From Escherichia coli (GTDB lineage: Bacteria > Pseudomonadota > Gammaproteobacteria > Enterobacterales > Enterobacteriaceae): a stretch of 64,000 nucleotides of DNA. Positions 1 through 64,000 of the stretch are shown piece after piece. Position numbers and translations under genes: made by a program. The stretch is taken from NCBI RefSeq assembly GCF_001677475.2, contig NZ_CP015229.1. The stretch is one strand, 5' to 3'. Positions within the stretch are counted from its first letter, which is position 1, and each line of letters begins with the position of its first letter. The notes beneath the pieces are model-generated. The model saw only the letters and a program-made list of their open reading frames with translations, did not search any database and had not been told where the DNA came from.

Positions 1-12
1 GCAGGTTTTTTG

Positions 13-99
13 TTATCGGAACATATTGCCTGGCGGTACGTCTTTGAACGTCTTGCAATAGTTATTGAACATACTTTTCAGGATTTTGCGCAGTTTCAT
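13..99 (-). CDS. azuC: small protein AzuC (28 aa)
   Basis: Reverse-strand translation reads MKLRKILKSMFNNYCKTFKDVPPGNMFR then stop; matches recalled K-12 AzuC; not in ORF track because under 60 aa. Confidence 0.8.
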   Translation of the reverse strand: MKLRKILKSMFNNYCKTFKDVPPGNMFR

Positions 100-361
100 C
101 GCGGCACTCCGACCATTTGTTATACAGGTGTTATTTTCTTTGCACTTATAATATGACAACCATCACAAAAATCAATCTTTATGTGATGTAAATCACATAA
201 ATACCCCTTTAATGTTATAAAAATGATAATCAAAAAGCAGCACCCCCATTTCTGACACCTACAGATGGCAAGAAATAGCGCCTGCCAGGCGTCTTTTCCG
301 GCCATTGTCGCAGCGCTGTAACACGTAAAATAGTGCTTTCTCTTACTCTTCTGGCTGGACC

Positions 362-685
362 ATGAGACTTCTGATTCTGACTCTTTCATTAATAACGCTG
401 GCGGGGTGTACGGTTACTCGCCAGGCCCATGTGAGCGAAGTTGACGCGGCAACAGGTATTGTACGGTTGGTTTATGACCAGGCTTTTTTGCAGCATGCCC
501 ATACCGATCGTTATGTCAGTCGCGGGATCGCCGATCGCGCATGCCAGCAGGAAGGCTATACCCACGCTATCCCCTTTGGTCAGCCAGTAGGCAACTGTAG
601 CCTCTTTGCGGGTTCCTTATGTTTGAATACGGAATTCACTTTGTCATATCAGTGCCATCATTCCGCCTTCCCTGTCTTTCTCTAA
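362..685 (+). CDS. yecR: lipoprotein YecR
   Basis: 107 aa ORF with lipoprotein signal (LITLAGC); position upstream of ftnA as in K-12. Confidence 0.8.
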   Translation: MRLLILTLSLITLAGCTVTRQAHVSEVDAATGIVRLVYDQAFLQHAHTDRYVSRGIADRACQQEGYTHAIPFGQPVGNCSLFAGSLCLNTEFTLSYQCHHSAFPVFL

Positions 686-856
686 ATGTTTTAATCAGCG
701 AGGGGGATCTTCGCTGATTAAATAAATAGCGGTAATGCGTTTTATTCCCATTCGTATTTTTAATAAATGAAGTTTATATTTTACCTTTTGCAAATAATAA
801 AATAACAAATTATAGTGACGCCACAGCAACAAATATAACCTTTGTGGAGCACTATC

Positions 857-1354
857 ATGCTGAAACCAGAAATGATTGAAAAACTTAATGAGCAGATGAA
901 CCTGGAACTGTACTCTTCACTGCTTTATCAGCAAATGAGCGCCTGGTGCAGCTATCATACCTTCGAAGGTGCTGCCGCGTTCCTGCGCCGTCACGCCCAG
1001 GAAGAGATGACACATATGCAGCGTCTGTTTGATTATCTGACTGATACCGGCAACTTACCGCGTATTAATACCGTTGAATCTCCGTTTGCTGAATATTCCT
1101 CACTTGATGAATTATTCCAGGAAACCTATAAACACGAACAATTAATCACGCAGAAAATTAACGAACTGGCTCATGCTGCAATGACCAATCAGGACTACCC
1201 AACATTTAATTTCCTGCAATGGTATGTTTCTGAGCAGCATGAAGAAGAGAAACTGTTCAAATCGATTATTGATAAATTAAGTCTGGCAGGCAAAAGCGGC
1301 GAAGGTTTGTATTTTATCGACAAAGAACTCTCTACCCTCGACACACAAAACTAA
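857..1354 (+). CDS. ftnA: ferritin FtnA
   Basis: ORF translation matches recalled FtnA from [16 protein letters not shown] at 857 chosen to give 165 aa. Confidence 0.93.
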
Positions 1355-1360
1355 TGTTCT

Positions 1361-1390
1361 CCGGCGGCAGGTTTACTGCCGCCGTTTCAA
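1361..1390 (+). terminator. hairpin terminator after ftnA
   Basis: cggcggcag-gttta-ctgccgccg stem-loop followed by tttcaaa. Confidence 0.5.
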
Positions 1391-1391
1391 A

Positions 1392-1631
1392 TCAGTGACG
1401 GCAAATCTTACTCTGATCGGTCGAAAAACCTTCTTCCGAAGGTATAAATTTGCCTTTTGCTGCCAGAAACGCTACCAGCTCTCCCGCTGTCATCCCTTCT
1501 GCCGAGCAGGTGTGAAAACGTGCCTGTTCACCAAAACGCGCTTTAATCGCAGCTTCCAGACTGGCATGCGTATATTGCTCACCTGATTCAATCATCATAT
1601 TTAACACTTCATGACCGTGAATAGAGTCCAT
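1392..1631 (-). CDS. yecH: uncharacterized protein YecH
   Basis: 79 aa ORF, size and position as K-12 yecH. Confidence 0.8.
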   Translation of the reverse strand: MDSIHGHEVLNMMIESGEQYTHASLEAAIKARFGEQARFHTCSAEGMTAGELVAFLAAKGKFIPSEEGFSTDQSKICRH

Positions 1632-1820
1632 CGTTCCTCCTCAAAAAAAGCTAGCGTAGCGATTGCCGTTTACCAAGACTTTGCGCCAGCGCAGGACTGA
1701 ATGCATTTTATTGTACATTTATATTTACACCATATGTAACGTCGGTTTGACGAAGCAGCCGTTATGCCTTAACCTGCGCCGCAGATATCACTCATAAAGA
1801 TCGTCAGGACAGAAGAAAGC

Positions 1821-3032
1821 GTGAAAAACAGAACTCTGGGAAGTGTTTTTATCGTGGCGGGAACCACAATTGGCGCAGGCATGCTGGCAATGCCGCTGGC
1901 TGCGGCAGGTGTTGGTTTTAGCGTCACGTTAATCTTGTTGATTGGGCTTTGGGCGTTGATGTGCTACACGGCGCTATTACTGCTGGAGGTGTACCAGCAT
2001 GTCCCGGCAGATACCGGTCTGGGCACGCTGGCAAAACGCTATCTGGGACGCTACGGTCAGTGGCTGACGGGCTTCAGTATGATGTTCTTAATGTATGCTC
2101 TGACTGCGGCATACATCAGCGGTGCTGGTGAATTGTTGGCCTCCAGCATCAGCGACTGGACAGGTATTTCAATGTCGGCAACCGCTGGCGTGCTGTTGTT
2201 CACTTTTGTTGCCGGTGGCGTGGTTTGTGTCGGAACTTCGCTGGTCGATTTATTTAACCGTTTTCTGTTCAGCGCCAAAATTATTTTTCTGGTGGTGATG
2301 CTGGTACTGCTACTTCCGCATATTCATAAGGTGAATCTTTTAACCCTGCCGTTGCAACAGGGGCTGGCACTGTCTGCAATCCCGGTGATTTTTACCTCGT
2401 TTGGTTTTCACGGTAGCGTGCCGAGCATTGTCAGTTATATGGATGGCAACATTCGTAAGCTACGCTGGGTGTTTATTACCGGTAGTGCGATCCCTCTGGT
2501 GGCATATATTTTCTGGCAGCTGGCGACGCTTGGCAGCATTGATTCAACAACCTTTATGGGATTGCTGGCTAATCATGCCGGATTAAACGGGCTGTTACAG
2601 GCGTTACGCGAAATGGTGGCCTCTCCGCATGTTGAGCTGGCGGTGCATTTATTTGCTGATTTAGCCCTCGCCACGTCATTTCTCGGCGTTGCGTTAGGTT
2701 TATTTGATTATCTGGCAGATTTGTTTCAGCGTTCAAATACCGTTGGTGGACGATTGCAAACTGGTGCAATTACCTTTCTGCCGCCGTTGGCGTTTGCACT
2801 GTTTTATCCACGAGGATTTGTGATGGCGCTGGGTTACGCCGGTGTGGCGCTGGCGGTACTGGCATTGATTATTCCTTCGCTGTTGACCTGGCAAAGCAGA
2901 AAGCACAATCCTCAGGCGGGTTACCGGGTGAAAGGTGGTCGTCCGGCGCTGGTGGTGGTGTTTCTCTGTGGTATTGCTGTGATTAGCGTGCAATTTTTGA
3001 TTGCGGCAGGGTTGTTACCAGAAGTGGGGTGA
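1821..3032 (+). CDS. tyrP: tyrosine-specific transporter TyrP
   Basis: 403 aa polytopic membrane ORF, GTG start; matches K-12 TyrP length and context. Confidence 0.92.
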
Positions 3033-3093
3033 TCAGATAGCCTCAAATTCCTTATTGGGTGCCAGAATTAACGCTGACACCCAATTTGACCTC

Positions 3094-3759
3094 TTAATGC
3101 AGGCAGCACTGCTTAAATTTCTTACCACTGCCGCACGGACAAGGATCGTTACGCCCCGGTTTCTCTTCTGCTTTGATCGGTTGCTGAACAGCTTTTTCCT
3201 GCGGATGCGCCATCCAGTACGCATGTAGATCAAGCGCCGCCAGTCGAATGGCATCTACGCTCTCTTCAAACGCTTCTGGCGACATCTTCTCTACCCGCTC
3301 GAAGTTTTCCTCAGTACCGTGCAGCGCTATCGCCTCCAGCGCTGGTTTTAACGAATCGGGCAACGTTGACCAGTCAGAAAGTGCCACGCCCCGCATATAG
3401 CCAAAGCACCACTCCTCAACAATCGTCAGCTCGCTGCCATCGACTTCTCGCAAGCCGAATAACGGCTCAAACTGCTCCGGGAATTCGTTCAGACGCTCTG
3501 CGGTATCGGCCATATGTTGAAAGGCCAGGTTCATAAAGCGCGTCATCTCTTTCTCTGATGCCCAGCGCGGCACATAGTCAGCCCCACCCCACACGGCAAC
3601 CAGCCACTGTGCCGGTTCAATCTCTTGCGGAGAACTCAACACCGCCGTCAATAAACCGTCCAGCTCCGCCACATCAAGGATGGCGTGGTCAGTATTGTAT
3701 TTGGTCAGAATATCGTCCAGCCATTCCAACTCACTTTCGTTTAACGGTCCCGTTTTCAT
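3094..3759 (-). CDS. yecA: UPF0149 protein YecA with SEC-C metal-binding motif
   Basis: 221 aa ORF; C-terminal [13 protein letters not shown] motif. Confidence 0.9.
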
Positions 3760-3885
3760 ACGCTTTTCCTTGTGGATCTCAACTCGCCAGCACCTATCTT
3801 ACATGCCGGTCCGTATCAGAGATACTTTTTGAGTGGCTTTGCCGGTGATTAAAAATCAAGGAGGGTGTAACGACAAGTTGCAGGC

Positions 3886-3913
3886 ACAAAAAAACCACCC
3901 GAAGGTGGTTTCA
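3886..3913 (-). terminator. rho-independent terminator of the leuZ-cysT-glyW tRNA operon
   Basis: Minus strand aaaccacc-ttcg-ggtggttt stem followed by T-run. Confidence 0.7.
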
Positions 3914-3954
3914 CGACACTGCTTATTGCTTTGATTTTATTCTTATCTTTCCCA

Positions 3955-4041
3955 TGGTACCCGGAGCGGGACTTGAACCCGCACAGCGCGAACGCCGAGG
4001 GATTTTAAATCCCTTGTGTCTACCGATTCCACCATCCGGGC
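3955..4041 (-). tRNA. leuZ: tRNA-Leu (anticodon TAA)
   Basis: Reverse complement reads GCCCGGATGGTGGAATCGGTAGACACAAGGGATTTAAAATCCC...GGGTACCA; cloverleaf and CCA end. Confidence 0.93.
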
Positions 4042-4053
4042 TCGGGAAGAAAG

Positions 4054-4127
4054 TGGAGGCGCGTTCCGGAGTCGAACCGGACTAGACGGATTTGCAATCC
4101 GCTACATAACCGCTTTGTTAACGCGCC
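4054..4127 (-). tRNA. cysT: tRNA-Cys (anticodon GCA)
   Basis: Reverse complement reads GGCGCGTTAACAAAGCGGTTATGTAGCGGATTGCAAATCCGTC...CTCCA. Confidence 0.93.
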
Positions 4128-4180
4128 AAATTCTTCAGGCTTTTCAGCCAGACATCCGCTTACGCCGATGTCTTTTAAAC

Positions 4181-4256
<76 letters not shown>

Positions 4257-4407
4257 ATTCATCAAGCAATCAGTTAATCACTTGATTTTATTATCGTCTG
4301 GCAATCAGTGCCGCCGTTCGATGCGTTGCATTCTACTTACCTGGCGCGATGAGTCAACGATATTTTTCACCACTTTTGATCGTTTGCTGAAAATTGCGCC
4401 GAAACGA

Positions 4408-4956
4408 TCACTGATCAAGCAAATCTGCACGCGCAGCGCTCAAATATTGCAACATTGACCACAGAGTCAGTACCGCAGCCACAAAGAAAAGTGCAATACC
4501 GGCGTACTCAACCCAAATGTTCGGACGCCACAGCAGCCAGGCCAACGCCACCATCTGGGCAGTGGTTTTCACTTTCCCAATCCAGGAGACGGCCACGCTA
4601 CTGCGTTTACCCAACTCCGCCATCCATTCGCGTAGCGCAGAAATAATAATTTCACGGGCGATCATCGTTGCCGCCGGTAAGGTCACCCACCAGCTGTGAT
4701 AATGCTCGGTTACCAGCACCATGGCGATAGCCACGAGGACTTTATCTGCGACAGGGTCAAGGAAAGCACCAAACCGGGTACTCTGGTTCCAGCGGCGTGC
4801 CAGAAAACCATCGAACCAGTCAGTCACCGCCGCGACGCAGAAAATGAGCGCGGCGGCAAACGGCGACCAGGTGACAGGCAGATAAAAGACCAATACAAAG
4901 AATGGGATAAGGATGACACGGAACAGTGTAAGCAACGTAGGGATATTAAATTGCAT
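4408..4956 (-). CDS. pgsA: CDP-diacylglycerol--glycerol-3-phosphate 3-phosphatidyltransferase
   Basis: 182 aa membrane ORF with CDP-alcohol phosphotransferase motif (DxxDGxxAR); K-12 synteny. Confidence 0.92.
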
Positions 4957-5012
4957 AATGACGGGTAACTATCTGTTGTCAGTAAGATTACCCCTATGTT
5001 GCTACAGAGACA

Positions 5013-6845
5013 TCAATGTTTCAACGACCAGAAGATCTTTTCTGCCAGACCTTGCGAAATACCCGGCACTTTTGCAATTTCCTCGACGCTGGCGTTACGT
5101 AAACCTTGCAAACCGCCCATATATTTCAACAACATTTGCCGACGTTTTGGCCCGACGCCTTCAATGGTTTCCAGGGAACTGGTATTTTTGACCTTTGCCC
5201 GTTTTTTACGGTGCCCGCCAATCGCGTGATCGTGTGATTCATCGCGAATATGCTGGATAACATGCAGCGCGGGAGAATCTGGCGGCAAACTGAATCCCTC
5301 ACCTTCCGGCTCAAAGAACAGCGTTTCCAACCCTGCCTTCCTATCTGCACCTTTGGCAACGCCAAGTAGCAGCGGATGATTTTTATCCCATGAGACATCC
5401 AGTTCGGCGAAGACATTTTTCGCTTGCGCAAGCTGGCCTTTGCCGCCGTCAATAAGTATCACATCCGGGATCTTACTGTCGTCGATGGCTTTACCATAAC
5501 GCCGACGCAGCACCTGATTCATCGCCGCATAATCATCGCCCGGCGTAATGCCAGTAATGTTATAGCGCCGATACTCCGCACGCAGCGGGCCGTTAGCATC
5601 AAACACCACACAGGAGGCGACGGTTTGTTCACCCATGGTATGGCTGATGTCAAAGCATTCCATCCGCTTCACTTCCGGCAATTTCAACACGCTGGCAAGC
5701 GCTGTCAGCCGCTGGTGAACGGTAGATTGCTGCGAAAGTTTGCTGGTTAAGGCCGTCGCCGCATTGGTGCGCGCGAGTTTCAGATAACGCGCCCGATCGC
5801 CACGAGGTTTGGTTTGAACATTAATCTTGCGTCCCGCCAGTTCTGAAAGGGAATCGGCGAGCAGCGTTTTATCGCTAAGATTAAAATCGAGCAGGATCTC
5901 ACCCGGTAAGGTGCGCATCTGGCTGCCTTGTAAATAGAACTGACCTACGAAGGTTTCCACCACCTCGCTCAGTTCCGTACCGCCCGGCACTTTCGGGAAA
6001 TAGCTGCGGCTGCCGAGCACTTTACCCTGACGAATGAACAATACGTGGACACAAGCCATGCCCGCATCGAACGCCACACCAATAACGTCAAGGTCGTCGC
6101 CGGTATTGGACACAAACTGTTTTTCGGTGACGCGTCGCACCGCCTGAATTTGGTCGCGAATACGTGCCGCTTCTTCAAACTCCAGATTCTGGCTGGCAGT
6201 TTCCATACGGCTAATGAGTTGCGTAAGCACCTGATCATCTTTGCCAGACAAAAACAGGCGCACATACTCGACCTGCTGAGCGTATTCTTCTTCACTCACC
6301 AGTCCTTCAACGCACGGTCCCAGACAGCGCCCTATCTGATATTGCAGACACGGACGCGAGCGATTGCGATAAACACTATTTTCGCACTGGCGAATGGGGA
6401 AAATCTTTTGCAGTAGCGCCAGTGTTTCACGTACGGCATAGCCATTCGGGAACGGGCCGAAATATTCACCTTTGGCATGCTTCGCACCACGATGCATCGC
6501 CAGACGCGGGTGGGTATCGCCACTCAGGAAGATAAAGGGATAAGATTTATCATCGCGTAGCAAAACGTTGTAACGCGGCTGATAGAGTTTGATGTAGTTG
6601 TGTTCCAGCAACAGCGCTTCGGTTTCTGTATGAGTAACCGTTACATCAATTTGCTGGATCTGGGCGACCAGCGCTTCGGTTTTGCGCGAAGCGAGGTTGC
6701 TACGGAAATAGCTGGAAAGCCGTTTTTTCAGGTCTTTCGCTTTGCCGACATAGATAACCGTACCACCAGCATCGTACATGCGATAAACGCCTGGCTGGCT
6801 GGTTACGGTTTTTAAAAACGCTTTTGCGTCAAACTGATCACTCAC
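5013..6845 (-). CDS. uvrC: excinuclease ABC subunit C
   Basis: 610 aa ORF with GIY-YIG N-terminus ([16 protein letters not shown]). Confidence 0.95.
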
Positions 6846-7498
6846 TGACTTGATAATGTCTCCGCATTACACAGACCATGGCGAATTGCCAGGTGAGTCA
6901 GCTCAACATCGCCATGAATGTTTAGTTTACTGAACATACGATAGCGGTAGCTGTTCACCGTTTTCGGACTGAGATTGAGCTGTTCTGAGATCTCATTGAC
7001 CTTCTGGCCCTTGGTGATCATCAGCATAATCTGCAATTCACGTTCAGACAAACTGGCAAATGGGCTTTCTGTTTTTTCTGGTTCGATCTGGCTTAACGCC
7101 ATTTGTTGAGCGATGTCAGAAGCAATGTAACGCTGCCCTGAATAGACAGAACGGATCGCACTCACGACTTCCTGCGGAGCCGCGCCTTTGCTGAGGTAGC
7201 CCGCAGCACCGGCCTGCATGACTTTCGCTGGTAAAGGGTTTTCTGTATGGACGGTAAGCATGATGATTTTGACATCAGCTGTGGAACGCGCGATTTTACG
7301 CGTCGCCTCAAGACCGCCAATGCCCGGCATACTCATGTCCATTAGCACCACGTCAACGGCATTTGCCCGGCACCACTTAACGGCGTCTTCACCGCACGAT
7401 GCCTCACCGACGACTTTTATACCCTTTATATCTTCCAGAATGCGTCGTATCCCTGCGCGCACCAGTTCGTGGTCATCAACAAGTAGAACGTTGATCAA
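6842..7498 (-). CDS. uvrY: response regulator UvrY (BarA partner)
   Basis: 218 aa receiver + LuxR-type HTH ORF overlapping uvrC start. Confidence 0.95.
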
Positions 7499-7957
7499 AG
7501 GAATATCTCCAGAAATAGGGATAACGCTACTGATAGTTAGTCATTCGTATATTAGCGGTTTTTATTGCAACTTTGAAACGTTAAAAATGGTGGGTATTCG
7601 ATTTTTCTCTCGTTTTTGTAAATTCGATTGTCCACAGTTATGGTCACGCCCGTCACCAACGGCTTCCGGGATCGTTTCACAGTAAGCCCTGCGATGAAAT
7701 GTGACAAAAATTGACTTTATTCAGCAAAAATGAAAATCAGCCCGCTGAATATGTAACATTAATTAACCCGAACAATACGGGCAAAAAACATTCATGATAA
7801 AAATATTTATTGGTCATTATATTAACGTATTTTATAGCACTGCCGATATCACGCTCAAAAAACAACCACTGCTATTTTTAGCAAAGCTTATGGTATACTC
7901 CGCCGCCTTAACATTTTTCACCGCAAATTTTTCATTGCAACATGACGAGGAAAATAA

Positions 7958-8182
7958 ATGAGTACGCCTGATTTTTCTACTGCCGAGAATAATCAAGAAC
8001 TGGCAAATGAAGTCTCCTGCCTGAAAGCGATGCTGACGCTGATGCTGCAGGCGATGGGACAAGCTGACGCGGGCCGCGTGATGTTAAAGATGGAAAAACA
8101 GCTTGCGCTGATCGAAGACGAAACCCAGGCTGCAGTATTTTCCAAAACGGTTAAGCAAATTAAACAAGCCTACCGTCAGTAA
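7958..8182 (+). CDS. yecF: uncharacterized protein YecF
   Basis: 74 aa ORF in K-12 position. Confidence 0.8.
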
Positions 8183-8185
8183 TAT

Positions 8186-8222
8186 AAAACCGGCTGAGAG
8201 CGTGCCTTTCAGCCGGTTTTTG
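8186..8222 (+). terminator. rho-independent terminator after yecF
   Basis: aaaaccggctga...tcagccggttttt hairpin plus T-run. Confidence 0.7.
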
Positions 8223-8248
8223 CATCTGACATGCAGAAAGAAAAGAGA

Positions 8249-8971
8249 TCAAATTAAGCCAGTAGCAGCCGCGTAACAGGCAACCTGCGTCTTATTCGGT
8301 GCATTGATTTTTTTCTGCATGTTTTTCTGATGAAAATTGACCGTATTCTCAGAGATTGACAAAATCATCGCTATCTCTGCTGATGTCTTCCCTTCCGCCG
8401 TCCATTTCAGAATTTCTTTTTCGCGCTTGCTGAAATTCATCTCTGGCGTCATCACTATTTCATCATTTAAACGCATCAGAGCCATCAGACTTTCGCGCAC
8501 CAGTAACTGCATTTTTAATTGCAGTTCATCACTAAGAATGGGTATTTCGCGCGCGCTGCTACGGGAAAAGGACAAAAAGCCCAGCGCCCGGTTTGGCAGC
8601 ATTAAATACTGAGTGACACCGCGGCGTAAACCATGTGCGCGCGCGGCTTCCCATAACGGCTGTGCTTCGCTGAATAAGTCATCATTCCACATTAAATGGC
8701 CCTGACTAAAGTTTTCAGGATTCAGCACCGGATCAATTGCGAGAAAGTTTTTTGCCTGATAATAACTAACCCACGCCTCAGGGTAATTGGTGTAGAAAGC
8801 CACTTTAGGTCGCGTGAATGGTACCGGGTGGCGAACACATAACGAATAGTAATCGTACTCCAGCTGCTGAGCCTGAAGCTCTATTTCATGGTAGACCTCT
8901 TCTGCGGCCTCCATCCTCTGAAAACGCAACAGCATCGTGCGACGCCAGCTGAAAAAATCCGTATCCTGCAT
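8249..8971 (-). CDS. sdiA: LuxR-family quorum-sensing regulator SdiA
   Basis: Matches recalled SdiA from MQDTDFFSWRR; start set at 8971 (240 aa). Confidence 0.93.
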   Translation of the reverse strand: MQDTDFFSWRRTMLLRFQRMEAAEEVYHEIELQAQQLEYDYYSLCVRHPVPFTRPKVAFYTNYPEAWVSYYQAKNFLAIDPVLNPENFSQGHLMWNDDLFSEAQPLWEAARAHGLRRGVTQYLMLPNRALGFLSFSRSSAREIPILSDELQLKMQLLVRESLMALMRLNDEIVMTPEMNFSKREKEILKWTAEGKTSAEIAMILSISENTVNFHQKNMQKKINAPNKTQVACYAAATGLI

Positions 8972-9200
8972 AGTAAACCGCAACGCCCCTGAGAGTGAGT
9001 ATCATTTATAATGATAATTCAAACTATCACATAAATAAGATTTATATATAATTTATATTATTCAGGCAATGAATTACTTTTGCAAGCCATCGCATTCTCT
9101 TATGTTATTAATGAGTTATGCTGATTTGTTAAGCAGTTTTATCTCGCTTGAAATGGCGTCCCGCCCCGACAGGTGAATCGTCGGGGCTGATTTTTTCTTA

Positions 9201-9953
9201 TTATTGCAGCAGAAACTTCTCGAGGAACTGGCGGGTGCGAGGCTGCTGGGGATCGGCAAATAACGCTTTTGCTGCCCCCTGCTCGACTATCCGCCCCTGG
9301 TCCATAAAAATCGCCCGGTCCGCAACATCCCGGGCAAAGCTCATTTCGTGCGTCACAATCACCATCGTGCGCTTTTCCTGCGCCAGCTGACGGATGGTGT
9401 TCAGGACTTCGCCCACCAGCTCTGGATCCAGCGCCGACGTTGGCTCGTCAAACAAAATCACTTCAGGACGCATTGCCAGCGCTCGCGCAATCGCGACACG
9501 CTGCTGTTGACCGCCAGACAAACGGCGCGGATAGCTGGTTTCTTTACCGGCCAGCCCAACTTTCGCCAACAGCTCGCGAGCGCGCGCCGTGGCCTCTTCT
9601 TTTGGTTCGCCTTTGACGATCACCGGCCCTTCAATAATGTTTTCCAGCACCGTACGATGCGGAAACAAATTAAAGTTCTGGAAGACAAACCCGACGTGCT
9701 GACGCAACTGGCGAATCAGCGATTTTTGCTGACTTAATGAACGTGCAGTATCAATAGTGATATCGCCAACGGTGATGGTTCCCGCTTCCGGTTGTTCCAG
9801 CAGATTTATGCTGCGTAGCAACGTGGTTTTGCCGGAACCACTTGGACCGATAATTGCCACTACTTCGCCAGGCTTCACCTCAAGGTCGATACCGTGCAGC
9901 ACCGTCTGACCGTGGAATTTTTTCACCAGGTTCTTAACTTCAATGGCACTCAT
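9201..9953 (-). CDS. tcyN: cystine ABC transporter ATP-binding protein
   Basis: 250 aa ORF with Walker A GPSGSGKTT and ABC signature LSGGQQQR. Confidence 0.93.
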   Translation of the reverse strand: MSAIEVKNLVKKFHGQTVLHGIDLEVKPGEVVAIIGPSGSGKTTLLRSINLLEQPEAGTITVGDITIDTARSLSQQKSLIRQLRQHVGFVFQNFNLFPHRTVLENIIEGPVIVKGEPKEEATARARELLAKVGLAGKETSYPRRLSGGQQQRVAIARALAMRPEVILFDEPTSALDPELVGEVLNTIRQLAQEKRTMVIVTHEMSFARDVADRAIFMDQGRIVEQGAAKALFADPQQPRTRQFLEKFLLQ

Positions 9954-10618
9954 TTTGGTTCTCTCTCCTGGCGATTAAGTTGATTCTCAAAATGGTTCTG
10001 CAACGTCGATAACACTGTCGCCATGATCCAGTAGATGAGCGAAGCCGCCAGGTACATGGTGAACACCTCCAGCGTGCGTGAGGTAATCAACTGCGCCTGA
10101 CGGAACAGCTCCGGCACCTGGATTGTCGCGGCCAGCGACGTATCTTTTACCAGGCTGATAAAGCTGTTCGACAGCGGCGGCAACGCCACCCGCGCCGCCT
10201 GTGGCAAAATCGCGCGACGCATGGTCTGCCACGGCGTCATACCAATACTGGCAGCTGCTTCCCACTGACCTTTATCAATAGAAGAAATGGCGGCGCGCAG
10301 TGTTTCGGCGGCATAGGCGGCAGTGTTGAGCGACAGACCAATCATTGCTGACGGAATGGGATCTAATTCGATACCAAACTGCGGCAGGCCGTAATAGATC
10401 ATAAACAGTTGTGCGATGAGCGGTGTACCACGAAAAATAGAGATATAAAAACGCGCCAGCCAGCGCACGGGCCAGATGGGCGACAGGCGCATCAGCGCGA
10501 GAATAAACCCTAGCAGTAAGCCAAAAAACATGCCGCCGATACTGAGTTGCAGGGTATACCCTGCCCCTTTCAACAGGAACGGCAAGGAATCAATAACCAG
10601 TTGTATACTTTCTTGCAT
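9950..10618 (-). CDS. tcyL: cystine ABC transporter permease
   Basis: 222 aa polytopic permease ORF overlapping tcyN. Confidence 0.9.
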   Translation of the reverse strand: MQESIQLVIDSLPFLLKGAGYTLQLSIGGMFFGLLLGFILALMRLSPIWPVRWLARFYISIFRGTPLIAQLFMIYYGLPQFGIELDPIPSAMIGLSLNTAAYAAETLRAAISSIDKGQWEAAASIGMTPWQTMRRAILPQAARVALPPLSNSFISLVKDTSLAATIQVPELFRQAQLITSRTLEVFTMYLAASLIYWIMATVLSTLQNHFENQLNRQEREPK

Positions 10619-10632
10619 GAGCGTTCCCGAAG

Positions 10633-12524
<1,892 letters not shown>

Positions 12525-12611
12525 ATTCACCCCGAATGTTGTTATGTCTGTTTGCAGTGTAGAGCCATTGTTTGTAAACACAAAAACAACTCCGCTACAT
12601 CTTATTCTTAT

Positions 12612-13163
12612 TTAATATATATCAGAAGCAGGCAGGCTGGAGGATTTCTGCACAAGTCCGGTACACGTTTGACGCTGATAGTGTTGATACTTCCGTAACG
12701 CGATGCGGTAATTGTTGGTGCTGGTGGAGGGCAGCCATGGGGTGAGGATTTCATCAAGGAAACCGTCCTGCAGCTGATCGAGGGTAATATTTTGCTCGTG
12801 AAGATGATTCCCCAAACGGCGCAGACGAACGACATATTCACGCACCGTACCTGGGCTCATTTCAGTTTGCTCAAAAAGAAATTGCTTAAAGCCGATAATA
12901 TCGAAAAAATCACTCTGCGTTTTGCAGTGTAAATCACCGCAAAATCGGCACAATGCCGCCCATGATTTTTGTTCCGTTTGCCAGCCATTTTCATCAAGCA
13001 GCGTGTCCAGGCGGGAAATCTCGATTTTATTCACTATTTTGCCGTCGCGAACGAGGGTAATGCGATCGAGTAATTTACGGCAATGCGCGCAATGAGTCTG
13101 GCTGTGTTTAAAGTCTTTAAGATAGCGGCTTAATGGCCGTCTTTTCAGGTGCTGCACCATCAT
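12612..13163 (-). CDS. fliZ: flagellar regulator FliZ
   Basis: Matches recalled FliZ from MMVQHLKRRPLSRYLKDF; start trimmed to 13163. Confidence 0.92.
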   Translation of the reverse strand: MMVQHLKRRPLSRYLKDFKHSQTHCAHCRKLLDRITLVRDGKIVNKIEISRLDTLLDENGWQTEQKSWAALCRFCGDLHCKTQSDFFDIIGFKQFLFEQTEMSPGTVREYVVRLRRLGNHLHEQNITLDQLQDGFLDEILTPWLPSTSTNNYRIALRKYQHYQRQTCTGLVQKSSSLPASDIY

Positions 13164-13208
13164 TAAGAACTCCTGGTAGTCAAAGTTAAAGTGCGGCATT
13201 TACTGACG

Positions 13209-13928
13209 TTATAACTTACCCAGTTTAGTGCGTAACCGTTTAATGGCCTGGCTGTGTAACTGACTGACCCGCGATTCCCCGACCTCCAGCACCGCGCCAA
13301 TCTCTTTGAGATTCAGCTCTTCCTGGTAATAGAGGGTTAATACCAGTTTTTCGCGCTCCGGCAACGTTTCGATGGCTTCCATCACCCGCTGGCGCAGATT
13401 ACTGTCCAGCAGTTGTTGTAGCGGGTTTTCTCGCTGATGATCATCAGTAACCAGTTCGATGCTATCGCCGTGCTCTTCGCGCCACTCATCGTAGGAGAAG
13501 AGCTGGCTGTTATTGGTGTCGAGCAACATTTGGCGATAATCGGCAATATCGATCCCTAAACGTTCCGCTACCTCAGCTTCCGTGGCGTTGCGGCCAAGTT
13601 CCTGCTCCAGTTGCCCTATTGCCTGTGCCACTTCACGCGCGTTGCGTCGCACGCTGCGCGGCACCCAGTCACGGCTGCGAAGTTCATCCAGCATAGCGCC
13701 ACGGATACGCTGCACTGCGTAAGTTGTAAATGCCGTTCCTTGTAGGGCGTCATAGCGTTCGACGGCATTAAGTAACCCAATGCCGCCCGCCTGTAGCAGA
13801 TCGTCAAGTTCCACGCTCGCGGGCAGTCGAACCTGCAGGCGCAATGCTTCGTGACGCACCAGCGGGACATAACGCTGCCATAGCGAGTGTTTATCCATTA
13901 CACCTTCAGCGGTATAGAGTGAATTCAC
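13209..13928 (-). CDS. fliA: flagellar sigma factor sigma-28 (FliA)
   Basis: 239 aa sigma-70 family ORF in fliAZY arrangement. Confidence 0.95.
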   Translation of the reverse strand: MNSLYTAEGVMDKHSLWQRYVPLVRHEALRLQVRLPASVELDDLLQAGGIGLLNAVERYDALQGTAFTTYAVQRIRGAMLDELRSRDWVPRSVRRNAREVAQAIGQLEQELGRNATEAEVAERLGIDIADYRQMLLDTNNSQLFSYDEWREEHGDSIELVTDDHQRENPLQQLLDSNLRQRVMEAIETLPEREKLVLTLYYQEELNLKEIGAVLEVGESRVSQLHSQAIKRLRTKLGKL

Positions 13929-14046
13929 GATAAACAGCCCTGCGTTATATGAGTTATCGGCATGATTATCCGTTTCTGTAGAGGATTTAATCGGATGAAT
14001 AGTGGGTGAAATGGGGGGTTATTTGGGGGTTACCGGTAAATTGCGG

Positions 14047-14074
14047 ACAGAAAAAACCCCGCCGGTGGCGGGGG
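14047..14074 (-). terminator. rho-independent terminator downstream of fliC
   Basis: Minus strand ccccgccaccggcgggg hairpin followed by tttttt. Confidence 0.7.
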
Positions 14075-25050: not shown

Positions 25051-25863
25051 CTAGACACTTCCGAGCCGTTGATAATACTGGTTTTCATATTCTGTCGGTG
25101 ACATCTGATCGCTGGAACCATGCCGACGCTTACTGTTATAAAACATTTCGATGTAATCAAAAATATCGCTGCGGGCTTCTTCCCGCGTTCCGTAGATCTT
25201 TTTCTTTATCCGTTCGCGTTTCAACAACTGGAAAAAGCTTTCTGCAACCGCATTATCATGGCAGTTACCGCGACGGCTCATGCTGCCCTCCAGGCCGTGT
25301 GATTTCAGGAACGACTGCCACTCATGGCTTGTGTACTGACTGCCCTGATCCGAATGAACCAGCACCTGTTTTTGGGGATTACGGCGCCATACAGCCATCA
25401 GCAGTGCGTTCAGGACAATGTCCTTTGTCATCCGGGATTGCATGGACCAGCCGATAATTTTGCGTGAGAACAGATCAACAACCACGGCAAGATACAGCCA
25501 GCCTTCGTGGGTCCTGATGTAGGTTATGTCCGTTACCCAACGCTTATCCGGAGCATCCGGATTGAACTGTCGCTGGAGCCTGTTGGGCGACACGATACTG
25601 GCCTCGCCTTTACGTGCCCGCGGGCTCCGGTATCCGACCTGAGCCTTTATCCCGACACGTTTCATCAGTCGCCAGACTCTGTTCACTCCGCACTGTTGCC
25701 CGCTGTCCCGCAGATCCAGATGGATTTTGCGATAACCATAGACGCATCCCGATTCCAGCCAGAACTGTTTAATCTGCCCTGTCAGCCTCAGGTCTGCCTG
25801 ATGGCGTTGTGAATGCGGCTGCTGAAGCCAGGCGTAAAAACCACTGGGATGAACATCCAGCAC
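25051..25863 (-). CDS. IS3-family transposase OrfB (DDE catalytic domain; expressed as OrfAB fusion)
   Basis: ORF with DDE integrase-core motifs (KRWVTDITYIRT, LVHSDQGSQYTS, CHDNAVAESFF). Confidence 0.85.
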   Translation of the reverse strand: MLDVHPSGFYAWLQQPHSQRHQADLRLTGQIKQFWLESGCVYGYRKIHLDLRDSGQQCGVNRVWRLMKRVGIKAQVGYRSPRARKGEASIVSPNRLQRQFNPDAPDKRWVTDITYIRTHEGWLYLAVVVDLFSRKIIGWSMQSRMTKDIVLNALLMAVWRRNPQKQVLVHSDQGSQYTSHEWQSFLKSHGLEGSMSRRGNCHDNAVAESFFQLLKRERIKKKIYGTREEARSDIFDYIEMFYNSKRRHGSSDQMSPTEYENQYYQRLGSV

Positions 25864-25919
25864 CCGACAGAGCAGGCGAACAGGCCAGCAACAGGTGTTG
25901 TCACGGATAAAGGCGTACC

Positions 25920-26204
25920 TCAGTCGGACAGCTTTGCGAAGTACGCCGCGGCTTTTTTTAATATGTCCCGTTCGTCGGTAACCCGCTTCAGCTCTTTCTG
26001 GAGACGGCGGATCTCGGCCTGAGCATCTGACTGTTCTTTATTAGCGGAAGAATCCGGACCGTACTTCTTTATCCAGGCGTAAAGGCTGTGGGTGGTGATA
26101 TCGAGACGTGTTGCAACGCTGGCAACAGAATAACCGCGATCAACAACCTGTTTGACTGCTTCAATTTTAAACTCTTCGGGATAACGCTTACCGCTCATGG
26201 GCAC
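25920..26204 (-). CDS. IS3-family transposase OrfA (HTH)
   Basis: 94 aa ORF with HTH and leucine-zipper-like C-terminus ending at the frameshift site. Confidence 0.85.
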   Translation of the reverse strand: MPMSGKRYPEEFKIEAVKQVVDRGYSVASVATRLDITTHSLYAWIKKYGPDSSANKEQSDAQAEIRRLQKELKRVTDERDILKKAAAYFAKLSD

Positions 26205-26427
26205 CTCTCTTTAAGCCATCTTAAATGACTCTGAGGTGTCTGTTAAACCCGTGGCGATTCAAAGATCGTCCAAGAGCGCACCAAATAACAGATGGTTATA
26301 GTCGTCGAAAACATCAGTCGCCTAAGTTCACCTTAGAACTAGTGCTGTTTTGTGTCCCACCCATGCCCCACTGCCCCTTCTTTTCCTTCCTGCCCTATAC
26401 TTTCAGTCTGACTGACTGGAGGCTTCT

Positions 26428-27018
26428 ATGTGTGGACGTTTTGCACAAGCCCAAACCCGTGAAGAATACCTGGCATACCTGGCCGATGAGGCTGATCGCG
26501 ATATCGCATACGACCCGGAGCCTATTGGCCGGTACAACGTGGCGCCCGGTACCAAAGTTCTGCTCCTGAACGAACGCGACGAGCAGCTGCACCTCGATCC
26601 GGTTCTGTGGTCGTACGCGCCCGGGTGGTGGGATAAGCAGCCGCTGATTAACGCGCGCGTCGAGACGGCGGCCACTAGCCGCATGTTCAAACCTCTCTGG
26701 CAGCATGGCCGGGCGATCTGTTTTGCAGATGGGTGGTTCGAATGGAAGAAGGAAGGCGAAAAGAAACAGCCCTACTTCATTATCAACCCGGTCACTGGTA
26801 AGCCGGTCTCGGGTAATAACAAAGGCAGTATGTTGCTCATCTGGCGACCATTCCCGCGGGCAAACTGCCACTTCGCAACAGTGGAGAGGGATGAGTTGAT
26901 GACATTCGGAGCGAAACTTCTCGCCCGGTGGGAGGCCGCATATGGATTAAAGTACACCTCTGGTAATCCATGTATAATTAGATACCAGAGGAGCTTTGAA
27001 CCAAAAAAATATTATTAA
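26428..27018 (+). pseudogene. truncated divergent second copy of SRAP/yedK (only N-terminal ~115 codons are YedK-like)
   Basis: MCGRFAQAQTREEYLAYLADEADRDIAYDPEPIGRYNVAPGTKVLLL... parallels yedK to KKQPYF, then unrelated sequence; nucleotide level clearly diverged from yedK; upstream leader also yedK-like. Confidence 0.7.
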
Positions 27019-27812
27019 TTTCTATGTCTATAGGAGCCTCCAAGTCTAAATCCAAAAGTATATCTTTTAATATTATCAAACAAAAAAGCCTGCTCGTTAT
27101 TAAATATATTCAATTGAGACAGCTTTTCCATGAATGTTTTTGTCTCATCCATAAACTTCTCTGCAAATGAAGGATGTTTTAGCGCTTCAAAGAGTGTTGC
27201 GGAAAAATTTGTTTTTGCAAACATAGAGGCGCTTTGTAATTTATTTTGCCACTTAACTAAATAGTCATCACCTTCATTGTTTAATATTTCTTGGCTTGGC
27301 AGAACCAGTGCTGTTCCATGTGCTATAGCGTTCCGAAGGTGGAACATAGCAGTGAACGCATTTTTATCGGACATCATATCTTCAACCTTCAAGCCAGTAT
27401 AATCTTTAATCGCCTTTTTAAGATTATCCCAGCTCCCATTTGCTTCTAACTCTATATGCAAATTGAAAATCTTGTTATACGATCGAAAAATAGTTCTTGC
27501 GTTTTCTTTATTTGGTTCCGTTGCTGCAAGTTCCCCCATTGCATGGTGATCTTTCGATACAGCAGCGGTGAAAACCTGCCTCAAAATACCTTCAACAATC
27601 GCAGCATTCAGACTTATTAACGTGAGATTTCTGAATATGTTCTCATCTTTTAAAACTATTGTTTCTTTTGGGTTGCCATAGCGATCAAGTTGATCATAAT
27701 CCTTGTCTATTGCACCATTTTTAATCTTAATCGCAATTTCTTCGTATTGCTGAAGTAAATAAACATTAGTATTAAATATGTTAAATGAAGTTATCCTCGG
27801 AACAATTTCCAT
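27015..27812 (-). CDS. hypothetical protein with Rx4H (HEPN-type) motif; candidate abortive-infection/toxin-like RNase
   Basis: AT-rich ORF; internal ATG at 27812 (MEIVPR...) has a GAGGGG RBS, the ORF-track start at 27833 does not; motif FHLRNAIAHG fits the HEPN R-x4-6-H signature; no other domain recognised. Confidence 0.55.
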   Translation of the reverse strand: MEIVPRITSFNIFNTNVYLLQQYEEIAIKIKNGAIDKDYDQLDRYGNPKETIVLKDENIFRNLTLISLNAAIVEGILRQVFTAAVSKDHHAMGELAATEPNKENARTIFRSYNKIFNLHIELEANGSWDNLKKAIKDYTGLKVEDMMSDKNAFTAMFHLRNAIAHGTALVLPSQEILNNEGDDYLVKWQNKLQSASMFAKTNFSATLFEALKHPSFAEKFMDETKTFMEKLSQLNIFNNEQAFLFDNIKRYTFGFRLGGSYRHRN

Positions 27813-28015
27813 TGTCACACCCCTCGATTTCATTAAATCCTGATATGAGAAGCTATGGTATCAACAAATGTGAAAAAATCTAGTTAGAACCCAGAAAAAT
27901 GCTTAATAGGCCATTTAAGCAACGTCTTAATACTTATCGAATACTTGGAGATGTAGCAGAACCCCGGAGGTATTAAGCGGAGAATTCTACGCGCTATGCG
28001 TGCGACATGAGGAGG

Positions 28016-28228
28016 TTAAGCAATCATTCCGAAATGCTTCATCGCTTGCTCGATGAAAGTAACGTAATTAACAGGGCATTCATACACTTTTGAGTCAGGA
28101 GAGATACGGTTCGGCGCCTTCTTCATCTTGAACCCATGCATGTGCTTAACATGAGCGATATGGCATGTCTTAACACTGACACCATGGTTAGCTTTGACGT
28201 ATTCCTGGATCTGCTTATAGGTAGCCAT
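28016..28228 (-). CDS. small Cys/His-rich hypothetical protein (70 aa), possible partner of the HEPN-motif gene
   Basis: Start MATYKQIQEYVK preceded by AAGGAG RBS; same strand and immediately upstream of 27015..27812. Confidence 0.5.
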   Translation of the reverse strand: MATYKQIQEYVKANHGVSVKTCHIAHVKHMHGFKMKKAPNRISPDSKVYECPVNYVTFIEQAMKHFGMIA

Positions 28229-28342
28229 GCACCTCTCCTTTTTCATCACGACTCAATATACATGACAGGAAGCGCAGTGATAGCCAGTTATGTTCTAACC
28301 TGAGATTTAACCCGCGATATACTTTCTGCAACGGAGGATCCC

Positions 28343-28591
28343 ATGGCAGAAAGAAATGATAAGCCGCCTAAACCGGTTGCTGTCAGTCGGAGAATAATCA
28401 AAGGGCTTAGTCAATGCGAGCGGTGCAAGAAAACAAGGCTGGAGTGCCGCCGCATAGCGATGTCAGACGGAACAAGAATCGTCGCCTGTTTTGATTGTAT
28501 GACCGCCAAAAGCATAACTGGTAAAAAGCAAAAAAAGCTCAAAGTGTTTGAAATTTTAACCGCCTTTGAATCATCTCGACGAAAGCACTAA
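28343..28591 (+). CDS. C4 zinc-finger protein (CxxC...CxxC), putative island regulator
   Basis: 82 aa ORF with GGAGGA RBS; CERCKK...CFDC motif. Confidence 0.55.
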   Translation: MAERNDKPPKPVAVSRRIIKGLSQCERCKKTRLECRRIAMSDGTRIVACFDCMTAKSITGKKQKKLKVFEILTAFESSRRKH

Positions 28592-28640
28592 CCATCTATA
28601 GCCGCCCACTGAGGCGGTTTCTTTTTGCCTGGAGAAAACC

Positions 28641-28886
28641 ATGAGCGACATTATCAACCTGGTACCGAATAAATGGGTGACTGAGCAGAACCTGATCGCA
28701 GTCACCGGATTAAGGCCAGGAACCATTGAACGAGCCCGCCGCGAGTCATGGTTCGCCGGCCGCGAATATATGCATGTTTCACCCGATGGAAACCCAAAGC
28801 CAAACAGTGAATGCATGTACAACACAGAAGCCATTAATCACTGGATCGAACAGCAAGCATCAAAACAGCCGGGTGCTCATTCATGA
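28641..28886 (+). CDS. excisionase-like DNA-binding protein
   Basis: 81 aa ORF immediately upstream of the integrase, with RBS; the Xis-like assignment is by position and size only. Confidence 0.5.
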   Translation: MSDIINLVPNKWVTEQNLIAVTGLRPGTIERARRESWFAGREYMHVSPDGNPKPNSECMYNTEAINHWIEQQASKQPGAHS

Positions 28887-28931
28887 TGAACGGGTTATGC
28901 TTATCAGGCTCTTGGACGTCAGGAGGGGATA

Positions 28932-30233
28932 ATGGCTAAATCAGCATACCCAACAGGCGTTGAGAACCACGGAGGAACTCTCCGCATATGGTTCATCTAT
29001 AAAGGCAGCCGGGTTCGTGAAAGTCTCGGCGTGCCGGATACACCAAAAAACAGAAAGATCGCTGGCGAGCTACGCGCGTCGGTGTGCTTTTCGATTAAGA
29101 CCGGTAACTTCAATTATGCGGCCCAGTTTCCGGACTCACCTAATCTGAAAAGATTTGGCGTGGAGAGTAAGGAAATAACCGTGCTGGAACTAGCGAACAA
29201 GTGGCTTGAACTGAAGCGTATGGAGATCAGCACCAACGCGATGTCACGCTATGCATCTATAGCGCGCAACATGGTGCCCAGGATTGGTGGGGACAGGCTG
29301 GTATCTGCGGTAACGCAGGAAGATCTGCTGTTTATCAGGAAGGAATTGCTGACCGGTTATCACACGCTGAAAGTCGGGCAGAAAACGCCGGTTAAGGGCC
29401 GCTCAGTCAGAACGGTCAACAACTACATGAAGACCATGGGCGGGATGTTTAAGTTTGCCGCTGATAGCGGTTATGTACGGGTGAATCCGTTCACCGGGAT
29501 CGCCATGCTTAAGCGGTCACGATGCGAGTCTGACCCGCTGACGCGCGATGAGTTTGTCAGGTTGATTAACGCCTGCGCCCACCAGCAACTGAAAAACATG
29601 TGGTCTCTTGCCGTCTACACCGGCGTGCGCCACGGAGAACTTGTGTCGCTGGCCTGGGAAGATATCGACATGAAAGCGGGTACGATGATGATCCGCCGGA
29701 ACCACACGTTAACGAAGGAATTCACCCTTCCGAAAACAGAGGCCGGGACTGACCGTATCATCAACCTCATTCAGCCAGCGATCGACGTGCTGAAGAGCCA
29801 GGCCGAATTAACACGCCTGGGTAAGCAGTATCAGGTTGAGGTGAAACTGCGCGAGTATGGCCGAACCGATGTGCATCCGTGCACGTTCGTGTTCAACCCG
29901 CAGATCGCTTCGCGTAACAGCCGTGCCGGGCATCATTACGCAGTGGGGTCGATCAACCAGTCATGGGAGGCAGCAATGCGGCGCGCCGGGATTCGCTATC
30001 GCAGAGCATACCAGTCCCGACACACGTATGCATGCTGGTCGTTGGCTGCCGGTGCCAACCCGAACTTCATCGCGAAGCAAATGGGCCACACCGACGCGCA
30101 AATGGTTTACCGGGTGTACGGATCCTGGATGGCTGAAAATAACCAGGACCAGGTACTCATCCTCAACCAGAAATTGAGTGAGTTTGCCCCATCCATGCCC
30201 CACGCCGTGGGAACGGATGGTTATTATTTATAA
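28932..30233 (+). CDS. site-specific tyrosine recombinase (phage-type integrase), intact
   Basis: 433 aa ORF with AGGAGG RBS; C-terminal catalytic region (RHTYACW..., GHTDAQMVYRVYG). Confidence 0.9.
   Translation: MAKSAYPTGVENHGGTLRIWFIYKGSRVRESLGVPDTPKNRKIAGELRASVCFSIKTGNFNYAAQFPDSPNLKRFGVESKEITVLELANKWLELKRMEISTNAMSRYASIARNMVPRIGGDRLVSAVTQEDLLFIRKELLTGYHTLKVGQKTPVKGRSVRTVNNYMKTMGGMFKFAADSGYVRVNPFTGIAMLKRSRCESDPLTRDEFVRLINACAHQQLKNMWSLAVYTGVRHGELVSLAWEDIDMKAGTMMIRRNHTLTKEFTLPKTEAGTDRIINLIQPAIDVLKSQAELTRLGKQYQVEVKLREYGRTDVHPCTFVFNPQIASRNSRAGHHYAVGSINQSWEAAMRRAGIRYRRAYQSRHTYACWSLAAGANPNFIAKQMGHTDAQMVYRVYGSWMAENNQDQVLILNQKLSEFAPSMPHAVGTDGYYL
30165..30205. repeat. 41-bp direct repeat, right copy (within integrase 3' end)
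   Basis: Identical to 24904..24944. Confidence 0.85.
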
Positions 30234-30253
30234 ATATCATTAGGTTAGGTAAC

Positions 30254-30568
30254 CTAAACTTGCATGCCCATCACTTCCTGATACGCCGCCACCAGCTTAT
30301 TACGCACCTGAATCCCCATTTGCATAGAAACTGAGGCTTTTTGCATATCGGTCATCACATCGTTTAACGCCACGCCGGGTTCACCGAGAGTGAATTTTTC
30401 TGCCTGCGTGCGGGCGGCTGTTTGTGTATCGCTTATGCGATCGAGCGCGGCGTGCAGCTGCCCGGCAAAACTAATGGTCGGTTGCGGCAGTGATTCCTGC
30501 GCACGCGCACTCATCGCCGTAGCCTGTAACTGGCTGATAACCCCTTCAATCCCCTGTATCGCTGACAT
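30254..30568 (-). CDS. fliE: flagellar hook-basal body protein FliE
   Basis: Matches recalled FliE from [16 protein letters not shown]-terminus here is VMGMQV. Confidence 0.93.
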
Positions 30569-30782
30569 TTTCATCTCCCGGATAATTTCTGGTAGCAAAG
30601 CCTACCAGTAAGTCAATAAGACAAAGGCGCTAAATAGCAACAAAAAAACGGGTTTATTGGCGGATAAAAAAAAACGAAAGCACAAATAATGGGAGCGTCA
30701 ATTTTTCGAGTTTGCTGACCCGGGAGTGAGTCTTGTTCCACTTTGCCAATAACGCCGTCCATAATCAGCCACGAGGTGCGCG

Positions 30783-34107
<3,325 letters not shown>

Positions 34108-34108
<1 letters not shown>

Positions 34109-35481
34109 TGACCACGCGCCTGACTCGCTGGCTAACCACGCTGGATAATTTTGAAGCCAAAATGGCGCAGTTGCCTGCGGTACGTCGCTACGGGCGATTA
34201 ACTCGCGCTACCGGGCTGGTGCTGGAAGCCACCGGATTACAATTGCCGCTCGGCGCAACCTGTGTCATTGAGCGCCAGAACGGCAGCGAAACGCACGAAG
34301 TAGAAAGCGAAGTAGTCGGCTTTAACGGTCAACGGCTGTTTTTAATGCCGCTGGAGGAAGTGGAAGGTGTCCTGCCCGGCGCGCGGGTTTATGCCAAAAA
34401 CATTTCGGCTGAAGGACTGCAAAGCGGCAAGCAGTTGCCGCTCGGTCCGGCGTTATTAGGTCGTGTTCTGGACGGCAGCGGTAAACCGCTCGATGGCCTC
34501 CCCTCCCCCGATACGACGGAAACCGGTGCGCTGATTACCCCGCCATTTAACCCGTTGCAACGTACACCGATTGAACATGTGCTGGACACCGGCGTGCGCC
34601 CAATCAATGCCTTGCTTACCGTCGGACGCGGGCAGCGTATGGGGCTGTTTGCCGGGTCCGGCGTTGGTAAAAGTGTGCTGCTGGGGATGATGGCCCGTTA
34701 CACCCGTGCCGATGTCATTGTCGTGGGTTTGATTGGTGAACGTGGGCGCGAAGTAAAAGATTTTATTGAGAATATCCTCGGTGCTGAAGGGCGTGCACGC
34801 TCAGTAGTGATTGCCGCTCCGGCGGATGTTTCTCCGCTCCTGCGAATGCAGGGTGCCGCCTATGCCACGCGCATTGCCGAAGATTTTCGCGATCGTGGTC
34901 AGCATGTGTTGCTGATTATGGACTCCCTCACCCGCTACGCGATGGCCCAGCGTGAGATTGCGCTGGCGATTGGCGAACCACCCGCCACTAAAGGTTATCC
35001 ACCGTCGGTGTTTGCCAAATTACCGGCACTGGTCGAGCGTGCCGGAAATGGCATTAGCGGCGGCGGATCGATTACCGCGTTTTATACCGTGCTCACCGAA
35101 GGCGATGACCAGCAGGACCCCATTGCTGACTCCGCACGGGCAATCCTCGACGGTCATATTGTGCTGTCTCGCCGACTGGCGGAAGCCGGACACTATCCGG
35201 CTATCGATATTGAAGCGTCGATCAGCCGCGCAATGACGGCGTTGATCAGTGAGCAACATTACGCGCGAGTGCGCACCTTCAAACAGCTGTTGTCGAGTTT
35301 TCAGCGTAACCGCGATCTGGTTAGCGTCGGCGCGTATGCCAAAGGCAGCGATCCGATGCTCGATAAAGCCATCGCCCTGTGGCCGCAGCTGGAGGGATAT
35401 TTGCAACAAGGCATTTTTGAACGTGCGGACTGGGAAGCGTCTCTCCAGGGGCTGGAGCGTATTTTCCCGACAGTGTCATAA
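34108..35481 (+). CDS. fliI: flagellum-specific ATPase FliI
   Basis: 457 aa with Walker A GSGVGKS. Confidence 0.95.
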
Positions 35482-35499
35482 CCCAGGAGATAACGGCAG

Positions 35500-35943
35500 A
35501 TGGCAGAACATGGCGCGCTGGCGACCCTGAAAGATCTGGCAGAAAAAGAGGTAGAGGATGCCGCGCGCCTGCTGGGTGAAATGCGTCGCGGATGTCAGCA
35601 GGCGGAAGAACAGCTCAAAATGCTGATCGATTATCAGAATGAATATCGCAATAACCTCAACAGCGATATGAGTGCCGGGATGACCAGCAACCGCTGGATC
35701 AACTATCAGCAGTTTATCCAGACGCTGGAAAAAGCCATTACTCAGCATCGCCAGCAACTTAATCAGTGGACGCAGAAAGTTGACATTGCCCTGAACAGCT
35801 GGCGAGAAAAGAAACAACGTTTGCAGGCCTGGCAGACACTGCAGGAACGGCAATCCACGGCGGCACTGCTTGCAGAAAACCGCCTCGATCAGAAAAAGAT
35901 GGATGAGTTCGCCCAGCGCGCCGCCATGAGGAAACCTGAATGA
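35500..35943 (+). CDS. fliJ: flagellar export chaperone FliJ
   Basis: 147 aa. Confidence 0.93.
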
Positions 35944-37067
35944 TTCGCTTAGCGCCCTTGATTACCGCCGACGTTGACACCACCACATTACCTGGCGGCA
36001 AAGCCAGCGATGCTGCACAAGATTTTCTCGCGTTGTTGAGCGAAGCATTCGCAGGCGCGACAACAACCGACAAAGCGGCCCCCCAGTTGCTGGTGGCAAC
36101 TGATAAGCCCTCGGCAAAAGGCGAGCCGCTGGTCAGCGATATTCTTTCAGACGCGCAACAAGCAGATTTACTGATCCCTGTGGATGAAACACCGCCTGTC
36201 ATCAACGACGAACAATCCACATCAACACCGTTAACCACCGCTCAGACGATAACGTTGGCTGCGGCGGCTGACAACAATACGGCAAAAGACGAAAAAGCGG
36301 ATGATCTGAATGAAGACGTCACCGCCAGCCTGAGTGCCCTTTTTGCGATGTTGCCGGGTTTTGACAATACGCCCAAAGTGACTGATGCACCGTCAACCGT
36401 ATTACCGACAGAGAAACCAACGCTCTTCACAAAACTGACTTCTGCGCAACTCACAACAGCACAGCCTGATGACGCCCCCGGCACATCAGCTCAGCCATTA
36501 ACACCGCTGGTAGCAGAATCCCAGAGTAAAGCGGAAGTCATCAGCACACCTTCGCCGGTGACTGCTGCCGCCAGCCCGCTAATCACTCCACACCAGACAC
36601 AGCCACTGCCCACCGTCGCCGCGCCTGTTTTGAGTGCACCGCTGGGTTCTCACGAATGGCAACAATCATTAAGCCAGCATATTTCGCTGTTTACCCGCCA
36701 GGGGCAACAAAGCGCAGAGTTGCGTCTGCACCCGCAGGATTTAGGTGAAGTGCAAATCTCCCTCAAAGTGGATGATAACCAGGCGCAAATCCAGATGGTT
36801 TCACCGCATCAACACGTACGCGCCGCGCTGGAAGCAGCGCTTCCGGTACTGCGTACGCAGCTGGCCGAAAGTGGCATTCAGTTAGGGCAAAGCAACATCA
36901 GTGGCGAAAGCTTTAGTGGTCAACAGCAGGCAGCTTCCCAGCAACAGCAAAGCCAACGCACAGCAAACCATGAACCTCTGGCGGGGGAAGACGACGATAC
37001 GCTTCCGGTTCCCGTCTCTTTACAAGGGCGTGTAACAGGCAACAGCGGCGTTGATATTTTCGCCTAA
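35940..37067 (+). CDS. fliK: flagellar hook-length control protein FliK
   Basis: 375 aa, Pro/Thr/Ala-rich. Confidence 0.93.
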
Positions 37068-37171
37068 CGTCAGAGGTAGCACCGTAATCCGCGTCTTTTC
37101 CCCGCTTTGTTGCGCTCAAGACGCAGGATAATTAGCCGATAAGCAGTAGCGACACAGGAAGACCGCAACAC

Positions 37172-37636
37172 ATGACTGATTACGCGATAAGCAAGAAAAG
37201 CAAGCGATCGCTTTGGATCCCGATTCTGGTATTCATTACCCTCGCGGCCTGTGCCAGCGCAGGTTACAGCTACTGGCATTCGCATCAGGTTGCCGCTGAA
37301 GACAAAGCGCAGCAACGCGTCGTGCCCTCCCCGGTCTTCTATGCGCTGGATACCTTTACGGTCAATTTGGGCGATGCGGATCGCGTGCTTTATATCGGCA
37401 TAACCCTGCGCCTGAAAGATGAAGCTACCCGCTCGCGGCTGAGTGAGTATTTGCCGGAAGTCCGTAGCCGTTTGCTGTTACTGTTTTCGCGTCAGGATGC
37501 TGCCGTACTGGCGACAGAAGAAGGCAAGAAAAACCTGATTGCCGAGATTAAAACCACACTTTCCACCCCGCTTGTTGCCGGGCAACCGAAACAGGATGTC
37601 ACCGACGTGCTGTATACCGCTTTTATTCTGCGATAA
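37172..37636 (+). CDS. fliL: flagellar basal body-associated protein FliL
   Basis: 154 aa. Confidence 0.93.
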
Positions 37637-37640
37637 CGAC

Positions 37641-38645
37641 ATGGGCGATAGTATTCTTTCTCAAGCTGAAATTGATGCGCTGTTGAATGGTGACAGCGAA
37701 GTCAAAGACGAACCGACAGCCAGTGTTAGCGGCGAAAGTGACATTCGTCCGTACGATCCGAATACCCAACGACGGGTTGTGCGCGAACGTTTGCAGGCGC
37801 TGGAAATCATTAATGAGCGCTTTGCCCGCCATTTTCGTATGGGGCTGTTCAACCTGCTGCGTCGTAGCCCGGATATAACCGTCGGGGCCATCCGCATTCA
37901 GCCGTACCATGAATTTGCCCGCAACCTGCCGGTGCCGACCAACCTGAACCTTATCCATCTGAAACCGCTGCGCGGCACAGGGCTGGTGGTGTTCTCACCG
38001 AGTCTGGTGTTTATCGCCGTGGATAACCTGTTTGGCGGCGATGGACGCTTCCCGACCAAAGTGGAAGGTCGCGAGTTTACCCATACCGAACAGCGCGTCA
38101 TCAACCGCATGTTAAAGCTGGCGCTTGAAGGCTATAGCGACGCCTGGAAGGCGATTAATCCGCTGGAAGTTGAGTACGTGCGTTCGGAAATGCAGGTGAA
38201 ATTTACCAATATCACCACCTCGCCGAACGACATTGTGGTTAACACGCCGTTCCATGTGGAGATTGGCAACCTGACCGGCGAATTTAATATCTGCCTGCCA
38301 TTCAGCATGATCGAACCGCTACGAGAATTGTTGGTTAACCCGCCGCTGGAAAACTCGCGTAATGAAGATCAGAACTGGCGCGATAACCTGGTGCGCCAGG
38401 TGCAGCATTCACAGCTGGAGCTGGTCGCCAACTTTGCCGATATCTCGCTACGCCTGTCGCAGATTTTAAAACTGAAACCTGGCGATGTCCTGCCGATAGA
38501 AAAACCCGATCGCATCATCGCTCATGTTGACGGCGTTCCGGTGCTGACCAGTCAGTACGGCACCCTCAACGGTCAATATGCGTTACGAATAGAACATTTG
38601 ATTAACCCGATTTTAAATTCTCTGAACGAGGAACAGCCCAAATGA
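37641..38645 (+). CDS. fliM: flagellar motor switch protein FliM
   Basis: Start at MGDSILSQAEIDALL (ATG 37641). Confidence 0.93.
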   Translation: MGDSILSQAEIDALLNGDSEVKDEPTASVSGESDIRPYDPNTQRRVVRERLQALEIINERFARHFRMGLFNLLRRSPDITVGAIRIQPYHEFARNLPVPTNLNLIHLKPLRGTGLVVFSPSLVFIAVDNLFGGDGRFPTKVEGREFTHTEQRVINRMLKLALEGYSDAWKAINPLEVEYVRSEMQVKFTNITTSPNDIVVNTPFHVEIGNLTGEFNICLPFSMIEPLRELLVNPPLENSRNEDQNWRDNLVRQVQHSQLELVANFADISLRLSQILKLKPGDVLPIEKPDRIIAHVDGVPVLTSQYGTLNGQYALRIEHLINPILNSLNEEQPK

Positions 38646-39055
38646 GTGACATGAATAATCCGGCCGATGACAACAACGGCGCAATGGACGATCTGTGGGC
38701 TGAAGCGTTGAGCGAACAAAAATCAACCAGCGGCAAAAGCGCTGCCGACGCGGTGTTCCAGCAATTTGGCGGTGGTGATGTCAGCGGAACGTTGCAGGAT
38801 ATCGACCTGATTATGGATATTCCGGTCAAGCTGACCGTCGAGCTGGGCCGCACACGAATGACCATCAAAGAGCTGTTGCGTCTGACGCAAGGGTCAGTCG
38901 TGGCGCTGGACGGTCTGGCGGGCGAACCGCTGGATATTCTGATCAACGGTTATTTAATCGCCCAGGGCGAAGTGGTGGTCGTTGCCGATAAATATGGCGT
39001 GCGGATCACCGATATCATTACTCCGTCTGAGCGAATGCGTCGCCTGAGCCGTTAG
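38642..39055 (+). CDS. fliN: flagellar motor switch protein FliN
   Basis: 137 aa. Confidence 0.95.
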   Translation: MSDMNNPADDNNGAMDDLWAEALSEQKSTSGKSAADAVFQQFGGGDVSGTLQDIDLIMDIPVKLTVELGRTRMTIKELLRLTQGSVVALDGLAGEPLDILINGYLIAQGEVVVVADKYGVRITDIITPSERMRRLSR

Positions 39056-39423
39056 TGATGAATAACCACGCTACTGTGCAATCTTCCGCGCCGGTTTCTG
39101 CTGCGCCACTGCTGCAGGTGAGCGGCGCACTCATCGCCATTATTGCCCTGATCCTCGCTGCTGCCTGGCTGGTAAAACGGCTGGGATTTGCCCCTAAACG
39201 AACTGGCGTTAACGGTCTGAAAATTAGTGCCAGTACTTCGCTGGGCGCGCGTGAACGGGTCGTGGTGGTCGATGTGGAAGATGCACGGCTGGTGCTCGGC
39301 GTTACCGCAGGGCAAATCAATCTGCTGCATAAACTTCCCCCTTCAGCACCAACGGAAGAGATACTGCAGACCGATTTTCAGTCGGTCATGAAAAACTTGC
39401 TTAAGCGTAGCGGGAGATCCTGA
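39055..39423 (+). CDS. fliO: flagellar biosynthesis protein FliO
   Basis: 122 aa. Confidence 0.9.
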
Positions 39424-40160
39424 TGCGTCGTTTGTTGTCTGTCGCACCTGTCCTTCTCTGTCTGGTTACGCCCCTCGCCTTCGCGCAACTGCCGGGTATC
39501 ACCAGCCAGCCGCTGCCTGGCGGTGGACAAAGCTGGTCGCTCCCGGTGCAGACGCTGGTGTTCATCACCTCGTTGACGTTTATTCCGGCAATTTTACTGA
39601 TGATGACCAGTTTCACCCGCATCATCATTGTTTTTGGTTTATTGCGTAACGCACTGGGAACACCCTCCGCGCCACCTAACCAGGTATTGCTGGGGCTGGC
39701 ACTGTTTTTGACCTTTTTTATTATGTCACCGGTGATCGACAAAATTTATGTCGATGCGTACCAGCCATTCAGCGAAGAGAAAATATCAATGCAGGAGGCG
39801 CTGGAAAAAGGGGCGCAGCCGCTACGTGAGTTTATGCTGCGTCAGACCCGTGAGGCGGATTTAGGGTTGTTTGCCAGACTAGCGAATACCGGCCCGTTGC
39901 AGGGACCTGAAGCCGTGCCGATGCGCATTTTGCTCCCGGCCTACGTGACCAGCGAGTTGAAAACCGCATTTCAGATAGGCTTCACGATTTTCATCCCTTT
40001 TTTAATTATCGACCTGGTGATTGCCAGCGTGTTGATGGCATTGGGGATGATGATGGTCCCCCCCGCCACCATTGCTCTGCCCTTTAAACTGATGCTGTTT
40101 GTACTGGTGGATGGTTGGCAATTGCTGGTCGGTTCGCTGGCGCAGAGCTTTTACAGCTAG
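39423..40160 (+). CDS. fliP: flagellar export apparatus protein FliP
   Basis: 245 aa. Confidence 0.95.
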
Positions 40161-40169
40161 AGAGGCAAA

Positions 40170-40439
40170 ATGACACCTGAATCGGTCATGATGATGGGGA
40201 CTGAAGCGATGAAAGTCGCGCTGGCACTGGCTGCCCCGCTGTTGCTGGTGGCACTGGTCACTGGCCTTATCATCAGTATTTTGCAGGCCGCTACACAGAT
40301 TAACGAAATGACGCTGTCGTTTATTCCGAAAATCATCGCCGTATTTATCGCCATTATTATTGCCGGACCGTGGATGCTCAATCTGTTGCTGGATTACGTC
40401 CGCACCTTGTTCACTAACCTGCCATATATCATCGGGTAG
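40170..40439 (+). CDS. fliQ: flagellar export apparatus protein FliQ
   Basis: 89 aa. Confidence 0.95.
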
Positions 40440-40447
40440 CCCGTACA

Positions 40448-41233
40448 ATGATGCAGGTGACAAGCGATCAATGGCTTTCCTGGCTAAGTCTGTACTTCTG
40501 GCCGTTACTGCGCGTGCTGGCGCTCATTTCTACCGCGCCAATTCTGAGCGAACGCAGCGTGCCGAAACGGGTAAAACTGGGTCTGGCAATGATGATCACG
40601 TTCGCCATTGCCCCATCATTACCTGCCAACGATGTTCCTGTTTTTTCGTTCTTTGCTCTGTGGCTGGCCGTGCAGCAGATCCTGATCGGCATTGCGCTTG
40701 GTTTTACCATGCAATTTGCCTTTGCCGCTGTGCGAACCGCTGGCGAAATTATCGGTCTGCAAATGGGGCTGTCATTTGCGACATTTGTCGATCCGGCCAG
40801 CCATCTTAATATGCCCGTTTTAGCGCGTATCATGGATATGCTGGCGTTACTGCTGTTCCTGACATTTAACGGTCATTTATGGTTGATTTCACTGCTGGTC
40901 GATACCTTTCACACCCTGCCGATTGGTGGCGAACCGTTGAACAGCAATGCGTTTCTGGCACTCACCAAAGCAGGGAGTTTGATTTTCCTTAACGGGCTGA
41001 TGCTGGCGTTACCGCTCATTACTCTGCTGCTGACACTGAATCTGGCATTAGGTTTACTTAATCGTATGGCCCCGCAATTATCCATTTTTGTTATTGGATT
41101 TCCATTAACTCTGACTGTCGGCATCTCTTTAATGGCGGCATTAATGCCGTTAATTGCGCCTTTTTGCGAACATTTATTCAGTGAAATTTTTAATTTGCTG
41201 GCGGATATTATTAGTGAATTGCCATTAATATAA
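40448..41233 (+). CDS. fliR: flagellar export apparatus protein FliR
   Basis: 261 aa. Confidence 0.95.
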
Positions 41234-41522
41234 TTCCGTAACGTTTATCATGTTATCCTAAGGATTATCCGAAAAATAATACCTGCGAACATCTTCCAGG
41301 ATACTCCTGTGGCGAAATATTTGTTTTAAGCTCACTCACATATCGCAACATTTACTTTACTTTAAGACAATTCCAGGCAAATTATACAACACTTTACGGG
41401 ATAGTAAGTCCGCCTGAAAAATCGCGAGAGTGGCGCATTAGGTGACCCATGTTGTTCCGTTTAGTCATGATGAAATATTCAGGTAAGGGGAATTATCGTT
41501 ACGCATTGAGTGAGGGTATGCC

Positions 41523-42146
41523 ATGTCAACGATTATTATGGATTTATGTAGTTACACCCGACTAGGTTTAACCGGGTATCTGTTGAGTAGAGGGGTTAAA
41601 AAAAGAGAAATCAACGACATTGAAACCGTTGATGACCTTGCCATAGCTTGTGATTCACAGCGCCCTTCAGTGGTGTTTATTAATGAGGACTGTTTCATCC
41701 ACGATGCTTCTAACAGTCAGCGTATCAAGCTCATCATTAATCAACATCCCAATACGTTATTTATCGTTTTTATGGCAATTGCCAATGTTCATTTTGATGA
41801 ATATCTATTGGTCAGGAAAAATTTATTGATCAGTTCTAAATCGATCAAACCGGAATCTCTCGACGATATCCTTGGCGATATTCTGAAAAAAGAGACAACG
41901 GTAACCTCGTTTTTAAATATGCCGACGTTATCATTGAGCCGAACCGAATCGAGTATGTTGCGAATGTGGATGGCAGGTCAGGGAACAATTCAAATCTCCG
42001 ACCAAATGAATATCAAAGCCAAGACCGTTTCATCGCATAAAGGTAATATTAAACGTAAGATCAAAACGCATAATAAACAGGTTATCTACCATGTCGTCCG
42101 ACTGACGGATAATGTAACTAATGGTATTTTTGTCAACATGCGCTAA
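41523..42146 (+). CDS. rcsA: colanic acid capsule regulator RcsA (LuxR-type)
   Basis: 207 aa AT-rich ORF; K-12 synteny. Confidence 0.93.
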
Positions 42147-42152
42147 CACATT

Positions 42153-42178
42153 CTGACTGGTGGTTTCCCACCAGTCAG
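42153..42178. terminator. bidirectional hairpin between rcsA and dsrB
   Basis: ctgactggtgg-tttc-ccaccagtcag perfect palindrome. Confidence 0.6.
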
Positions 42179-42189
42179 GCTGAATAAGA

Positions 42190-42468
<279 letters not shown>

Positions 42469-42540
42469 CTATACTTAAGAGATGCCAGGCGGACTTAACG
42501 ACTGGCGGCAACAACAGAGTAACGGTTGCGAGGAAAGATG

Positions 42541-42768
42541 ATGAAAACCGCAAAAGAGTACAGCGATACCGCAAAACGTGAGGTCAGCGTCGATGTCGAT
42601 GCCCTGCTGGCGGCGATCAATGAAATTAGCGAAAGCGAAGTTCATCGCAGCCAGAACGATTCTGAACACGTTAGCGTCGATGGACGTGAATATCATACAT
42701 GGCGTGAATTGGCGGATGCCTTCGAACTGGATATTCATGACTTCAGCGTCTCTGAAGTGAATCGTTGA
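42541..42768 (+). CDS. yodD: stress-induced protein YodD
   Basis: Start at MKTAKEYSDTAKREV (ATG 42541). Confidence 0.88.
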   Translation: MKTAKEYSDTAKREVSVDVDALLAAINEISESEVHRSQNDSEHVSVDGREYHTWRELADAFELDIHDFSVSEVNR

Positions 42769-42781
42769 ATGCACAATAAAA

Positions 42782-42868
42782 AAATCCCGACCCTGAGGGG
42801 GTCGGGATGAAACTTGCTTAAGCAAGAAGCACTTAAAAAATTCGTTACACCAGGAAATCTGATGTGTT
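42782..42868 (-). ncRNA. dsrA: small regulatory RNA DsrA (rpoS activator / hns repressor)
   Basis: Reverse complement reads AACACATCAGATTTCCTGGTGTAACGAATTTTTTAAGTGCTTCTTGCTTAAGCAAGTTTCATCCCGACCCCCTCAGGGTCGGGATTT, the recalled DsrA sequence. Confidence 0.9.
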
Positions 42869-43047
42869 CATCACCTTATCCGCAATTTTTTTCGCTGACA
42901 AGAAAATATTCGCTATATAAATGATTAACGCTACTTATGAATAGAAATGTGACGCACGTCACCCCTTGGTGGCTCTGGCGTCAACGGGATCGCTCCCGAA
43001 AAGATCGTCTTTGATTATTTGTGCTGTTTTGAGAATCATCCTGGTAA

Positions 43048-45572
<2,525 letters not shown>

Positions 45573-45742
45573 CCTGACGACTCCCAACCTGCTTTTTTAT
45601 GATTCTGGCATAACCCGGCGATAACGTACCGCAAAACAGCGATAATTTTATAATGGTGGCATGATAAGACGCGACTATCATTCATTGCAGGCATTGGCAC
45701 ACCAGGCTGGATGTGATCCGGCCTGGTGTTAATGATACCCTT

Positions 45743-45925
45743 TCAAACTTCTTCCGCAGGACGACTCCCCTCCCCCGGAACAAGCTCGGTTTCATGAAAA
45801 GCTTCGCGCTTGACCCCGTAACCGTCATACCAACGACACTCAACCATACCGCTGGAGTATCCAGTGACAATCATCCGCGGGCCGCCCTCTTTAACCGTAA
45901 CTTCCTCACTAACCATAAAGCTCAT
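45743..45925 (-). CDS. yodC: uncharacterized protein YodC
   Basis: 60 aa. Confidence 0.8.
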   Translation of the reverse strand: MSFMVSEEVTVKEGGPRMIVTGYSSGMVECRWYDGYGVKREAFHETELVPGEGSRPAEEV

Positions 45926-46003
45926 ACTCGCCTCCTTTTTTCGAGTGAAACTTGTTCACCTTAGTTGAAGATGGCGAATTTTGCATAATAGCCAGTGCGA
46001 GTA

Positions 46004-46921
46004 TTAATGTGCCTGACCGCGCATTTTCGCTACTGCTTTCACTCCCAGCACCACGATGCCGCCGATGATAAATCCAAGAATCAGATTTAAAATAGTCGGT
46101 AATATCATCGCCACCACTGCACTTTGCTGCCCGGCGAAATGTTCAATGGCGTGATGCAACGGCGCAATACCATGTACCACAATCCCGCCGCCGACGAGGA
46201 ACATCGCCAGCGTACCGACAATCGATAACGCTTTCATCAACCAGGGCGCGATAATCAATAACCCTTTACCTAATGCCTGCATCAGCGCGCTGGATTTTTC
46301 CGCCAGCCAATACCCCAGGTCATCAATCTTAACGATAACCCCTACCAGACCGTAGACGCCCACGGTCACTACCAGCGCGATGCCTGAAAGCACCAGCACC
46401 TGATTAAGCAACGGCGCTTCTGCCACAATCCCCAGCGTGATGGCGACGATTTCCGCAGACAATATAAAATCGGTACGAATCGCCCCTTTTATTTTGTCCT
46501 TTTCAAACTTCAGCGGATCCTGCGCCGCCAGCTTCTCCAGACGCTGCTGACTCTGCGCCGGATCTTCTTTATGTTTACGCGCCTCCAGCATATGCAGCAC
46601 TTTCTCTACCCCTTCAAAGCAGAGAAACGCGCCGCCAATCATCAACAGTGGTGTAATCGCCCACGGGATAAACGCACTGATGATCAGCGCCAGCGGCACC
46701 AGAATCACTTTATTGATCAGCGATCCTTTCGCCACGCCCCAGACCACGGGAAGTTCCCGGTTGGCCCGCACGCCTGAAACTTGTTGCGCATTGAGCGATA
46801 AGTCATCCCCTAATACACCGGCGGTTTTCTTCGCCGCCAGTTTGCCCATCACGGAAATATCGTCCAGCAGTGTGGCGATATCATCGAGCAACGTCAGTAA
46901 ACTACTCCCGGCCAAAAGCAT
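46004..46921 (-). CDS. yedI: inner membrane protein YedI (DUF808)
   Basis: 305 aa membrane ORF. Confidence 0.9.
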
Positions 46922-47093
46922 TCCCTCTCATTTTTATTGTTGAAGGGTGTAAGTATGAAGCAAAAACGGCAGCTCTGATACTTGCTTCACAGGTCAACAT
47001 TTTTTTAACAATCAAGTGCAATTATATCTCTCGCCAGCAGAATGATTTTCACGTTTACTATGACCCACCTTTTTATTTCCACCGTGAGGGATT

Positions 47094-48014
47094 ATGCGTT
47101 TCCGCCAGTTATTACCGCTTTTTGGCGCGCTGTTTGCGTTGTATATCATTTGGGGCTCAACCTATTTTGTCATTCGGATTGGCGTGGAAAGCTGGCCGCC
47201 GTTAATGATGGCGGGCGTGCGATTCCTGGCAGCCGGTATTTTATTGCTGGCATTTTTGCTACTGCGCGGACACAAACTTCCCCCGCTACGTCCGCTGCTC
47301 AATGCCGCGCTGATTGGCCTGTTATTGCTGGCTGTCGGTAATGGCATGGTGACGGTTGCCGAACATCAAAATGTTCCTTCCGGCATCGCCGCCGTAGTGG
47401 TTGCAACCGTGCCTCTCTTTACCCTGTGCTTCAGCCGCCTGTTTGGCATTAAAACGCGCAAACTGGAATGGGTGGGTATCGCCATTGGGCTTGCCGGAAT
47501 CATCATGCTCAATAGCGGTGGAAATTTAAGCGGCAATCCGTGGGGCGCGATTCTGATTTTAATCGGCTCGATTAGCTGGGCGTTTGGCTCGGTTTATGGC
47601 TCGCGCATTACCTTACCTGTAGGGATGATGGCGGGTGCGATTGAGATGCTGGCGGCAGGCGTGGTGTTAATGATTGCGTCGATGATTGCGGGTGAAAAAC
47701 TGACGGCGCTCCCTTCTCTTTCAGGCTTCCTTGCGGTCGGCTATCTGGCGCTGTTTGGTTCGATTATCGCCATTAACGCTTATATGTATTTAATCCGCAA
47801 CGTCAGTCCGGCTCTCGCCACCAGCTACGCCTACGTTAACCCGGTGGTCGCGGTCTTGCTGGGTACGGGACTGGGCGGAGAGACGCTGTCGAAGATTGAA
47901 TGGCTGGCGCTCGGCGTAATTGTCTTCGCAGTGGTACTGGTCACGTTGGGAAAATATCTCTTCCCGGCCAAACCCGTAGTTGCGCCAGTTATTCAGGACG
48001 CATCAAGCGAGTAA
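47094..48014 (+). CDS. yedA: EamA-family transporter YedA
   Basis: 306 aa ten-helix membrane ORF. Confidence 0.9.
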   Translation: MRFRQLLPLFGALFALYIIWGSTYFVIRIGVESWPPLMMAGVRFLAAGILLLAFLLLRGHKLPPLRPLLNAALIGLLLLAVGNGMVTVAEHQNVPSGIAAVVVATVPLFTLCFSRLFGIKTRKLEWVGIAIGLAGIIMLNSGGNLSGNPWGAILILIGSISWAFGSVYGSRITLPVGMMAGAIEMLAAGVVLMIASMIAGEKLTALPSLSGFLAVGYLALFGSIIAINAYMYLIRNVSPALATSYAYVNPVVAVLLGTGLGGETLSKIEWLALGVIVFAVVLVTLGKYLFPAKPVVAPVIQDASSE

Positions 48015-48473
48015 TTGAATCCCCTGCGTGTCGATCTGCGCGCTGGCACCTTCGCCGCAGATCCACTCTTCCAGACGCTCGCTAAGCGCTTCATCCGTCA
48101 GCTTCTCGCGCCCACGTAACGCACACTCCCAGACAATCAGTACGCGCCAGCCAAGCTCCTGCAATCGACTGAGATCACGGCGATCCCGCTCAACATTTTT
48201 ACTTATCTTCTCCAGCCAGAACTCGGTTCGAGTCGCAGGCACTTTAAACAGATAGCAGTGATGATGATGCCAGAAGCAGCCATGGGTAAATATCACGCAG
48301 CGATATTCATCAACGACAAAATCCGGGCGTCCGGGGAGATCCGCGTCCTGAACGCGAAACGCCAGGCCCTGCCCGGTTAACAGACTGGCCAGGCGCTTCT
48401 CAATCGCCGTATCACGCGTGGCAATCGCGCGCATATTTTTGCTGCGAGTGGCCTTATCGTGAACGTCGGCCAT
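48003..48473 (-). CDS. vsr: very-short-patch repair endonuclease Vsr
   Basis: Start at [17 protein letters not shown] (156 aa); overlaps dcm 3' end as in K-12. Confidence 0.93.
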
Positions 48474-49872
48474 GTTGTGCCTCTTGCTGACGCAACGCCA
48501 CCGCCTGTTTGATTTTTGGCTCAAGCAGTTTTGCCACCGCGGCAAAGACCGGCACGACCACCGAGTTACCGAACTGGCGATAGGCCTGAGTGTCCGAAAC
48601 CGGAATGCGGAATTTCGCTTCTCCCGGCGCTTCAAAACCCATTAAGCGCGCGCATTCACGGGGCGTTAACCGACGTGGACGATGTTGCTGATTCTGCGGA
48701 TCGTCAAAGTCTTTCTCACCTTTGGCCATATCCCAGCCGCGATCGATTAAAATTTCCGCGCCATCTTTGTAATAACGCGCAGACAGCGTACGCGTGACGC
48801 TTTGCGGATTGTTCGGATAAACCATTCCATAACCGAAGCCGTTACCGCGCGCCTGATGTTTTTTCGCATATCGATAGAGGTACTTCCACAGCACCGGCGT
48901 CAGGATATATTTCGCCTCGACCATCGGGTCCAGCAGCTGCGCCAGCGTCACTCGCTGCGCAGGGAAACATTCGCTGATATCACGCAGGGTAAAATCGGCT
49001 TTCAGATTCAGATCGCGACGAAAACCCACCAGCACGATGCGTTCACGGTGCTGCGGCAGAAAATGTTTGCCGTCGATGATTTTCGGATCGTCTGGCCCGT
49101 TATCTTCTGCATCAGCCACGTCATAGCCCAGTTCGTCCAGCGTCTGCATGATGATGCGGAACGTTTTACCCTGGTCGTGACTTTTCAGGTTTTTGACGTT
49201 TTCGAGCACAAACATCGCCGGACGACGCGCGTCGATAATGCGTACCACATCAAAGAACAGCGTGCCCTGGGTATCGCAGGCAAAACCGTGCGCCCGCCCG
49301 AGCGAGTTCTTTTTCGATACGCCAGCCAGCGAAAATGGCTGACAAGGGAAACCGGCCAGTAAAACATCGTGTTCAGGAATGTGTTGACGAATATGTTCCG
49401 CCGCCGCCTCATCACTCACTCCTTCTTTATGGCTGAGGGTGATGTCGCGGACATCTTCATTAAAACGATGCGTCGCCGGGTCGCAATAATGATTGGCTTT
49501 ATAAGTGCGTACCGCATGTTTGTTCCATTCGCTGGTAAACACGCACTGTCCGCCAATCGATTCAAAACCGCGACGGATGCCGCCAATTCCGGCGAATAGA
49601 TCGATAAAGCGAAACGCATAATGCGGATGATGTGCCGGTGGTTTGGGTAACAACGTTTGCAGATGGGCGAACTCTTTCTCACTTAAACGGTGCCATGCCG
49701 AGTCATTCGCCAGCGCACGTTTTAAAATTGCCGCGCTCCAGTGATTCTCACCCACACCATTAAGCTGCGCCACCAGCGTTTTAACATCATAAATTTGCAG
49801 CAGTTTCTCCAGCATTGCCTGTGCGGCATTCCCGGTGCTGTATGAATCGGTTACTGATATATTTTCCTGCAT
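48454..49872 (-). CDS. dcm: DNA-cytosine C5 methyltransferase Dcm
   Basis: 472 aa with motif I (DLFAGIGG) and PCQPFS catalytic motif. Confidence 0.95.
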
Positions 49873-49938
49873 AGATTTAACCGGCCATCTGAGATGGCCG
49901 ACAGGTTAACATAATTACAGCCATTTAGGGCCACGCGC

Positions 49939-50634
49939 TCAGCCCGCGGGTGAAAACGCATCTATCACCTTGTGATCGACACCTTCATTCTCCCCCGCCA
50001 GTTCGGCACTGAGCTTCGCCATAAACTCGACTAAAAAATGCGCGTTGTGCTGCGCCAGCTGCTTGCCTCTTGCGGTTTGCATGGTTTGCGGTAGCTTCAG
50101 CAACTTAGTCTGGAAATGATCCAGCGCGTAACGTTTATCATCAAGCGGGCGATGCTGTGCGAACGGATCTTCGCCATCAAACAGCGCCACGCCCAATGCC
50201 CCTGAAACGGCAAACACGCGCGCCAGGCCAATCGCCCCCAGGGCTTCCAGCCGATCCGCATCCTGGACGATTTTAGCTTCCGTTGTTAAGGGGGCGATTT
50301 GCGCGCTGAAACTGTGAGCGGCAATGGCATGACAAACGGCCTCGATTTTCTCCGCCGGAAATTGCGCGAACTCTTCACGGAGCAGGCGACGCGTCTCTTC
50401 TGCCGCCAGGATTGAAGAACGCTGCCTTTGCGGATGATTTTTCGCCAGGCTCACAATATCGTGAAAATAACAGGCGGTTAAAATCACCAGCATATCGACG
50501 TCATCATCTGCCGCCAGCTTCTGTGCCGTAGCCCAGACGCGGCGAAAATGACACACGTCATGGGCCGCGTCCTGGTGCTGATGATGGTTTTTCAACCAGT
50601 TTTCGAACTGTGCCTGCCAGTGTTGTAAGTCCAT
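49939..50634 (-). CDS. yedJ: HD-domain phosphohydrolase YedJ
   Basis: Start at [14 protein letters not shown]. Confidence 0.9.
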
Positions 50635-50673
50635 ACGCGCTCCGTTGCCAAAGAGTCGCAACCTTAGCAGTTT

Positions 50674-51057
50674 TTATTCATAGCGTCTGCTACGTGCGGG
50701 ACGAGGTCGGGTGTACCAGGCAATGCTGCCTAACAATGCCCCGACCAGAGCCATAAATAAAAATCCGACCAGTGCCCCTAACCACTTTCCCGCGGTAGAT
50801 CCTAAATCGCTTTCAAATCCCGACACCGGGGCATCGGGGATCCGGCTCATCACCCAGATGTAACGCGCCATTGCCCAGACGAAATAGCCACACCATGTAT
50901 AGAAAGCCCACAAAGCCAATTTGCCGCCAGGGCTGCGAGAGAGTCTCTCTTCCATCTTTGTCGAACCGTATTCCATTTTGAGATAACCCGGAAAATTCAG
51001 ACTTAGTACTATTATGTGATAAAAGTCACATTTTTCCACATTGGATGAGCCAGTCAA
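50674..51057 (-). CDS. yedR: inner membrane protein YedR
   Basis: ORF with two TM helices; start codon uncertain. Confidence 0.75.
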   Translation of the reverse strand: MTGSSNVEKCDFYHIIVLSLNFPGYLKMEYGSTKMEERLSRSPGGKLALWAFYTWCGYFVWAMARYIWVMSRIPDAPVSGFESDLGSTAGKWLGALVGFLFMALVGALLGSIAWYTRPRPARSRRYE

Positions 51058-51604
51058 GACTCACTCATTTTTTGAACAAATAGATAATTTTTGCGCAACG
51101 GCAGTGAATACAGGAAAAATCGTTTTGAGTGATTTTATTTATCTTTGATATCAGCTTTATTAATTCATTCAATCAATATATTAGCACTGATTACAATTAT
51201 ACCTTTTTATTATTCTGTGTCATGATGCCTCCGTTATTAGCCTTTTATCGTCTTGTTTATATTTTTAGGGCCGGCATGATGCCGGCTTTTTTTTATGCCT
51301 TCATTAATGTGCGCGAGATCACACCAGCCGTTTGGCGCAACAATCATTGATACTCCCTATCTTTCCGCTCAACGCATAACACATTGATATACAATTATAG
51401 TTTTCATGAATACTTATATTTAGAACTCATAATCCTGAATTATATTAAATAGATTAGAAACATTTTGAAATCTTTTAAATACATTTGTTACATGTAATCT
51501 TTAAAATAAAATGAACTTCATAGAATAGTATCCAAATGTGCTTTTTTTGGATAACGGCACTTATTGATATATTCATGAAGATTATAATCACAAGGGAATA
51601 CATA

Positions 51605-52798
51605 ATGAAAAGAAAAGTTCTGGCAATGCTGGTCCCGGCGTTATTAGTTGCTGGCGCAGCAAATGCGGCTGAAGTCTATAATAAAGATGGTAATAAACTG
51701 GATTTCTACGGAAAAGTAGCAGGTCTGCACTACTTCTCTGACAACTCGGGCGCTGATGGCGATATGTCATATGCCCGTATCGGTTTCAAAGGCGAAACAC
51801 AAATCGCTGACCAGTTCACTGGTTACGGTCAGTGGGAATACAACCTACAAGCAAATGGCACAGAAGGCGATGGAGATAACTCTGCTACCCGTCTGGCATT
51901 CGCAGGTTTAGGTTTTGGTCAGAATGGTACTTTCGATTATGGTCGTAACTACGGTGTCGTATATGACATCGAAGCATGGACCGATATGCTGCCAGAATTT
52001 GGTGGCGATACCTACGCGGGTGCCGACAACTTCATGAACGGTCGTACCAACGGTGTTGCAACCTACCGTAACAATGGCTTCTTTGGTCAGGTTGATGGCT
52101 TGAACTTTGCTTTGCAATATCAGGGTAATAATGAAAGTGGTGGACCATTCGGGCAGGAAGGTTCCGGTAGTGGTGATGGCCGTAGCCTTTCCAAAGAAAA
52201 TGGTGATGGTTTCGGTATGTCAACATCCTACGACTTCGACTTCGGTTTAAGTCTGGGTGCTGCATATTCAAACTCTGATCGTTCAGATCGTCAGGTTGGA
52301 GTTGGTTTAAATGATCGTAACCATAGCAACAGAAATGCTGGTGGTGAAACCGCTGAAGCATGGACTGTTGGTGCAAAATATGATGCTAATAATGTGTATT
52401 TAGCAGCTATGTACGCTGAAACTCGCAATATGACCCCATATGGTGGTGGCGAGTTTGATAATGGTGAATCAAGATCAGCCATCGCTAACAAAACCCAAAA
52501 CTTTGAAGTTGTTGCTCAGTATCAGTTCGACTTCGGTCTGCGCCCGTCCATCGCTTACTTGCAATCTAAAGGTAAGGATTTAGGCGGTTGGGCTCATGAC
52601 GGTAATGGCGATCCGCGTTACACCAACAAAGATCTGGTTAAATATGTTGAAGTCGGTGCGACCTACTACTTCAACAAAAATATGTCCACCTACGTTGATT
52701 ACAAAATCAACCTGCTGGACAACGATGATGACTTCTACGAAGCAAACGGCATCGCTACCGATGACATCGTTGCTGTGGGCTTAGTCTACCAGTTCTAA
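51605..52798 (+). CDS. OmpC/OmpF-family outer-membrane porin (yedS/ompN-like), apparently intact
   Basis: Signal peptide [21 protein letters not shown], beta-barrel porin sequence, C-terminal aromatic YQF. Confidence 0.88.
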
Positions 52799-52842
52799 TC
52801 AGCCAACGCGCTGCGGCGTGTTACTGTAAAACTTAACACTAG

Positions 52843-52880
52843 CCTGAGTTCGTCCCTCATCGAACTCAGGCTTTTTTATT
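52843..52880 (+). terminator. rho-independent terminator after porin gene
   Basis: cctgagttcg...cgaactcagg hairpin plus cttttttatt. Confidence 0.75.

Positions 52881-64000: not shown

Follow-up and report, generated by a model that had tools for sequence, protein, structure and literature searches.

A probable decayed CobraSix-like prophage in the 3′ end of fliE of Escherichia coli carries a chimeric SRAP-dam pseudogene

The 196-codon open reading frame (ORF) located at positions 26428–27018 (+ strand) of the analyzed window (64,000 nt of Escherichia coli contig NZ_CP015229.1, numbered from its first nucleotide) is best explained by the decay of a prophage. It is highly likely that the element spanning positions 25003–30274 is a decayed lambdoid prophage, similar to Enterobacter phage vB_EclS_CobraSix and residing in the 3′ end of fliE, and that a deletion within it fused codon 118 of a SRAP (yedK-like) gene to a phage DNA methyltransferase gene (dam), giving rise to a pseudogene. 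The identified features and their coordinates are presented in Table 1.

Table 1. Features of the fliE-proximal region, with coordinates relative to the first nucleotide of the window.
Feature	Position	Strand	Remarks
Resident intact chromosomal yedK (reference copy)	22113–22781	+	222 aa; from the ORF list
Older integrase gene remnant (equivalent of K-12 intG/PR-G)	24818–24958	+	recognized as a 141-nt direct repeat and by alignment with K-12
attL core	24979–25002		orphan K-12-type end of fliE (final 6 codons and stop; VMSMQV-stop); phage DNA from 25003
IS3-family insertion sequence in the phage arm	25033–26261	-	orfA 25920–26204, orfB 25051–25863
Rest of the phage arm next to attL	26262–26370	+	common to related phages without SRAP
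Own leader of the SRAP cassette	26371–26427	+	-10-like TATACT and GGAGG ribosome-binding site; resembles the yedK leader in part
SRAP (yedK-like) pseudogene fragment, codons 1–118	26428–26781	+	Cys2, Asn75 and Glu105 kept; His160 and C-terminal half missing
3′ end (~53 codons) of phage DNA N6-adenine methyltransferase gene (dam)	26782–26941	+	in-frame fusion to the SRAP fragment
Extension of the chimeric ORF by read-through beyond the usual dam stop	26942–27018	+	without homology found
272-aa AT-rich ORF with a weak HEPN signature	27015–27833	-	PADLOC and Pfam
Two small phage ORFs of the early-left region	28016–28591		77 aa, 28016–28249 (-); 82 aa, Cys-rich, 28343–28591 (+)
Excisionase gene xis, intact	28641–28886	+	phrog_539, E = 1.9e-37
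Tyrosine integrase gene int, intact, directed toward attR/fliE	28932–30233	+	433 aa; phrog_1, E = 3e-78
attR core	30251–30274		final 6 codons and stop of the live fliE, provided by the phage (VMGMQV-stop)

The ORF, which is present in the ORF list as the first-pass annotation had stated, starts with MCGRFAQ, and residues 1–118 of its putative product align without gaps with the resident YedK (88.1% aa and 78.0% nt sequence identity over codons 1–118). The ~115 collinear YedK residues reported in that annotation were thus recovered, in agreement with the Pfam and PDB comparisons, and alignment at both the nucleotide and the protein level revealed a similarity extending far beyond a short motif. 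BLASTP analysis of the entire 196-aa sequence against the resident YedK gave 111/146 identities (E = 3e-81), and a repeat search detected a 300-nt direct repeat (78% identity) between both yedK copies. The Pfam SRAP model (PF02586) matched residues 1–120 (E = 5e-29), and the YedK chains in PDB matched residues 1–127 (E = 2e-73), where the alignment ends. The Pfam match covers model positions 1–123 of 214, which bears out the earlier remark that the conserved C-terminal half is missing.

The fragment shares with E. coli YedK (which, like human HMCES, belongs to PF02586) the N-terminal Met1-Cys2, including the Cys2 nucleophile, as well as Asn75 and Glu105 (E. coli YedK numbering), the latter within the sequence WFEWKK. 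In contrast to YedK, it does not form a complete domain of ~210–220 residues: the His160-bearing DIHDRRP sequence is absent, and a piece of dam replaces it together with the C-terminal half.

The resident yedK is placed in the same gene context as in K-12 (yedE-yedF-yedK-yedL), and its product shares 96% aa identity with the resident YedK of E. coli 30EVA1. Comparison of the fragment with this gene identified 61 synonymous and 17 non-synonymous differences, with saturation of the synonymous sites (dS), indicating that the fragment is not a recent duplicate (as had been proposed from the sequence earlier) and that both copies are old relatives. The nucleotide sequence of the fragment belongs to a mobile, Enterobacter-type lineage and not to that of the E. 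coli chromosomal yedK. The copies closest to codons 1–118 are those of an Enterobacter MAG (locus L034; 92.7% nt and 98.3% aa identity), locus L078 (92.4% nt), Enterobacter genomosp. O (locus L006; 91.2% nt) and the 30EVA1 prophage (91.0% nt), compared with 78.0% and 77.7% nt identity for the resident and K-12 yedK genes, respectively. Where their flanks were examined, the closest Enterobacter-type copies are located at prophage ends or beside umuDC. The dN/dS ratio of the fragment versus its intact relatives (~0.04) is near the value obtained for the one intact-intact pair compared (0.026), suggesting that most of the divergence accrued while the gene was functional, before its inactivation.

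An old duplication of the resident yedK, either tandem or segmental, which diverged in place and then decayed, would explain why the two copies share a strand, why only 4.3 kb separates them, and why their 5′ halves are collinear and their proximal leaders similar. Such an origin is hardly credible, given that (i) the synonymous sites are saturated with respect to the resident gene, while Enterobacter-type copies at or near prophage ends share 91–93% nt identity with the fragment, (ii) the fragment lies within att-bounded phage DNA, and (iii) the SRAP part was matched at the megablast level in only 6 of 5,426 E. coli genomes, the one match examined (H1, strain 30EVA1) being located at a prophage end.

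The reading frame downstream of KKQPYF, which had been described as unrelated, turned out to be the in-frame 3′ end of a phage dam gene, as indicated by Pfam, PHROG and tblastn analyses and by nucleotide alignment. Within the 196-aa ORF, Pfam Dam (PF05869) was matched at model positions 123–168 of 169, with methyltransferase-derived residues at ~117–163, and the PHROG methyltransferase families phrog_111 and phrog_6083 were also detected. In tblastn searches, residues 119–196 corresponded to the Dam C-terminus of Enterobacter phages ENT1/BHUENT (85% aa identity), CobraSix (83%) and Escherichia phage PhiR30_1 (72%); at the nucleotide level, the dam 3′ end is 81.6% identical to that of CobraSix. 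The full Dam domain with the (D/N)PPY motif is not present in the window, and the WLNPPYS sequence of PhiR30_1 Dam is located ~60 residues upstream of the part retained. In both PhiR30_1 and CobraSix, dam is placed upstream of xis-int, in the same orientation, within the early-left operon.

A three-way nucleotide alignment allowed precise localization of the junction: the window matches SRAP as far as ...CCCTACTTCATT and matches dam starting with TTATCAACCC..., with a TT overlap at positions 26780–26781. The resulting junction sequence is GAAACAGCCCTACTTCATTATCAACCCGGTCACTGG; the break falls at SRAP codon 118, and the two parts are joined in frame. No match to the exact 36-nt SRAP-dam junction was found in the viral and metagenome contig collections, so, as judged from these searches, the fusion looks private to the lineage of the window. 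The dam homology ends at position 26941, where the normal stop codon has been lost: related Dam proteins end with REAA followed by the stop, and the window reads WEAAYGLKY and continues to a stop codon at 27016–27018. A segment of 35% GC content comes next. The coincidence of the stop loss with the end of homology near position 26942 points to at least one further putative rearrangement or cassette insertion at this site.

Upstream of the ORF, ~90 bp had been described as resembling the yedK leader. This holds for the proximal part: similarity to the resident yedK leader is significant only at approximately -40 to -1 (local score 14 versus 5.8±1.2 in shuffled sequences), i.e. ~40 nt, whereas the sequence between -90 and -36 is no more similar than shuffled sequences. 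Among SRAP cassettes, the common leader extends to ~50 nt. In the SRAP loci of Enterobacter, Citrobacter, Lelliottia and phage PHB10, homology starts ~50 nt upstream of the ATG codon, and the E. coli megablast matches H2–H6 begin at query positions 116–128. The part of the phage arm preceding the leader is 96.4% identical to the prophage end of E. coli HL15 and 84.8% identical to the attP region of CobraSix. In both of these elements, which do not carry SRAP, the match stops at window position 26370 and the sequence differs beyond it. Since the SRAP-less arm ends at this position and the SRAP loci are alike from about -50, the leader appears to belong to a portable cassette starting at ~26371–26377.

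A scan with the sigma-70 consensus identified no promoter on the + strand upstream of the ORF; the -10-like sequence of the leader was recognized by eye. Visual inspection was also used to assess a candidate LexA box at ~26336, but its sequence (CTGT-N8-CCAC) does not fit CTGT-N8-ACAG and it was rejected. A separate feature of the phage arm is a ~40-nt degenerate copy of the 3′ end of int (~26334–26374), which includes the 19-mer TGTCCCACCCATGCCCCAC. Its alignment score (16.5 versus 8.6±1.4 in shuffled sequences) was reached by 1 of 2000 shuffles, and its presence suggests an older rearrangement of the att region in the phage lineage.

The att sites were mapped by alignment of window positions 24860–25032 and 30121–30330 with the intG-fliE region of K-12 and its counterpart in E. 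coli 30EVA1. The left site matches K-12 exactly as far as ...CTGCATGCTCATCAC (ending CATCAC) and then passes into phage DNA, whereas K-12 and attR continue into fliE. The duplicated core of 24 nt is of the bacterial type at attL; at attR it has the sequence AACCTAAACTTGCATGCCCATCAC, carries phage-type polymorphisms and runs on into fliE, so that the live gene encodes Gly where K-12 has Ser. The orphan K-12-type end of fliE at attL, together with the phage-type end at attR, indicates that the phage entered fliE at its 3′ end, which it replaced with a version of its own; the comparison shows that the predicted C-terminus of FliE was rewritten, from Ser to Gly, by phage integration. A different scenario, in which an element integrated into yedK and provided a replacement gene end, was considered and rejected: the att core is made up of the terminal codons of fliE, and the observed order, with the intact gene preceding the 5′ fragment, is not what such an event would leave.

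The fliE site was used by an earlier integration as well, since the older integrase remnant forms a direct repeat (79% identity) of the intact int 3′ end (30079–30219). This remnant aligns with the K-12 intG-fliE junction, the integrase remnant of K-12 being annotated as intG of “cryptic prophage PR-G”. The gene order of the chromosomal backbone (yedD-yedE-yedF-yedK-yedL, an LRR/DUF5503 gene, the integrase remnant and, later, fliE-fliF-fliG) matches that of K-12. The best identity of this backbone (window 19000–25032) among 5,426 complete E. coli genomes does not exceed 97.1%, which may mean either that the source belongs to a divergent branch of Escherichia or that this stretch close to the flagellar genes recombines at a high rate. 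The LRR/DUF5503 gene (23513–24631, - strand; 36% GC) is an intact 372-aa ORF in the window; its K-12 counterpart is the pseudogene yedN, and a frameshift interrupts it in both E. coli 30EVA1 and HL15.

Besides the duplicated att core at a known target, the element retains adjoining excisionase and integrase genes, both intact. Between the att sites there are only ~4 kb of non-IS DNA without structural ORFs. The lack of replication, lysis and virion genes indicates that the element is a remnant and not a live phage. The “island” of the first-pass annotation is more precisely a decayed lambdoid prophage.

The IS3-family element has 38-nt imperfect terminal inverted repeats and is flanked by a 3-bp target duplication (aag; 25030–25032 and 26262–26264). 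Its flanks are contiguous in E. coli 30EVA1, where positions 7482–9003 and 8999–9520 of locus L001 correspond to window positions 23506–25032 and 26260–26781, respectively. Together with the target duplication, this identifies the IS as a simple insertion into the phage arm. It is located 30 nt from the attL core and probably parts the core from any arm-type integrase-binding sites; excision of the remnant may be blocked by this insertion.

Immediately downstream of the chimeric ORF, and in the opposite orientation, lies the 272-aa ORF (35% GC), which was matched by the PADLOC RTasHEPN model (E = 3.8e-8) and by Pfam HEPN_RiboL-PSP (i-E = 0.0018). It had no PHROG match and no megablast match in the 5,426 E. 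coli genomes. On the basis of these profile matches, it is a probable accessory or defence gene of the remnant; it may serve in phage defence or abortive infection and have been retained along with the intact xis and int. The 77-aa ORF belongs to phrog_27283 (E = 5e-21). The 82-aa ORF matched no PHROG family, and its zinc-finger type was read from the pattern of Cys residues only; in CobraSix and PhiR30_1, a small zinc-finger/TraR-like ORF is located between dam and xis.

The xis-int-attP block shares 88% nt identity with that of CobraSix (genus Cobrasixvirus), to which the window is also related through the dam 3′ end and the phage arm up to 26370. Unlike the window, CobraSix has no SRAP gene after attP, where umuC is present instead; the window, in turn, lacks the replication, lysis and structural modules of this phage. 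The int gene shares 87% nt identity with the integrase gene adjoining fliE in the 30EVA1 prophage. The K-12 element PR-G uses the same site in the 3′ end of fliE, and the window likewise contains an intG-type remnant followed by a K-12-type fliE end at attL. However, in K-12 the intG remnant leads straight into fliE, whereas in the window there was a second integration at a later time, represented by intact xis and int genes, the chimeric SRAP-dam ORF, the HEPN-like ORF and the IS.

Intact counterparts of the SRAP gene were found in several phages and prophages. Window positions 26260–26781 are 92.9% identical (nt) to the SRAP region, including the upstream arm, of a ~45-kb prophage located at fliE in E. 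coli 30EVA1 (2593171–2638343). The order of genes in this prophage is intG′ - attL - SRAP (223 aa) - two small ORFs - gtrABC - tail fibre - TipJ ... xis - int - fliE, and its SRAP gene is annotated as an SOS response-associated peptidase. Escherichia phage PHB10 has the order int - SRAP (92% aa identity) - csp genes - umuDC - tail fibre. At the Enterobacter genomosp. O locus (98% aa identity), SRAP is followed by a UmuD-like gene, an O-antigen acetylase gene and tail fibre/J genes, and is preceded by the ordinary host genes rsmF and prpA. The Salmonella Gifsy-2 record contains an unannotated, partial SRAP match (query residues 1–178 of 223 only).

In the 30EVA1 prophage, PHB10, Gifsy-2 (partial match) and SPbeta (YoqW), SRAP is the first gene across attP from int. 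The 30EVA1 and Enterobacter copies share, besides 91–93% nt identity with the fragment, the ~50-nt leader. In contrast to the intact phages, the gene in the window is cut at codon 118 and fused to dam, and the umuDC, UmuD-like, gtr and tail neighbours are absent. Phage-borne SRAP genes as such are already known: Aravind et al. 2013 (PMC3765255) reported both that temperate phages carry them and that they are associated with mutagenic SOS operons.

These counterparts bear directly on two explanations offered previously for the truncated gene. One, a foreign SRAP gene carried on the element and later truncated, is supported by the full-length genes occupying the same att-proximal position (223 aa in the 30EVA1 prophage, and also in the sequenced phage PHB10) and by the Enterobacter-type nearest relatives. 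The other assumes that a piece of the chromosomal yedK of another host (promoter and 5′ half) was picked up by imprecise excision and was never complete on the element. The SRAP lineage is indeed close to enterobacterial yedK (87% aa identity to E. coli YedK over the full length), its proximal leader is yedK-like, and a position next to attP, across from int, is where capture from the int-side flank would be expected. Complete copies of 222–223 aa are nevertheless found at the same position in the 30EVA1 prophage, PHB10 and Enterobacter prophage ends, and the broken end is joined to phage dam rather than to att or host DNA, which places the truncation inside an element that already had the whole gene. 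Imprecise excision is therefore a very unlikely cause of the truncation, although the cassette itself could possibly have originated through an older phage capture of host yedK.

The mapped att sites, the collinearity with intact prophages, the two parental genes and their junction are all consistent with the following course of events, starting from a complete SRAP gene on the prophage. Phages of the CobraSix-like kind often carry such a gene together with its ~50-nt leader; seen from int, it comes first on the far side of attP, and it is often found beside umuDC-type genes. A temperate lambdoid phage of this kind would have integrated site-specifically in the last codons of fliE, beside the older integrase remnant (intG/PR-G). 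One illegitimate deletion, with an estimated size of ~40 kb as judged from the 45-kb 30EVA1 prophage, would then have removed the phage body (the late region in its entirety and the larger part of the early one), joining SRAP codon 118 to the last ~53 codons of dam at a 2-nt microhomology. The join is in frame by chance and gives the 196-codon chimeric ORF. The IS3-family element may have been inserted, 30 nt into the phage arm, before or after this deletion.

Megablast analysis of positions 26781–28600, to the right of the junction, gave no match among the 5,426 E. coli genomes, and the prophage from which the remnant directly derives was not recovered in intact form from any genome; the nearest SRAP relatives are ~7–9% diverged at the nucleotide level. 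Because such a parent was not recovered and positions 26942–28600 are unmatched in these genomes, a single deletion, as opposed to several steps, is presumptive.

In YedK, Cys2 covalently links abasic sites in single-stranded DNA, with the participation of Glu105 and His160. By analogy, the SRAP protein of the intact parent would act like YedK. Since His160 and half of the single-domain fold (~100 residues) are gone, the fragment has to be considered a pseudogene, and its product is predicted to be almost certainly inactive. The 196-aa ORF may still be transcribed and translated from the retained leader, ribosome-binding site and ATG codon, but the production of an active SRAP or methyltransferase protein from it appears very unlikely.

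It is highly improbable that the SRAP(1–118)-Dam chimera is an expressed protein with a retained or new activity, e.g. DNA binding or interference with YedK, even though its 196 uninterrupted codons are preceded by a native leader with GGAGG and ATG, Cys2 and Glu105 are present, and there is no excess of non-synonymous changes. An in-frame join is expected by chance one time in three, and the low dN/dS ratio is accounted for by divergence that preceded the deletion. In addition to the loss of His160 and of ~100 residues from the single-domain fold, the NPPY region of Dam (WLNPPYS in PhiR30_1) lies upstream of the ~53 codons retained. The absence of the exact junction from the viral and metagenome collections gives no sign of its spread or conservation. 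The chimeric ORF is thus best regarded as a product of prophage decay.

The distribution of SRAP genes was examined in 80 enterobacterial loci. In ~35 of these, umuDC is located within 6 kb downstream, nearly always in convergent orientation (e.g. L012:6001–9869 and L004:6001–10806), and some of the umuDC-linked loci have a UmuD-like gene (phrog_3469) nearby or are placed at a prophage end. As judged by marker proteins, the upstream contexts differ among genera (e.g. rsmF-prpA or ompW-yciC-yciB). Among the 80 loci, many of which these markers did not assign to either the chromosomal or the phage-borne type, yedEF was found upstream of SRAP only in Franconibacter and, ~3.5 kb away, in E. vonholyi. 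Several enterobacterial genomes contain two SRAP loci. The chromosomal yedK of E. coli, whose product is the biochemical model of SRAP proteins, borders the fliE integration hot spot on its inner side, is oriented like the fragment and has a related proximal leader.

A broader scenario can be outlined, although we consider it rather unlikely. The att-proximal SRAP cassette, often accompanied by convergent umuDC or UmuD-like genes, would be a widespread, selected damage-tolerance cargo of the lambdoid phages of Enterobacteriaceae, moving between phages with different integrases. E. coli yedK would then be either a domesticated phage gene or the source of the phage genes, and the fragment would represent a snapshot of the repeated delivery of SRAP to this locus.

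The fragment itself is a case of ordinary genome decay and adds one more example to the known kind of chimeric pseudogenes residing in prophage remnants. For annotation, this means that the 196-codon ORF should be recorded as a chimeric pseudogene (SRAP 5′ half and dam 3′ end) and not as a second YedK or a hypothetical protein. The analysis also maps the att site of the CobraSix-like phage family to the last codons of fliE, and reveals that the SRAP cassette is present or absent at a fixed point beside attP in related phages. The recurring pairing of SRAP with umuDC, in some cases at prophage ends, is in line with the association of SRAP with mutagenic SOS operons in the literature, and phage-delivered damage tolerance could be followed up on this basis.

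Follow-up and report, generated by a model that had tools for sequence, protein, structure and literature searches.

We consider it quite probable that two small genes standing before an integrase gene, here called ORF-A and ORF-B, come from a deletion-decayed, Cobrasixvirus-like lambdoid prophage at fliE, in which they form the part of the early-left (pL, 'exo-xis') operon nearest the integrase. The genes lie in a 64-kb window (the whole stretch of DNA analysed) from Escherichia coli, and a preliminary description had compared them to the regulatory and excision module of a satellite or PICI-like element that might still be mobilisable. The three genes at issue are:

28343–28591, plus strand: ORF-A, 82 aa, an orphan accessory gene of the exo-xis region.
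28641–28886, plus strand: xis (ORF-B), a predicted 81-aa excisionase of the DUF1233/XisR type.
28932–30233, plus strand: int, a 433-aa tyrosine integrase, full length, with an arm-type DNA-binding domain.

Both small open reading frames are where they were first described, and both begin behind a ribosome-binding site: GGAGG 5 nt before the ATG of ORF-A (AACGGAGGATCCC-ATG, as read from the sequence) and a GGAG Shine-Dalgarno sequence before the ATG of ORF-B (CTGGAGAAAACC-ATG).

ORF-B had been thought Xis-like, and its matches bear this out. Residues 4–72 align with positions 1–69 of the 70-position Pfam profile PF06806 (113 bits against a cut-off of 22; E = 4.8e-33), and the protein also matches phrog_539, 'excisionase' (E = 1.9e-37), the 'putative excisionase' of PDB entry 2KVV (E = 7.8e-6) and, by BLASTP, XisR of the K-12 Rac prophage (34% identity, E = 3e-10); there was no match to AlpA/HTH_17 (PF05930). 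On these similarities ORF-B is a real gene for an excisionase of the DUF1233/XisR type. XisR of Rac binds attR and raises Rac excision about tenfold (PMC4632033). The Rac protein (YdaQ) and ORF-B are alike in matching the DUF1233 profile over its full length, in size, and in having a tyrosine integrase gene just downstream, near the att site, but the Rac system uses ttcA whereas the att site in the window is the 3' end of fliE, and the integrase in the window, unlike that of the Rac system, has an Arm-DNA-bind_2 N-terminus.

The integrase itself carries both expected domains (PF12167, Arm-DNA-bind_2, 87 bits; PF00589, Phage_integrase, 67 bits) and is 94–97% identical, end to end, to its counterparts in CobraSix, a phage that forms plaques, and in full-length prophages at fliE. 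R233, K268, R363-H364, H386 and Y396, which were picked by eye without a reference structure, fall in invariant columns of the alignment. As far as can be read from sequence, both Int and Xis are intact. The proposed excision module is therefore upheld as a predicted excisionase gene that directly precedes, and is co-directional with, a full-length tyrosine integrase gene beside the attR core; this Xis-Int arrangement is an ordinary one.

The site of integration can be read directly from the junctions. The island is bounded on the left by yedK, yedL and a yedN/DUF5503 gene and on the right by fliE (30254–30598, minus strand), fliF, fliG and fliH, and its two ends contain the following elements:

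24843–25002, plus strand: 3' remnant of an older integrase gene of the type of K-12 intG (cryptic prophage PR-G), from its match to K-12.
24979–25002, plus strand: attL core AACCTACACCTGCATGCTCATCAC, the displaced ancestral 3' end of fliE, coding VMSMQV-stop.
25003–25032, plus strand: first 30 nt of the attL P' arm, up to the insertion sequence, matching CobraSix attP and 30EVA1 attL.
26262–26383, plus strand: remainder of the attL P' arm, 87% identical to the DNA beyond CobraSix attP and 92.7% identical to the attL side of 30EVA1.
30234–30274, plus strand: end of the P arm and attR, with the attR core AACCTAAACTTGCATGCCCATCAC at 30251–30274.

We aligned five att sequences: the K-12 intG-fliE region, both window junctions, CobraSix attP and the attL of the prophage in E. 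coli 30EVA1. The unoccupied site in K-12, which holds only the old intG remnant, runs intG'...AACCTACACCTGCATGCTCATCAC and then TTCCTGATACGCC (fliE), while CobraSix attP runs int...AACCTAAACTTGCATGCCCATCAC and then ATGAGCATACATTTT. The window junctions are reciprocal hybrids of these two. On the left, the sequence from 24843 to 25002 stays close to K-12 intG-fliE, with few mismatches, as far as CATCAC and then becomes phage P' arm; on the right, it is of phage type as far as CATCAC and then becomes fliE. The crossover is at or near CATCAC. The attR core forms a new fliE 3' end coding VMGMQV-stop, such that FliE now ends in VMGMQV where it formerly ended in VMSMQV. From these reciprocal junctions we conclude that the phage inserted within the last codons of fliE and brought substitutes for them.

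The chromosomal site is thus shared with PR-G of K-12 (the intG pseudogene by fliE), and the window still carries a remnant of the PR-G type. This remnant is 80.6% identical to the 3' end of CobraSix int, and a direct repeat of 141 nt (79%) pairs a segment within it with 30079–30219. PR-G represents a separate and older integration, whereas ORF-A and ORF-B belong to a younger, second phage that entered the att core left by the first. We also considered CCATGCCCCAC as a candidate arm-type integrase site, since its three copies in the 64-kb window all lie inside the att arms, one of them at 26361–26371 in the attL P' arm. It is not found consistently in CobraSix or in the attR of 30EVA1, and we treat it as a lead only.

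The nearest phage is Enterobacter phage vB_EclS_CobraSix (genus Cobrasixvirus), and E. coli 30EVA1 has a complete 45-kb prophage between the island's ends, at fliE. Four pieces of the island match CobraSix by BLAST: xis, int and about 40 bp beyond (28616–30274, 88%); the 3' end of a Dam methylase gene (26780–26941, 81%); the DNA just past attP (26260–26383, 87%); and a diverged second copy of the int 3' end (24843–25032, 81%). Overall, full-length lambdoid phages or prophages account piecewise, and in conserved order, for about 2.9 kb of the island's 4.0 kb of phage DNA. In 30EVA1 this order is, in the left part, intG', P' arm, SRAP, gtr genes, tail, head, lysis, Q, nin, replication and repressor, and in the right part gam-bet-exo, methylases, a TraR-like gene, xis, int and fliE. 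The window shares with CobraSix and 30EVA1 the xis-int-attP segment (88% DNA identity; Int 94–96%), the core overlapping the fliE 3' end, the P' arm and the Dam 3' end, and with 30EVA1 also the SRAP gene at the attL end. It differs in keeping only about 4 kb of a genome of about 45–48 kb, and in what precedes xis, which is a TraR/DksA-like zinc-finger gene and a 177-aa gene in CobraSix and 30EVA1, and a HEPN-domain gene, orf70 and ORF-A in the window. Between the att arms and ORF-A we identified three further features:

25033–26261, minus strand: an IS3-family insertion sequence, with orfA at 25920–26204 and orfB at 25051–25863.
26428–27018, plus strand: an in-frame SRAP'-'Dam fusion ORF, the deletion scar, in which Pfam places SRAP over residues 1–120 and Dam over residues 117–163 of the fusion.
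27015–27833, minus strand: a HEPN-domain gene with an RNAIAH motif, antisense to the early-left operon.

The fusion ORF reveals how the rest of the genome was lost. Its SRAP half matches the left end of the 30EVA1 prophage and its Dam half matches CobraSix gp41 and the Dam 3' ends of other prophages, and the two matches meet at the junction 26780/26781, where the SRAP match stops (26781) and the Dam 3' match begins (26780). The end of one match, the start of the other and the in-frame fusion together point to a single deletion of about 40 kb. The insertion sequence came separately. Its ends are imperfect inverted repeats of 38 nt, flanked by a 3-bp duplication of the target, AAG (25030–25032 and 26262–26264). 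Many E. coli genomes carry elements with the annotation 'IS3 family transposase' to which it is 99.8–100% identical, and its 1.2 kb interrupts the attL P' arm at 30 bp from the core. Three E. coli assemblies at NCBI, and one contig from a metagenome, have a 99.9% identical island that is free of this element; GCA_043512075.1 is an example of an IS-free carrier. Since such near-identical IS-free copies exist elsewhere, the deletion remnant must be inherited and the IS insertion recent. Among complete RefSeq E. coli genomes, the island was found in 0 of the 5,426 searched.

These results bear directly on the idea that the island belongs with the phage satellites or PICI-like elements, with ORF-A as a regulator of the Ogr or AlpA type, ORF-B as its Xis, and a helper phage able to induce, excise and mobilise the whole. 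Like PICI and P4-like satellites, the island is small (about 4 kb without the IS) and has an integrase gene and a small gene of DNA-binding type near att; its int and xis appear intact beside the att site; and the short element recurs in several E. coli assemblies. However, the island lacks the regulator, replication and packaging-hijack genes of such satellites: a search of its seven largest ORFs (short overlapping frames were left out) against Pfam, PHROGs and NCBIfam found no AlpA- or Stl-type regulator, primase-replicase, terminase small subunit or capsid-redirection family. Moreover, int, as in lambda, is co-directional with the rest and stands at the end of the operon; a large part of the island aligns, piece by piece and in order, with segments of full-length phages; and homologues of ORF-A occur inside prophages of 40–60 kb, and none in satellites. 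The SRAP'-'Dam scar shows descent from a full phage by deletion. We reject the satellite reading, which we regard as extremely improbable.

The part of ORF-A in that reading fares no better, although ORF-A itself is a real gene and no chance reading frame. This follows from its homologues, every one of which is 82 aa long (68–94% identity), from its cysteines and from its low dN/dS. The CxxC...CxxC pattern described at first is present as C25/C28 and C49/C52, and with C35 there are five cysteines, all of them invariant across 10 homologue clusters; the C-terminus FE(S/T)SRR(K/R)H is likewise invariant in the family, and the copy in the window ends FESSRRKH. For most pairs with unsaturated synonymous sites dN/dS was 0.03–0.18, rising to 0.32 in the closest pairs, and every pair involving the window copy was saturated. 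AF2 models ORF-A, at moderate confidence (mean pLDDT 71; about 85 over residues 13–53), as a zinc ribbon of three strands with a basic, disordered tail behind it.

Comparisons of ORF-A with known families gave little. The protein had no match in Pfam, PHROGs, NCBIfam or PADLOC; 11 family members run against Pfam at E ≤ 10 gave only scattered noise; neither the single sequence nor the family profile matched PDB sequences above the level of chance; Foldseek of the AF2 model against the PDB and BFVD returned nothing at E ≤ 0.001; and a tblastn search of 50,697 phage genomes found none. Similarity to proteins of the Xis, AlpA or Ogr type, to be looked for in both small proteins, thus holds for ORF-B (PDB 2KVV and XisR) and not for ORF-A (PDB and Foldseek). 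The supposed regulator, that is, has no similarity in sequence or predicted fold to any of the candidates compared. We rejected Ogr/Delta (PF04606, Ogr_Delta), AlpA (PF05930, Phage_AlpA) and the TraR/DksA type represented by lambda Orf73 (PF01258, zf-dskA_traR), as 0 of the 11 family members match any of these profiles even at E ≤ 10; a BLASTP comparison of ORF-A with the TraR-like CobraSix gp35 likewise gave no real similarity (E = 0.023, over 30 residues only). Lar/RalR was set aside as well, a direct comparison with RalR of Rac having shown no similarity. Finally, ORF-A does not qualify as a homologue of lambda Ea8.5, since no Ea8.5-type PDB chain was found by sequence or profile and the Foldseek search, with a model of moderate confidence, was empty.

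The Ea8.5 comparison is nevertheless instructive as to position. In lambda, the small zinc-binding Ea8.5 and orf55 lie in the exo-xis region between ea22 and xis, and they are non-essential, with a poorly understood function (PMC8614690). ORF-A resembles ea8.5 and orf55 in being among the last small early-left genes before xis, in its small size and in its zinc-binding type of cysteines, but Ea8.5 (PDB 2M7A) is a hybrid homeodomain/zinc-finger, whereas the model of ORF-A shows a plain zinc ribbon that lacks any homeodomain part. The likeness of ORF-A to Ea8.5 is one of position and not of descent.

The ORF-A family is very small and restricted to the Enterobacteriaceae, and its annotation is everywhere 'hypothetical protein', including that of the exact protein, which GenBank holds from E. 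coli. We found 10 clusters among 5.8 billion proteins, with close relatives in Enterobacter hormaechei, E. kobei, Citrobacter portucalensis and Leclercia; in E. hormaechei an intact prophage at fliE carries the gene. When 1.8 billion representative proteins were searched with an HMM, only three remote relatives of 150–194 aa were added, all sharing the cysteine pattern; these are on contigs of about 1 kb, and their context is uninformative. In 13 of the 14 distinct contexts read, ORF-A is the final gene of the early-left operon (kil-gam-recT/erf-exo-methylase-...) in a lambdoid or P22-like prophage of 40–60 kb. An excisionase gene starts 50–110 bp past ORF-A in these 13 contexts, and the excisionases that follow directly belong to four Pfam families: DUF1233, lambda Exc, the HTH_17 type of P22 Xis, and AlpA. 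In the context L022 ORF-A is followed by an unclassified 89-aa ORF, and in loci L023–L025 there is no xis downstream. Near-identical copies of ORF-A are joined to three types of xis precisely at the xis start codon. Mosaicism at gene boundaries is typical of lambdoid phages.

The DNA on either side of ORF-A is also conserved in layout, and contains:

28016–28249, minus strand: orf70, 70 aa from an ATG at 28228 (77 aa in the mechanical ORF), divergent from ORF-A.
28250–28342, no strand assigned: the divergent intergenic region, with a -10-like hexamer and the GGAGG ribosome-binding site.
28600–28628, plus strand: an intrinsic terminator found by a terminator scan, with stem GCCGCC/GGCGG and then TTTCTTTTT.

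The -10-like hexamer, TATACT, is at 28318–28323, about 19 nt before the ORF-A start, and a TATAAT-like hexamer occurs at about the same distance in 12 of 12 aligned loci (TATAAT itself in most relatives). A consensus promoter scan made no call in 28250–28342, where the -10-like element stands without a recognisable -35. The RNA of the terminator folds at -13.9 kcal/mol (its fold z-score alone is only -1.5), and a G+C-rich hairpin with a T-run follows the ORF-A stop in all 13 loci folded, its stem taking four different sequences; after the terminator comes GCCTGGAGA, the conserved ribosome-binding site of xis. Divergent orf70 is found beside ORF-A in the window and in six other loci. It corresponds to phrog_27283, has 43 homologue clusters, and its predicted fold gave weak HTH-like matches only. 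The orf70-ORF-A stretch has a 1.1-kb metagenome contig as its sole piecewise match. A search for a lambda CII-type box (TTGC-N6-TTGC) near xis found none in 28.0–29.4 kb, with counts across the window at chance level, and Rfam found nothing over 24600–30700 at E ≤ 0.1.

Because ORF-A stays next to xis whatever the family of the excisionase, we considered that it might, alone or with orf70, control site-specific recombination, either as a co-factor or inhibitor of Xis and Int or as a regulator of xis-int transcription. The adjacency in 13 of 14 contexts and across four Pfam families, together with the joining of near-identical copies to three xis types at the start codon, is what such a role would explain; the predicted zinc ribbon and basic tail would be compatible with DNA binding, and orf70 has its weak HTH-like matches. 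However, gene order in lambdoid phages is positional, so that the last exo-xis gene is trivially beside xis. A specific factor would be expected to co-vary with its Int or Xis partner, and a specific partnership is unlikely because one ORF-A protein is common to unrelated excisionases. Most prophages with similar Int and Xis at fliE, including CobraSix and 30EVA1, lack ORF-A, so that this recombination system has no need of it, and loci L023–L025 have it without a downstream xis. We therefore think such a controller unlikely. A related proposal, that the -10-like element, ORF-A and the terminator (often with orf70) make up a portable gate for xis-int expression or excision that is exchanged among lambdoid and P22-like prophages, we hold to be quite unlikely; if true, a gate that works with at least four unrelated excisionase families would be an undescribed recombination-control factor.

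The neighbouring HEPN gene raises a different question, namely whether ORF-A, the HEPN gene and orf70 form a defence or toxin-antitoxin cassette and the remnant has been kept as useful to the host. The HEPN protein, which probably has 265 aa from an internal start, contains an Rx4H motif and matches Pfam HEPN_RiboL-PSP at E = 7e-4, below the cut-off, and the defence-associated PADLOC model RTasHEPN at E = 3.8e-8, in part; the three genes are adjacent, and the remnant is 99.9% conserved in several isolates. Set against this, the HEPN gene is missing from every other context of ORF-A examined, proteins 85–88% identical to HEPN adjoin Dam in lambdoid prophages of Klebsiella aerogenes and Citrobacter in which ORF-A is absent, and neither ORF-A nor orf70 has a PADLOC match. 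Since the genes occur independently of one another, we dropped a three-gene HEPN system that includes ORF-A, and we judge a defence cassette very unlikely.

We return, then, to a decayed lambdoid prophage, for which we propose the following history. The phage integrated through its Int into the last ~20 nt of fliE, bringing a replacement fliE 3' end; the target site was already occupied by the older integrase remnant, known from K-12 as intG of the cryptic prophage PR-G. The SRAP gene near attL and the 3' end of Dam were then brought together by a single deletion. With it went some 40 kb, comprising the genes for tail, head, lysis, Q, nin, replication, immunity and recombination, and what was left is 4.0 kb that hold SRAP'-'Dam, the antisense HEPN gene, orf70, ORF-A, xis and int. 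Later, in the strain of the window, the IS3-family element inserted into the attL P' arm. In an intact relative, an antiterminated pL transcript would pass ORF-A and its terminator into xis and int, while transcripts that are not antiterminated would probably be halted by the terminator before reaching them. Xis (ORF-B) would act as the recombination directionality factor, binding and bending the P arm beside int and steering Int to attL x attR, a step proposed from homology to XisR and general knowledge of lambda.

In such an operon, the most likely part for ORF-A is that of a non-essential accessory protein of the exo-xis region, which would bind nucleic acid or a host protein and be no component of excision. 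It appears dispensable because CobraSix and the 30EVA1 prophage manage with Int, Xis and att site like those of the window but without it. The strict adjacency of ORF-A to four excisionase families, which we discount here, could nevertheless mean a functional link to excision.

The suggestion that the island is still mobilisable appears, for this strain, unlikely to be right. The pL promoter, N, CII and the repressor are gone from the window, and with them the promoters that normally drive xis and int. In lambda, the P' arm sites of attL must be near the core. By analogy, and because the IS sits within the attL P' arm at 30 bp from the core and the promoters are deleted, excision is probably strongly impaired in the IS-bearing strain, whereas it may still be possible in the IS-free copies of the island. 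Even after excision, packaging and replication are impossible, since the remnant has no origin or packaging site.

The findings matter mainly for annotation. The region is no satellite but a lambdoid prophage, now defective, that lies at the 3' end of fliE and is the second occupant of the K-12 intG/PR-G site; its att site, which overlaps the last codons of fliE, and its deletion scar are both defined to the base. We suggest that ORF-B deserves the name of an XisR-type excisionase, and that ORF-A is one more uncharacterised member among the exo-xis accessory genes of lambdoid phages. One curious point is left, the fixed place of the ORF-A cassette before xis across four excisionase families. 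The island is made up of known kinds, namely a defective lambdoid prophage, an XisR-type excisionase and an orphan exo-xis gene, and the current understanding of prophage biology is unchanged.

The attachment site at the 3′ end of fliE has been occupied twice, by the older intG/PR-G remnant and then by the younger prophage, of which the island is what remains. The features of the site, the island and the left flank are as follows.

22113-22781: intact second SRAP gene, the chromosomal yedK
23513-24631, minus strand: yedN-type gene encoding DUF5503 and leucine-rich repeats, an intact 372-aa ORF
24843-25002: remaining 3′ end of an older int (intG of K-12, cryptic prophage PR-G), to the left of the younger prophage
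24932-24942: CCATGCCCCAC, old P arm
25030-25032 and 26262-26264: target duplication AAG of the IS3-family element
25033-26261: IS3-family element within the attL P′ arm, separated from the att core by 30 bp
26361-26371: CCATGCCCCAC, P′ arm
26428-27018: fusion ORF, SRAP (YedK-like) N-terminus joined in frame to a Dam methyltransferase C-terminus at 26780/26781
27015-27833, minus strand: HEPN-domain gene with an RNAIAH motif, antisense, in the exo-xis region
30079-30274: right-hand int 3′ end and att region of the younger prophage
30193-30203: CCATGCCCCAC, P arm

Because the phage brings its own fliE 3′ end, the C-terminus of FliE changes from VMSMQV to VMGMQV upon integration. The 64-kb window contains just three copies of the 11-mer CCATGCCCCAC, all of them in att arms, and we consider these copies candidate arm-type integrase binding sites. 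We also looked for this 11-mer in CobraSix, the closest phage, and at attR of 30EVA1, an E. coli with a full 45-kb prophage at fliE, and found that its presence was not consistent. Since the islands in other E. coli assemblies are 99.9% identical apart from the IS3-family element, which is absent there, the comparison indicates that its insertion in attL is recent and strain-specific.

The SRAP′-′Dam fusion ORF is the scar left by a deletion of ~40 kb. A metagenome contig (L034; ENA ERZ27307724 k141_40902) carries fliE-int-xis-ORF-A-orf70-HEPN at 99.9% identity to the window, but departs from it within the SRAP′ fragment (breakpoint at window position 26506), beyond which lie unrelated genes (GH116 glycosidase, FKBP); this breakpoint could reflect either a chimeric assembly via SRAP paralogues or a genuine rearrangement. 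The context of ORF-A, the zinc-ribbon gene, is rearranged in contigs L023-L025 (Logan ERR5094895 and others): no xis lies downstream of the ORF-A cassette, an AlpA-type gene precedes it with an inverted DUF1233 xis farther upstream, and genes for P22-type ejection proteins are close by.

The yedN-type gene is a pseudogene in K-12 but intact in the window, and its counterpart in an O55:H7 genome carries the annotation T3SS effector EspR3. Of the 5,426 complete E. coli genomes in RefSeq, none contains the island, and none exceeds 98.5% identity to the fliE-fliJ flank (30250-36000); the strain therefore appears, from sequence comparison, to represent a lineage absent from the complete genomes. 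The same flank is 99.6-99.9% identical to draft E. coli assemblies.

The HEPN gene partially matches a defence-associated HEPN model (PADLOC), and the ′Dam plus HEPN module is also found, at 82% DNA identity, in lambdoid prophages of Klebsiella aerogenes and Citrobacter. The HEPN gene is a candidate defence or abortive-infection gene carried by the prophage, and may be a reason for the remnant's retention.

Follow-up and report, generated by a model that had tools for sequence, protein, structure and literature searches.

The hairpin and T-run that lie upstream of a porin gene in this stretch of Escherichia coli DNA are almost certainly the Rho-independent terminator of rseX, a free-standing gene for a 91-nt small RNA. 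The stretch that we analysed, called the window here, comprises 64,000 nucleotides of contig NZ_CP015229.1 (assembly GCF_001677475.2). A full-length Rfam match, together with synteny and alignment with K-12, identifies the hairpin as the terminator of a known sRNA gene. The gene has already been described, with an Rfam family and an entry in the K-12 reference annotation, and nothing about its identity is new; as a discovery it therefore carries little weight. In the E. coli genomes that we inspected, PGAP/RefSeq gives no annotation for rseX, so readers who work from sequence alone keep rediscovering it.

Identity of the gene

The gene and its two neighbours are placed as follows.

51204–51294, plus strand: rseX, the gene for the 91-nt RseX sRNA and orthologue of K-12 b4603 (Rfam and K-12 alignment)
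50674–50976, minus strand: drpB (yedR), 100 aa, divergent neighbour of rseX (NCBIfam; start as in K-12 NP_416472.3)
51605–52798, plus strand: yedS-type porin, intact, 397 aa, downstream neighbour of rseX (NCBIfam and K-12 comparison)

When all Rfam families were scanned over 50600–53400, rseX (RF01401) was the single match, at 51204–51293 on the plus strand, spanning model positions 1–94 of 94 with 98.7 bits against a gathering score of 50 (E 9.3e-14), and a scan of the whole window gave rseX again. The K-12 MG1655 record carries an ncRNA, rseX (b4603), at 2033649–2033739, flanked by drpB and the pseudogene yedS. In a collinear alignment with 97% column identity, this K-12 gene falls at 51204–51294 of the window, with 89 of its 91 bases identical. 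The order and strands of drpB (minus), rseX (plus) and the porin (plus) are those of drpB, rseX and yedS in K-12, and the wider setting, with vsr, dcm, yedJ and drpB on one side and the porin, hchA and hprS on the other, is the MG1655 arrangement as well. The window copy is thus the same gene as RseX of E. coli K-12, in the same syntenic place, with the same length and the same terminator; the two loci differ in the downstream yedS, intact in the window and present only as a pseudogene in K-12.

Both substitutions relative to K-12 RseX can be placed. The first, at 51229 (nt 26), is a C in place of the K-12 U and falls inside a variable hexamer. The second, at 51267 (nt 64), is an A in place of the K-12 U, by which the terminator stem gains an A-U pair at its foot. 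The exact allele of the window occurs in none of 5426 complete E. coli genomes, the closest sharing 104 of 105 bases. None of these genomes comes nearer to the window than 98.6% over yedI-yedA-vsr-dcm-yedJ or than 97.1% over the drpB-porin spacer. The identity of RseX, its boundaries, terminator, synteny and conservation were derived in this analysis, and Hfq binding, targets and H-NS silencing come from the literature on K-12. We infer that this K-12 behaviour holds in the present strain, whose copy differs at two of 91 positions.

The terminator hairpin

51267–51294, plus strand: intrinsic terminator of rseX (terminator scan, folding and stem conservation), made up of a stem-loop at 51267–51289 with its G+C core at 51270–51286, a UGA loop, and an 8-U tail at 51287–51294

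On the plus strand, GGGCCGGCATGATGCCGGC occupies 51268–51286 and is followed by TTTTTTTT, eight T at 51287–51294; the original prediction had seen a hairpin and T-run on that strand at roughly 51265..51300, and the sequence places it inside that range. A terminator scan calls it at 51267–51289, with ten pairs (six of them G-C), a 3-nt loop and the T-run. Folded in isolation, the 33-nt hairpin reaches −15.2 kcal/mol, where dinucleotide shuffles of it reach −6.8 ± 2.2 (z −3.79; one of 200 shuffles as good). The 111-nt stretch around it, folded whole, is no more stable than its shuffles (z −0.43), so the terminator hairpin is the sole strong and significant structure in that stretch. Within Escherichia its stem does not vary at all, and Citrobacter shows a single compensatory change, from G-C to A-U; folding around the terminator predicted no alternative anti-terminator pairing or competing structure. 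The hairpin had been suggested to end a small transcript or sRNA; judging by the Rfam match, K-12 synteny and the alignment, that RNA is almost certainly RseX.

A 3′ hairpin with a U-tail is the usual Hfq-binding module of sRNAs. In RseX, the hairpin and 8-U tail would fix where the RNA ends and, together with the U-rich stretch that precedes the stem, would form the module to which Hfq binds.

Distribution and conservation

The drpB-porin spacer is present as a single copy per genome in 4900 of the 5426 complete E. coli genomes and the rseX segment is found in 4807, the rseX region being missing from about 10%. In E. coli Res13-Lact-PEB21-38-A, everything from rseX through hprS is deleted beside IS1. 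An earlier survey placed rseX among the variable sRNAs and noted its loss from S. dysenteriae, S. flexneri and E. coli HS (PMC3318445).

For a survey across species we used a pattern of 24 specified bases and one genome per species. It matched E. albertii, E. whittamii, two Escherichia species, two further E. coli and Citrobacter amalonaticus, and all of these homologues have the drpB-rseX-porin arrangement and score 70.9–95.2 bits, above the Rfam gathering score. Salmonella was not among the matches, which says nothing about Salmonella rseX because the 24-base pattern is strict; homologues have been reported there (PMC3632133).

Mean pairwise identity within Escherichia differs sharply by segment.

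RseX nt 13–23: 100%
RseX nt 24–29, the variable hexamer (51227–51232): 48%
RseX nt 30–63: 93%
rseX terminator: 95%
Spacers flanking rseX on either side: 68% and 75%

A conservation comparison had been proposed as a check on this region, with poor conservation to count against the reading; the RseX core proves to be 93–100% conserved across Escherichia, and largely so in Citrobacter. That the core is held while the adjacent spacers drift indicates, on sequence comparison, purifying selection on the RNA itself.

Promoter and silencing

51192–51197, plus strand: candidate rseX −10 element, TACAAT, spaced right for a start at 51204 (sequence reading)

Positions T1, A2 and T6 of the candidate −10 are kept in seven of eight taxa. 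There is no good −35 upstream and a consensus scan returned no plus-strand promoter there, which agrees with a weak rseX promoter; 5′ RACE supports a sigma-70 promoter, as the work of Douchin (2006) is cited in PMC8313858. RseX has repeatedly gone undetected in wild-type E. coli and Salmonella (PMC8313858; PMC1804206). On northern blots the ~91-nt band was seen only in a Δhns strain, along with a species of ~75 nt, and by RNA-seq rseX was more strongly derepressed in hns stpA double mutants (PMC8313858). The spacer is AT-rich, as had been noted at the outset, with 30.2% G+C compared with 49.2% for the whole window, and this composition agrees with silencing of rseX by H-NS. In the mechanism that we propose, a weak sigma-70-type promoter would seldom fire because H-NS silences the AT-rich spacer, with StpA as a back-up.

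Such silencing could also be read as decay: rseX would be a relic in this strain, permanently shut off by H-NS, with a terminator that ends no physiologically relevant transcript. The failure of several studies to detect native RseX in wild-type cells fits this account, as do the loss of the gene from some lineages and from about a tenth of complete E. coli genomes, and its absence from PGAP annotation. Against it stand the RseX core, 93–100% conserved across Escherichia next to spacers at 68–75%, and a TraDIS study of S. Typhimurium, which reported that rseX is required there (PMC3632133). We consider decay unlikely.

The strongest promoter-like match of the region is on the other strand: ATGACA-16-TATAAT at 51196–51223 (minus, 11 of 12 positions), which overlaps the rseX start and faces drpB. 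Every Escherichia sequence keeps both hexamers, with a variable spacer in between, and the −10 is not kept in Citrobacter. Perhaps the element serves as a divergent or bidirectional promoter; alternatively, it is conserved just because it overlaps the rseX −10 region and RseX nt 15–20. If it is a real divergent promoter, which we hold to be doubtful, drpB would gain a long alternative leader that competes with initiation at rseX.

The RNA body and its targets

51216–51266, plus strand: conserved, mostly unstructured body of RseX (nt 13–63), the presumed target-pairing region (identity and pairing prediction)

RseX, a 91-nt RNA, lowers OmpA and OmpC (PMC7648144). It binds Hfq and targets the ompA and ompC mRNAs (PMC7553319), and Hfq binding is also given in the Rfam family description of rseX (RF01401). 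Further direct targets are fimB and ihfB, and the site at which RseX pairs with ompA has never been mapped (PMC8313858).

The Rfam family has a 5′ stem-loop at model positions 14–38. It can form in the window, where its pairs are only A-U and G-U; among the nine sequences compared it shows no covariation and a pair is broken in two, and RNAalifold favours another weak helix. Given these breaks and the lack of covariation in the 5′ stem-loop, we regard nt 13–63 as a mainly single-stranded pairing platform.

Because ompA and ompC lie outside the window, pairing was predicted against the K-12 leaders of both. With the targets limited to positions −35 to +20, the best duplexes place RseX nt 23–36 over the Shine-Dalgarno region of ompA, and nt 30–39 against ompC −11 to −2, covering its Shine-Dalgarno sequence. 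The energies are only marginally better than those of shuffled sRNAs (z −1.5; 20–23 of 300 shuffles as good). The C that the window copy has at nt 26, in place of the K-12 U, is predicted to contribute one more G-C pair to the duplex with the ompA Shine-Dalgarno sequence. Unrestricted duplexes of RseX with ompA, ompC and the adjacent porin are long, loop-ridden and no better than shuffles (z −0.2 to −1.3), and no affinity is predicted between RseX and the ribosome-binding site of the adjacent porin (z +1.5).

Taken with the K-12 literature, the predictions suggest how RseX would act. Helped by Hfq, nt 13–63 would pair across the ribosome-binding sites of the ompA and ompC mRNAs, and also those of fimB and ihfB; this pairing would block translation and leave the cell with less of these outer-membrane proteins.

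The intergenic region, drpB and CRP sites

The product of drpB matches the NCBIfam equivalog div_DrpB_YedR with 151.6 bits (cutoff 50). Its start has been determined experimentally as ATG-22, which maps to 50976 of the window, as in K-12 NP_416472.3; the promoter of drpB has been delimited to the interval from GTG-1 (window 51039) to ATG-22 (window 50976), and the start codon is without a credible Shine-Dalgarno sequence (PMC7648144). A 127-aa frame that reaches out to a TTG at 51057 was rejected as a spurious extension of drpB, given the demonstrated start at ATG-22. PGAP gives a 93-aa version of drpB in other genomes. With drpB starting at 50976, the intergenic region runs from 50977 to 51604, and 50977–51057 is promoter and leader, not coding sequence. 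The earlier description of some 550 bp without a convincing open reading frame thus holds as to the absence of a coding frame and falls short as to length, the non-coding stretch being the longer 50977–51604.

A pattern scan found two TGTGA-N6-TCACA palindromes, one on each side of rseX.

51015–51030: CRP site 1, TGTGATAAAAGTCACA, both half-sites perfect, within the drpB promoter region
51308–51323: CRP site 2, TGTGCGCGAGATCACA, one mismatch to the pattern, 14 bp 3′ of the rseX terminator

CRP site 1 is conserved as far as Citrobacter and abuts a minus-strand CATAAT hexamer (51016..51011). CRP footprinting in vitro detected the identical K-12 sequence at 2033477, labelled '(yedR)' (PMC12871828). 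A literature search on CRP control of drpB found no study. The half-sites of CRP site 2, which lies 282–297 bp upstream of the porin ATG, are conserved across Escherichia and its centre is variable. A CRP site mapped by ChIP-seq in ETEC H10407, CGTGATCTCGCGCACA (yedR/ETEC_2066), is, as its reverse complement, one nucleotide away from CRP site 2 (PMC4287617).

The downstream porin and its leader

51448–51604, plus strand: near-invariant porin promoter and 5′ leader, ~160 bp (identity and promoter scan)

The porin belongs to the NCBIfam OmpC subfamily (541 bits, cutoff 484) and shares 93–97% identity with the two parts into which a frameshift divides the K-12 yedS pseudogene. Within its leader block, a promoter scan found a promoter-like TTGTTA-16-TAAAAT at 51485–51512, and GAAACATTTTGAAATC stands at 51457–51472. 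The block is 97% identical within Escherichia and 94% when Citrobacter is included, compared with 75% and 63% for the spacer just upstream. With two documented CRP sites and so highly conserved a promoter and leader, the surmise that this might be a regulatory region comparable to those upstream of other porins was sound. We looked for OmpR boxes in the leader and do not claim any, since the match to the ompC upstream region is just 11 nt (ACATTTTGAAA, in the OmpR C1 box region) and is not significant (E 0.27). When the two upstream regions are compared, only the part that codes for the signal peptide aligns (73%). A search of the literature for regulation of yedS by MicF found nothing usable.

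The original prediction had also placed the hairpin within the porin leader, and here it has to be revised: RseX is an independent gene, and its known targets, ompA, ompC, fimB and ihfB, are elsewhere in the genome. A rival account makes the hairpin a cis-acting attenuator or leader terminator, with porin transcription beginning at about 51204 and the hairpin gating read-through into the porin. Its position upstream of the porin on the same strand, and the joint occurrence of rseX and porin in every species examined, suit such a device, which we nevertheless judge very improbable. Between the end of rseX and the porin ATG lie 310 bp, of which some 150 bp, with little conservation (75% in Escherichia), part the terminator from the 97%-conserved porin block, which has promoter-like hexamers of its own. 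The terminator thus lies outside the porin's own leader, for which there is a separate promoter-like block 150–300 bp downstream. The stem is strong, is followed by eight U and has no predicted anti-terminator partner; RseX accumulates as a discrete RNA of ~91 nt that acts in trans from plasmids (PMC8313858; PMC7648144); and K-12 has kept rseX despite having yedS as a pseudogene.

It is scarcely credible that the hairpin sits in a small coding gene, arose as an inverted repeat by chance or belongs to a dispersed repeat: a 73-aa frame with a GTG start (51129–51350, plus strand) does span it in the window, but stops at codon 7–24 interrupt that frame in six of eight sequences compared and K-12 has GCG for the start, so we rejected it as coding; the hairpin is far stabler than its shuffles and the covariance-model E value is 9e-14, which speaks against chance; and the sequence occurs once per genome and hence is not a dispersed repeat. 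The terminator of a free-standing rseX gene remains our reading.

The porin itself is found in several states. Intact here, it is frameshifted in K-12 and split by IS3 in strain 2012C-4227, and it has gone with rseX, hchA and hprS in the IS1-associated loss of strain Res13-Lact-PEB21-38-A. The promoter, leader and signal peptide are near invariant (97–100%) and the mature porin is highly polymorphic, as seen in three of the loci compared. K-12, E69 and Escherichia sp. MOD1 carry the window-type allele (90–97%), and some E. coli have, at the same locus and behind the same leader, a porin 53–56% identical to that of the window. By these sequence comparisons, the polymorphism looks like allelic replacement of a surface-exposed protein behind a fixed regulatory region.

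Comparison with other porin-repressing sRNAs

RseX has much in common with MicF, encoded by ompC, and MicC, encoded by ompN. All three are short, Hfq-dependent, trans-acting RNAs with a Rho-independent terminator, and each is encoded beside one porin gene and represses a different outer-membrane protein at its ribosome-binding site. We observed the adjacency of micF and ompC; that of micC and ompN is said to have been described by Chen et al. in 2004. There is no sequence relationship between RseX and these two RNAs, Rfam assigning the RNA of the window to rseX only. The arrangement differs too, since micF is divergent from ompC whereas rseX is upstream of the porin on the porin's own strand. 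Expression differs as well: MicF and MicC are easy to detect, and RseX is kept silent by H-NS. MicA and RybB, which depend on sigma-E, share the ompA and ompC targets with RseX, and overproduction of any of the three relieves envelope stress (PMC8313858; PMC1804206). Unlike them, RseX is outside the sigma-E regulon (PMC1804206), and it is unrelated to them in sequence.

The locus raises the question of why an H-NS-silenced sRNA that represses outer-membrane proteins stays beside a quiescent porin. A tentative answer, and to our minds a doubtful one, is that rseX and an intact yedS form a co-silenced 'porin swap' cassette, in which H-NS silences both and CRP sites flank rseX. If so, derepression would have RseX shut off OmpA and OmpC while yedS is made as a reserve porin, and by analogy the pair would parallel micF-ompC and micC-ompN. 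With rseX next to an intact yedS, this strain is better suited than K-12 for asking why a silenced sRNA is kept by a quiescent porin, and it offers a direct test of the cassette idea, yedS being a pseudogene in K-12.

Other features of the window

Three tRNA genes were found in the window by the Rfam scan, which also placed the DsrA sRNA (102.5 bits) and isrK (72.9 bits), directly followed by a C4 antisense RNA (59 bits), above their gathering scores. DsrA lies at 42782–42868 (minus), isrK at 61240–61314 (plus), the C4 RNA at 61340–61421 (plus) and the tRNA genes at 3958–4256 (minus). An isrK-C4 pair is typical of the immunity regions of P1/P7- or P4-like prophages. Near the start of the window, a perfect CRP-type palindrome, TGTGATGTAAATCACA, stands at 182–197, with a one-mismatch copy 30 bp upstream at 152–167.

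Follow-up and report, generated by a model that had tools for sequence, protein, structure and literature searches.

The window, that is, the whole stretch of 64,000 nucleotides of Escherichia coli DNA that was analysed, carries yedJ and drpB (yedR) on the minus strand, followed by the small RNA gene rseX on the plus strand, a porin gene, hchA, and hprS. The porin gene lies between drpB(yedR)/rseX and hchA, on the same strand as rseX and hchA. In K-12, the gene yedS (b4496), annotated as a pseudogene, sits in the identical order drpB - rseX - yedS - hchA, with rseX annotated at an equal relative position. The gene in the window is an intact allele of yedS and the positional orthologue of K-12 b4496. 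Its features are listed below, with coordinates counted from the first base of the window; conservation across genera refers to alignment A4, which comprises 12 yedJ-linked porin loci from 6 genera.

51204-51293, plus strand: rseX small RNA gene (Rfam RF01401, 98.7 bits against a gathering score of 50, full model 1-94)
51305-51325, minus strand: CRP-type palindrome, ggTGTGAtctcgcGCACAtta, of the form TGTGA-N6-GCACA, read from the sequence
51457-51535, plus strand: putative promoter/regulatory block kept across genera (alignment A4)
51592-51597, plus strand: Shine-Dalgarno sequence AAGGGA, 7 nt 5' of the start codon; AAGG is invariant in alignment A4
51605-52798, plus strand: yedS coding sequence, 397 codons and a stop
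51605-51667, plus strand: signal peptide of 21 aa, ending ANA/AE with cleavage between; alignments to the mature chains of solved porins begin at query residue 22
52088-52090, plus strand: codon 162, CAG (Gln) in the window and TAG (amber) in K-12, from the alignment to K-12 yedS
52267-52268, plus strand: codon 221, TT within TATTCA, of which K-12 lacks one T, giving a -1 frameshift (same alignment)
52841-52881, plus strand: yedS intrinsic terminator with a 12-bp stem, an 8-nt loop, and a U-tract

Coding Sequence, Start Site, and Terminator

The coding sequence runs from an ATG at 51605 to a TAA at 52796-52798, with zero internal stops in both the list of open reading frames and the raw sequence. 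Inspection of the 397 codons found neither an internal stop nor a frameshift, the marks of a pseudogene and the very defects that a sequence-only reading of this DNA had named as able to overturn its claim of a continuous 397-aa porin frame. That claim holds, as do its accompanying observations of a signal peptide (with the ANA/AE cleavage site), a terminal Phe (the protein ends in ...GLVYQF), and a strong terminator. The last of these is a hairpin at 52841-52872 that begins 43 bases past the stop codon and consists of a perfect 12-bp stem followed by UUUUUUAUU; its minimum free energy of -21.5 kcal/mol (z = -6.3) was equalled by 0 of 200 shuffles.

The mechanically called open reading frame is longer, beginning at 51536 and encoding 420 aa, and some database entries carry 405-aa versions that start from an ATG at 51575. 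Both of these upstream starts were rejected, being neither conserved in alignment A4 nor preceded by a Shine-Dalgarno site. The start at 51605 is supported because of the spacing of AAGGGA, the match to the processed N-termini of solved porins, and conservation between genera: the ATGAAAAGAAAAGT start and the Shine-Dalgarno site are kept across six genera, while the upstream ATGs are not.

Protein Family and Predicted Structure

YedS matches the Pfam family Porin_1 (PF00267) with an E-value of 5.9e-144 over residues 27-397, covering the whole profile (1-337 of 337), and scores 541 bits against the NCBIfam subfamily model NF007841 'porin OmpC', for which the cut-off is 484. Solved porins matching it with E < 1e-20 number 48, the closest being OmpK37 of K. 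pneumoniae (PDB 6V78, E 1e-146). Alignment to the K-12 porins, which the sequence-only reading had recommended for OmpN and OmpC, gave identities of 71% for OmpN, 68% for OmpC, 63% for OmpF, and 62% for PhoE. In the alignment of YedS with these four proteins, residues K37, R58, R96, R155, D127, and E131 and the terminal F are invariant, as is the PEFGG motif of the constriction loop L3 (P130-E131-F132-G133-G134).

An AlphaFold model of YedS, built from a 38-sequence alignment, contains 16 long strands and an N-terminal closing piece (pLDDT 73, pTM 0.74), with low confidence confined to the signal peptide and the surface loops L2, L4, L5, and L6. Foldseek searches with this model returned OmpK37, OmpC, OmpK36, and OmpF with target-normalised TM-scores of 0.88-0.91, the value for OmpK37 being 0.88. 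The full-length profile match, the 16 strands, the acidic and basic residues of L3, the Sec signal, and the C-terminal aromatic residue, by which the machinery of outer-membrane assembly recognises its substrates, were thus all found, and the window gene encodes a general porin belonging to the OmpC/OmpN subfamily. YedS shares its fold and pore architecture with the quiescent general porins OmpN and OmpK37, whereas L5 and L6 are longer in YedS than in OmpN, with insertions at residues ~232-239 and 285-292.

Lesions of the K-12 Allele and Prior Knowledge of the Intact Gene

The window sequence and K-12 yedS share 94.2% nucleotide identity over 100% of the query, with 70 differences in 1194 nt, one indel included. 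The statement in the sequence-only reading that K-12 carries this gene in disrupted form proved accurate, and the alignment to the K-12 gene that it proposed located the damage in an amber at codon 162 and a -1 frameshift at codon 221, both absent from the window. In agreement with this, RefSeq flags the locus of a K-12-lineage O16:H48 genome as 'frameshifted; internal stop'. The K-12 gene is like that of the window in position, promoter region, signal peptide, and 94% of its DNA, and unlike it in the two lesions; apart from these, 16 amino-acid differences separate the two, most of them at residues 34-93 near L1 and L2.

Short diagnostic queries were matched exactly against complete genomes, a 61-mer being used at the amber site. 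The K-12 amber version was found in 357 complete genomes, and at codon 221, the K-12 version occurred in 371 and the intact version in 134. Among the matches listed, the genomes carrying the exact K-12 versions are nearly all laboratory K-12 derivatives.

Many wild E. coli strains carry the intact form, and it is well represented in public data. The exact 397-aa protein occurs on 899 contigs (UniRef A0A0J2EH56), and thousands of related Escherichia and Shigella proteins bear names including 'outer membrane protein yedS', 'protein N', and 'S1'. At 100% identity, the yedS DNA of the window was found in no complete RefSeq E. coli genome, the best match being 99.2%; the nearest complete-genome alleles are 99.0-99.2% identical in DNA and annotated as an intact 'porin OmpC', a name given to close yedS alleles in hundreds of complete E. 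coli genomes. A clinical isolate resistant to carbapenems has been reported to possess a functional YedS (Warner et al. 2013, Antimicrob Agents Chemother 57:1935). The intact yedS is a correct re-discovery of a known strain difference, and there is nothing new in the finding as stated.

Allelic Variation at the Locus

Comparison with eight other Escherichia genomes revealed flanks, promoters, and signal peptides that are nearly identical (96-100% among E. coli), the signal peptide being 100% identical in all compared E. coli alleles. In the part encoding the mature porin (51656-52756), nucleotide identity drops to 40-60% in some strains. The state of the gene varies as follows.

Window and TB06051: yedS intact, 397 aa
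88COLEC: yedS intact, 395 aa
C21: yedS intact, 387 aa
CS6L: yedS intact, 357 aa, with VEWGG replacing PEFGG in L3
SCU-106: yedS intact, 352 aa, with VEWGG replacing PEFGG in L3
O157:H7: yedS frameshifted; drpB frameshifted too
HS: an N-terminally truncated yedS remnant directly 3' of an IS3-family transposase
K-12: yedS with a double lesion, amber and frameshift

The alleles of 352-357 aa that carry VEWGG pass no NCBIfam porin cut-off and belong to a different porin sub-type. Differences and indels between alleles cluster in the surface loops L1, L2, and L4-L7. Pairwise dS between E. coli yedS alleles ranges from 0.5 to >1, which looks far above what would generally be expected of E. coli core genes.

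The pattern has the look of a surface-exposed protein that has long been under diversifying selection or has been imported repeatedly, and that has also been lost more than once. From these comparisons, the chances seem evenly balanced that the locus is an allelic cassette on which diversifying or balancing selection has acted over a long time. If so, recurrent selection by phages, colicins, or host immunity would have acted on a porin that must then be expressed in nature. Such cassette behaviour seems to have received no systematic description in the literature searched, and it is the sole aspect of the locus that may deserve a dedicated population study. A relevance of YedS to phage and colicin receptors, raised in the sequence-only reading, is plausible because the differences between alleles are concentrated in surface loops.

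The Upstream Region

The rseX gene lies ~310 nt 5' of yedS on the same strand and carries its own terminator (stem 51267-51289). Pairing of a porin gene with a porin-regulating small RNA gene recurs in ompC/micF, ompN/micC, and yedS/rseX, the RseX RNA being Hfq-binding. Just past the rseX terminator, ~290 nt from the yedS start, is the CRP-type palindrome. A CRP site at 2033766 of K-12, listed beside yedS, was bound by CRP in vitro (Footprint-seq preprint, 2026; PMC12871828); the spacer of the window palindrome differs from that of this footprinted counterpart.

Closer to the gene, the 80-nt block at 51457-51535 is recognisable in all six aligned genera. It contains GAAAC/GAAAT/AATAC/GTTAC repeats at 51457-51499 that are OmpR-like, with a ~10-bp phasing resembling that of the OmpR sites of ompC and ompF, and a possible -10 element, TAGAAT, at 51521-51526. 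When the window was compared with E. albertii in bins, the promoter-proximal and signal-peptide bins (51456-51655) were 100% identical, as against 57-81% in neighbouring bins. A position weight matrix of OmpR binding was built from the six classical sites F1-F3 and C1-C3, with sequences verified in K-12; its best match, 8.5 bits, fell at 51457-51476. Control of yedS by OmpR may be treated as a lead rather than a result because 18% of shuffles score as high.

The upstream DNA of yedS is 28-29% GC in a window of 49% GC. In K-12, yedS is reportedly non-translated under normal circumstances and is said to be regulated through MarA and MicF. A search for RNA duplexes between MicF and the yedS region from -110 to +30 yielded a best pairing of -11.1 kcal/mol (z +0.75), not above chance, while the positive control ompF gave -27.4 kcal/mol (z -4.7). 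Simple MicF pairing at the yedS 5' UTR is therefore unsupported. RseX likewise showed no pairing above chance with the same region in this search (z -0.16). The rseX gene itself is under H-NS silencing, for which StpA acts as a back-up (PMC8313858).

Selection on yedS and Its Probable Function

Between the window and its nearest allele, 10 synonymous and 0 non-synonymous differences were counted. Against other alleles and orthologues, dN/dS of yedS is 0.07-0.13, with 0.01-0.08 in the barrel, the turns, and L3 and 0.13-0.23 in the surface loops. The gene is under purifying selection. The dN/dS of ~0.1 and the ratio of 10 to 0 argue, at the level of substitution patterns, for a working protein. 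The frequency of optimal codons (Fop) is 0.70 for yedS, 0.66 for the quiescent ompN, and 0.92 for ompC. Because the AT-rich upstream block is conserved across genera and codon bias is low, these data suggest that yedS may be a silenced, conditionally induced minor porin.

The alternative that has to be taken most seriously is that the open reading frame is intact by chance and that the gene, as in K-12, is permanently silent and decaying, a pseudogene in waiting. At least three separate inactivations show that the locus can be dispensed with: an amber and a frameshift in K-12, a frameshift in O157:H7, and IS3 truncation in strain HS. Its codon bias is modest, and its AT-rich upstream region is of the type silenced by H-NS (PMC8313858). 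Gradual decay is, however, at odds with 10 synonymous changes against none that alters the protein, with the overall dN/dS of ~0.1 and the 0.01-0.08 of the barrel, with the presence of the same protein on 899 contigs, with a promoter block that is identical in E. albertii (100%) and can be recognised in six genera, and with the functional YedS reported from a clinical isolate. Chance preservation is accordingly improbable, and the window very probably holds an intact, evolutionarily maintained yedS allele encoding a Sec-exported general diffusion porin.

The product of such an allele would be a Sec-exported, 16-stranded beta-barrel general diffusion porin, its pore lined by an L3 with PEFGG and the usual acidic and basic residues and its exterior presenting long, allele-specific surface loops L4-L7. 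Its level in laboratory conditions would be low, probably through silencing of the 28-29% GC upstream DNA by H-NS/StpA, a quiescence that may be likened to that of OmpN and of Salmonella OmpS1 and OmpS2. Induction might proceed via the conserved OmpR-like promoter block. When made, YedS could offer an alternative entry for small hydrophilic solutes, carbapenems included, as reported for the clinical isolate, and it would at the same time present phages, colicins, and antibodies with an additional target, and a variable one, on the cell surface.

Distinction from ompC and ompN

The yedS orthologues are named ompC by RefSeq, and the PGAP name 'porin OmpC' would make the gene a second copy or allele of ompC. 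The two proteins do belong to the same NCBIfam subfamily (NF007841 is passed by YedS with 541 bits against 484), with a near-identical signal peptide and near-identical barrel residues. This model does not discriminate, however: OmpN scores higher (594 bits), and a Klebsiella porin linked to yedJ reaches 572 bits. YedS has just 68% identity to K-12 OmpC and differs from it in Fop (0.70 versus 0.92 for OmpC) and in loops L4-L7. The true ompC adjoins micF, rcsD, and ftp in K-12, and neither micF nor rcsD is present in the window, an Rfam scan of which found no MicF over its whole length.

The other candidate is orthology to ompN, the closest E. coli paralogue in sequence. Of the K-12 porins, OmpN has the highest identity to YedS (71%), and OmpK37 is the best match in the PDB. 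The true ompN, nevertheless, adjoins micC, uspF, and ydbK in K-12, and none of the three is seen beside yedS in the window.

Both identities were examined in a scan of one genome per species, from which the best 80 loci were classed by their flanking genes. Among these loci, those of the ompC type are 63-69% identical to YedS and those of the ompN type (n = 25) 64-69%, while those linked to yedJ/drpB reach 75-90%. The yedJ/drpB-linked porins number 26 among the 80, at 64-90% identity, and occur in genera that include Escherichia, Citrobacter, Superficieibacter, Klebsiella, Enterobacter, Buttiauxella, Phytobacter, and Pluralibacter; every relative among the 80 that is at least 75% identical and has enough flanking sequence adjoins yedJ/drpB. 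E. coli E69 contains both types, a yedJ-linked copy at 90% and an ompN-type copy at 68%. On synteny, a second ompC is hardly credible, orthology to ompN is equally far-fetched, and both identities were rejected.

From these synteny classes and identity ranges, YedS falls into an old group of positional orthologues, the third besides OmpC and OmpN, made up of the porins linked to yedJ/drpB across Enterobacteriaceae. The RefSeq gene name 'ompC' for yedS is a naming artefact because NF007841, a subfamily model, gives genuine OmpN a higher score. Such naming is an annotation trap, through which many genomes seem to carry two ompC genes. The 'OmpC-family' label of the sequence-only reading can be kept in the sense of a subfamily, but of the E. 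coli paralogues OmpN (71%) is the closest, ahead of OmpC (68%), and the synteny fits neither.

Named Relatives in Other Genera

Members of the yedJ/drpB-linked group share with YedS the yedJ(-drpB) neighbour, the upstream block, and the MKRKVL signal peptide. Their identities to YedS are 75-82% in Citrobacter, 78% in Superficieibacter, and 68% in K. pneumoniae ATCC 13883, and further members are found in Enterobacter and Buttiauxella. Among the best 80 loci, hchA downstream and rseX upstream are confined to Escherichia; a detectable rseX was limited to E. coli E69 and E. albertii, with no more than an 18-nt fragment in Superficieibacter.

OmpN and OmpK37 stand at loci with uspF/ydbK/micC, compared with yedJ/drpB/rseX for yedS. 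OmpN resembles YedS in its low codon bias, and each of the two genes has an adjacent small RNA gene, micC for ompN and rseX for yedS. In K. pneumoniae ATCC 13883, a porin of 381 aa lies beside yedJ/drpB (positions 4001-5146 of the fetched locus). It is related but not identical to the crystallised OmpK37 (6V78). OmpK38 was set apart from OmpK37 by synteny in Rocker et al. 2020 (PMC7157821), and the Klebsiella yedJ-linked porin is probably this OmpK38; in that case, OmpK38 would correspond to YedS in position.

A link with Salmonella OmpS1 has been drawn by name. One paper (PMC2731931) lists the K-12 gene as 'yedS (ompS1)', and one source names a yedS allele 'outer membrane protein S1'. OmpS1 of Salmonella is a quiescent porin under H-NS/StpA silencing, with OmpR and LeuO as its activators (PMC4264507). 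Besides the naming, the likeness consists of the AT-rich upstream DNA with OmpR-like repeats in yedS; Salmonella loci were absent from the best 80 of the genome scan. Regulation of the OmpS1 type could be carried over to yedS by analogy only.

Significance and Other Features of the Window

The intact gene confirms that natural E. coli have a wider outer-membrane repertoire than K-12 represents. As published for one isolate, an intact YedS can matter for carbapenem susceptibility once OmpC and OmpF are lost. With its variable loops, YedS is a candidate antigen and a candidate receptor for phages or colicins. The finding is of modest practical value, and none of these implications is new for yedS.

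Over 44000-61200 of the window, the best complete RefSeq E. coli genome is 97.3-98.1% identical across 17 kb. Similarity to the best-matching E. coli genomes ends at ~61206, just past yodB, and in strain Ecol_545, prophage tail-fibre genes follow at the equivalent of this position. An IsrK RNA (72.9 bits) and a C4 antisense RNA (59 bits) lie side by side at 61240-61421 on the plus strand. This is probably where a prophage has its edge. Elsewhere, the DsrA small RNA gene (102.5 bits) was found at 42782-42868 and a cluster of three tRNA genes at 3958-4256, both on the minus strand; these are the ordinary context of the 43-min region of E. coli (fli, rcsA, dsrA, yedP, dgcQ).
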